Of a stretch of DNA of 64,000 nucleotides, positions 1 to 64,000 are shown piece after piece. A model generated the notes under the pieces. The model was not told the DNA's origin, searched no databases, and saw only the letters and a program-made list of their open reading frames with translations. Where the stretch lies: positions 71,176,001 through 71,240,000 of the forward strand of contig OX597830.1 in the NCBI GenBank assembly GCA_951406725.2, read 5' to 3'. The DNA is from Octopus vulgaris (lineage: Eukaryota). Positions within the stretch are counted from its first letter, which is position 1; each line of letters opens with the position of its first letter. The translations under genes were made by a program, and so were the position numbers.

Positions 1-927
1 TACTACTACTATTACTATTCCGATTCTTTCGTCACAATTACTAGTGAAGATTGAACTTAACTTTGGTTCAACGTTGGTGGAGTAATTCCATTAGACAACG
101 TGTTTAGAATATTTTGTGAATGCGTTAGAAAAGAACCCACGTCGTAAATTTCACTCGTCAATGGCACGTACATACATATATACACTCACTCACACACACT
201 AATACACACATGTTATGAAGATCAACCATAGAGTCACACTTGTAGTATTTATTCAATTATTTCCCATAATAGTATTTTAAAATAACATAAACGTTATATA
301 TATATATATATATATGTTCGTGCGTGTGTGTGTATATATATTTAAATAGTTATACATACATACATACATAATACATACATACATACATACATATATACAT
401 GCATACATACAAACAGTCTGTATGGGAATATTTTAATATGACATTCTGTACGATACTTAAGTGTAAAACATATTTAAGAAACATTAACCCGATATTTAAA
501 AAAATTATATCATGCAGTCTTGCAACCCATAAAGCGATAGAACTGCATTCCATGTTTTATACTATTCGTGAAATTACAGTAATTTCTTTGTTATTTCAAC
601 TAACTTTTCGAAATATGGACTATTCACACTTGCAACATATTCACTTTGGATATGTTTAATTTATGGAGTCCAATTTTCGTCCATAGAAAATAAATATCAG
701 AAATGAATTTATTGTATATTTACAAGAATCACAGCGAATGCAACGAGATTTTGTCTCCCAAATGGAGACGAATACCGTTACTCCATGTGATCGGCTTGAA
801 AAATTAAGCTATTAAGATATTTTTCAATTTCTTTAAAATGAAACCAGTAGTAGACGTAATTCACAATTAAAGAAATTCCATTCACCAATGCGCAATCATT
901 TTAATCGTTCGACATTTACGTATATAT

Positions 928-1332
928 ATCTCTTTTACTCATTTACTTGTTTCAGTCATTTGACTGCGGCCATGCTGGAGCACCGCCTTTAGTCGAGCAA
1001 CTCGACCCCGGAACTTATTCTTTTTGTAAGCCCAGTACTTATTCTATCGGTCTCTTTTGCCGAACCGCTAAGTGACGGGGACGTACACACACCAGCATTG
1101 GTTGTCAAGCAATGCTAGGGGAACAAAGACAGACACACAAACACACATAAATACATATATATATATATATATACATATATACGACAGACTTATTTCAGTT
1201 TCCGTCTACCAAATCCACTCACAAGGCATTGGTCGGCCCGGGGCTATTGCAGAAGACACTTGCCCAAGATGCCACGCAGTGGGACTGAACCCGGAACCAT
1301 GTGGTTGGTTAGCAAGCTACTTACCACACAGC
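928..1332 (-). mobile_element. tRNA-headed SINE family A (~400 bp, internal TA/CA microsatellite)
   Basis: Near-identical to copies at 18085, 55100, 61141 and 62540; minus-strand A-box-like TGTGTGGTAAG, B-box-like GGTTCAGTCCC and GAGTAAAA-type tail. Confidence 0.92.
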
Positions 1333-1547
1333 TTATTTTGCTCAAGGGTTAATCCAGAGCTGCCTTTCTCTCTCTTACCAGTCATGGGCACCATGTAAGA
1401 GGTCGTGGTCATTAGCTTTTCTACTGGCAAAAAAGAAAAGGTAACATTGAGCAAAGTTGGTTTCAATTTACTTAGCCGATAATTTAATAAGCTGTTCAAA
1501 GAATTTTTTACCTCAAAAATTCAAATTTTTAAACTTGGAATAATATA

Positions 1548-1700
1548 AACGAGAGCACTCATAGAGCGCAAACCTCCGCCAAGGCAACACCAATATCCTC
1601 TCAACCATTAGCCGTAGATGATTTTTAAAATGAGAATATCTGAAATAAACTTAACTGATGTCACAAACGATAATACTAAAAAAGAACCCAACCGCTTTTT
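1548..1700 (-). mobile_element. End fragment of a Helentron/HINE-like non-autonomous element
   Basis: Minus strand CCTTGGCGGAGGT followed by hairpin GCGCTC-TAT-GAGTGC and ending in TT, a layout recalled for HINE 3' ends; the other end is not seen. Confidence 0.4.
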
Positions 1701-1701
1701 T

Positions 1702-2290
1702 TTTTCTTTTGCTCTTACTTATAAATTGTTTATAAATTTAACCTTTAAAGGTATTTTTTAATATGCTGGCCATTGATAGAATTTTTTTCGAAAATTTTTA
1801 TCCTATATTAGTTGTTAATTTAATAGTGTTCACTTCCGGACTTTCTCACTTTACGAGAGTTTTTCAGTTCGAATCGCACGTATCTCGAGATATGCTAGAG
1901 AGTTTCTAATTTTGGATATATTTGGGGTACTTAATTGTGCTCATGACTTAGTGCTCGCTTCTTCCATGGGTATAAGTAAGTATTTCACTTATTTCTTTGC
2001 CGCATTTATCACTGATGTAGGGAAGGTTCTTATGAACTAACACTGAAATCGGGTTCGATATGGTAATAACGGGAAGTTTTAGAAATTTCTGTTGGCTTTC
2101 TTCGAAACGCGTGCTTGCAGTGATAAATTACATGGTTATTGACGTTGTGTCTATTTTGGGCATATTTTGGCAATGGAAATATTTTCTTCTGCCCTTACTA
2201 ATAAATTGTTTATAAATTTTACCTTTAAAGGTATTTTTAATATGCTGGCCATTGATAGAATCTTTTTCGAAAGATTTTATCCTACATTAG
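1702..2290 (+). mobile_element. Penelope-like partial-tandem terminal repeat with decayed hammerhead-like motif
   Basis: ~110 bp direct repeats at 1702-1811 and 2182-2290; between them ATTTATCA-CTGATG...TTC-GAAA-CGCG-T...TGATAAAT (2004-2128); ends in (TA)n. Confidence 0.5.
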
Positions 2291-2295
2291 ATATG

Positions 2296-2334
<39 letters not shown>

Positions 2335-2393
2335 ATTCATATACAGACATATACATACATATACATACATGTATACATACATAATGCATACAT

Positions 2394-2450
<57 letters not shown>

Positions 2451-3192
2451 GACAAAAATATCTGTCAACAAATACATCAGATAATTGTAGTTTGCTTATT
2501 TATTAATAGACATATTGGGTACAGCTTCTATTCCCACTCCGAAAGTACGTGATTGAATCCATTTATTTCCTCCATTCGTAATATAACACCAGTATATCCA
2601 GTATACACAATAGTACAGTCAAATGAATTGATCGTTCTTACGAGAGGACTATATGAAAGATTGTAATACTAACACACTAGCGAGCACTTTCATCAAGAGA
2701 CTACTAACCCAGCGGTTAGTATGGATTAATTAAGATTTATTAGTTAGTAAATGTTACTGTATACAAATCTGGACAGTGTAGTGAGTAATAAGGCGTAATT
2801 CATATGGATTATTACATAAGAAGCAGTTTAAAGTTAGCATCATAGAAAGATTTTCACGATTCACGCAACGGGTGAATCATGAAAAAACAAGAGAATAAAA
2901 ACAATCGTTTGAAAAAGTGAGAGAAAAACAATCGTTTGAAAAAATGGAGTGCTCGTTTTTGCTTCATAATATCAAGATACAGACAGACACACACACACAT
3001 ACACACACATATATGTACCGTACATATATTAATAGTTACAAACATGCATATATACATACATACATGAATATATACATATATATATACATACATACACACA
3101 CAAACAGAGAGAGAGAGAGAGAGAGAGAGATAGAAGGAGAGATAGATAGAGTAGAGAGAGTACATACCATTGGATAATACTGAAATTATATA

Positions 3193-3273
<81 letters not shown>

Positions 3274-3454
3274 AGTAGAACGTTGGAATGAGTGCACAAC
3301 ACCGCATTGGTGAATAAATAATTTCTTTATTTGTTTTTATGTGGGAAACTTTCCAAGACTTTTAACAGCCTTTCAAGTATTTTAACAATTTTTCAAGCCG
3401 GTCACATGTTCTTAACATGAAACCAATGGCAGCCTAAATTCACAAATAAATAAA

Positions 3455-3543
<89 letters not shown>

Positions 3544-3921
3544 GGTGTTAAGATATTATTCTAAATAATATATAACAACAGTTGAGCAACAATTCACCAG
3601 TTCAATGAAAACTTCATTATAAAATATTTTATTCGTTAATTATTCCAAGGAAAATGGTGACAATAGTATTGCGGTTTCTGTTTAATAATCGACGCCATTT
3701 TCAAACTTAATACGGTTCATATTGATACACATTTGCGCTCTCACACACACAGACACACGCATAAATGCACTAAACACATACAGATGTAACAGTATGTACG
3801 CATGTATGTATGCATGCAAGTATATATGCACGTATGTATACATGTATTTAAGTAGGCATGCATATATATGTGTATATATATACATATATATATGTATATA
3901 TACATGTATGTATGTGTGTTC

Positions 3922-3960
<39 letters not shown>

Positions 3961-4139
3961 TAGATAGATAGATAGATAGATTCAGATGAATTTGGTACTT
4001 AAGTTATGCATACATTTTCAAAATAAGGTAATTCATTTTAATCACCTTATTTTGATTTATATATATAAATTACGCAAACATGAAAATAACACTGACATCT
4101 CATTTTAACACATATATTCACCAAATTACATAAGAATAT

Positions 4140-4879
4140 AATGAAATACTAAAGGGTAACTATATTCAGTAAAATCGCTATTGGCTTCGGAATCTCTTGC
4201 AACTCTTCTTGACAGTCTCCTTGTTTTGCGTTGGTGCATGCTGCCACAATCCTGTCTTCAGTTCATCTTTGGTGTTACAAGGAGTTTTGTCGGTCTCACG
4301 CTCACCTGCGGCTCACATATAATTATCAAGGGGGTTGCAGTCTGGAGAGTTAGGTAGCCCGATGTTAGGGGTGATGTGGTCGCTGGAATTGTCTGACAGC
4401 CATGACTAGGTTCTCCTGCTTGTGTGGCATGATGCAGAGCCCAGTTGCAGACATAGGGTCTTCCAGCAGCCACCCGCTTGACCCAGGGCAGCACTACGAC
4501 TTTCCAGGCACTTGATGTAGGTTTCTGTGTTGAGTCTGAAGCCGTGTGGGAAGATGAATGGAGGTACCACGTCGTTATCACTAGTGATCAGTCCAAACAC
4601 CACGATGCTGACTGGATGTTTGATTTTTTATCACTCGCGGTACATGTCGTCTGATCGCACTGTACTCAGTTTCACACCCAAACTCTTTGAAACGTTCGTA
4701 TGGGAACTTCCGGTGCGAATGCCATTCAAATTTCTGGCAGAATGAATTGTGTCACGGTGCTGTTTTCCTCACAGACGGCGCGCAAGTGACCCTTCTATAC
4801 TATGAAATCCACAAATACAACAATGCACATGCCCGAAATAAAAAATGTTAAATGGTGACATTTTACCCAGCACACACTG
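4140..4879 (-). mobile_element. Tc1/mariner DD37D (maT-type) transposon remnant, internally deleted
   Basis: Minus-strand VFGLITSDNDVVPPFIFPHG.RLNTETYIKCL and QLGSASCHTSRRT*SWLSDN...PNSPDCNPLD; 37 residues lie between the mutated second D and the third D; terminus CAGTGTGTGCTGGG next to TA. Confidence 0.88.
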
Positions 4880-4887
4880 TATGTAGG

Positions 4888-5011
<124 letters not shown>

Positions 5012-5117
5012 TATATACATACCTACATACAGTGTGTGCTATGTCACCATTTAACATTTTATTTCGGGCATGTGCATTGTTATATTTGTGGATATCTAAT
5101 TCTCTCACCCTTATTAA

Positions 5118-5185
<68 letters not shown>

Positions 5186-5224
5186 ATATATATATATGTA
5201 TGTATTTATATATATATGTGTGTG

Positions 5225-5255
<31 letters not shown>

Positions 5256-5288
5256 ATATATATATATATGTATGTATATATATATATG

Positions 5289-5363
<75 letters not shown>

Positions 5364-5392
5364 TTCTGTGTGTTTATATATATATGTTTATA

Positions 5393-5446
<54 letters not shown>

Positions 5447-5539
5447 TGCATGTGTGTGTGTGCGTGTATGTATGTATGTCTATATATATAACGAATTTTA
5501 GTCAAATGTCTATATACATGCATACATATATATTTATAT

Positions 5540-5700
5540 ATAAATCAAAGCTAGGAGAAAAACAATATAATCGAGAATCCGGCAACATGAGGAAGAATAG
5601 ACGATAACGTAACAACTAACTGTAAACAGAAGAAGAACAAGACACGAATCATTCGCAGCCGATTCCCTCTTCAGTCAGTGTTCTGTTTGCAAATTTATCC
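5540..5700 (-). mobile_element. TA-embedded short repeat, family G (divergent copy)
   Basis: Shares TGACTGAAGA..GGCT.CGAATGA motif and pyrimidine-rich 3' part with 9115-9250 and 37217-37338. Confidence 0.45.
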
Positions 5701-5771
5701 CATCTATGCATTCATGAATGCATGTATGTATGTATAAATATATATATATGTATATGTATATGTATATGTAA

Positions 5772-5807
<36 letters not shown>

Positions 5808-5836
5808 GTATATAGATATAGATACACACACATATT

Positions 5837-5899
<63 letters not shown>

Positions 5900-6135
5900 G
5901 GGTATATGTTTTAAGAACTAGGGATTGGTTCGTGACCGAAAATTTTACCCAGTATCTCGTGTGGAATGAATAATATATAATATATTATTCATTACATAAT
6001 ATATAATGAATAATATATAAATATTTTATTTCTATATCAAATTTTGGTTGCTTAAACAATGAAACACTTCAACAATGCTATTTATTTGCATTGAATTACG
6101 TGTGTGAGGGTGCGCTAAGCCACGGGGGTGTGTGA

Positions 6136-6190
<55 letters not shown>

Positions 6191-6440
6191 TTACTGCAGC
6201 TTATTGAAAAGCCACTTGTCTTCTAGTCTTATATAGGCTCCATGTATTGTTTAATCACCAGCTAGAGCATTAATATCAAATAGAATATACACCAATGGCT
6301 CATGTGCATCTGTTTCACACTATTTACGTTACTATATGTATATTTATATATATATACATACATATATATATACATATATATATATAAATATATATCTATA
6401 TACATATATATTTATATATATTTATATATACTCATATATT

Positions 6441-6530
<90 letters not shown>

Positions 6531-6802
6531 TGGGGGAGAGAGTCGCAGCGAGAGAATGAAAGAGAGATAAACTAATTTGACAGATGCTAACACACGTATG
6601 CGCGTGTACAATGTGCGTGTGTGAGGTATAGGTTATGTATGTATACATGTAGGCATGCATATATATTTATATACATGCATACCTGTATATTTATATACAT
6701 ATATATAGGTATATATATATATATATATATACATACATAATAGAGTGCTAGAGGGAGAGAGAGAAAGAGAGAGAGAGAGTGTGTGTGTGTGTATGAGTGT
6801 GT

Positions 6803-6861
<59 letters not shown>

Positions 6862-7398
6862 GTAGATATATCTGGGTGCACGTGCGTCTTCTTAAGTATA
6901 TCTCACAAGAATACAACTTTACAAAAATAATTCCACTTCTGACCACGGAAAAATAAATCCTGTGTATAAAATTTATATTTCACTTGCAAAACCAGTTAAT
7001 ATTACGTGTATTTAACGCTATATCGGTCAGGCTAAATCTTCGAAGTCACTGTGAATGTTATAGAGATTATTGATATGTGTGTACTTTCCCTGTATATGTA
7101 ATTTCTGCTGATTAAGAAATAATAATATAGAGATGTATAGACTCATATTACAGATCTGTATTCCTTTATAGATAAATACACACTTATATGACTGAATATT
7201 TATACATATTTGTAAGCATATATATAAATATATATTTGCATACACGCAAAGACACACACAGGTACACACGGACGCACATAGACGCAGACAAACGCTCACA
7301 CATATGACTGTCTATCGTCTATGGATATGTATATTAAGATGTACCCACACTTAAACGTGTACGCACAAACACACACACACGCACACACACACACACTC

Positions 7399-7443
<45 letters not shown>

Positions 7444-7455
7444 CATATATATACA

Positions 7456-7486
<31 letters not shown>

Positions 7487-7494
7487 TACATATG

Positions 7495-7710
7495 GATTTG
7501 GTTTGCTAGATTCTTTATGTGAGTTCGTGTGTTGAAGAACATTCTGTTGTGTCTGGGTAGTCATTCTCCTTTAGTGCCTTATAGATTAACACACTCAGCG
7601 GTAAAGTTTCTACTCATTTACTTATTTATTTTTCTATAAATAAGCAAATGAGTGGAAAGGTTTCCGGCGTGTGTGTTAAAATATAAGGCAGTAAAAGGAA
7701 TGGCTATATA
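7495..7710 (-). mobile_element. TA-embedded short element family F with fold-back arms
   Basis: Reverse complement of 51240-51385; internal inverted arms 7557-7630 and 7637-7708. Confidence 0.7.
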
Positions 7711-7711
7711 C

Positions 7712-7801
<90 letters not shown>

Positions 7802-7870
7802 ATAATTATATATATATATAAGTATATATGCATACATATATACATGCAGACATACGTAAAAACATACATA

Positions 7871-7915
<45 letters not shown>

Positions 7916-8020
7916 CTTATCTCTCTCTCTCTCTCTCTCTCGCTATATATATATATATATATATAATTACCTAATAAAATTATCGATGTAGAAAAAATCT
8001 CTGATTTCCTGAACATTATT

Positions 8021-8120
<100 letters not shown>

Positions 8121-8203
8121 CTTATATACATACATATATATATATGCGAGTAATATATATGTATATAAAAAAAGGTAAAAGTAAATATATGTATATATAT
8201 GTA

Positions 8204-8234
<31 letters not shown>

Positions 8235-8817
8235 GCATTGTGCCACCCCACCAACTTTCAATATAATGTTTGAAAAGCCCCACACCGTTAATTACGTGGT
8301 GCGAACGTAAATTTTGAGGTATGTAACAAATATTCAACAAAATCATGGATGATAATATTTGTTTTGTTGTGTTTAGTTCATATTTCGTCAGTAGAATTAA
8401 TTGTGGATCAGTTTTTTCGTTGTAAACTCAAATACTTTTGACATACTAGTTTCTACCTTGTTGATGCCAGAGTTCGCAAAATTTTGCATAAGCATCCAGT
8501 GTATATAAACATGATATTTCCCGAACGTTCAATTTTTGCACCGTCGCTAAATACACCAGTACATACACACACACATGCATATATATATATATACACATCT
8601 TTGTAGGCATATACAAGAATACACAAAATGTGTGTTGCGGTGAATATGCACACATAAATATATATATTTCGTATTCATTTAATTTCTTATACTTTCTATA
8701 CTATTATTATTTATACTTATATGTTAATATATATATCCATACATATATATATATATAAGTGTTCCTATATATATACATATACATACATATATGCATATAT
8801 ATATATATATATATATA

Positions 8818-9036
8818 TTGGGTTGGTGCTTTATTATTGTGGCTGTTTTTCAACAAATTTTATTCAACAAAAACAATAACAATTTTTAACCTAAGCATTT
8901 TTAATTACGGTTTCAATAGATGGTGAATATGGGCTCCGGAATAATCATTTAAAGATGTTTTTGTTTCATGTTGTTATTGTTTTTGTTGAATAAAATTTGC
9001 TAAAAAAAAACCCGCAATAATTATGCACCAAGCCAA
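8818..9036. mobile_element. Mariner-type MITE
   Basis: ~65 bp TIRs TTGGGTTGGTGC..AACAATAACAA / TTGTTATTGTT..GCACCAAGCCAA, flanked by TA. Confidence 0.8.
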
Positions 9037-9049
9037 TATATATATATAT

Positions 9050-9114
<65 letters not shown>

Positions 9115-9119
<5 letters not shown>

Positions 9120-9250
9120 GTTTTTATATGTAAAGAACGTGAAATACAGGAAGGGACGAACACGGAACACAGACAAATCATTCGAAGCCTTCAATCTTCA
9201 GTCAGACACCGAGTCATCATAGCAAATTTCGGCTGTTCAATTCTGTTCAA
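9115..9250 (-). mobile_element. TA-embedded short repeat, family G
   Basis: Reverse complement aligns to 37217-37338 (CAGCCGAAATT..GATGA..TGACTGAAGATT..GGCTTCGAATGA). Confidence 0.6.
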
Positions 9251-9268
9251 TATATACATATATATATG

Positions 9269-9299
<31 letters not shown>

Positions 9300-9547
9300 A
9301 TCTATCTATCTATTTATCTATTATCTAACTATCTATATATATACGTTCTCAAATTAAGCTTGGAAGCCTCATTAAGGCATAGTTAAATCCAATGTAACTA
9401 ATGGTAAGTTACCACTACAAAAAATGTTGAACATTGTAATTAATATTCGACTCTTAGGTAACTAACTATACATACCGTGGTTTATGTACGTATATTTATT
9501 GCAATAAGATTAGAAACTAGAAAGATAATTTATAAATTATTATTTAT

Positions 9548-9639
9548 GAATTAAAAAATGACAACAACGTAGTCAGATTTTAATTAATAAATAATAATTT
9601 ATTAATTATCTTTCTATTATCTTATTGAAATATACATAC

Positions 9640-9711
<72 letters not shown>

Positions 9712-9860
9712 CATACATACATATATATACATATATATATGTATATATATATAAAATATGTTTATATATGTATATTTCAAGAAGATAATAGAGAGATAAT
9801 TAATAAATTATTATTTATTAATTAAAATCTGACTACGTTGTTGTCATTATTTTAATTAAT
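9548..9860. repeat. Inverted repeat (~75 bp arms) flanking a (TA)n tract
   Basis: ATGACAACAACGTAGTCAGATTTTAATTAATAAAT..TTATCTT mirrored by AAGATAAT..ATTAAAATCTGACTACGTTGTTGTCAT. Confidence 0.85.
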
Positions 9861-10633
9861 TGTCCTTGCACTCCGCTGGGCATGCGCACTAAGTTTTACC
9901 GTTTTAGCTCACTTTCGCTCTTTCCAGCGGTTCTTGGAAGGATGGCGCGTAGCGTGTGATCGTCGCATTGACCATGATATAGAAAGCTGTGTTGGTGATA
10001 CCTGCTCAGAGGCCAAACTGTCTTGGTGATACCTGCTCAGAGGCCAAACTGTCTTGGTGATACCTGCTCAGACGCCAAGTTGCAGAAAGTGTATGGAGAG
10101 GAGTGTATGAGCCGCACACAGATGTACGAGTGTTTCAGGCGCTTCCAAGATGACCGAAAGATGTCGATATTGACGAACATTGTGGGGTCCCGCGGCCAGC
10201 AAAACTGAGAAAAATATCGCAGATGTGGGTGCAGCTGTGGTCGAATCCCCAGTTCAGTCCATCAACACTGAAGATTTAGGTATGAGACGCGTGTCTGCCA
10301 AGTTTTTGCTAAAACTGCTTTCTGCTGACGAAAAAGACACACCGGTTTCAGGTGCATTAGATTTCCTTGATTGTATTAAGAACGATGAGAACTTTTTGAA
10401 AACTTAGGTAGGTCTCTGAACAGGTATCCCCAAGCTTTTGGCAAAGTTTGATGCATATTCTCTACTCAACTTTTCCCACGTTACACACATACATTCCAAG
10501 AGCTACTGTAAACAGCGGAAGCAAGCTAAGGTGTTAAAGTTTAGTGTGCATGCACAACGGTGTTCAAGGTGAATGAATCTGTGCCAAGCGGCTTTACACT
10601 GCAATAGTCCGGATACTTATTGATCAGCCACCG
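9860..10633 (+). mobile_element. Mariner transposon remnant (N-terminal HTH region, internally deleted)
   Basis: LQKVYGEECMSRTQMYECFRRFQD and TEDLGMRRVSAKFLLKLLS match mariner HTH/linker motifs; right end ..GATCAGCCACCG-TA; 31-bp tandem triplication at ~9987-10080. Confidence 0.85.
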
Positions 10634-10837
10634 TATGTATAAAGAACAGGATCTTTGAAACTTAGATACTCATATACTAGGATACACGCATGTATGTATA
10701 TATGTATATACGTCAGTCTATCTGTCGGCCTGTCTGTCTCTGTATGTATGTATGCATATATATTGACATTTATATATACATATATTTATTTTATATGTAT
10801 ATATCTATACATATACACAAGCATATATATGTACATG

Positions 10838-10890
<53 letters not shown>

Positions 10891-10914
10891 ATGCATATAT
10901 ATATCATATAATAA

Positions 10915-11045
10915 TAATATGAGGGAATATTATTCCAAACTTACAGAGAAAAATTCAATTTAGAAATACTAAATGAAATTTCACAAAATATAATATATAT
11001 ATACAAATTAGAAAAAAAAAACACCTTTTATCAATTCAATAATGA
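10915..11045 (-). mobile_element. TA-embedded AT-rich element family H (end fragment)
   Basis: GAGGGAATATT..CTTACAG..AACACCTTTTATCAATT matches 59075-59200. Confidence 0.7.
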
Positions 11046-11338
11046 ATATATATATATATATGCATAAATACTTACATACATTTACATATGCATATATGTA
11101 TATATATACATACGTGTGTGCGTGTGTGTTTGTATGTACGTGTATATATATATTTTATTTATTCCATAACTTTTTGTTTCCTCCTCTACATCACTGATCT
11201 GCTACTATCAACGATTATAGTTATACCTTAATCCGTCTTTTCCATACACGCACACACACACACTCTCTCTCTCTCTCTTTCTGTCTGTCTGTCTGTCTGC
11301 CCCCTCTCTCTCTCTCTCTCTCTTTCTGTCTGTCTATT

Positions 11339-11386
<48 letters not shown>

Positions 11387-11790
11387 CTTCTATTTCCCTC
11401 TAGCAGACTCGTTTTCTGTTTGTGGCTGTTTATATTCCACCGTGTTTATCTTCGACCACTCTCTTGACTCGCTGAAACTCTCCCGCTCTCTTCCTCAAAA
11501 TATATCACTTTCTATCTCTCTTCCTCTCTCTCCACCCATTCATATTCTACAACCCTTACCACACTCCCTTATACATCCTCTAAGTACATCATAGATCCAC
11601 AAAATACCCATCACATAATCATCAACATTCACATTTAATTACTCTATTCTCATTCATTTCTCTTTTTCCATTCTATTTTGATTGCTTTAACTCACCATCG
11701 TTATCCATTCCACCCTGTATCATCACATCTACCCCATAAACTCAAGCATCATCTCCTCCCACACAGTCATCACCGACAGAGACATCTACG

Positions 11791-12262
11791 CTTCTTCTTC
11801 TTCTTCTTCTTCTTCTTCTTCTTCTTCTTCTTCTTCTTCTTCTTCTTCTTGTTCTTCTTCTTCTTCTTCTTCTTCTTCTTCTTCTTCTTCTTCTTCTTCT
11901 TCTTCTTCTTCTTCTTCTTTTTCTTCTTCTTCTTCTTCTTCTTCTTCTTTTCCTTTTCTTCTTCTTCTTCTTCTTTTTTTCACTTTTCTTCTTCTTCTTC
12001 TTCTTCTTCGTCTTCTTCTTCTTCTTCGTCTTCTTCTTCGTCGTCTTCTTCGTCTTCTTCTTCTTCGTCTTCTTGTTCTTGTTCTTCTTGTTCTTCTTCT
12101 TGTTCTTCTTGTTCTTCTTGTTCTTCTTCTTGTTCTTCTTGTTCTTCTTGTTCTTCTTGTTCTTCTTCTTCTTCTTGTTCTTCTTCTTCTTCTTCTTCTT
12201 TCATTCTTGTCTTCCAGCTCCCCATCCCGTCCAGTACTCCTTGCGTTACAGCGCTGCTGCCG

Positions 12263-12315
<53 letters not shown>
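11791..12315. repeat. Compound trinucleotide array (CTT)n/(CTTGTT)n then (CTA)n
   Basis: Direct reading. Confidence 0.97.
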
Positions 12316-12316
<1 letters not shown>

Positions 12317-12432
12317 GAATCTTCATTACCGCGTAATGCCCGTCGAGAACGTGATAAAATAAAGGCAATGAACACAATAGCAATACACACATAAAGGTAA
12401 AAATAACAAAAAATTCAAAATACCGGTAAAAT

Positions 12433-12466
<34 letters not shown>

Positions 12467-12604
12467 AAGTAGTAGTAGTAGTGAGAACAATAACAAAGAA
12501 GGTAAAGAGATGAAAAACGGATAAAGCGGCCATTATTGAAATAGTAATGTAGTAAATTGGTATAAAACAAATATTAAATTGGAACTAAAACTGTAATGGC
12601 GTTT

Positions 12605-12605
<1 letters not shown>

Positions 12606-12640
<35 letters not shown>

Positions 12641-12715
12641 GTAATAATAATAATCATAATAATAATAATAATAATGATAATGGTAATAATAGTAATAATA
12701 ATAATAATAATAATG

Positions 12716-12746
<31 letters not shown>

Positions 12747-12841
12747 TAATGGTAATAATAATAATAATAATAATAATGATAATAATAATAATAATGATAA
12801 TGGTAATAATAATAATAATAATAATAATGATAATAATAATG

Positions 12842-12884
<43 letters not shown>

Positions 12885-12888
12885 TAAT
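12606..12888. repeat. (TAA)n microsatellite
   Basis: Direct reading. Confidence 0.97.
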
Positions 12889-13290
12889 TCTGACATCTGT
12901 AGTAATATTAACGACATGAAACAGAGGGCGGGTTGGGAAATAATTAGAAAACAAATATAATTATGTTGTTTGTATATTTTCTCTTCCGTAACCTCCTTGC
13001 TCTCTTCACTGCGTCTCTTCACTCTCTTTTCTTCTATCTCGTCTCTACCTTTCTCTCTCTTTCTCTCTCTGTCTGTCTGTCTGTCTCTGTGTGTCTCTCT
13101 CTCTCTCACTCGTTCGCTTGTCTTGTCTTTCATGTTCGATGTCTCGGTGTCTGTCCCTCAACCTGGTTTTTTGACTGCCTATTTTTCCATCTGTCTAACT
13201 GTCTGTCAGTCCGTCTCTCTCCCCTCCCCCTCTCTCTATGTATAGATAGATAGACATATATGTATGTATATATATATGAACAATTACATA

Positions 13291-13340
<50 letters not shown>

Positions 13341-13342
<2 letters not shown>

Positions 13343-13725
13343 ACCATGTCCAGGCCGTCTACGCAGTCACTTGGGCAAGTGTCACCTGCTATAACTCCGA
13401 GCTGACCAACGCTTCGAGAGTGAATTTAGTAATCGGAAACTAAGTGGAAGCTCATCGCATATGTGTCCGCGCTGGTGTAGGTATGCATATATATATATAT
13501 ATATATATATAGATATATATATATATATATATATTTCTACATGTGTGTGCATTTCTGTTTCGGATAGTCACTCCTCTTTGCCGCTTAACAAACGGTTTGG
13601 TTTGTTCACAATAAATACCAGACAAGGAAAAACATAAACAACATAAGTACTAGTGTTGATTTGTTCTACTAAAACTCTTCGAGGATGCGCCTCCGCTTGG
13701 CTGCAGTTCAATGAGTGAAACAAAT
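13341..13725 (+). mobile_element. SINE family A, decayed
   Basis: CTTGGGCAAGTGTC..GGAAACT..GGCTGCAGTTCAATGAGTGAAACAA align to family A. Confidence 0.7.
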
Positions 13726-13916
13726 AAATGATGTGTGCGTGTGTGTGTATGTACACACACACACACTCACACACATATATATATATATATATATATACAT
13801 ATACATATGTGTATACATACATACATATACACACACACATATATACACACACACATGCATATATATATTTATATACATATACATATATGTATACATACAT
13901 ACATACACACACACAT

Positions 13917-13956
<40 letters not shown>

Positions 13957-13973
13957 CTATCTATCTATCTATC

Positions 13974-14015
<42 letters not shown>

Positions 14016-14016
14016 T

Positions 14017-14119
<103 letters not shown>

Positions 14120-14142
14120 CATACACACACACACACACATAC

Positions 14143-14224
<82 letters not shown>

Positions 14225-14314
14225 TGTATATACATACACAACATACATATATATATATAACTCTCTCATTTATCTTATTCAAGCTTTCATTCCACTTTGT
14301 CTCTCTGTTACTCT

Positions 14315-14612
14315 CTCACATAGACTGCGGCCATGCAGGGAGCAACGCTTTGAAATGTTAAGTGAAAGAAATGGAATCCCAGTACTTACTTCATTTTAAA
14401 ATTTGATACAAATTCTGGAGCGGACGTAAACAAACCAACACTGGCTGTCAAGCAGTGGCTGGGGACACAAATAAACACAAACGCATAGACATATGTATCT
14501 GTTTATATACATGTGTGTATATTCTCTTCATATCAGTCTATGAAATGCACTCACAAGATTTTAATCGGCGCGTAGTCATAGCTGAAGACATTTGTTCAAG
14601 ATGCCGCACAGT
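14315..14612 (-). mobile_element. SINE family A, decayed
   Basis: GACTGCGGCCATGC..GGACGTAAAC..GAAGACATTTGTTCAAGATGCC. Confidence 0.7.
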
Positions 14613-14674
14613 CTCTCTCGCTGTCCCCGTCTCTTTCACACTCTGTTTTACTCTCTCTATCCTCTGTTTGCCGT

Positions 14675-14923
14675 CTCAGACCGGGCGATGTCTGTGTGTT
14701 TATGAGCGAAAAAACCTAAGCTCCACGCGGCTCCGGCAGAAGGTAATGGCAAAACTTCTGATGACTCTCTCGCCACAACTTTCTTTCACTCTTTCCTCCT
14801 GCATCTTGCAGCTCACCTGCGACGGACCAGCGTCCCGTCCAGGTGGGGAACCTATACGCCAAGGAAACCGGGAAACCAGCCTTATAAGTCAAGCGTGGCT
14901 CGAGAAGGAACAAACAACAAACA
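14675..14923 (+). mobile_element. SINE family C1 (5'-truncated; V-SINE-like segment, AAAC tail)
   Basis: First ~125 bp align to 16485-16610; contains CCTGCGACGGACCAGCGTCCCGTCCAGG resembling the V-SINE central domain (recalled). Confidence 0.7.
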
Positions 14924-15000
14924 ATATATACTATTTATATTATTATTTGATTGAATGCCAGGCATCCATTTCCAAGTAAATTTATTTACATGTATATGTA

Positions 15001-15041
<41 letters not shown>

Positions 15042-15108
15042 AGATAAATTTCCTCTATTTACATAATATTGAGGTCTCTTTCTTTCTTTTGTTATCTTAC
15101 CGTTTTAT

Positions 15109-15248
<140 letters not shown>

Positions 15249-15479
15249 CTGTCCCTTTTTCCTACTATGTAAGTTCCTTGAGTTTCTTTTCTCTAGATTC
15301 TTCCTCACTCTCTCTCCATCACCAATCTCCCACCGCTCCACCCCGCATCACACAATCCCAAAGTATCCCCAATTGCCAGTAAATTGCTGCTCCCTTTCCT
15401 ACTCTGCATAATACCATGACACATGTCATTTATTTATACTAACGACCCCTAACAGTTATTATCGTCATTCCTTATCAAG

Positions 15480-15848
15480 GTCATCGTCTCCATCATCATC
15501 GCCATCGTCGTCGTCGTTGTCGTCGTCATCATCACCATCATTTAGACAGTTTGCCCTCCCCTAACACCACAACCATTACCCCCTACATCTCCTCCTCCTC
15601 CTCCTCCTCCTCATCGTCATTGTCATCGTCGCCATCGTCCTCCTCCTCATTATCATCATCATCATCATCATTATCATCGTCATCGTCTATGGCTTCTTCG
15701 GCCTCGTCGACCGCGCCATCGTCATCGTCTTCATCGTCATCGTTGTTTACCAACATTGTCTCGGTTTTTTCTGTCAGTGTCGTTGTTGTCTCCATCACTG
15801 TCGTAGTCGCTGTCATCGGCTTCCTCCTCCTCCTCCTCCTCCTCCTCC

Positions 15849-15894
<46 letters not shown>

Positions 15895-16080
15895 TCCCAT
15901 CATCGTGATCATCATCACCCCCGTCTTTGTCATCGTCGTTGTCGTCATCATCAACATCATCATCATCATCGACACCATCACACTCCTCCACCTCCTCCTC
16001 CTCCTAATCTTCGTCATCATCTTTATCATCGTCATCGTCATCAACACCATCATTGTCATCATCGTCATCATCAATGTCCT
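15480..16080. repeat. Degenerate (TCA/TCG/TCC)n low-complexity tract
   Basis: Direct reading. Confidence 0.9.
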
Positions 16081-16434
16081 CGTAATAGTTTATTTCTCAA
16101 CAAAAGAAAACTGATTCTTTTTCTATCCAATCTTATTAGTTTAACGTTCCATCCATGACATGCTATCAAGTTAAGACTATATACATACCAATGTCTATTT
16201 CCTCCTTTTCTTTAAAACTACGTGGTAATCTAGTTGATATCTAAGTTATAATTCAACAGCTATATCTCTCAGTTCACCTGAGAGCTTAGAGACTTCCTCG
16301 ATGGTTCGTAGCAAGTCAACACATTACCATTTTTCTTTGGAGACCTCAGTACAAAGTTTCTACCTACAAGAAATAGTAGCCAAACTCGCTCGAATCATTC
16401 CGCACTATTTTTGAAAGGATACATTAGTTAATGT

Positions 16435-16795
16435 GGAGGTGCAATGGACCTGTGGTTAGGACAGCGGACTCGCGGTTTCAATTCCCAGACCGGGCGTTGT
16501 GTATGTTTATTGAATGAAAACCCTAAAGCTCCACGAGGCTCCGGCAAGGGGTGGTGGAGACCCCTGTTGTACTCTTTCGTCCCAACTTTCTCTCACTCTT
16601 TCTTCCTGCTTCTTGTCCCCGACTTCCTAGGCAACCGCTGAGCCTGGATGCGCATCCATCCATCCATCGGTGGTTGACCTGCTTTCTCTTCTGCGGGTCT
16701 TACGAATAACAAAGGACTACGTTTCGGACTTCTTCCACTATAGAGGCGCGATCTTGCGAGCTCTGGGACGAAGACCGCTTCGCTCAACAGCAACA
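16435..16795 (+). mobile_element. tRNA-headed SINE family C2
   Basis: Head GGAGGTGCAATGGACCTGTGGTTAGG..GGTTTCAATTCCC; body shared with 14675; different 3' half ending in a CAA/CAG tail. Confidence 0.75.
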
Positions 16796-16896
16796 GCAGC
16801 ACCACCACCACCACCGTGACTACCACCACCAATTACAACTACAGCATCACCACCACCTTCAACAACAATAATAATAATACCACCGCCACCACCACC

Positions 16897-16927
<31 letters not shown>

Positions 16928-17345
16928 CAATTAGCAATAACATCAACACTATCGTACCACCAACAGGAACAATAACAACAACAGCAGAAATAGCAACAAT
17001 AAAGCCAACAGCAACCACAACATGATCACCAACCACCACAAACAACAAGAACAAGAGTAACAACTACAATTTCAGTAAAAACAATCACAACGCCATCCCT
17101 AACACCAACACCACCACCGCCACCACCATCAAAAGCAACAACAACAACAACAACAATAACAGCAATAAATATAACCACAACAACAGCAACCTTCGTAGCG
17201 CTGAAGAAGACATTCCCATTAAAAGCCGTTAATAACTCATTGATTTAGTGTTATATAGTTTTTAAATGTAACCCTTTTATTATCTTGCTCTATATTAAAA
17301 ACAGCAATAACTCCGATAATAATTATTAATTGCCAACTTGCTTAC

Positions 17346-17378
<33 letters not shown>

Positions 17379-17386
17379 CACACACA

Positions 17387-17419
<33 letters not shown>

Positions 17420-17719
17420 TACTAACGTTCGCGCACACGCACACACAGACGTTTGTACGAAATGTGAGAAACAGACATAGAGAGAGAGAACATTCACACA
17501 TAAGCATCCCTACCACCATCACCATCACCACCGCCACCTATTCATACACAGCAAAAAAAAAAACCCCAGAAAAACTCACACACATACACCTGAATAACTC
17601 ACAACGCACATACATGCTTATACATACATTTACACGCAAATATACATGCACACACATTTGTAACTAGAAATGTTCCTATCCACACTCATTTATGTGTGTG
17701 TGTGTGTGTGTGTGTGTAT

Positions 17720-17940
17720 TGGTTTCAAGTTTTAGCACAAGGCCAGCATATTCAAGGGACGGGTTAAGTCGATTACATTGAAGCAAGTGCTCATCTGGCA
17801 CCCTTTTTTATTGACCCTCCCCCCACCGAAAAGAAAGCAAAGCTGAACCCAGTATAATTTGAACTCGGGACGTAAATACGGACGAAATATCGCTAAGCAT
17901 TTAACCCGGCGTGCTAATTATTCTCCCAGCTCGCCGCTTT
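17720..17940 (-). mobile_element. tRNA-headed SINE family B (~220 bp)
   Basis: Minus strand GCGGCGAGCTGG..GAGTTCAAATT..GGCCTTGTGC; matches 18787, 20320, 51490, 52925. Confidence 0.8.
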
Positions 17941-18084
17941 CAATACATACATACATACATACATACATACATACATACATACGTACATACATACATACAT
18001 ACATACATACATACATACATACATACATACATACATACATACATAAATACATACATACATACATATACATATAAATATATATAT

Positions 18085-18488
18085 TCTCTTTTACTCATTT
18101 ACTTGTTTCAGTCATTTGACTGCGGCCATGCTGGAGCACCGCCTTTAGTCGAGCAAATCGACCCCGGGACTTATTCTTCGTAAGCCCAGTACTTATTCTA
18201 TCTGTCTCTTTTGCCGAACCGCTAAGTGACGGGGACGTAAACACACCAGCATCGGTTGTCAAGCAATGCTAGGGGAACAAACACAGACACACAAACACAC
18301 ACACACATATATATATACATATATACGACAGGCTTCTTCCAGTTTCCGTCTACCAACTCCACTCACAAGGCATTGTTCGGCCCGGGGCTATAGCAGAAGA
18401 CACTTGGCCAAGATGCCACGCAGTGGGACTGAACCCGGAACCATGTGGTTGGTTAGCAAGCTACTTACCACACAGCCACTCCTGCGCC

Positions 18489-18490
<2 letters not shown>
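18085..18490 (-). mobile_element. SINE family A, full length
   Basis: Complete from head GGCGCAGGAGTGGCTGTGTGG to tail. Confidence 0.95.
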
Positions 18491-18568
<78 letters not shown>

Positions 18569-18786
18569 TGTGTGTGTGTGCGTGTGTATATATATATATT
18601 TATTTATTTATATATTGGCATGTATTCAGACAGATGGACGAATTTACATAAACACACACTAAGATGATTACTCGCATATGCTTATACATATACATATGTA
18701 AAACAGACACATATTTATATACTCACATAAACGCTCAACCTTTCTCAGAGATAATAATATGCAACCAGATACACATAAACATACAT

Positions 18787-19000
18787 ATTCTTTTCTGCTC
18801 TAGGCACAAGGCCCGAAACTTTGGAGGATGGCGCCAGTCGATTAGATCTACCCCAGTGCGTAACTGGTACTTAATTTATCGACCCCGAAAGGATTAAAAG
18901 CAAACTCGACCTCAGCGAAATTTGAACTCAGAACATAAAAGACAGACAAAACACCGCTAAGCATTTAACCCGGTGTGCTAACTGTTCAGCCAGATTACCG
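18787..19000 (-). mobile_element. SINE family B
   Basis: TTCTTTTC..TAGGCACAAGGCC..GACCCCGAAAGGAT..TTTGAACTCAGAAC. Confidence 0.85.
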
Positions 19001-19260
19001 CCTAAAGTTACATACATATTCACACAGCAACACGCTCAAATATACACATAGCGTAAACTCACATATACACACACAAATACAGACAGACAGCCAAACATAC
19101 ACACACACACACACTAACATACACGTACACATACTGATACACAAATTCACACTGAACGACACGTACACCATCCTACCTATTAAACATACATCCAAAACAT
19201 GCTCATATTCACACAGATACTTTCACGAAGAAACGGACACACACATTTCCTCACACATTT

Positions 19261-19298
<38 letters not shown>

Positions 19299-19900
19299 AA
19301 ACACACACAATCAAACACACTTTGGTCACAGAAGAAGAAATCAGTTCTTGTCTTGGCTTCGAGGAAGAGCATTATAATTTTTAATTATATTAGCTATTGA
19401 TTGCTTAATTAATTCTTTTATAGTTGTATATTATTGCCGTCGTTGTTATAGCTTTTGTTCTACTAACGTTTACACTATGAATGTCTTATCATTGAATTCA
19501 TCATCATCATCGCCATCACAATCGTTGACGTCTTCGACGTCGTCAGCGTCATCATAATCAACATCATCATCATGGTCACGCTGTCATCGTCGACATCGTC
19601 TTCGCCGTATTCGTTGCCGACGTCGTTATTGTAGACCTCGTCGCCATCATCGTTATCATGGTGATGAAATTATTCGTCATCGTCATCTGCCTGTATGTTT
19701 TCGTCACCATCATCATCGTCTCGACCGATGTGAAACCGTAAGAAATGAATGACACAGCACCAAAGCCTTCCAGTTGTGACCATCCAGAAATTTTGACTTG
19801 ACCGTATTATTCATATGTCCTGGTCAACATTACTGTAGTTACGTTCCTACATACATACTCACAGATACATATATTTATGTATATATATATACATGTATGT

Positions 19901-20298
19901 GTAGCTGTGTGGTGAGAGAGTTGCTTCTCAACCACATGGTTCCGGGTTCAGTCCCGCTGCGTGGTACCTAGGCAAATGTCTTCTACCACATCCTCCGGGC
20001 GACCAAATCTTTTTGAGTGGATTTGGTAGACGAAAACTGAAAAAGCCTGTCGTATGTGTGTGTGTGTGCGTGTGTTGATCTATGTGTGTATGTTTTTGCG
20101 TCTGTCTTTGTCCCCACATCGCAGCATGACAACCGGTGTTCATATATTTACGTCCTCGTAACTTGCGGATCGGCTAAGACATCGATAGAATAAGTTCTAG
20201 GCTTTAAGAATATTAGTCATAGGGTCGATTTGTTTGACTAAACTCTTCAAGACGGAGCTCCCGCAACATTTGACTGAAACAAGTAAAAGAATAAAAGA
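19901..20298 (+). mobile_element. SINE family A
   Basis: CAACCACATGGTTCCGGGTTCAGTCCC..TGACTGAAACAAGTAAAAGAATAAAAG. Confidence 0.9.
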
Positions 20299-20319
20299 AC
20301 GTGCGTGTTAGCGCGTGTG

Positions 20320-20613
20320 TGCCGAGATCGACTTTGCCTTTCATCCTTTCGGGGTCGATTAAATAAGTACCAGTTACGCACTGGGGGCCGATATAATCGA
20401 CTTAATCCGTTTGTCTGTCCTTGTTTGTCCTCTCTGTGTTTAGCTCCTTGTGGGTAGTAAAGAAATTGGTAATTCGCTTGTGTTTACGTTCTGAACTCAA
20501 ATTCCACCCTTTCGGGATCGATAAATTAAGTACCTGTTGCGTACTGGACTTGATCTAATCGACTGGTCCCTTCCAATAAAATTTCGGACTTTGTGCCTAG
20601 AGTAGAAAAGAAT
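20320..20613 (+). mobile_element. SINE family B, partial tandem dimer
   Basis: CTTTCGGG.TCGAT..AAGTACC.GTT unit occurs twice (~20345 and ~20510). Confidence 0.8.
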
Positions 20614-20650
20614 ACAAGTCACATTTTGTAATGGCATACGGTATGAGGGT

Positions 20651-21029
20651 GTGTTGCTTTTTATGGTTGAGATTTGTGGGAAGAAATGGTTAAGTCCTGC
20701 AGGCCTGGTCAGCCATCAGAGAACTCAGAGGAATCAACCCGTGGTAAATTGTGATATGGTTGTTGTTCACAACAGAACATGTGCAACATGTGGAAAGGTG
20801 TGCCTCTCAGTTGGAGGATTGGAAAGGCATGTCAGAAGAGTTCATACTGTGGCACCTGTTCCTTCTGCCAGCCAGCACAGGTGTGCCTTATGCAATAAAA
20901 TGTGCAAATCTTTCAACGGGGTCAAGAGTCATACAAGGACCTCACACTGTATCATCAATGACTCATTTCAGTGATACTTTCTAGCAATGGCTTTGCTCGT
21001 ATAAGAAAAAGCAGCTACTATATATATAT
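20651..21029 (+). mobile_element. 3' end of a probable RTE-like LINE encoding tandem C2H2 zinc fingers
   Basis: ORF 20651-20974 has two C-x2-C-x12-H-x4-H fingers plus one damaged finger (S.xGL.SH.R type, no TGEKP linkers); short UTR then (TA)n. Confidence 0.65.
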
Positions 21030-21589
21030 CGTCTGTGTCATAAAAGTGAGATCTGTATACATCACCCTTTCATCACTAGCCAAACTTCTGATTTAAATCG
21101 CATTCTATGAGCTGTATTTATATTTAAGACACACTTGATAATGTTTGTTTATGGTACTTTACAAGTAATGGTTTTTGTTCAACATATAGTCTATCCCCCA
21201 CAAAATGGACGCACATGTTCTTAACATTTTTTGATAAACGTTGAACCAAAACTCGGGCTTAGAAACTACAGTTCTATAAAGGTTATCAAAGTTATGATTA
21301 TTTCCGTTTGGCGATAAGGAGGATATTTAAGTCGTCACAGAAGTATTGGAGCTTGGCACTTACTGTTGAAAGTTTATTGCCCTCATAGTTCTTCAACAAC
21401 CCAAATAACGTACACTACTGTACAAGACAATACTGGTTATAACTTATTAATTCTTTGCAAATAATGACAAAACACATTAAATGCTTGCCATAATATACAT
21501 TAAGTGGGCCTTTGAATTGAAGCCTTAACACTAGCGAGGTCACCCAGGAGTCGATTACTCTACAGGAATTAACACAGTATTTAAATATG

Positions 21590-21790
21590 ACACAATACCC
21601 TTAACATTCAAACGGTACCTGGAGAAATTCGTCCAAGACATACCAGACAAACCACCAGCATCTGGATAGATTTCGGCGAACAAAAAGCCCCATCTTGAAG
21701 TGGTTGGCTGTAAAGTCCTAAAAGAAGTGGTGATGATAGGTTATACATAGTCTGGGCCAATAATAACCGGGACCCACATAAGTTATCAGA
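21590..21790 (+). mobile_element. CR1-like LINE C-terminal remnant
   Basis: FKRYLEKFVQDIPDKPPASG resembles the CR1 ORF2 end FKxxLDKFLxxIPDxP. Confidence 0.6.
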
Positions 21791-22109
21791 TACCTGAAGT
21801 GAAGGACATAGTTTCTTACGGTATGTATAAAGTTAAAATGGAATATATAAAAAAATATTGATACTGTACAGTGCAGATATTTTTCTCTAATTTTTTTTCT
21901 TAGCGTTGTAATGTTCCATAGATTTGCAGTCCTAGATTATATAAATCCTGTTTTTAAGATGATCTCTAGTTTGTTTGTTAGTGTGTATGCGTGTGTGTGA
22001 GTTTGTGCATGTGTGTATTTGAGTGTGTGTGTAAGTGTGTGTGTATATTTGAGTGTGTGTGTAAGTGTGTGTATATATATAGACATATATATATATATAT
22101 ATATATACA

Positions 22110-22315
22110 TTGAATCGTTAGCTCCTGCACGCATTTTTCTCTCTCCTTGTTTCTCTCCGTGTTTCTTTTCTGTGTATCTTTCTGTTGAAGAGCGTAGGCT
22201 CGAAACGTAAAAGACTTGTTTTATTTATATTCCTGAGCGCCATACTAATACAATTGTTTGTTTGTTTCCCACCTGCCTTCGTCTTTTGTTTATTTTCGTA
22301 AAGCTTCCCGTTATA
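22110..22315 (+). mobile_element. Hammerhead-bearing short element (relative of family R)
   Basis: TCTTT-CTGTTGA-A-GAGC-GTAG-GCTC-GAAA-CG-TA-AAAGA at 22177-22214 (core A6 altered); downstream CTGAGCG..TAATAC motif. Confidence 0.65.
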
Positions 22316-22732
22316 TAGGGTATGTCAGGTAATGTTTAGATTTTCTCCCCTTCATACACACGCAAGCATGTATCTCACTTTCCAAACATTTGTACATTAC
22401 TGCATATGCTTTATATGCACTTTAGACAAGTTGTAGTGCACCTGAGCATTGTATACAATAATTTCATTATATATATATAAATTTCTATATATATATATAA
22501 ATTTCTATATTTATATATGATGTATTAATCAAGCTCCTTTTCTACTCTCAGAGACGCTATTGGCAATTTTTCAAAATGGTTGTGGTGATAGAGTAGTCCA
22601 AAGTCAGCCCTGATCAAACTAACTTAACTTGGAAAATGATCCATTTGTGACCAACATTGATCATAACCGAGCCAAATCGATCCATCTGTCCTTCTTTATT
22701 TTAGACCGTAAGACATTCTTTGATGCAAATTT

Positions 22733-23160
22733 TGTGGCTGCGTGATAAGAAGCTTGCTTCCCAACCACAGGGGTCCGGGTACAGTCCCACTGCGTGGCAT
22801 CTTAGGTAAGTGTCTACTACTATAGCTTCGGGCCAACCAAATTCTTGTGAGTTGACGGAAAGTTGACGGAAAGTGAAAGGAACCTGTCATATATACATGT
22901 GCGTGCGTATATATGTGTATGCGAATGTGTATGAGTATGTGTGTGTCTTTGTATCTGTTTGTCCCAACTACCGCTGGGTAACCGGTGTTAGTGTGTTTAC
23001 GTCCTTGTAACTTAACAGTTCAGCAAAATTTTAGTTAGAATAATTACCAGTCTTTAAAAAATGGATGAATACTGGGATCGATTCATTCGACTATAAATTC
23101 TTCAAGGTGATGCCCCAGCATGGCCGCAATCCCATGACTGTAACAAACAAAAGATAAAGT
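22733..23160 (+). mobile_element. SINE family A
   Basis: Head-to-tail alignment with family A. Confidence 0.88.
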
Positions 23161-23419
23161 CTAAGGAAGTTTCGTTTTATTTGTAATTTTTTTCTGATAG
23201 CATGGGAACATTTAAGTTCACGCGAGCCTTTGTGTGTGCATATTGTGAAGAGGGAAATTGTAATAACAGTTTTACTAACTGATATGAACATGTTTTATAT
23301 GAATTTTTTTTCAATTAAGGCTTATTTAAGGTGCTTCTTTTTTCATGAGAATCTGTGATACTTCTTCAAAAGTATTAATTCAGTTGGACCCCTTAGATTC
23401 GGTTGCATGGTTAAGAAGA

Positions 23420-23590
23420 TGCAGGCATAGTAATTTGGTTAATACGATAATTTTGCAGACATCATGAAGTGGGTTTAGAGCCCCACTGAGTAGTACTTTG
23501 AGAATTGGTTTTCTATTATATCCCAGGGCAGACCAAAGCTTTGTAAATGAATTTGGTATGTATAGACTGTATGGAAACATTCGTGTATAT
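23420..23590 (+). mobile_element. SINE family A-like 5' half, heavily decayed
   Basis: CCCCACTG..GACCAAAGCTTTGTAAATGAATTTGGTA. Confidence 0.5.
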
Positions 23591-23599
23591 GTATATACG

Positions 23600-23780
23600 T
23601 CACCTCAGCAATGCTTTTCTCGGACTATTTTTTTCCTTTTCTCCGGATCTTCCCCTTTCCTTTTTCTGACGAAAAGCCATGCTCGAAACGTCGGACCATC
23701 TTAAACTGAGCGTCAGCCTAATACTCTATACGTCCTCCGTTCTTTTTACGTTTTTATTTTTGTTTTTGATTTGCTTGTAC
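23600..23780 (+). mobile_element. Hammerhead-bearing short element (relative of family R)
   Basis: TTT-CTGACGA-A-AAGC-CAT-GCTC-GAAA-CG-TC-GGA at 23663-23695; CTGAGCGTC..TAATAC..ACGTCCTC downstream. Confidence 0.65.
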
Positions 23781-24179
23781 ATAAATCATACATATATGCA
23801 TACATACATACATACATACATACATACATACATACATACATACATACATACATACATACATACATGAATGCATTCATGTATGTATGTATGTATTTGTTTA
23901 GCAAGATTCTTGATGTGAAAACATGTGTTGAAACGAACATTGTAATACTTAAGGATGGTCGTCTTACGCCAATAAAACACACGCACTATTTGTTTGATCT
24001 TCACTTCACTTTTATTAACATTATCTTAATTTTTTAGTCTATGTGTTCGTCAAAGTTCTGTTATCTCGCATTCTGAGACCTCTTCAACGACTCTCTGTCT
24101 TTTGTGCCTTGCCTAATATGTGCGTGTGCGCGTGTATGCGCGCGCGTGCATGTGTGTGTGTGTGAGTGAGTTCGAGCGT

Positions 24180-24358
24180 GTAAATTTGTGTCTTGATAAC
24201 TTGTGTTGGTTTGTTTATGTTCCCGTAATTAGTAGCAATTCGGCAAAAGAGACCAGACTTCAAAATATAACATAAGCAATGGCAGTGATTTCTTTGACCA
24301 AAACCCTTCAAGTGGCACCACAGCATGACCGAGTTCAATGATTGAAACAAGGGAAAAA
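24180..24358 (+). mobile_element. SINE family A 3' half, decayed
   Basis: TTCGGCAAAAGAGACC..CAGCATGACCG..AATGATTGAAACAA. Confidence 0.65.
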
Positions 24359-24420
24359 TATGGCATGATATCATTTGATATATGATATATGATACGATAT
24401 ATATATATATATATATCACA

Positions 24421-24631
24421 TTCAAAATGTGACCGCGTGTTTACCGTTGGCGATTTTTTTTCCTCCGTCTTCCCTTCTTTGGATCTTTCCTTTTCCTATG
24501 TTTCTGACGAAGAAATCCGCTCGAAACGTTAAACCCTTCTTCTTTCCCTCTTTCCTGAGCGTCCAATAATACTATACTTGTTCCCTGTCCTGGCGTTGTT
24601 GTGTTTTCTCTTTGTGTTTTCCTGTTTGGTT

Positions 24632-24636
<5 letters not shown>
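24421..24636 (+). mobile_element. Family R: ~215 bp non-coding hammerhead-bearing element in (TA)n
   Basis: Aligns end-to-end with 50845-51057 (-) and partly with 29285-29427; motif GTTT-CTGACGA-A..GCTC-GAAA-CG-TT-AAAC at 24500-24534. Confidence 0.85.
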
Positions 24637-24674
<38 letters not shown>

Positions 24675-24980
24675 CATAAATGCTTTACGGAGTTAGCCGA
24701 TTACTTACGAACAATATGTTTCTAAGGGTAAATATTATTAACAAAATGATAATTAAATATGCTACAAGAAGAATGCCTCATCATGCTCATTCAACCTGCT
24801 AAAAATAGCAAGAGAGATCCTCTTTCATATTGTAATAAACGCATACATAATCTTAAGTACGAAAGAAAACAAGACACGTAAAAAGACAAAATGGCTAAGG
24901 GTGGGAAAAAAATAATCTTTCGTATTAAGGTCTGTTCGGTTACAGGATAATAACCTAAAGCTGGCACTACTACTACTACA

Positions 24981-25047
<67 letters not shown>

Positions 25048-25412
25048 TTACTACTACTAGAAGAAGGGGAGGAAGAAGAAGAAGAAGAAAAACGATGACA
25101 GCTATAACAACAGCAACGACGACGACATCAAAATCATCATCATCATCATCAACTACGACAAAAATGAAGTCAAGTTAAAAAGCGCTGACACGAGTCGAGC
25201 CGAACCGAACCGAATAGATACGAGCCAACCCGAATCGTGGTGACGTTCAGTCGGCGTGAACTGATGTTTGGTGTGGTTAAATATAAGCTTCAAGGAACGA
25301 ATCACTTGGACGCTGCACCCCTTCCCTCCCACTTCTGATCTGCTAACAACACAAGCATTCCACACAACGACAACTGATACTGGCCTATCGATCGCTTTCG
25401 AATATCAAATAT

Positions 25413-25452
<40 letters not shown>

Positions 25453-25695
25453 CACACACATTGGCATGCATATACACATGCAAGCATACATACATACATA
25501 CATGCATACATACACACACGTATATGCAAAGAGAGTTACATAGATTTATATATATATACATATATATATATATATACCTATATATATATATATTTATATA
25601 TACATATGCACATTTATTTACATACATGTGTGCGTGTATGCGTGTATACACACACTCACATACAAACATGCATGCATAAAAACATACACATACAC

Positions 25696-25745
<50 letters not shown>

Positions 25746-25798
25746 TTAAAAAGGTGATCACAGTGAATATATCTATCTGTCTATCTGCAAGTTTACTT

Positions 25799-25863
<65 letters not shown>

Positions 25864-25942
25864 AATATATATATATATATACATATATATGTATATGTAT
25901 ATATATATATACATATGTATATATATGTGTATATATATATAC

Positions 25943-25974
<32 letters not shown>

Positions 25975-25988
25975 TTACATTCATGCAT

Positions 25989-26055
<67 letters not shown>

Positions 26056-27288
26056 CATACATATTAATATGCATATACATATGAAAATATATAGATGGAT
26101 AGAAAGATAAAAGATATGCGTGCATTTATATATATATATAATTGCGTGTGCATATGTGTCTTAGTTGCTTCTCTCTCACATTATATCTTTCTTACTTTCT
26201 TTCTTTTTCTCCTCCCAGCAGCAAGTAACCAAAGAAGCGATCGATAAATAGAAGGAGATGAGGTAAGATAGGAAGTAGGAGGTAAAAAAATAAGAAGGCG
26301 GAGGTGGAGGAGAAGGAGGAGAGCGAGGAAAGAGTATTGGTGTATGAGACAGAGGGCAGTGAAATAAATAAATAAATAAAAAGGAGAAAGATTAATAAAC
26401 GAGGAGGAGAGAGAAAGGCAGGGGAGAAAGCCAGATTGAAAATGTGAAAGAGGAGTAGTTATAGGAAGGAATAAGAGAAATAATGAAGGAGGAGGAGGAG
26501 GAGGAAAAAGCGGAGGAGGAGGAGGAGGTTTGTTGAAGACGGATGAGAGAAAGGGAAAGAGAATGTGAAAGAGTGGTGGGAGGGAAAATATGATAAGAAA
26601 GACGGGGAGAAAAAAGGAGCCTGTACGGAGCAGAGAAGGTCAAAATGAAAAACAAGAGAAAGAAGCAAAAGAAGGAAGAGAAATAGAGTGAGAGACACGG
26701 GAGGGAAGAAAAGAAGCCAGAGCAAAGCTCGAAGCAGAAGACGGAAGGGATTTGTGGTAAGAGATACGGTAAGAGAAGGGAACTAGAAGTGGAAGACAGA
26801 AAGAAAAAAGGGAGGTAATAGAGGAAGAGGACGAAGAAAATAACAAAGTTATTTGCTCATTGGTCGAGTGTTACAATGGCTCAATGGCATTGAAAGAGCG
26901 AGTTTTGTCGACTCGTCAGCATAAGAATAATTCCGAAGTGGAGAGAGCTCCAAGAATTATAAATAGGAAACAGAACGGAAGGAAGCGAACCGGTTACGTA
27001 CATGTTGGTTGTTTTATTATTATTATTATTATTATTACATTTGTTGATTTATTTGTTCACATGTATTTATTATTATGTTATTTATGAATATTTTTTTAAT
27101 GTCTTTCTCGATGCTTCACGCCAGCGAAAAGCTTGCCAAAAGAAAAAAAAAGGCATCAACAATAATAATAACATACATATACATAAACATACACACACAC
27201 GCACACACACAAATATACCCTCATATACAAATATATACACATATGGAAACATACATGCACCCGCATAAACAATTATAAATACACACAT

Positions 27289-27339
<51 letters not shown>

Positions 27340-27351
<12 letters not shown>

Positions 27352-27500
27352 TTAGGGTAGAAATTGATATTTATCAATTAGAACCAGTGGTCTAGCATAT
27401 TAAAAAAAGAATCCGAAGATTAAACTATTTATATAAACCAATTAAGGACTGAACATATCTAGCATGTTGACTGTCCACTTTTCGTGTTCAGTCCTTAATT

Positions 27501-27505
<5 letters not shown>
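27340..27505 (-). mobile_element. TA-embedded element family D (deleted, with short fold-back)
   Basis: Two blocks are reverse complements of 39345-39428 and 39208-39250; ACCAATTAAGGACTGAACA inverted repeat. Confidence 0.65.
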
Positions 27506-27569
<64 letters not shown>

Positions 27570-27757
27570 ATATATATGTGCATATATAATGTACACTTAC
27601 ATGTATGCACATACATACTCACACAGGTAGAAATATACAACTTACATACCGATTCAAATACGCACATGTATAAAAGCACACCATATGCATACATTTACAA
27701 ACGTACATACACATACACACACATATATATATATACACAAATACACACATCTAACCA

Positions 27758-27805
<48 letters not shown>

Positions 27806-28237
27806 CGTACAAGGTGTACAAATACACGAGTATAAATCATATACACACATTTTGTATATCAAGACACCAACTCACACACACACACACACACGCACACACA
27901 CACACACACACGCATAGACACACACACGCACACAGACATACAGACATAGATATTGATACGATATCATTACCACCACCACCACCGCCACCACCACCACCAC
28001 CACCAATAACAACAGCAACAATACAATTATAAATATCAGCAATGTCACAAACATGAACAACAACAAAAACAACAACAACAATAACAAACTACGACGAAAA
28101 CAACAACAGCAATAACGACAACGATCGCAGCATCGATGACGACGGTTACAGCTATGATGACGATGTTGATGCTGATGATGTTCATGATGATAGTGATGAT
28201 GATGATGGTGGTGATGATGATGATGATGATGATGATA

Positions 28238-28281
<44 letters not shown>

Positions 28282-28420
28282 GATGATGACGATGACGATG
28301 ATGATATTTTTACATGCCATCAGGACTACTACGATATGGAGTGAAACAGACCAAAAAAGGGAGAAAGCGAAGGAGTGACAAAAGTAAGGAGAAAGAAAGA
28401 GGAAGATAAAGAAAAAGAGA

Positions 28421-28453
<33 letters not shown>

Positions 28454-28900
28454 AAGAGAGAGAGAGAGAACGGTGGTATGAAAGAAAGACAGATAAACGA
28501 ATGGTAAAATGCTACGAATACCACCGCCAGAGCAGGCCGTTCGTGAAGTGTCTGTCTTTAAACAGCAAGTTTATGTTATACTCCTTATTAACTTAAATTT
28601 TGTTTATCTACTTAAATTCAACGTTTTATGCGAAAGATATTCGATGGGAAAATCATCGAAGACTTCATCGATAAATACTATAGTAGCAATAACGTCAATG
28701 CAAGCGAAAAGTCGGAATGGTAATGAAATTTAAAGCCGAACGAATATATATATATATACTATGGTTATTTTATACGAACGAATAACGAAGTAAGTTGTCG
28801 CAACCAGCTGTTTTTAAGCATACATCGTTGGCGCGCGAAACGATTATGTAAATGTTACTTACAATTCACACATACACACACACAAACAAACAGACACACA

Positions 28901-28950
<50 letters not shown>

Positions 28951-29122
28951 AACACACACAAAGTTACACTTTTACCTTTTTGTTGAATACATTTGGTATA
29001 AAATGTACACGCACCTCCATATATTATACGCAGTATGAAATACAGTAAAAAATATTTTTTTATATATTGAAAGTAGATATGTAGTATGGAAGCATACATA
29101 CGGTCATTCATTCATATATATG

Positions 29123-29273
<151 letters not shown>

Positions 29274-29284
29274 ATATATATATA

Positions 29285-29427
29285 CCTCGTGTGTACCGTT
29301 GGCGATTTTTTTTTCCTCTGTCGTCCCTCTCTGGATCTTTCCTTCTCCTATGTTTCCGACGAAGAGCTCCGCTCGAAACGTTAAACCCTCCTTCTTTCCT
29401 GCTTTCCTGAGCGTCCAATAATACTAT
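29285..29427 (+). mobile_element. Family R element, truncated
   Basis: GTTT-CCGACGA-A-GAGC-TCC-GCTC-GAAA-CG-TT-AAAC at 29352-29386. Confidence 0.85.
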
Positions 29428-29442
29428 AAAATATGTATATAT

Positions 29443-29594
29443 TTGTGCAGATGAGGGCAACTGCATCGAACTCTCTCATGCACCAAGTGGCAGTTGCTAA
29501 AAAGCATTCGTGAAGTAAAATCATGTAGCAACACCAAATGGCGGTGCCCCAGCATGGCCACAGCTTGTGAGCTGAAACTGGATAAAAAAAAAAA
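29443..29594 (+). mobile_element. CR1-like LINE 3' end (ORF end, UTR, poly-A)
   Basis: [13 protein letters not shown] resembles CR1 terminal SNSL motif; UTR nearly identical to 54820-54906 and 62043-62107. Confidence 0.75.
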
Positions 29595-29924
29595 TATATA
29601 TATATATTTATACACAAACACATAAAGATACACACACACACACACACACATATACATAACGTAAAGAAAGTAGAAAACGAAAGTAATATGGAAACAGATG
29701 AATACACATACACACACACACACACAGACGCACACACACACACAGACGTAGACTTACACTCAGACATAAATCTACAAATGCACAGGCCTAGACACATTAC
29801 CAAGTCAACAGCCGTTAAAACTAACAAAATAACATAGCTGGAGTGCCATTCCTGTAGGTAAGTCACTGTCATTGTTTATGTGTATGGTATGTGTATATAC
29901 ATACGTACATACATACATACACAC

Positions 29925-29991
<67 letters not shown>

Positions 29992-30270
29992 CATATAGGT
30001 GTGTGCGTGTCTCTGTATGTATATATACCGCACACACGCATGCATAACACATACATTCACATATAGTCATATATATATATATAAATATATATATATATAG
30101 ATTTAGATGTAGATATATTTATAGATATATATCACACACACATTTGTAATAGCGCCAATATATATATATAATTTCTTCATATTCATACTCACTTATTTAT
30201 ACATATGTCTATCTAACTATCTATGTATCTATCTATCAACCTGTCATCTGTCTGTCTGTCTATGTATGTA

Positions 30271-30322
<52 letters not shown>

Positions 30323-30410
30323 AATATATATACATACATACAAACTCTTATATGTATATATATATATATATAAGTGTTTGTATATATATACATGTGTATA
30401 TATATGTGTC

Positions 30411-30471
<61 letters not shown>

Positions 30472-30488
30472 CAATTAGATTTAAATGT

Positions 30489-30563
<75 letters not shown>

Positions 30564-30742
30564 ACACACACACACATTTATAATAGCGCCAAACAAAACA
30601 GGTTGTTGGAAATGAGGGAAAATAATTGTTTCTAAATTTCATTCTTCTTGTTATTATTGATTCAAACACACAAACATACAACGACATCCATACACACGCA
30701 GTCGATCTCACATATATACATGCCCGCACGCACATATACACA

Positions 30743-30789
<47 letters not shown>

Positions 30790-30939
30790 TTATAAGTGTG
30801 TACGTGTGTGGTTGTAGACATAAATATGCATTCATATTTCTACCATTAGTCTAGGCATGTAAAACATTTCTGTAGAGATATGCGTAGTAATTCTCTTCAT
30901 ATATGGTCGCATATCAATCTATCTATCTACCTACCAATG

Positions 30940-31026
<87 letters not shown>

Positions 31027-31032
31027 ATCTAA

Positions 31033-31080
<48 letters not shown>

Positions 31081-31223
31081 AATATAAATATTTGTAACTT
31101 AGTACGTTGTTAAATATTCCAAAATTACTGGTAGCATTTCGTGTAGTTAGAGATAAGTATGTATACATACATATATACACAGAGGTTTGTCTGTCTGTCT
31201 ATCTATCTATCTATCTATCTATA

Positions 31224-31254
<31 letters not shown>

Positions 31255-32276
31255 GTATCTGTCTATCAATCTCCCCCCTCTCTCTCTCTCTATCTTTCTA
31301 TCTATCTTTCTATCTATCTGTCTGTCGGTCTATCTATCTGTGTATCTATAATTGTGTGTGTGTGTGTCCTTAAATATTTCTGTGTCTACGGACGTACATG
31401 TCTTCGTGAATATATATGTGTTCGAGAGATATAAACTTCTCTTTGTATGTGCATGTTTGCATATCAGTGATGTGTGTTTATATTTATTTATGTTTGCCCT
31501 ATTTTATTGTGCGTGCGGTTCTCTTTATGAGAATCTCATTGCTATCTTATTACATTGACCCAAACTTAGATCATCTCCTCAACCCCCGTATCTCACTCCT
31601 ATCTTCCTTTCACATTCTCCCCACTCTCTCAATCCCATTCATCCTTTTCGTATCTCTCCTTCTCTCTATCTTTATTTCTCAACCTTTATATCACTCATTC
31701 TTTAACCAGTTTCTTCCTCATTCTTTCGAAGACTGTTCCGTCATTACTTTTTATACCATATTTCAATCCAAACCATATTATCTCCGTTTATCTCTTTCGT
31801 GATGTTATGTTTCTATCTTTTCTCTAACACTTTCTGTATTTGATCCTATCATTTCCCTCGTCTGTCCCTTCGCTTCTTCTAGTCTATGTTTTATCTTTTC
31901 TTCCTACTTTAGAGTATTGTTCAGTTTATCGTCATTTTCTTTTGTCTTTCAGACCATCAACTGGAATGTATGCATGTATATATGTATGTATTTATGTACG
32001 TACGTATGTATGTGTGTATGTATGTACGTACGTACATACGTATGTATGTATGTACGTATGTATGTATGTATGTATGTATGTATGTATGTATGTATGTATC
32101 TATGTATCTATGTATTTATGAATGTATGCATGTATGTATGTATGCATGTATGTATAAATGCATATATGTATGTATATATATAAATGCATGTATGAGTGCA
32201 TATATGTACGTATCTATATATTTAAATCTATATATATATGTATGCATGTATATATGTGTGTATATGTATATGTATG

Positions 32277-32318
<42 letters not shown>

Positions 32319-32402
32319 TGTAAGTATATAATTATGAGAGAGCGCGCAAATACATAAATACACACACACAAACACACACATGCGCACGCACACACACACA
32401 CC

Positions 32403-32466
<64 letters not shown>

Positions 32467-32678
32467 GAACCGGCCTCAACAAATGGCTGCACGCCGTGGA
32501 AACTCCAGAATAAAAAGTCACTTGACCGGCTCAAGTTAACTACTGTAAATAACGTGTATGTTGGGGATTTTTTCTTCACCTAATGATGGATATACGTTCG
32601 TATATATTTATGTGTATGTGTAAGTGTGTGCATGAGTGTGTTCGTGTATATGTGTGGTTATATATGTATATCTATATG

Positions 32679-32713
<35 letters not shown>

Positions 32714-32954
32714 ACATATATACACATGTGATTGTTAAGTTAAATTTATTAAATTAAAATCAAATTAAGAATAACAATAGAATAGTATTTAATAAATGTA
32801 TCAATTACAAATTACAGTCAAATATATTATAAAATTGATTTTGATGAGAATTTTATTCGGGCTTTGATGGCTTATGCAGAATGACTTACTGAATAAGCTA
32901 AAGTCACAGTTGAAAGGAAAGAAGAAAAATTATAACATATATACACGTATATAC

Positions 32955-32992
<38 letters not shown>

Positions 32993-33172
32993 ATACACAT
33001 ACCTGTGTGTGCGCATCTATGTTTACATACACGCACTTACAAATACACACACACACAGACACACTCACACACATATATATATATATATATATAGGCATAT
33101 ATATCATAGACCTATATGTAGATATTTGCATCTCTATACCTATGTGTGTCTATATATGTGTTTGTAAATGTA

Positions 33173-33223
<51 letters not shown>

Positions 33224-33253
33224 TATATATGTAGATAGATAGATATGTGTACA

Positions 33254-33322
<69 letters not shown>

Positions 33323-33389
33323 CGTTTATATTTGTATATATACATATATATATATTGGCTAAACTGGCAAAATGACCATTCCGAAATAT

Positions 33390-33436
<47 letters not shown>

Positions 33437-33503
33437 TAAATATATATATACATATATATATATTCATATATATGTATATATATATCCGTATATATGCATA
33501 TAT

Positions 33504-33551
<48 letters not shown>

Positions 33552-33627
33552 GCATATATATATTTACAAATGTATGCATTCTTTCATATATCTAAATATA
33601 TGTCTGTTTATATGCATATGTAAATAC

Positions 33628-33665
<38 letters not shown>

Positions 33666-34317
33666 ACACCTGCATATATAAGAGTCTGTGTATGTACGTA
33701 TCTGTTTTTATATACACCACCATGTACTTCGTCCTTTTCCTCCTCCGCCTCCTCCTTCTCATCTTCATTATCATCATCATCATCATCATCATTGCTGTTA
33801 TAAATTTGATTATCGCATCAATCGCAGAAGCAACAGCAAAGCAACAAATCATTATTGTTATTAGACACTTTTCTGGCACTTTTTGCTTATTTATTTGAAT
33901 CCGTAGACCAGCAGCAAATATATCGTGCAATATTTAGCACCTACAGTTTACGATGTATGTACTCGATCCTGATGCATTCAGCATCTTAACCTTCTCAGTC
34001 GTCGACGAAATAGTAAGCCCGTTGTATAAATCCTGCTACGGAACAATTTGTTATCTTCACGATATCGTATTTTCACGGTCTTGTTACTATGGTTGCAATT
34101 AATACTTCGTTATCTCCCCTTGCGTTCCGCGTTCAAATTCTGTTATACAAATTTTGTTATTTCAATATTCCTAGGTATTCCAGGGCATGGCAAATATATC
34201 ACTTCTGTAGATTTGTAATTTAGTACCTTGTTAAATATTCCAAAATTACTCGTAATTACTTATTTCGCGTAGTTAGAGATAAGTATATACACATACATAT
34301 ATACACAGAGGTTTGTA

Positions 34318-34369
<52 letters not shown>

Positions 34370-34596
34370 AATCTATAAATATATGTGTGTGTGTGTGTGT
34401 GCGTGTGTGTGAGTGTGTGTAAGTGTGTGTATGTAAGTGTGTGCGTATATAAATATATATATATATTTATATATATATATGCAGCACGGATTTTAGCGAC
34501 GAAAATATTTTGACAAATTAAACTTAATTATTGAAGTGAATCGAACGGCTTTTGTGTGTTTCTTAAATGGCTTACAAACACATTCCACGCTGCAAT

Positions 34597-34724
<128 letters not shown>

Positions 34725-34952
34725 GGGGAATTAAATAGACCAAGCTTACCGCAAGAAGCACTCACACAATCGGTGGCCATCAGAAGTTGTGTGAAAGAAA
34801 TATTTCTGCTGTGGGGAGCATAATTAAATACATGAGGTTTATATCCATCTGAGAGTATAACTAAATATAATCGAAGCGTGCAGTTTATGTTATAACGTTT
34901 AAACCTGAGAATAATCCGTATACGTTAAACTCCACTTTGCAGCTATAGTCTA

Positions 34953-35024
<72 letters not shown>

Positions 35025-35522
35025 CACACACACATGTATGTATTGATGTATGTAGGTATGTAAGCTTGCATATACGACAGGGGTACGAAAATACTACAAG
35101 GTGTGCGAAATATCCTTACCTGCCGTCTTCAACTAAACTTGAAAAAGTACTTCGGTGACCATAGTCTTAAATATTACTAAGATTTAGAAATGGTCGTTAT
35201 AGGAACATTTTTGACTCTAGTTTTGTTATAATTAAGTATTAGTTGAGGGCCAATGAATAAAAGCTATTGATTACTATAAGAATATGAACAGCAACATTAA
35301 CAAACAAATAAATATTTCTATTACTAACAGCATTTAGTACCGTATTACAGGATAGGAACAGTGAAGGGTAGCGCGAGTGGAGTTAGGGGTTGCCACGTAC
35401 ATTGGGGCCTCAAAATTGTACTGGTATATGTAAGGGCTCCATGGTATTACTTGGTTAATTGGGGTTTTATAATGCTGTTAGGATGGAGTCAGAGCACCAA
35501 CAACTAATACATCTACTGCTCA

Positions 35523-35590
<68 letters not shown>

Positions 35591-35937
35591 TTACTACTAC
35601 TACTACTATCAGATTTATGAGTACAGATAAAAGCTGAAGCCACTGCAATAACAACATGGGAAGAAGAACTAAATATTTACGTTCTTTTTAACAAATAAAA
35701 TTAATTCAAGTGTCAAAAGTTTTATTTGCTGACACCCATTATGCAATATTCGTACAAAGATTATATCAATGTATCTGTTAAAAGATACACAAAAGTTTAT
35801 ACATGACACCTTTATGAGATGTGGTATATATTATATGTGTGTACATGTATGTATATATATATATATATATATGTATACATATATATACAATTATATATAT
35901 ACATACATATATATATGTATATTTATATATATGTATG

Positions 35938-35980
<43 letters not shown>

Positions 35981-37169
35981 ATATATATATATATGTATTA
36001 TATATAAAAACATATATATGTATAGAAATATATATATATATAAATACAAATATATATGCCTTTTGATATATATATACATACATATATGCAAATATATATA
36101 TAAATAAATATAATATGAATAAAAAATGGGGCTAACGCAGGTTTAAACAAGTATTTTTACTTTCTACATATGTTTCGAAAATTCCACTGATACAACATCT
36201 TTACTTGTGCGATTTTTGCTGCCCTGGTAACTATTTATTTATTTTTCCGTGTTAATTATTAACAAGGTATAATACACTCATCTATTTATATATAAATATA
36301 TATGCATATATATATACCTATATACATATGTATATATATATATATATACAAATATATATACGTACATATATATATATACACATAAATAGAAACATATACA
36401 TAAATGTATACATATATATTATGTACAAATGCATACACATATATATATATATTCATACACATACATATATATACACACACATACATACATACATACATAC
36501 ATACATACATACATACTACATGCTTAAATACATATACATAAATATAAATTTATAGATGTATAAATAAAAGAAAAAATATATGCACGTATATACATAGAGA
36601 AATGCATCATATATACAGAAATAGATTCACACATATACTACACATATATATATATATACAGACGTTTGTGTGTGTGCGAATGCATATGTGTGTATGAGTG
36701 CAGATTTATACACACATATGCACAGATGCACATCTACATATATATGTATAAAAACAGACATACACACACACACACACAGAGTGACATATACACAAACATA
36801 TACACATACGCACTTATATATATATATGGGTGTGTGTTTATGTTCGTGAAACATGCGTGCATATATAAATACGTTATATTTAAAAGTGCGTAAATACTGT
36901 ATATATATAGATAAGCATGTGTGTAAATATGCAACAAAACGTCCAAACGCATCAAACTCTTAAGCAAGAGGTACCTTGATCGTAATTATAATCATTAAGA
37001 TCGATTATTATGCAATAATAATTTCATATTTAATATATACAAAAAAATAAGACCTATAAATTTTTAAAGTATGTTCGCGTGGGTATTTGCGTGTTAATTT
37101 TGCTACATGAAATTTCACTATGTATAGGTTACATACATATATATGTCTATTTATCTATCTATTTATCTA

Positions 37170-37216
<47 letters not shown>

Positions 37217-37218
<2 letters not shown>

Positions 37219-37338
37219 CAGCCGAAATTGCGAGGATGATCCGGTTCTTGACTGAAGATTAGAGGCTTCGAATGACCCGTGCGTTCTTTGTGTCGTCTAT
37301 TTGAGTGTTTTGCGTTCTTGTCCCATTTTGTATTTTTA
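37217..37338 (+). mobile_element. TA-embedded short repeat, family G
   Basis: Matches 9115-9250 in reverse complement. Confidence 0.6.
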
Positions 37339-37414
37339 TATATATTTTTTATACATACATACATATATATATAAATACATATATATATATATATAAATGT
37401 ATATAACTATATAC

Positions 37415-37503
<89 letters not shown>

Positions 37504-37634
37504 GCGAATAAGAAAATGAAGAATCACATTAGTTGGTTCATCAACTTTAGGATAAAAACACTTGTGTATTATATATTGGATAAATATTATCCCTTAGTGG
37601 GTTGGACCCACAACCCCTAACTTTCTTGGTGTAA

Positions 37635-37699
<65 letters not shown>

Positions 37700-37706
<7 letters not shown>

Positions 37707-38011
37707 AATATTAGGGAATAAATCCAAAATTACAGGGAAAAAATCAGATTTAGGATTAAATCCAATTTATAGTAAAATATTATATAATATTAATTCAAGA
37801 CAAAACCACTATTTTGCAAATCAAACAAGGAAAGACTTAATCAATACATAAAAAATTTTAATATAAAGTAAATAAATCGCCACTACAATTGTTTCATGTC
37901 TTCAAATGACATTCGTCATGTGGATTTCCGATCTTCTATTCAGTTTTATTTTTTTACGTATTGATTAAGTCTTTCTTTGTTTGATTTGCAAAATAGTGGT
38001 TTTGTCTCGAA

Positions 38012-38022
<11 letters not shown>
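37700..38022 (-). mobile_element. Penelope-like terminal-repeat element family P with inverted second arm
   Basis: Matches 52496-52820 and 63332-63420; inverted arms ~37783-37856 and ~37948-38022; (TA)n on both sides. Confidence 0.85.
37880..37923 (-). ncRNA. Minimal type-I hammerhead motif (C3 mutated to A)
   Basis: CCAC-ATGACGA-ATGTC-ATTTGAA-GACAT-GAAA-CAATTG-TA-GTGG. Confidence 0.75.
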
Positions 38023-38060
<38 letters not shown>

Positions 38061-38120
38061 TATTAAATACCTGTATGTCATCTCCAAAACTTCCAGTATA
38101 TATATATATATATATACACA

Positions 38121-38310
38121 TTATTTAAAAAGCAACAGAAATATCACAAAAACTGTTACTCAGAACTTCAAGTTCTCGTTCGTAAAACTTTGAGTAAAGG
38201 GTTTTTGTGATATTCTGCTGATTTTAAATACACCATATTACTCTAGCTGTGGTATTTGAGTACTCTTTTTTCCACCTTATTTCAAATTCATGTACTTAAC
38301 CCGGTATATA
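38121..38310. mobile_element. Fold-back short element with decayed hammerhead-like centre
   Basis: Arms TATTTAAAAAGCAACAGAAATATCACAAAAAC..TTACTCA / TGAGTAA..GTTTTTGTGATATTCTG..TTTTAAATA. Confidence 0.55.
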
Positions 38311-38519
38311 CACACACACACACACACTGAAAGGCACATATGCGGCTATACGAGTTTAAATACATAAGAAACGGATGCGGAGGGTATGATACCATTATCA
38401 AAATACTAAGATAGAACTATACAAAACAAAATAGTTTTGAAAGAGTAAAAACAACCATATTTAATCAGAATGATACGCTTCACTTCTGCCCTGGATTCTA
38501 CTATGTCAATATTTATAAT

Positions 38520-38521
38520 TA

Positions 38522-38581
<60 letters not shown>

Positions 38582-38595
38582 CATCATCATCATCA

Positions 38596-38689
<94 letters not shown>

Positions 38690-38703
38690 CATCATCATCA
38701 TCA

Positions 38704-38791
<88 letters not shown>

Positions 38792-38800
38792 CATTATTAT
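38520..38800. repeat. (TTA)n/(TCA)n compound microsatellite
   Basis: Direct reading. Confidence 0.97.
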
Positions 38801-39031
38801 AATTAATTATTAAAGGGTTGTTATACAAATTTATTTATTAGATGAGAATATGTAATATAAGGGAGCGCTGTGATATCTTGCATGATGTTGTTTATTAATC
38901 TGCATCTGCCATGTACTTTTATTAGCACGATTTTTGTTAACATTCTACTGTCCATACATTCATACATACATACATATTTGTGTGTGCATGTGTGTGTGTG
39001 TCTTTGTGTGCATGAGTGTGTGTATCCGAAT

Positions 39032-39086
<55 letters not shown>

Positions 39087-39199
39087 GTACATATCCTACG
39101 CCAATAAACCACTAATATTCCTGAAAGCTTTTTGCATACCTTCTACAGACTGCACGAAGCTTACTAACTTTTTACACCTGGATACTTTGATCTTACGTT

Positions 39200-39424
39200 T
39201 ACTTATTATAGAGGACTGAACACTAAAAGTGGACAGCCTGAATGCTAGATATAGACTTCAAAATCGCCATTTTCCACGAAGAATGTCTTCTCAAAAAACC
39301 AAAGTGTAAACATAAGCAAGACAAATGAAAATATACGAAAAAAAAATTAATTAATCTTCGGATTTTTCAAAATATGCTAGGCCACTGGTTTTAATTGATT
39401 AATATCAAATTTCTACCCTTATAC

Positions 39425-39428
<4 letters not shown>
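39200..39428 (+). mobile_element. TA-embedded element family D
   Basis: Second copy at 27340-27505. Confidence 0.6.
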
Positions 39429-39467
<39 letters not shown>

Positions 39468-39558
39468 TTCAGCAAAAATTTAGATTCGAATGAATATGGT
39501 ACTTAATTTAGATGCACCAGAATTTTGTATGGTGTTATCCATAAAAAATTGTAGGGTG

Positions 39559-39630
<72 letters not shown>

Positions 39631-39655
39631 AAATCTTTAATTTATGAGCATCATG

Positions 39656-39785
39656 TGCTTCATCACATACCGAAATTTAGAAATAGCAGTTAAAATACTC
39701 CCAGATATTGCTATCTGGGAGTTATTTTATGATAGTAGAATAGCATTTTAACTGCTATTTCTAAATTTCGGTATGTGGTGAAGCA
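39656..39785. repeat. Nested hairpin: 41 bp arms enclosing an 11 bp hairpin
   Basis: TGCTTCATCACATACCGAAATTTAGAAATAGCAGTTAAAAT and its reverse complement; inner ACTCCCAGATA-TTGC-TATCTGGGAGT. Confidence 0.9.
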
Positions 39786-39940
39786 TATTGCGTTGAGCCC
39801 TAATTATAATTATGCTCACAATTGTAGAATTTTTGAATAAGTTTACCGATAATTGTTCTTTTAACATACCGAAGTACCTGTTAAAATTATCAATTATTAA
39901 TTTTACTCTATATCATTTTTGAAATGCATATATATATACA

Positions 39941-40032
<92 letters not shown>

Positions 40033-40605
40033 CATACATACATACATACACATACAGACATATATATATACACATGTATGTAAGTATATAGATATACATA
40101 TGCGTGTAAGTATATATATAGTATAGCATATATATATGATATCTAATGTATATATTATAGATACGTGTGTGTGTGGGGGGGGTGAGGACATATCTATGGT
40201 TTGGCTTCGCGTCGGAAACAGCTGTAGTGAAACTTTAACCCGTCTGTGTGTATATATATATATATATAAGCAAATTTTATGTTGAATACTATACCAAACA
40301 AAAGATGAGCAAATGGTTGTTGATGGCATCAAATCGTCTTGAAATTTCTTACACTGATAAGCATATAAAATAAATATTATTAAAGGATTGTTATGAAAAA
40401 ATAAATTGGAAAATAATCAACAGCAATTTTTTATACATTTGTAGAAATCCAAGAACTTCATCTGCAAAAGCACAACAATAAATAATACTGTTTATAATTC
40501 ATATTAATGTATTTCGTGTATATATATACATATCATGTTGAATACTATATATGCATTATATATATATATATATTAGAAGGTTTGGAGATGATGTACAGGA
40601 ATTTT

Positions 40606-40908
40606 ATATTAGAAGAAATGAGGTACTCAGAAATTCAGATGATTTTATATTTACAGATATATATTTGTATATTACATGTTTTTATACATTATATAACTTA
40701 TATATCATATATTTGCGTTTTCGTCCATTCTGGTAGATATTTCAAATTGAACTAAGTTCAGTTTGAAAACTCCACCAGAATGGACGAAAGCGCTGATATA
40801 TGATATATGATCTAAGTTATATGATGTATAAAAACATGTAATATACTAATAAATATCTGTAAATATAAACCCATCCGAATTTCTGAGTACCTCATTTTTT
40901 CTAATGTA
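40606..40908. repeat. ~300 bp quasi-perfect palindrome
   Basis: Arms pair from TTAGAAGAAATGAGGTACTCAGAAATT to centre TGAAC-TAA-GTTCA (~40754). Confidence 0.92.
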
Positions 40909-41226
40909 TATATATAAATATCCATATATATAGACATATGTACATATATATATATGGATATATATACGTATATATATACGTATATATATACGTATATATA
41001 TACGTATATATGTGTATTTATGTATATTCCCATACAAAGGTATCCTTACCTATATATTTGTGTGTGTGTATATATATATATATATATGAGAGTATATATA
41101 TATACGTATATATACGTATATATATATATGTATGTATGTATGTATAGACGTATATATATATATATATATATATACGTACATACATATATATATATATATA
41201 CAAATATACATATACATACATGCATA

Positions 41227-41264
<38 letters not shown>

Positions 41265-41271
<7 letters not shown>

Positions 41272-41380
41272 AATAAAAGAATGGAGTCGAACGAGGATTT
41301 TAACACAATTCCTTTAATTTCAACACGTTTCGAAGTCTGCATATTCTTAATTCTGAAGGTGCATTATGCCGTCTTCTCAT
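41265..41380 (-). mobile_element. TA-embedded fragment with 5'-truncated hammerhead-like motif
   Basis: Minus strand ATGA-GAAGAC..GACTTC-GAAA-CGTG-TT-GAAA; the CTG of the core is replaced by (TA)n. Confidence 0.45.
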
Positions 41381-41472
41381 ATATATATATGCATATATAT
41401 ATATACATACATTTTATCCAATGGGAGATGTATTCATGTATATTCCCATACAAAGGTATCCTCACCTATATA

Positions 41473-41535
<63 letters not shown>

Positions 41536-41606
41536 ATACATACATATATATATAGACAGAGAAAGAGAGATAGATGTACATAAGATTCGTGTATATACTT
41601 CTGTAC

Positions 41607-41640
<34 letters not shown>

Positions 41641-42031
41641 TTGTGTGTGTATGAGTTTGTGTGTGTATGTGTGTGTGTGTGATGTAGGTGGGTAGGTAGG
41701 TAGGTAGCTAGCTAGATAATATATAGATTGTTAGATAGATAGAGAGATAGTTAGATTACTTAAATATGATAGTTAAATATGTAGGTAGATATGTGTATGA
41801 ATGTATGTATTTGTGTACGTATATGGAAATTCTTCCTGCAGAATACTTCGATTATTCATTATGCCGCTCTGGGTTTCACGTTCAAATTCTGATGCAGTGA
41901 ATTTTAACATAAGAGTGTTTTAGAGCATCCGGAGAGATCACTATAGTTTTCTCTACCGGACCACTAAATCCCTTTTTAGCATATAATTATAAATGCATCA
42001 TGACACTTAGCACTAGCACTGAATCTATCTG

Positions 42032-42103
<72 letters not shown>

Positions 42104-42316
42104 ACTATATTCTTTGAGCCTTGTGTGTGAAAGTTCGTATTTATATACACAGACACACACACACATACACGCAGCAAAATGCACACACACACAGACAAAC
42201 ATGTATACATATATATAATATATATATATATACGTACATACATACATACGTATATATATATACATATATACATACATATACACACACATACATACATACA
42301 GACATATATACATATA

Positions 42317-42379
<63 letters not shown>

Positions 42380-43535
42380 GTGCATGTGCTTGTATGCAGT
42401 TATATTTTATAAAATTACATGTGCACATACATATACCTATAAGTTGTGTTTGTGAGTATTTTAATGTTGCTCTTGTCATTTTGTAGAAACCGTCAGTTGA
42501 TACGTGAACAGATGTATATATTATCGGAATCTTTCACTTCTAAAAGATGGGAATATGTTTATTGTCATAAATTTGCATAATCTACAGATGCACATACAAC
42601 GGGCGTCACTTGGACAACGAAGATGAAACTGTGACTTGCATACTGCTTATACTCTTAGTTTTAGGTCTCAGGGTATTGTTCAGTTATATGGAAGTGTTCT
42701 CCAGAGAACAAGGAAAACACGAGATTTTGTTATGGGCTCACCGCGCATACATAAATTTAAATGCACACTCATTCCGCAAGATACCTTCTATTAATATGAC
42801 TTCCATTAAAACTTCCTTGAATCACATTTTCGGTTCCTATTTGACTATAGAATCCACTGCGTGACAGAAGTAGCTGATTTCCAGCCATGCAATTTATCAC
42901 ACACATGATGGCAGCCTCCAACGAGCATTTGTCGCTGAGCGCCAGCAGGTGGTATACTTCTCCAAAGGAGTTCCCAGACGTAACAGTCACTGTGTTTCAA
43001 ATCAAGTGATTTAGGAGGCCATTTGTCCGTATAGTCAGGTGTTCATACGTAAACCCCAGGTCTTATCGGTTAGGGACATGCTTTCTCTTCCACACGATAG
43101 ATTTGCATGTTACGTTCCACCACATATCAAATGGTGGAATCCGTCATACTGAGGTGACGACATTGAAGCGAACAGAGCTGGTCATTTACGGAAACATAGA
43201 ACTGGAAGACAAAAGCAGTTAGCAGGTCAACATATGGTCAACAACGAGGCTTCTACTACTTCATCGTCCAAGTCACAGATATCATGTATACACAGTAGCT
43301 TTCCAGCTCTTTGATAAGTCCGAAACATCAGGACAAGACAATCATTTCTGAGACGACGTGGTGGGATCTACCCTGATTACATTTAGAAAATCAGGTTGCA
43401 ACCTGCCATAATGATGGTAATGCCATTTTCTTAATACGTCATACATATACAAGTAATTCTCAGGGGCCATTGTTGGTCTGGCAATTGACTTCGAGTACCT
43501 GTTCCAAGATACTGTCCATGACGCACATCCGCGGG

Positions 43536-43620
<85 letters not shown>

Positions 43621-43716
43621 ATCTATCTCCTTCATCTTTCTCTCTCTCTCTCCCTATGTATATGTATATGTAGGAATGCGATTGTCTGCCTATATGTATA
43701 TATCTATCTATCTATA

Positions 43717-43781
<65 letters not shown>

Positions 43782-43784
43782 TAC

Positions 43785-43815
<31 letters not shown>

Positions 43816-44496
43816 TTGATATAGGTATATATTCACCCCACCTCAAAGAAAATAAAACTGAATTCGTATTATTGTCACAGCTGGAATGCTCCTTCAAAGA
43901 TCACCTGGGTCTACATAAATCTTAGTTACACACACATACATACATACATACATACATACATACATACATACATACATACATACACACATAGATGCATGCA
44001 TGCATGCTCACACACACTCATATATATAAATATATATGTATATATATATATGTATATATGTATATATGTAGGTATATTTTTATATACATACATATATACA
44101 TACATATATACATACATGCATACATACACACATACATATATATATATATACACATAGACATATATATAATCATGGTAAATACTAAAGAAAAAGGGTACTT
44201 AGTACATTTGTGAAGATTTATATTGGAAATTTGAAGATGTGGATGTTCTCATATGGCATACGTATTAACACATATAATATATATAAGTGAACATACCCAC
44301 ACGCACGCATATACACGCACATATATACACACACATGGCCAGACATATCACTCATCTATAAATGTACATAAATGTGTATATATGTACATATACATATATG
44401 CACATGAAATGTGTGTGCATATATAAAGATGTAGAGAGATAGATTAACTGATAGGCAGTTATATATATATATGTTTGTGTTTCTATCTATCCATCA

Positions 44497-44546
<50 letters not shown>

Positions 44547-44554
44547 TGCGTGTT

Positions 44555-44950
44555 TAACTATGATGCAACAAGATAGGTCTTCAGTGATTTTTTTCAACAG
44601 GTGTTTCGGGTTTTCAATATCAGATAGCCCCACACAAATAACTGAAGCTTGGTTGCTAAAACCCCGACTTGTGACCAGTTAGGTCGGCCCTTCATAGCAC
44701 TACCCTTTCTCGTCTCCAACCAGTTCAAAGCAACCTCTGCTGCTTTCACAACCAGCTTCATCCTCTTTTGCCTAATAGTTCCATCCATGCCAAGCATGTA
44801 GGGTACAACCAGCCAGCAAGCAATTTGCATCCAACTCTCGTGTAATCACATCTTGCTTGACCTGATCATGTCTTTGCCATAGCTCCACCAACACACCGAA
44901 TTTCTTCTCCTTACTCTCATTTATATCCTCGAAGTGGCTTCTTGGATACT
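44555..44950 (-). mobile_element. HERO-like (RLE-type) non-LTR retrotransposon 3' remnant
   Basis: EDINESKEKKFGVLVE and MLGMDGTIRQK..AAEVALNWL resemble the HERO C-terminus; UTR CTGATATTGAAAACCCGAAACACC..ATCACTGAAGA resembles HERO 3' UTRs (recalled). Confidence 0.6.
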
Positions 44951-46142
44951 TTTAAAAGGAGCATCATATTCGGTTTTAGTATTCCTGTACATATTAGGAA
45001 TTACACAGATACATGCGTAAATGTACGCACACGTACACACATACACGTGCACACACAGACAGACACAATAAATTCACACACACACACGCATACATAAAGC
45101 TACATAATTTGAATGTTGGTGTTCTGAATGCAGTAGAGCAATATACACGATTCCAAATTTATAGAGACATATCTTTATTTGGGAGAAGTAAAATATGACA
45201 TATTCTCTATTTTTGAGAAGTAAAAATGAGAAACTTAGCAAAAATTTTCATGATTCGTGATACCTAGAATAAGGGCTAAATAATGACACTGGACAGGACC
45301 TGAATAACCAAACATTTGATAGATGTTCTCATGCAAAAACATGTGATTGCCTTATTATAAATATAAGTAACTGATTGAAATAAACTAAAATACTTTCGAT
45401 AGTGTAGGTAAAGCATGATCAAATGAGAGATTTATGTAAAACTTTTAAAATTTTCCAAATATATCTGGCGTATTAGAAATTTGAAAATTATATTAAGGAA
45501 TTTGGAAAAAGATGTATCGAATTCCCATTTTGAGTGTCTATACTTAATAGTCTATATTTTATTCATTGCTAATCAGATTTAGCACCATTTCGTTCTTTTT
45601 AGAAATAATCAGTTTCATATAACATGAGATTTACTAATTAAACATTTTATAATCTAAAATTATTGAAATTCTCAAATTATTGAAAATTTCCTCTATATTT
45701 GAAAAAAATAAAAACTAATAATTGGAAGTACACTGGCTATTTTCAGGAAGATTCGAAGAGATATGGGTGAGAGATAACTCAAAGAGAATAAGAATCAAAT
45801 TCCAGAGTTAATCTCCAAGTTTGGAGCAAGGGCAGACGTGCTTTGGTTCTTTTAAACTCGTCAGCATAGTGAAGATTACAAAAGGCTGCAGATCGCTGAA
45901 TATCAATAAATAAATACATATATACAAATATGTAAGTGCGTGCATGTGTGTGAGCGACCGTGTGAGTATTCGCGTATTCTTTTATTATCTATCCAGAATA
46001 CCCTGGGTCATAACTACTTCAGAATGTCTTACTTCTCATTTGGTTTCTTTGGCAAATGGCACGCGGCAGTATTCTTCATTCGAAGTGGAAAATACATTCA
46101 AGAAACGCTATTTATCCTGTATAGTAATAAATATAACCTATA

Positions 46143-46450
46143 ACCACTGCGTGACACCTTGGGCGTGTGTCTTCTACTCTAGCCTCGGGCCGACCCAAGC
46201 CTTGTGAGTGTATTTGGTAGACGGAAACTGAAAGAAGCCCGTCATATATATATATATATATGCTTGTGTATCTGTGTTTGTCCCACCACCATAGCTTTGA
46301 CGACAGATGTTGGTGTGTTTACGTGCCCGTTATCTAGCGATTCGGCAAAATAGACCGATAGAATAAGTACTAAGCTTGGGGTCGATTTGTTCGACTAAAG
46401 GCGGTGCACCAGAATGGCTGCAGTCAAATGATTGATACAAATGAAAGAAT
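46143..46450 (+). mobile_element. SINE family A, 5'-truncated
   Basis: CCACTGCGTGACACCTTGGGC..CAGTCAAATGATTGATACAA. Confidence 0.9.
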
Positions 46451-46490
46451 ACATATATATATACATACATAGATATATGTATATATATAC

Positions 46491-46633
<143 letters not shown>

Positions 46634-46854
46634 TAAATAAATATATCTTCCTATATATATATATATGGATGTGTGTGTGTGTATATATAACAATATTCAA
46701 TACGAATGTGTGCGTGACAATGTGCTGTGTGTATAGGCATGTTTCAGTGAGTATAAATAACTTCAATTTAGTAGATTTATATTTAGCGTTTATGAAGCAC
46801 AATGATTATTAAACGCTTTATGTTATCTTTGTAAGGGAGCAGAGAGACAATAAA

Positions 46855-46898
<44 letters not shown>

Positions 46899-47008
46899 CA
46901 CAACACGCAACACATACACTGAGATGCTCATACTTACACGCATACAGTCATACTCACATACACAGATATATATATATATATATACATGCATACAATCCAT
47001 CCATCCAT

Positions 47009-47129
<121 letters not shown>

Positions 47130-47371
47130 GTATATATGTATGTATGTATATGTTTGTGTGTGTATGTGGGTGCTCTGATGTGTATGGAAATCATGTAAAA
47201 AAAAATTGCACTGAGACCAAGTATAAAACAAATATTTTATGTGGTTTATATAGCATGTCAGTCATATAGTGTAAATCATAAAACTATATAGTACCATAGT
47301 AAATATACTACACACACAGCCAGCATCACAATTCGTAGAGTATCTTACAGAGTCACGCATAAGTTATGGAT

Positions 47372-47637
47372 TGTATGTATGTACGTATGTATGTATGTAT
47401 GTATGTATGTATGTATGTATGTATGTATGTATGTATGTATGTATGTATGTATGTGTGTATGTATGTATGTATGTATGTATGTATGTATATGTGTGTATGT
47501 ATGTATGTATGTATGTATGTATGTATGTGTGTATGTATGTATGTGTGTGTATGTATGTATGTATGTATGTATGTATGTATGTATGTATGTATGTATGTGT
47601 GTATGTATGTATGTATATATATATGAATGTATGTATG

Positions 47638-47640
<3 letters not shown>
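47372..47640. repeat. (TATG)n microsatellite
   Basis: Direct reading. Confidence 0.97.
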
Positions 47641-47701
<61 letters not shown>

Positions 47702-47756
47702 TCATACATTCATATATATATATATATATATATATACATACTTATACACACATGTG

Positions 47757-48056
47757 AAGGCGCGTGTCTTAGTGGTTTGGGCATTTGACTCCAGACTGTA
47801 AGGTCGTAGGTTCAACTCTTGTCGACGCGTTGTGTCCTTGTGCAGGACACTTTATTTCACGTTGCTCCACTCCACTCAGCTGCAAAGGACCACCCTTGTC
47901 ACACTCTGTGTCACGCTGAATCTCCCTGAGAACTACGTTAGGGGCACACGTGTCTGTGGATTGCTCAGCCACTTGCACGTTAATTTCACGAGCTAGCTGT
48001 TCCGATGATCGTATCAGCTTGGAACCACGTCGTCGATGTAACCGACAGAGTGCTCT
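47757..48056 (+). mobile_element. tRNA-headed CORE-like SINE family E1
   Basis: Head GGCGCGTGTCTTAGTGG..GGTTCAACTC; core GTTGTGTCCTTG..CACTTTATTTCACGTTGCTCCA..CACTCAGCTG shared with 56748. Confidence 0.8.
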
Positions 48057-48080
48057 TTATACACACATACATATGTCTAA

Positions 48081-48168
<88 letters not shown>

Positions 48169-48410
48169 ATGTGCGTGCGTGTGTATGTATGTCCGCATGT
48201 CTGTGTTTGTCTTTCTGTATGTCTGCCTAAATACTTAGTAAATTTATTTAATACAGTAACTGAATGTAGAAAAAAATATCCGTTTTAGAATTTTATCCAC
48301 TGAAAATAGTTTGGTATAATAATTTCTTTCTTTAATCTTTCTTTAAAGTAAGTATTTATTTGCAGTTTTTTATGGAACACAGACACACAGACACACAATA
48401 AAAAACGCCG

Positions 48411-48441
<31 letters not shown>

Positions 48442-48580
48442 ACACGCTTATATTTATATATATATAATCTTATATATATATATATATATATATAAATATA
48501 TATATATATACAAGATTCGAAGAAAAGGGAGAGATCAACAGATACACATCAGTTTATTAACATAACGTCAATTTCAAATA

Positions 48581-48675
48581 ACCTACAATTGTTTCAACAT
48601 TCTTTTTTATTCAAATTAGAAATAATAAATTAAAGATGCATTTTGAATATAGTGAGTTGAATATTTCATCAGGGT
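48581..48675 (-). ncRNA. Type-I hammerhead motif with extended stem II
   Basis: ACC-CTGATGA-AATATTC..(TATTCAAA..TTTGAATA)..GAATGTT-GAAA-CAATTG-TA-GGT. Confidence 0.72.
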
Positions 48676-48966
48676 GAGGAATCGATACAGAAAGGAGTGA
48701 CCATGATCACTCGATCGATTATAATGTGTTCCCTTTTTTGCGTTGATCCCTCCATTTTCTTCTTATCATATACATAAATGAAAATATACCCATCTGCATC
48801 GATGAGAAACTAACATCATTTTAGTACTTCACCGATACATAGGATTAGCCGGTGAAACTTGGATGCCAACATCCCTTCATGAGGTATCTACATCCTCATA
48901 ATAACAAGTATATATATGCATATATATATATATGTATGTATATATATACATATATATGTATGTATA

Positions 48967-49064
<98 letters not shown>

Positions 49065-49066
49065 TA

Positions 49067-49100
<34 letters not shown>

Positions 49101-50028
49101 CATATATATATGCAGAATATATATGAATATAAAATATGTTTATATTCCTATAATGCATATCAAATTTATTCATATACTGTTATACGTGCCTGCATTTATA
49201 TGTGTGTATCTGCATGTAGGTGTATAGTAATTTTCGTTTTCTGTTTCTGTAATTATGCGTTATACATACATGTTTTAACATATGATGAGAATTAAATTTA
49301 CCCCATATCTATAGTCTAACAAAAAGTGTAAAAAAAAAAAAATCCCTGCGTTTTTCCCAGACTTGATGTTCAGATATTTAACCATATGATTTAATAATTA
49401 GAATTTGAACATGAATTATTGACCAAATTGGAATTTAAAAAAAACAACAAAAAACAAAATAAAATAAAACGAAATATAAGCAATTTTCTATAAAATAGAA
49501 TTATTGCTCTTGTAAAATATACATGGAATATTAATGTATCATAAAACAATAACTAGATAATATTTATTGGAATTGAAATAAATTGCACATGAAAAGGCAC
49601 TCTACGTTCGTATATGTAATGATAAGGTATGTGGTGAATTATATGGTATTTCCTTTTCTCTCAAGTGATATGTGCATATGTGTGTATGTTCATACCGTGT
49701 GTGCATGCGTATAAATACACAGTCACAGAAGCACACACAACACACAAGCACACACACACACACACAGACACACACACACAAACACACACAAGCACACAGA
49801 TATACATATATGTTTGTATATATGTGTGTGTTTATTTTTATATATGTATTAGGACTTCTTTAACAAAGACAACCACATGTTTCTTTTGTCCTGTACATCA
49901 TTATTGTATTAGCCACATTTGAGTTGTATTACATTATATATATATGTATGTCTGTATGCATATATATAAATGCATGTATATGTATGTATATACATCTATC
50001 TATATATATATATCCATATCTATATCTA

Positions 50029-50173
<145 letters not shown>

Positions 50174-50844
50174 GATGTATACATAAATATGCATACAAAA
50201 ACACACTTCTATATATATAACGTGATACAGTTCAAATATGGCTGATACAAAATTATACAAAAAATATTATTACAAGTAGCAGGCTATATTATATATCACT
50301 ACATATCACTACTGATATGTGATAAAGCCTGTCCAATTTACCTTCACGTGTTAGTAATCTTTATTTTTACTGTAAAGGTATTGGCAGATTTCCACATGTA
50401 ATATCCAGTGACAAAAGTTCCCCTGTATGATTGCCTATATAGAGATTTTATTCTCACTATACCCACACTCATACAAAGAACTTGTATAAGAAATTATGGG
50501 GGGATATGTACAGAGAACATGGAAATATGCGTATAACTAAAAGAACTATTACAGTATATATTTATACTTTAGTAAACGTACAAATAATAGACGACCAAAT
50601 ATTTGAATAGATTAGGATAAAATTTTTCAAGTTGTGACCTGTTTCTTGCCTGTAGAGACACAGTATATTTAATGCTACATCATTCAATTCCTACGATAGT
50701 AGTTTTTAAAACGGTTTTGATGAATAAAAACCTACGAGTGTATAAAAATTATGTATGCTTAATTTGAAAGAAAACTGGTAAATAAATGGAAATAAATATC
50801 AATTTATTATTATTATAGATACATACATACATATATATATATAA

Positions 50845-51057
50845 AGTTAATCCAAACATGAAAGCACAAAAAACACAACAACGCGAGGACGTGGAACAGA
50901 TATAGTATTAATAGACGCTCAGAAAAGAAGGAAAGAAATAGGATTTAACGTTTCGAGTGGAGCTCTTCGTCGAAAACATAGGAGAAGGAAAGATCCAGAG
51001 AAGAGAAGACAGAGGAAAAAAAAATCGCCAACGGTACACACGCGGTCACATTTTGAA
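50845..51057 (-). mobile_element. Family R element, full unit
   Basis: Same ends as 24421-24636; hammerhead-like motif at 50943-50977 with mutated core. Confidence 0.85.
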
Positions 51058-51059
51058 TA

Positions 51060-51096
<37 letters not shown>

Positions 51097-51200
51097 GTAT
51101 ATGTGTGTATGTATATATATGTATATAGAAAGTTAGAGAGCGAGAGAGAGGGAAAGAAAGAAAGAAAGATAGATTGATAGGTATGTATGTATGTATTGCA

Positions 51201-51395
51201 TTTTCTATTAAAGTTTGCAAGACGCAACGAAAATTTTAGGAAAATAAAAATAAGAACTAAGTGGAAATTTTACCGTGAGTGTGTTAAATTATAAGGCACA
51301 AAAAGAAAATGACACTCCCCAGACACAACAGAATATGCTTCAACACACTAATTCGCATAAAGAATCTTGCAAACGAAATCCCAAAACGAAAATAT
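51201..51395 (+). mobile_element. Family F element with decayed hammerhead-like motif
   Basis: TTTT-CTATTAA-AG-TTTGC-AAGAC-GCAAC-GAAA-ATTT-TA-GGAA (51201-51242); body matches 7495-7635. Confidence 0.6.
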
Positions 51396-51489
51396 TTTAA
51401 ATTAGTCATAAAGTACTCTTTACACGTTGTCTGAAATGTTTCATGCGAGAAATAAGTATTAAATTTTAAAGTACATTAAATTTGCTTTG

Positions 51490-51612
51490 TCGACTTTGCC
51501 TTTCATCCTTTCGTGGTCAATAAATTAGGTACCAGTGAAACACTGGGGTCAATGTAATCGACTAGTCCCCTCCCACCAAATATTAGGCCTTGTGCCTTCA
51601 GCTCAAAAAATT
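51490..51612 (+). mobile_element. SINE family B 3' half with (ATT)n tail
   Basis: GTCGACTTTGCCTTTCATCCTTTCG..GGCCTTGTGCC. Confidence 0.85.
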
Positions 51613-51616
51613 ATTA

Positions 51617-51674
<58 letters not shown>

Positions 51675-51675
<1 letters not shown>

Positions 51676-52185
51676 TTTCTTTTTTTCTTCTTTCAAATTT
51701 GCTTCCATTTCTTGCCGAGTGTCTTCCCGACTCCTAGGGCAAAGAAACTCATAGTATACATTGGTAGACCATTAAACTAAACTCACTAGTTCGTTCATTT
51801 TTTTTTTTAAGTTAAATTAAAATACATGGGTAGTAATAGTTCTCACATCGACAATGATCTTCTCAATACGTGTGATGTACCAGTTAAGACAATCTTTTGC
51901 ACTTCTTGCAGGGATGGTAAGCCAGGGATCGTTCTCATATAATTTTCGGTTCCCTTCTTGATCATTCCTAGTGCTCCTACGATCACTGGTATTGTAATCG
52001 CCTTGAGATGCCACATTTTCTCAATTTCAATGAGCAGGTCTTTATATTTTCTGAGATATTATGATCACAGGGGATGCTCATGTCGATCAATAAGCAAACT
52101 TTATTGTTTTGGTCTTTCACAACAATATCTGGTTTATTGGCTTTGATGGTTCGGTCTGTATGTACTGGAAAGTCCCACAGAATCG
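51675..52185 (-). mobile_element. Dong/R4-clade non-LTR retrotransposon 3' end (restriction-like endonuclease), 5'-truncated, in (TAA)n
   Basis: ILWDFPVHTDRTIKANKPDIVVKD..CLLIDMSIPCD..KYKDLLIEIEKMWHLKAITIPVIVGALG..HVLRRSLSM*; (TAA)n on both flanks. Confidence 0.88.
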
Positions 52186-52212
52186 ATTATTATTATTATT
52201 ATCATTATCATT

Positions 52213-52325
<113 letters not shown>

Positions 52326-52495
52326 TGCTACTGTTCTTTTTGTTGTTGTTGTTGTGGCTGAGCTATAAGAAATTTGCTCTCCAGCAACATATATCCGTGT
52401 TCAGTCATTCTGCATTTCCGACCGACCAAACTAAATTTGCAGTAGGAAACGGAAAGACGCCTATCGTACATACGTATATATATATATATATATAT

Positions 52496-52915
<420 letters not shown>

Positions 52916-52920
52916 ACATA

Positions 52921-53097
52921 TGCTCAGTGTTATGTAATCCGTCTTCACTTTCTGAGTTCAAATTCCGCCGAGGTTGTCTTTGCCTTTCATTCTTTCGGGA
53001 TCTATAAATTAAGTACCAGTCAAGTACTGGGTCCGATATGATCGATTTTCTCCCATCTCCGCAAATTTCAGGCCTTGTGCCAATAGTAGAAAGGATT
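52921..53097 (+). mobile_element. SINE family B followed by (CTT)n(ATT)n(AGT)n
   Basis: CTGAGTTCAAATTCCGCCGAGG..GGCCTTGTGCCAATAGTAGAAAGGATT. Confidence 0.85.
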
Positions 53098-53160
53098 CTT
53101 CTTCTTCTTCTTCTTCTTCTTCTTCTTCTTCTTCTTCTTCTTCTTCTTCTTCTTCTTCTT

Positions 53161-53230
<70 letters not shown>

Positions 53231-53338
53231 GTAGTAGTAGTAGTAGTAGTATTAGTATTCCTCTCCTTTTTCTTCTTTTTCTTTTTTCGTCTTCTTCTTC
53301 TTCTTCTTCTTCTTCTTCTTCTTCTTCTTCTTCTTCTT

Positions 53339-53886
53339 GAGTGAGAGAGCAGTGTATGCCATCAAAGTGGCATCGGGGTAAAATATACGAAGCCCAGTAT
53401 ACCCATCATGACTACCCGTCTGATAAAGGTACATCAGACACATGCATCACAACAATATGTGTGTGACATGATGATCTCATATCAAGATTAACAGCGCATG
53501 ACCTTGCAGGTGGGACCCAGTACACTATTCTTTAGGTCGAGTAGCCCATCCCGCTCAAAAGCTTACTGAATAAGTGTTGTTTAAGGATATTGAACGGAAC
53601 ACCTCTGTTTCCAGATGTAAATTATCCAAACCCCAAAGTATTCCTCTCAACACATAGCTGTGATGTTCCCCTACTACTTCTGCGCGTGATCAGGGATGAA
53701 AATATCGTCAACCACTAAGGGACATTTTCAAGTGGTTGAAGTCATACAACTGACAAGCAAATCTGTGGTATCGAGCAGAATATTTGCTGTGGCCCATCTT
53801 TTATACCAAGACAAAAATATGTACATAATAACACTTCCAATCAGTGAAGATAAGAAGCCATGAAAGCCACCACCTGATACTGCAGC
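53339..53886 (-). mobile_element. Unclassified interspersed repeat abutting a trinucleotide array (possible LINE 3' UTR)
   Basis: Sharp boundary to the microsatellite, higher GC and resemblance to a recalled octopus repeat; single copy in this window. Confidence 0.4.
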
Positions 53887-54104
53887 TTACAAGTCTTTAG
53901 AACGTCGAGCTTCAAACGCCTTGAGCTATTTCTCCTGTCTCTTTGCAGACTATGTTCAAATGTTACAAAGAGCAAATTTGCATTTCATTCTTTCTTGATC
54001 GACAAAAGAGTGATACTAGTTGTACAGAGGTATCGATGTAAATGATTAGCATCCGCTCGTTCACCTCGGCAAAAATTTTTTAAGCCTTCGTACCTGTTCT
54101 AGAA

Positions 54105-54242
54105 AGAGAGCTGGCAGAAACATCAGCTCGCTGCGTAATAAACCTAGAAGCGTTTTACCCATGTTCACGTTCAGAGTTCAAACTCAGCCGGGAACAATGA
54201 AATAAGTACCAGTTGAAGACTTGAATCGATATAATCGACTAG
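54105..54242 (+). mobile_element. SINE family B, decayed
   Basis: GAGCTGGCAGAA..GAGTTCAAA..ATAAGTACCAGTTG..GATATAATCGACT. Confidence 0.65.
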
Positions 54243-54273
54243 CAAGCATTCCCAATACTGCAGATCTTAGCAG

Positions 54274-54309
<36 letters not shown>

Positions 54310-54471
54310 TATATATATATGTATGCATGTATGTATGAGAGGGAAGTTAAAAAATATTGGTCATTACATATAATTCCTCTATTAGACCAAATTTGGCTTA
54401 CAGCTGTTTCCAGTATTCATTATAGATAGTGGTCTACAGATCAATTGAAGTAAGTTGAACGACCTGACAAA

Positions 54472-54544
<73 letters not shown>

Positions 54545-54565
54545 ATATATATATATATATATATA

Positions 54566-54906
54566 TGAATACACTGGACCTGGAGGGATTGCAATCCCAG
54601 AGGCACAATCAGTGCGTGACCTGGGTATTTACATGAGTGATGACGCAACCTTTCATGTACATGATGCTAAATTGGCAATGAAATGTAGACGGCTGGCCGG
54701 AAGGATTCTTAGAACCTTTACAACAAGAGACCAAGAAACCATGATGGTCCTCTGGAGGACACTTGTCCTTTGACTATTGCTCTCAGCTATGGTCACCATC
54801 CAGTGTCAAGTTGATCACATAAATCATGTAGCAACACCAAATGGCGGTGGCCCAGCATGGCCACAGCTCGTGAGCTGAAACTAGATAAGATAAAATAAAA
54901 TAAAAA
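54566..54906 (+). mobile_element. CR1-like LINE remnant: RT C-terminal segment fused to 3' UTR
   Basis: SVRDLGIYMSDDATFHVH..AGRILRTFTTRDQETMMVLWRTLVL/DYCSQLWSP, then the UTR shared with 29520 and 62043. Confidence 0.9.
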
Positions 54907-54941
<35 letters not shown>

Positions 54942-54943
54942 TG

Positions 54944-54977
<34 letters not shown>

Positions 54978-55099
54978 TGTATGTATGTATGTATGTTATA
55001 TGTATATGTACATATACATAGACACGCAGACACATGTATATGTATACATAAATATATATATGTATATATGTGTCTGTGTATATATATATATATTACTGT

Positions 55100-55351
55100 T
55101 TTGTTCTTTTACTTGTTTCAGTCATTTGACTGTGGCCATGCTGGAGCACCGCCTTTAGTCGAGCAAATCGACCCCAGGACTTATTCATTGTAAGCTTAGT
55201 ACTTATTCTATCGGTCTCTTTTGCCGAACTGCTAAGTTATGGGGACGTAAACACACCAGCATCGGTTGTCATGTGATGTTGTGGGGGACAAACACAGAAA
55301 CACAAGCATACACACACACACACACACACACACATACACACACACACACAT

Positions 55352-55391
<40 letters not shown>

Positions 55392-55555
55392 GATGGGCTT
55401 CTTTCAGTTTCCGTCTACCAAATCCTCTCACAAGGCTTTGGTTGGCCAGAGGCTATAGTAGAAGACACTTGCTCAAGGTGCCACGCAGTGGAACTGAACA
55501 CGGAACCATGTGGTTCGTAAGCAAGCTACTTACCACACAGCCACTCCTACGCCTC
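55100..55555 (-). mobile_element. SINE family A, full length
   Basis: Head-to-tail alignment. Confidence 0.95.
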
Positions 55556-55892
55556 TGGGCATATTCAAAGCAAGACATATACGTGCAGAAATACATGTAC
55601 ATTGAACACATTCCTTATACGAAACTACGATCGGAAGTGAAAATATAGAAAATCTTCTGCTTCTTTACTCATTTACTTATTCTGAAACAAGACGCAACCG
55701 GTGCTATGTAACGGTGATATTCAAAACAGTTCACTAAACAACAGTTATCCTTTTTGTGTGCACAAAAATACCTGATTTGTGCCAAAAACTGAAACAAGAT
55801 ACAGTAGAGTATATACATGGTTTGGCTTAGTCAATATATTAATAATATTTACAGTGACTTCGATCGGGATACGATATTGGAAAAACACTTGA

Positions 55893-55944
<52 letters not shown>

Positions 55945-55945
55945 G

Positions 55946-56184
55946 TATTCTTTTATTCTTTTACTTGTTTCAGTCATTTGACTGCGGCTGTGCTGCAGTA
56001 CCGTCTTTCAGCCGCAGAAATCGACCCCAGGACTTATTCTATGTAAGCCTGGTACTTATTCGATAAGTCACTTTCGCCGAACTGGTAGGTTACGGGTAAT
56101 TAACCACACCAACATCGCTGGAGAGCATGACAAACACTGACTCACACACATATATGTATATGAGTATATATTTGTGTATATATA

Positions 56185-56267
<83 letters not shown>

Positions 56268-56420
56268 GACGAGATTCTTTCAGGTTTCGTCTACGAAATC
56301 CACTCAAAAGGCTTTCGGCCCGAGGCTATAATTGAGGTCACTAGCCAAAGTGCAACGCAGTGAGACTGAACCCGGAACCATGTGGTTGGGAAGCAAACTT
56401 CTTACCACACAACCACGCCT
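55946..56420 (-). mobile_element. SINE family A
   Basis: Head-to-tail alignment; expanded internal (TA)n. Confidence 0.9.
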
Positions 56421-56606
56421 ATATTTATTAGTTCATTTCATTGAATTAGTAGAAAATTATAATTCTGTCGATCGCCTCATCAGCACGGTATTACATATTT
56501 CTATGTATTGAATGTATTACATAACATTGTATGATATATAAATTTTAAAGCAACCCATTCATTTGGAGTTCGTGAGTTCAATCTCATTTCTATTCGCACG
56601 TAAATC

Positions 56607-56647
<41 letters not shown>

Positions 56648-56747
56648 CGTGTGTGTGTGTGAAAATTATATATACATACATATATATGTATATATAAGTA
56701 TCTGTAAATTAAGATATATATACATATATATGCATATATATTTATGT

Positions 56748-57026
56748 GTCGGACCGGGCTGCGTGTTGTGTTCTTGAGCAAGGCACTTTATTTCACGTTG
56801 CTCCAGTTCACTCAGCTGTAGAAATGAGTTGCGACGTCACTGGTGCCAAGCTGTATCGACCTTTGTCTTTCCCTTGGATAACACTGGTGGCGTGGAGAGG
56901 GGAGGCTGGTATGCATGGGCGACTGCTGGTCTTCCATAAACAACCTTGCCCGGACTTGTGTCTAGGAGGGTAACTTTCTAGGTGCAATCCCATGGTCATT
57001 CATGACCGAAGGGGGTCTTTACCTTT
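56748..57026 (+). mobile_element. CORE-like SINE family E2, 5'-truncated
   Basis: Core shared with 47757; different body; TTTACCTTT tail. Confidence 0.75.
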
Positions 57027-57246
57027 ATATGTATGTACCCTGATTTGCATGTATGCATATGCATTTACACACATGTGTGTATATGTTTATCTGTATATAT
57101 GCACACACGTACACACATACACGCATATATATTGACCACTCCCCTAGGAAAGACAGTTTGTGCCCTGCCTACCCCCAAAAAGTCCCCCACCACCACCCCA
57201 TTAAATCTGCCTAAATGTATAAATGCCAAAACTATTCTTGACACCA

Positions 57247-57297
57247 AGCTTCCTGATGATTTCATTTGAATGAAACAGTTCTAGTCCTGTAGAAGCT
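57247..57297 (+). ncRNA. Type-I hammerhead ribozyme motif
   Basis: AGCTTC-CTGATGA-TTTCATTTGAAT-GAAA-CAG-TTCTAGTC-CTG-TA-GAAGCT: 6 bp stem I, intact core, GUA triplet. Confidence 0.82.
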
Positions 57298-57399
57298 CCT
57301 TCTATAAAATAAATTAAAATATGTATATATATATATATAAATATATATATAAATGTGTGTGTATATATATATCAAGTTACATATATATGTATATATATA

Positions 57400-57510
<111 letters not shown>

Positions 57511-57798
57511 CATAATTTACAAGATAAGGGCAGAAGAAAAATTCTAATGCCAAATATGCCGAAACAAAAAATTGTCGATAACCATTATAATTTATGCGTC
57601 TCGAAACAAGAGACAAATATATATACACACACACATTCATGCATATATGGTTGTATTTTGGGATTCTTATTTCTCCCCTTTGCCAAATAAACACACGCAC
57701 TATATATTTTTTCCTCAATCGTTTATTACTGTTCTTATATTATTATTTTAAATCATTGTCTGGATGTATGTGTGTTTGTGTGTGTATACATACATACA

Positions 57799-57859
<61 letters not shown>

Positions 57860-58151
57860 GTGAAAATATCACATGGTTTTATCATGATATCGAAACCGTA
57901 TTTCTGAATTCGGATTCACTTTGAACACTCACGGATATTAAAAAAACCCTTGTCTGACATGACAGCATTCGCTAATAGATTTATAAGTCTTCTAATAATA
58001 CCAAAAGCAACCGCTAAATGGTTTCGCAGTAAATTCTCAAAGGATTAGTGCCAGAGTTTAAGATTCGTGATTTAAGAGCGAAATGAAATAAATAACACAA
58101 GAAAAAGCGCCTTTAAACTAATGCACTTTTCTGAATTCCAGGACCTATATA

Positions 58152-58222
<71 letters not shown>

Positions 58223-58271
58223 CAATTTTATGTTTTGTTTTCATATATAAAGTTTTTAAGCTTATTAACAA

Positions 58272-58593
<322 letters not shown>

Positions 58594-58724
58594 AATTAAT
58601 AGAATTTTAAAATATTTTATATTTGTAATCGCTATTTTTAATAACATTCTCATAAAAACCTACACACATACATACTTAAGTACATGCATGCACACACTCA
58701 CACACGCACACACGTATATATATT

Positions 58725-58766
<42 letters not shown>

Positions 58767-59069
58767 GTATGTATATGTATACATATATATATTTATATCT
58801 ACATATTATAGTACATGCAAACATACACACACACATACATCTTATATAGATATATATTTATCATATGAATCAGAAATATATGTATTTCGGAATAGGATAT
58901 ATTAATTTCCAAATTAATGAAATCAGTGCGTGTTAATCAATTATTGGTGTTTTTAATATTATTGGACAGTTTCGCTTTCTGAAAAACTAACAGCTGCAGT
59001 TGTATTAATTAACTAGTGATTACATTTAAAATGAAAAATTACTAACTCTAACTACATATATATATAATT

Positions 59070-59495
59070 ATTATTTGAGGGAATATTAATCCTAACTTAC
59101 AGGGAAAAAAATTCAATCTAGAAAAAAACTAAATCAAATTTCACACAATAAATAATATGTAAAAAAAATTAGAAAAAAACACCTTTTATCAATTGAAAAT
59201 GAACAATTAAATTACACCATCTAGAAAATTACATTTAATAGAAATATAATAATGAAAATAACAATAAAATACCGATGATTAAGTAAATTGCAAATAAATA
59301 ATAAATAATATATAAATAACAAAAAATGATAAATATATACCATTATATACGTTTTTATTATTTTTTTGCAATTTAATTAATCATCGGTATATTATTGTTA
59401 TTTTAATTTTAATATTTCTAATATATGTAATTTTCTTGATGGTGTAATTTAATTGTGAATTTTGAATTGATAAAAGGTGTTTTTTCCTAATTTAT
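59070..59495. mobile_element. Family H element with ~140 bp inverted arms
   Basis: 59167-59305 mirrored by 59352-59492; left end matches 10915-11045. Confidence 0.75.
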
Positions 59496-59526
59496 ATTTA
59501 TATATACATATGTATACATACATATG

Positions 59527-59561
<35 letters not shown>

Positions 59562-59835
59562 AAATATGTGTATTTATTCTGTATATATACTACGTGGTCT
59601 AACAACCTTTATATATCAGCTCACAGTAAATACAAACGAAATACACTTTTATATAAAACCTATGTAAATAATTGTTAAACATAAACGAAAGTGCAATTTT
59701 GACATACGGAAAGCAGCAGTAAATCTCTTATTTCTAATCAGATTCTATTTAAATAACAATCCCATAAACAAGGATTTTTGACAGATTGCGAGTATCTAAT
59801 TTACAATGCATACATTTTCATGAAACCGAATAGAT

Positions 59836-59996
59836 GAGACCGGTCTGTGTGATGTTCAAAGAGATTCGCTTTGCAGGATCAGTCCCATTGCGAGGTATCT
59901 TTGGAACGTGTTTTCTACTTCTACAACATTCCGAGCAGGGCAATGCCCTGCGAGTGGTTTCGGTAGACGGAAACTGTGTGGAGGCCTTTCATGTAT
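59836..59996 (+). mobile_element. SINE family A-like 5' half, decayed
   Basis: CAGTCCCATTGCG..GGTAGACGGAAACTG. Confidence 0.6.
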
Positions 59997-59998
59997 AC

Positions 59999-60150
59999 AC
60001 TAGCGTAGCTAGGGGTGGGGCGATCCGCAACGGTCGGAACTTTTATAGGGGCGGCAATTTTCGTCCTGAAAATTGCTGTGCTTTTTGTGTGGTCCGGGAA
60101 CGGCAAACGGAAGGGCCACCCCGGGTGGCACGTACTCTAGTGCATAACTG
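59999..60150. mobile_element. Possible hAT-type MITE
   Basis: GC-rich island with imperfect ends CACTAGCGTAGCTAG / CTAGTGCATAACTG. Confidence 0.35.
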
Positions 60151-60163
60151 TCTATCCATCTAT

Positions 60164-60233
<70 letters not shown>

Positions 60234-60434
60234 CTATATATATGTTTAATTATGTATTAATATTTAGCTGAAGAATCTGTAACTAAAGGGCCGAGAGTTT
60301 GGTTAGCTGGCACATGTCAAAGAGCCGACGCACAAAACTCTTCTTCATTCACTCTGTTGGCTCCGCTAAATATTAATAAAAATATACATATGCTCATATT
60401 TTTAGTTCTATGTTTCCTGTTTTCATCACTACAC

Positions 60435-60553
<119 letters not shown>

Positions 60554-60646
60554 GTGTATATATACATATATATGTAGATATGTGTGTATATATATATATA
60601 TATATGCATATACACATACATATATATATACACACAGGTATAGTGA

Positions 60647-60684
<38 letters not shown>

Positions 60685-60709
60685 TTTTCTATGTGCTTGT
60701 GTATGCCTT

Positions 60710-60882
60710 TGAGTTTGCTCTCCATTGCCATTTGATTGGTTCGGAAAAATAACCTCGATGAATTAGGTATCAGACTTAAAACCAGAATTACTACTGTGGT
60801 GGGGATCGATTCGTTCGACTAAGCCATTAACGGAACTGCCCCAGCATGGTCGGCACTCCATTGACTGAAATAAGTAAGAGAT
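60710..60882 (+). mobile_element. SINE family A 3' half, decayed
   Basis: GGGATCGATTCGTTCGACTAA..CCCCAGCATGG..TGACTGAAATAAGTAA. Confidence 0.6.
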
Positions 60883-61140
60883 CGAAGGTAATCTATCTTA
60901 AAACGAGCAACTTCCGTTCATTGTAACACAGGTGAAAGCGCCGGTGTCGATCTCGCTATCTTAGTAACACTTATGCGCTTATCGTTGACAGCCAACTACA
61001 AAGCTATTACTTGATTACCAGACCGCTAGAAATAGTAGTCAAATCAATATCAATCCGCATCCCTAAAGCGTAAGAAATGCATTTTAAAAATAACAGCATA
61101 CTGGATACCTTCTACGTTAAGAAAATAAAGTGAGTATATA

Positions 61141-61548
61141 GGCACAGGAGTGGCTGTGGGGTAAGTAGCTTACTAACCAACTACATCGCTCTGGGTTCAG
61201 TCCCACTGCGTGGCATCTTGGGCAAGTGTCTTCTGCTATAGCCCCGGGTCGACCAATGCCTTGTGAGTGGATTTGGTAGACGGAAACTGAAAGAAGCCTG
61301 TCGTATATATGTATATATATGTATGTGTGTGTTTGTGTGTCTGTGTTTGTCCCCCTAGCATTGCTTGACAACCGATGCTGGTGTGTTTACGTCCCCGTCA
61401 CTTAGCGGTTCGGCAAAAGACACCGATAGAATAAGCACTGGGCTTACAAAGAATAAGTCCCGGGGTCGAGTTGCACGATTAAAGGCGGTGCGCCAGCATG
61501 GCCGCAGTCAAATGACTGAAACAAGTAAAAGAGTAAAAGAGTAAAAGA
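61141..61548 (+). mobile_element. SINE family A, full length, flanked by 150 bp direct repeats
   Basis: Complete element; flanks 60990-61139 and 61548-61697 are near-identical. Confidence 0.95.
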
Positions 61549-62042
61549 GCCAACTACGAAGCTATTACTTGATTACCAGACCGCTAGAAATAGTAGTCAA
61601 ATCACTATCAATCCGCATCCCTAAAGTGTAAGAAATGCATTTTAAAAATAACAGCATACTGGATACTTTCCACGTTAGGAAAATAAAGTGAGTATATGTG
61701 TGTGTGTGTGTGTGGGGGGGATAAATATAGAAACGCGTGTTGGTCACGGTTAGCATGTCTTCAAGGAGGTCTAATGGATAAGAGATGACCCTTGGATGCA
61801 TAACGGCAGCGCTGAATTAAGCTTTAAGCAAAATACGCACTTGTTAAGGGTATCGCGGTAAGTGGGGTGGGGGCACCACAGAAATGACAAATGTTTTACG
61901 GTGCTAAAGAAATCTCTTTGAAATTGCGAAAATAATATTCGAAGTGGTTCATATGACTGCAAATATGATTATCAGATGTGTTACATAAGATTCATTTTTA
62001 GGATCTCATGAATCACTTTTCAGTAAAAAAAAAAGCAAAAAA

Positions 62043-62107
62043 AAACAACAAATGGCGGTGCCCCAGCATGGCCACAGCTCGTGAGCTGAAACTAGATAAA
62101 AAAAAAC
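62043..62107 (+). mobile_element. CR1-like LINE extreme 3' tail
   Basis: CAAATGGCGGTGCCCCAGCATGGCCACAGCTCGTGAGCTGAAACTAGATAAAAA. Confidence 0.75.
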
Positions 62108-62539
62108 AATAAAAAAAACAGTAGATGAAAAACTTTAAAATAGTAATTAAGTGGAACAATACAAAACTAAACATTATATTCCATCTTACAGTTGGTCTTG
62201 TTTAATTTTAAAAAAGAAAAATGTATTTTATGGTTCATTATTATCTATATTCTGAGTTATATATTATATTACATATAGGGGGCACCAAAATATTTTAAGT
62301 GCCTAGGCCCTCTATGAGTCTTAACCCGGTCCTACATAACGAAAATGTAAATAACCAAAATAATAGTTATTGTCGTAGTGCAATCAATACACACACGCAT
62401 ACACGCGCGCGCTCACACACACATGCATGTATATAAATTGTACATATCGATGTTTATAAAAGATTTATATCTGTATATTATATATTACACATATCTATTA
62501 TCTACATCTAATATACCTATATGATACATTATATGCATA

Positions 62540-62952
62540 TAGGCGGAGGAGTGGCTGTGTGGTAAGTAGCTTGCTTACCAACCACATGGTTCCGGGTTCA
62601 GTCCCACTGCGTGGCACCTTGGGCAAGTGTCTTCTACTATAGCCTCTGGCCGACCAAAGCCTTGTGAGTGGATTTGGTTGACGGAAACTGAAAGAAGCCC
62701 GTCGTATATATGTATATATATGTGTGTGTGTATATGTTTGTGTGTCTGTGTTTGTCCCACCAACATCGCTTGACAACCGATGCTGGTGTGTATATGTTCC
62801 CCGTTACTTAGCGGTTCGCCAAAAGAGACCGATAAGTACTGGGCTTACAAAAGAATAAGTCCCGGGGTCGAGTTGCTCGATTAAAGGGTTGTGCTCCAGC
62901 ATGGCCGCAGTCAAATGACTGAAACAAGTAAAAAAGAGTAAAAAAAAAGAGT
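62540..62952 (+). mobile_element. SINE family A, full length
   Basis: Head-to-tail alignment. Confidence 0.95.
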
Positions 62953-63016
62953 ATATGTATACCGTATATTTAATATAAGTGTACATACTGACATATACTA
63001 TTTATAAATATACACA

Positions 63017-63091
<75 letters not shown>

Positions 63092-63331
63092 TGAAACGCA
63101 GGTATGTATATTTTTCTTGGCAGTGACCTCTAAGTTTTGCTGGTCCTGGTTTCATTTTGTAGATTCTACGACTGGCCCAATTTCAAAATTACTTTAAATA
63201 AAATGATTTTAAAAAAACGGTGTATGCTGCATACGTAGACGACCTATAATCTGTCCAATTTCATAATTTATATGCATGTAAACACACCCGCACGCATACG
63301 CATATACATATATACATACATACATATATAT

Positions 63332-63420
63332 ATAATAAAATATTAGGGAATAAATCCAAACTTATAGGGAAAAATCAGATTTAGGATTAAATCCAATTTT
63401 ATAGTATAAATATATTATAT
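63332..63420 (-). mobile_element. Family P terminal fragment
   Basis: TATTAGGGAATAAATCCAAA..CAGATTTAGGATTAAATCCAATTTTATAGT matches 37700-37780. Confidence 0.85.
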
Positions 63421-63431
63421 TATATTATATT

Positions 63432-63477
<46 letters not shown>

Positions 63478-63665
63478 CTTTCATACATACCTACATATAT
63501 ATCAGTATATTTGTGTGTGTGTGTGTGAGTGTGCGCGTGTGAATGTGTAGTAGGTTACGCCTTGTAAATTTTAAAAATAAAACTGTCTGGGTGTCGGTGT
63601 ATGAATGTATTCGTATATGTAATTTCGGTTGTATATATATGTATATATATGTATATGTGTGTGTG

Positions 63666-63762
<97 letters not shown>

Positions 63763-64000
63763 TTACACACACACACATATACATATATACACAGATATGT
63801 GTATGCTTGTGTGTATGTGTGTGTATGCATGCTTTCATCTCCGTGTTTACGTGTTATGTTTATTTTCGCAAAATTAAACCAGAAAAAACAACAACAACAA
63901 AAAAACAAAAGAAGAAAGAGGAAAGAGAAAGGAACCCTTATTGGAGGAAAGATAAGGACATAACTACTACGTACGTAGAACAATTACTAAATGAAGATCA

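Follow-up and report, generated by a model that had tools for sequence, protein, structure and literature searches.

A palindrome of two head-to-head Penelope element ends in the octopus genome, and its possible origin by priming at both target strands

The palindrome at 40606-40908 of the window (the whole 64,000-nt stretch of DNA that was analysed, from a 2.8-Gb host genome rich in microsatellites) consists of two 3′ ends (pLTRs) of a Neptune-like Penelope element (PLE) in head-to-head orientation, inserted in (TA)n. As such it is ordinary retroelement debris, with a layout that has already been described. Comparison of its sequence with that of its relatives suggests that it arose in a single insertion, in which RT was primed at both cut strands of the (TA)n target on one RNA and the two copies were joined near the RNA 5′ end, a reading to which we assign a probability of roughly 60%. 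The inverted-pLTR architecture itself is published; new in this analysis are a likely transcription-start boundary at which copies end and a bias in arm length. The copies described here bear on a question listed as unresolved in the relevant part of PMC8557442, namely how the inverted repeats and the one-sided tails of PLEs arise.

The original prediction had placed a palindrome of about 300 bp at this site, and self-alignment confirmed it with an arm identity of 86.7% over 309 columns; the DNA fold of the palindrome (-112.6 kcal/mol, z -26.6) was equalled in stability by none of 100 shuffles. The tailed arm (40606-40759, minus strand) is a 5′-truncated pLTR of the Neptune-like PLE that matches parent 3′ ends at 85-95% and ends at parent position -13, while the tail-less arm (40749-40908, plus strand) is an inverted 5′-truncated pLTR that ends at the family's proximal end, where it is joined to (TA)n. 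Both arms share an 11-nt overlap at the unstranded junction (40749-40759), a native mini-hairpin of the parent sequence, GAAC-TTA-GTTC, with a 4-bp stem and a 3-nt loop; it includes TTAGTT, the Inr-like motif at which transcription presumably starts, and both arms reach -13, i.e., 5 nt past the Inr-like A. The element extends beyond the limits first given for it, to about 40573, with a PLE tail of 33-36 nt on the left arm only (40573-40605, minus strand), the end of which merges with (TA)n; palindromic homologues carry the same extension at exactly one end. The flanks are (TA)n, which would mask any target-site duplication. Among the window's ORFs of at least 100 aa, no PLE protein was recognised by eye. 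An origin of the two arms from different subfamilies was considered and rejected: they differ at 3 of 24 diagnostic sites, which at about 10% arm divergence is indistinguishable from later mutation.

Relatives of the palindrome, hereafter family 1, are abundant, with 1340 exact matches to a 29-letter core pattern and 2791 to a 20-letter 3′-end pattern (reversed controls, 0). Loci sampled from these searches are referred to by L-numbers, and the proportions given come from loci on C1 and part of C2. Fifteen aligned homologues had (TA)n flanks, and most carried the 33-36-nt extension at one end only. A query with the full palindrome returned 2488 candidates, and all 40 that were scored aligned to it on both strands, and their outer ends were alike, as expected of a palindromic MITE or of a palindrome transposing as a unit, but such a query itself favours palindromic copies. 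With one arm as query, non-palindromic copies were the majority among 29 other loci read, and BLAST found no inverted arm at 67 of 88 core-bearing loci. The centres moreover vary from copy to copy, tails and ends are asymmetric, and the long parent copies encode RT and GIY-YIG. These parent copies rule out the MITE reading, which we regard as close to impossible; the homologues are not MITEs, and the proposal that the palindrome is a PLE product was upheld.

The parent ORF is present in long copies, about 1-1.4 kb upstream of the shared 3′ end. Its RT domain (PF00078, E 1e-5) scored under the Pfam cut-off, and the C-terminal GIY-YIG domain (PF01541, E 4e-6, in L084) scored over it; both occur in a 463-aa frame in L076, and in other copies too, with a Cx4CxxC linker between the domains. 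The Neptune-type motifs CGDGRCGIC and YCITCPTCKEDYIGET were found in the parent frame by eye comparison with rows of the PMC8557442 supplement, and judged in the same way the parent sequence appears to match the Neptune rows better than the Nematis rows. Unlike the Neptune clade in the portion of PMC8557442 concerned, family 1, placed there by eye comparison, has a long (1-1.4 kb), microsatellite-rich 3′ UTR. The Naiad clade was ruled out by the C-terminal, rather than N-terminal, position of GIY-YIG. Four family motifs gave 0 matches in the Naiad/Chlamys/Hydra supplement of PMC8557442, where line breaks can hide matches; the comparison covered part of the supplement's files, and the remaining consensus files could hold these families. 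The near full-length copy L097 begins with a partial pLTR, followed by the tail, which runs on into the element body, and L185 is built likewise. The pLTR thus arises from a partial tandem, and the element body begins with the tail; this is standard PLE anatomy as given in the pertinent parts of PMC8557442 and PMC2377424.

Each arm wholly encloses a minimal hammerhead, decayed in the window copy, with the U3-A8 variant of the core, a stem II of 4 bp and a stem III that is palindromic. The midpoint of the palindrome falls a little way above this motif, not within it. The family parse runs from a TTGAAAA box through stem II (YCCA/TGGR, closed by a loop of 6 nt) and GAA to the palindromic AGCGCT, with A at position 17. 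The hammerhead of the tail-less arm (40762-40795, plus strand) has the box at 40763-40769 (U3-A8), stem II at 40771-40784 (TCCA/TGGA), GAA at 40786-40788 and stem III AGCGCT at 40789-40794, with G at position 17, where 221 of 235 family cores have A. By the cleavage-site rule we presume that a hammerhead with G17 is non-cleavable. Read against the family parse, the hammerhead of the tailed arm (40713-40745, minus strand) has a changed A9, a stem II mismatch and a broken stem III palindrome.

These hammerheads bear directly upon the mechanism first proposed for the palindrome, in which the central hairpin was taken to be stem II of the ribozyme and the site where nascent cDNA folds back on itself. 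The motifs on which it was built, GTCCATTCTGG (40723-40733), CCAGAATGGAC (40775-40785) and GAAA-GCGC-T (40786-40794), all lie where they had been placed, and the last does form, as proposed, the 3′ half of a minimal hammerhead whose stem III is palindromic. The 5′ box CTGAnGA had been reported missing, and no CTGAnGA...GAAA match was indeed found in 37500-41500, but a 5′ box exists in the form of TTGAAAA. The central hairpin is not stem II: it comes from the mirror arm and is absent from the parent, the true stem II lies inside each arm with a compensatory exchange between T-A (109 of 235 cores) and C-G (113), and GTCCATTCTGG belongs to the mirror arm only. Non-palindromic parents have neither GTCCATTCTGG on the sense strand nor a CTGAnGA 5′ of it; above the box they have ordinary UTR ending in GAAC-TTA-GTTC. 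Nor do inversion points fall at stem II, since only 2 of the 98 arm ends in 49 family 1 palindromes (62 found minus 13 duplicate or complex ones, with 15 chosen for similarity to the window copy) lie there, whereas 62 lie within -15 to +4 of the 5′ box, positions that come from local alignments and may be off by several bases. Some observations do agree with the proposal, as the 5′-end rate is slightly raised over the family 1 core (0 to +20) and 10 of 78 arm ends in a second family, family 2, lie in stem II, including the copy at 38121-38230 of the window and several copies picked for similarity to it. Fold-back at stem II is refuted as a general rule and is a highly improbable source of the palindromes; the idea fits a minority of family 2, in which a minor pause at stem II is possible.

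Across the 235 cores, positions 3 and 8 were U-A in 206, U.G in 19, C-G in 4 and other in 6, in a search whose patterns were biased to U3 forms; GAA was present in 216 and stem III AGCGCT in 158. The outer stem II pair was T-A in 109, C-G in 113, G.U in 3 and other in 10, and this covariation represents one subfamily split rather than many events. By eye, 2 bp of stem I are constant, while distal pairing is not kept between subfamilies, and an extended stem I was rejected as it is not maintained across them. Rfam reported nothing at gathering score for four parent loci; for the window, the 150 of 510 matches listed were all microsatellite-driven and sub-gathering, with zero hammerheads among them. 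The exact pattern CTGANGA before a T-A stem II occurred in 0 copies, and canonical cores exist in the diverged copies L014, L197, L219 and L259. The last three form a diverged subfamily in which GCA replaces GAA, so that decay of the two core boxes seems to take place in separate lineages. A tandem duplication of about 28 nt of the hammerhead 5′ half recurs in one subfamily (L009, L023, L034, L044, L065, L099, L101, L189); in L009 and L044 it sits on one arm only, suggesting RT slippage across the ribozyme junction.

The family 1 hammerhead resembles the minimal type I PLE hammerheads in the sections of PMC4209133 that deal with them, including that of Schistosoma Cercyon, in its U3-A8 core, palindromic stem III and pLTR location; the same sections describe opposite-strand hammerhead pairs about 100-700 bp apart and a 2-bp helix I in D. 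virilis. It differs from them in a stem II of 4 bp rather than 7-8 bp, in the joint occurrence of C3-G8, U3.G8 and U3-A8 forms within one family, and in lacking the G10.1-C11.1 pair, which is G-C in 2 of 235 cores and otherwise mostly C.A (116), C.C (60) or A.C (42), although some published PLE hammerheads also show mismatches at that position. The coexistence of the three core forms in one family provides a natural series for cleavage assays.

The positions at which copies end were examined in the first 90 distinct places obtained from the 29-letter core matches, 88 loci after removal of 2 paired duplicates. Thirty-seven of the 88 have their 5′ end in the 15 nt at or above the box, a sharp limit 0-12 nt upstream of the ribozyme, and the 45 nt beyond contain 6 (rate ratio 13, p 3e-13); plain truncations and inversions both fed this pile-up. 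Among 76 arms at 67 loci chosen by their 3′ end, the end rate climbed toward the same boundary and was zero in the 15 nt beyond it. Ribozyme cleavage as the determinant of the 5′ end was rejected, there being no excess of ends near +34. About 30 nt upstream of the pile-up is a conserved TATA box. Of the 98 arms that retain the upstream part, 85 have a TATAAAA-type box at a distance of 32-34 nt upstream from the A of a TTAGTT-like motif, and the spacer separating the two motifs varies between subfamilies. Both motifs resemble the TATA and Inr consensus in sequence and spacing, 32-34 nt being at the long end of the usual TATA spacing. From these motifs we infer that the pile-up reflects transcription initiating within the pLTR at a TATA/Inr start, about -12 to -8. 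Set against this reading are the long TATA spacing, the reach of the window arms past the Inr-like A, and the want of a clear TATA in a second family described below.

The arms of family 1 palindromes follow several rules. One tail was present in 43 of 49 palindromes (41 automatic and 2 corrected by eye), none in 6 and two in 0. Of 24 diagnostic sites, at most 1 distinguished the two arms in 22 of 27 palindromes, compared with 11-13% of random pairs, and arms carrying the same subfamily variants indicate that both come from one template type. Where the arms differed in length by more than 10 nt, the tail-less arm was longer in 22 of 30 curated palindromes (p 0.016; 22 vs. 7 in the automatic set) and the tailed arm in the other 8; curation removed three mirror artefacts (L004, L044, L150) and added two palindromes with a longer tailed arm (L263, L104) and two with a longer tail-less arm (L131, L158). 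In palindromes pooled over all ages, as here, deletions after insertion could also yield such asymmetry, though without an expected bias to the tailed arm. Many centres are loop-free self-complementary words of 2-6 nt, including CTAG in L298, L317, L328, L349 and L351, and further such centres occur in L142, L033, L146, L247 and L251. In L325 and L338 a partial tail adjoins a tail-less arm that extends to -16 or 0, which is the layout of L1 twin priming. Taken together, the single tail, matching arms, loop-free centres and longer tail-less arm favour two-ended copying over cDNA fold-back, and the loop-free words, which pair more easily between two cDNA ends than within one, support the joining of two ends.

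Under this two-ended copying, a scheme read from genomic footprints, both target 3′ ends would prime cDNA on one uncleaved RNA, and the two arm ends would correspond to two internal RT start sites bracketing the tail, by analogy with what is seen in vitro for Anolis Poseidon. RT starting at the proximal site would be unobstructed, while tail-primed RT would have to displace it, so that the tailed arm would more often be short. Both cDNAs would run off near the RNA 5′ end, at the transcription start of the pLTR promoter, and their ends would be joined via a short self-complementary sequence. The ribozyme would be only a passenger, with cDNA passing through its cleavage site. The Poseidon work, in the parts of PMC11167929 concerned, describes a PAc protein that cuts and extends both target strands from two RT start sites flanking the tail, uses a sense template for RT, does not need ribozyme cleavage, and is predicted to form a dimer. 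PAc belongs to a different clade from family 1, and the same parts describe no inverted products.

L1 twin priming joins two cDNA ends at an internal junction, and inverts sequence without duplicating it. Family 1 palindromes differ from it in copying the same stretch twice. A literature search, with subscription journals outside its scope, found no paper evidently proposing twin priming for PLEs.

Fold-back of nascent cDNA was nonetheless also weighed in a modified form, in which the cDNA turns back at the native mini-hairpin above the ribozyme (here GAAC-TTA-GTTC) and is copied back, with endonuclease trimming at the proximal site removing the second tail. The part of the original prediction that invoked self-priming survives in this form for the window copy, at a hairpin other than the one it had named: the centre of that copy (4-bp stem, 3-nt loop, arms to -13) fits fold-back and two-ended copying equally well, as do L013 and L119, to all three of which fold-back is an exact fit. 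Fold-back further accounts for matching arms and a single tail per palindrome, L036 has a looped microhomology junction, and the inverted arm of L095 takes in about 600 nt of 3′ flank. The patterns across the family, however, argue against it as the main route. Tailed cDNA cannot yield a longer tail-less arm without later deletion, yet this is the commoner asymmetry; loop-free centres of 2-6 nt presumably cannot fold intramolecularly with a usable primer; and the end hotspot persists both in subfamilies without the hairpin and in non-inverted truncations. On balance we regard fold-back at the mini-hairpin as unlikely.

The published insertions of EN+ PLEs, in the parts of PMC8557442, PMC3846280 and PMC2377424 that describe them, have an inverted 5′-truncated pLTR and a 30-40-bp tail, and resemble the copies seen here in the head-to-head pLTRs, the tail at one end, the (TA)n target, the partial-tandem 5′ pLTR of the long copy and the short palindrome at the inverted junction. 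They differ in that the whole window insertion consists of two pLTR ends and that 5′ ends lie at one sharp boundary. Their published explanation, self-priming on antisense RNA with its 3′ end at the 5′ boundary of the pLTR and resolution by the endonuclease (Gladyshev and Arkhipova, 2013), also differs from the two-ended priming favoured here. Although it is the published reading of palindromes at inverted PLE junctions (in the part of PMC3846280 concerned) and is consistent with matching arms and a fixed centre, it leaves unexplained the non-inverted copies that end at the same boundary, the loop-free centres and very short tailed arms, and it sits poorly with the sense template used in vitro. 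We consider it improbable.

Whether two-ended priming extends to Penelope inversions in general is a more tentative matter, to which we give slightly less than even odds. Two RTs on one uncleaved RNA would run off the transcription start of the pLTR, and displacement of one by the trailing tail-primed enzyme would fix both the single tail and the longer tail-less arm, so that palindrome centres would map the start. The same sharp 5′ boundary and arm rules recur in two unrelated families of one genome, and this yields predictions that can be tested in the in vitro system already available.

The second of these, family 2, is Hydra-like and is represented in the window by a PLE palindrome at 38118-38304 (plus strand), which consists of a tail-less arm with a decayed stem II (38118-38183), a tailed arm (38184-38233) and a tail of about 70 nt (38234-38304). 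The original prediction had described 38121-38230 as a weaker similar case, and it is a weaker palindrome of the same layout with its own end in stem II; that position is not typical of the family, in which 42 of 78 arm ends lie 5-21 nt above the core. Pattern searches gave 6976 matches to family 2, which has canonical CTGATGA hammerheads. Thirty-nine of 66 loci were inverted, 38 of these with one tail, and ends piled up just above the ribozyme (30 vs. 2, p 6e-11) at a boundary with an Inr-like CCATTC and no clear TATA. Upstream frames in L290, L291 and L304-L306 resemble Hydra-clade C-terminal endonucleases when compared by eye with rows of the PMC8557442 supplement, and Pfam found nothing significant in L306. 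Likeness to the Hydra clade in those rows extends to the endonuclease motifs and (TA)n targets, and the hammerhead shares CTGT/ACAG in stem I and ACTC-N-GAGT in stem III with that of Hydra-2_aMil; it is not the one published for Hydra-1_Obim in the part of the source covered, and the tail is about 70 nt long.

Several further arrangements were observed at these loci. A minimal family 1 relic, about 9 nt of inverted proximal end joined straight to a tail in (TA)n, lies at 38052-38099 (plus strand), about 20 nt from the family 2 palindrome, and in L127, L157 and L043, too, elements of the two families are neighbours within one (TA)n tract. Two related dispersed repeat fragments that share translated stretches occur in the window at 29039-29475 and 50851-51269. 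The five copies L037-L041 (G000:C11:25.41-25.47 Mb), which are nearly identical, share their flanks and all lie within a 70-kb stretch, represent a segmental tandem duplication and not independent insertions. The L095 locus (G000:C19:6500-16400) contains a 1.66-kb inverted copy (oriented positions 2975-4631 and 7191-8854) that is 99.3% identical and has a tail at neither end; its extension into the flank past the 3′ end may stem from 3′ transduction, from copy-back into the flank or from misassembly close to the end of the contig. Finally, the host DNA to either side of the match at 1500 in L048, a short insertion of family 1, forms an inverted repeat of its own with (TA)n at its centre.
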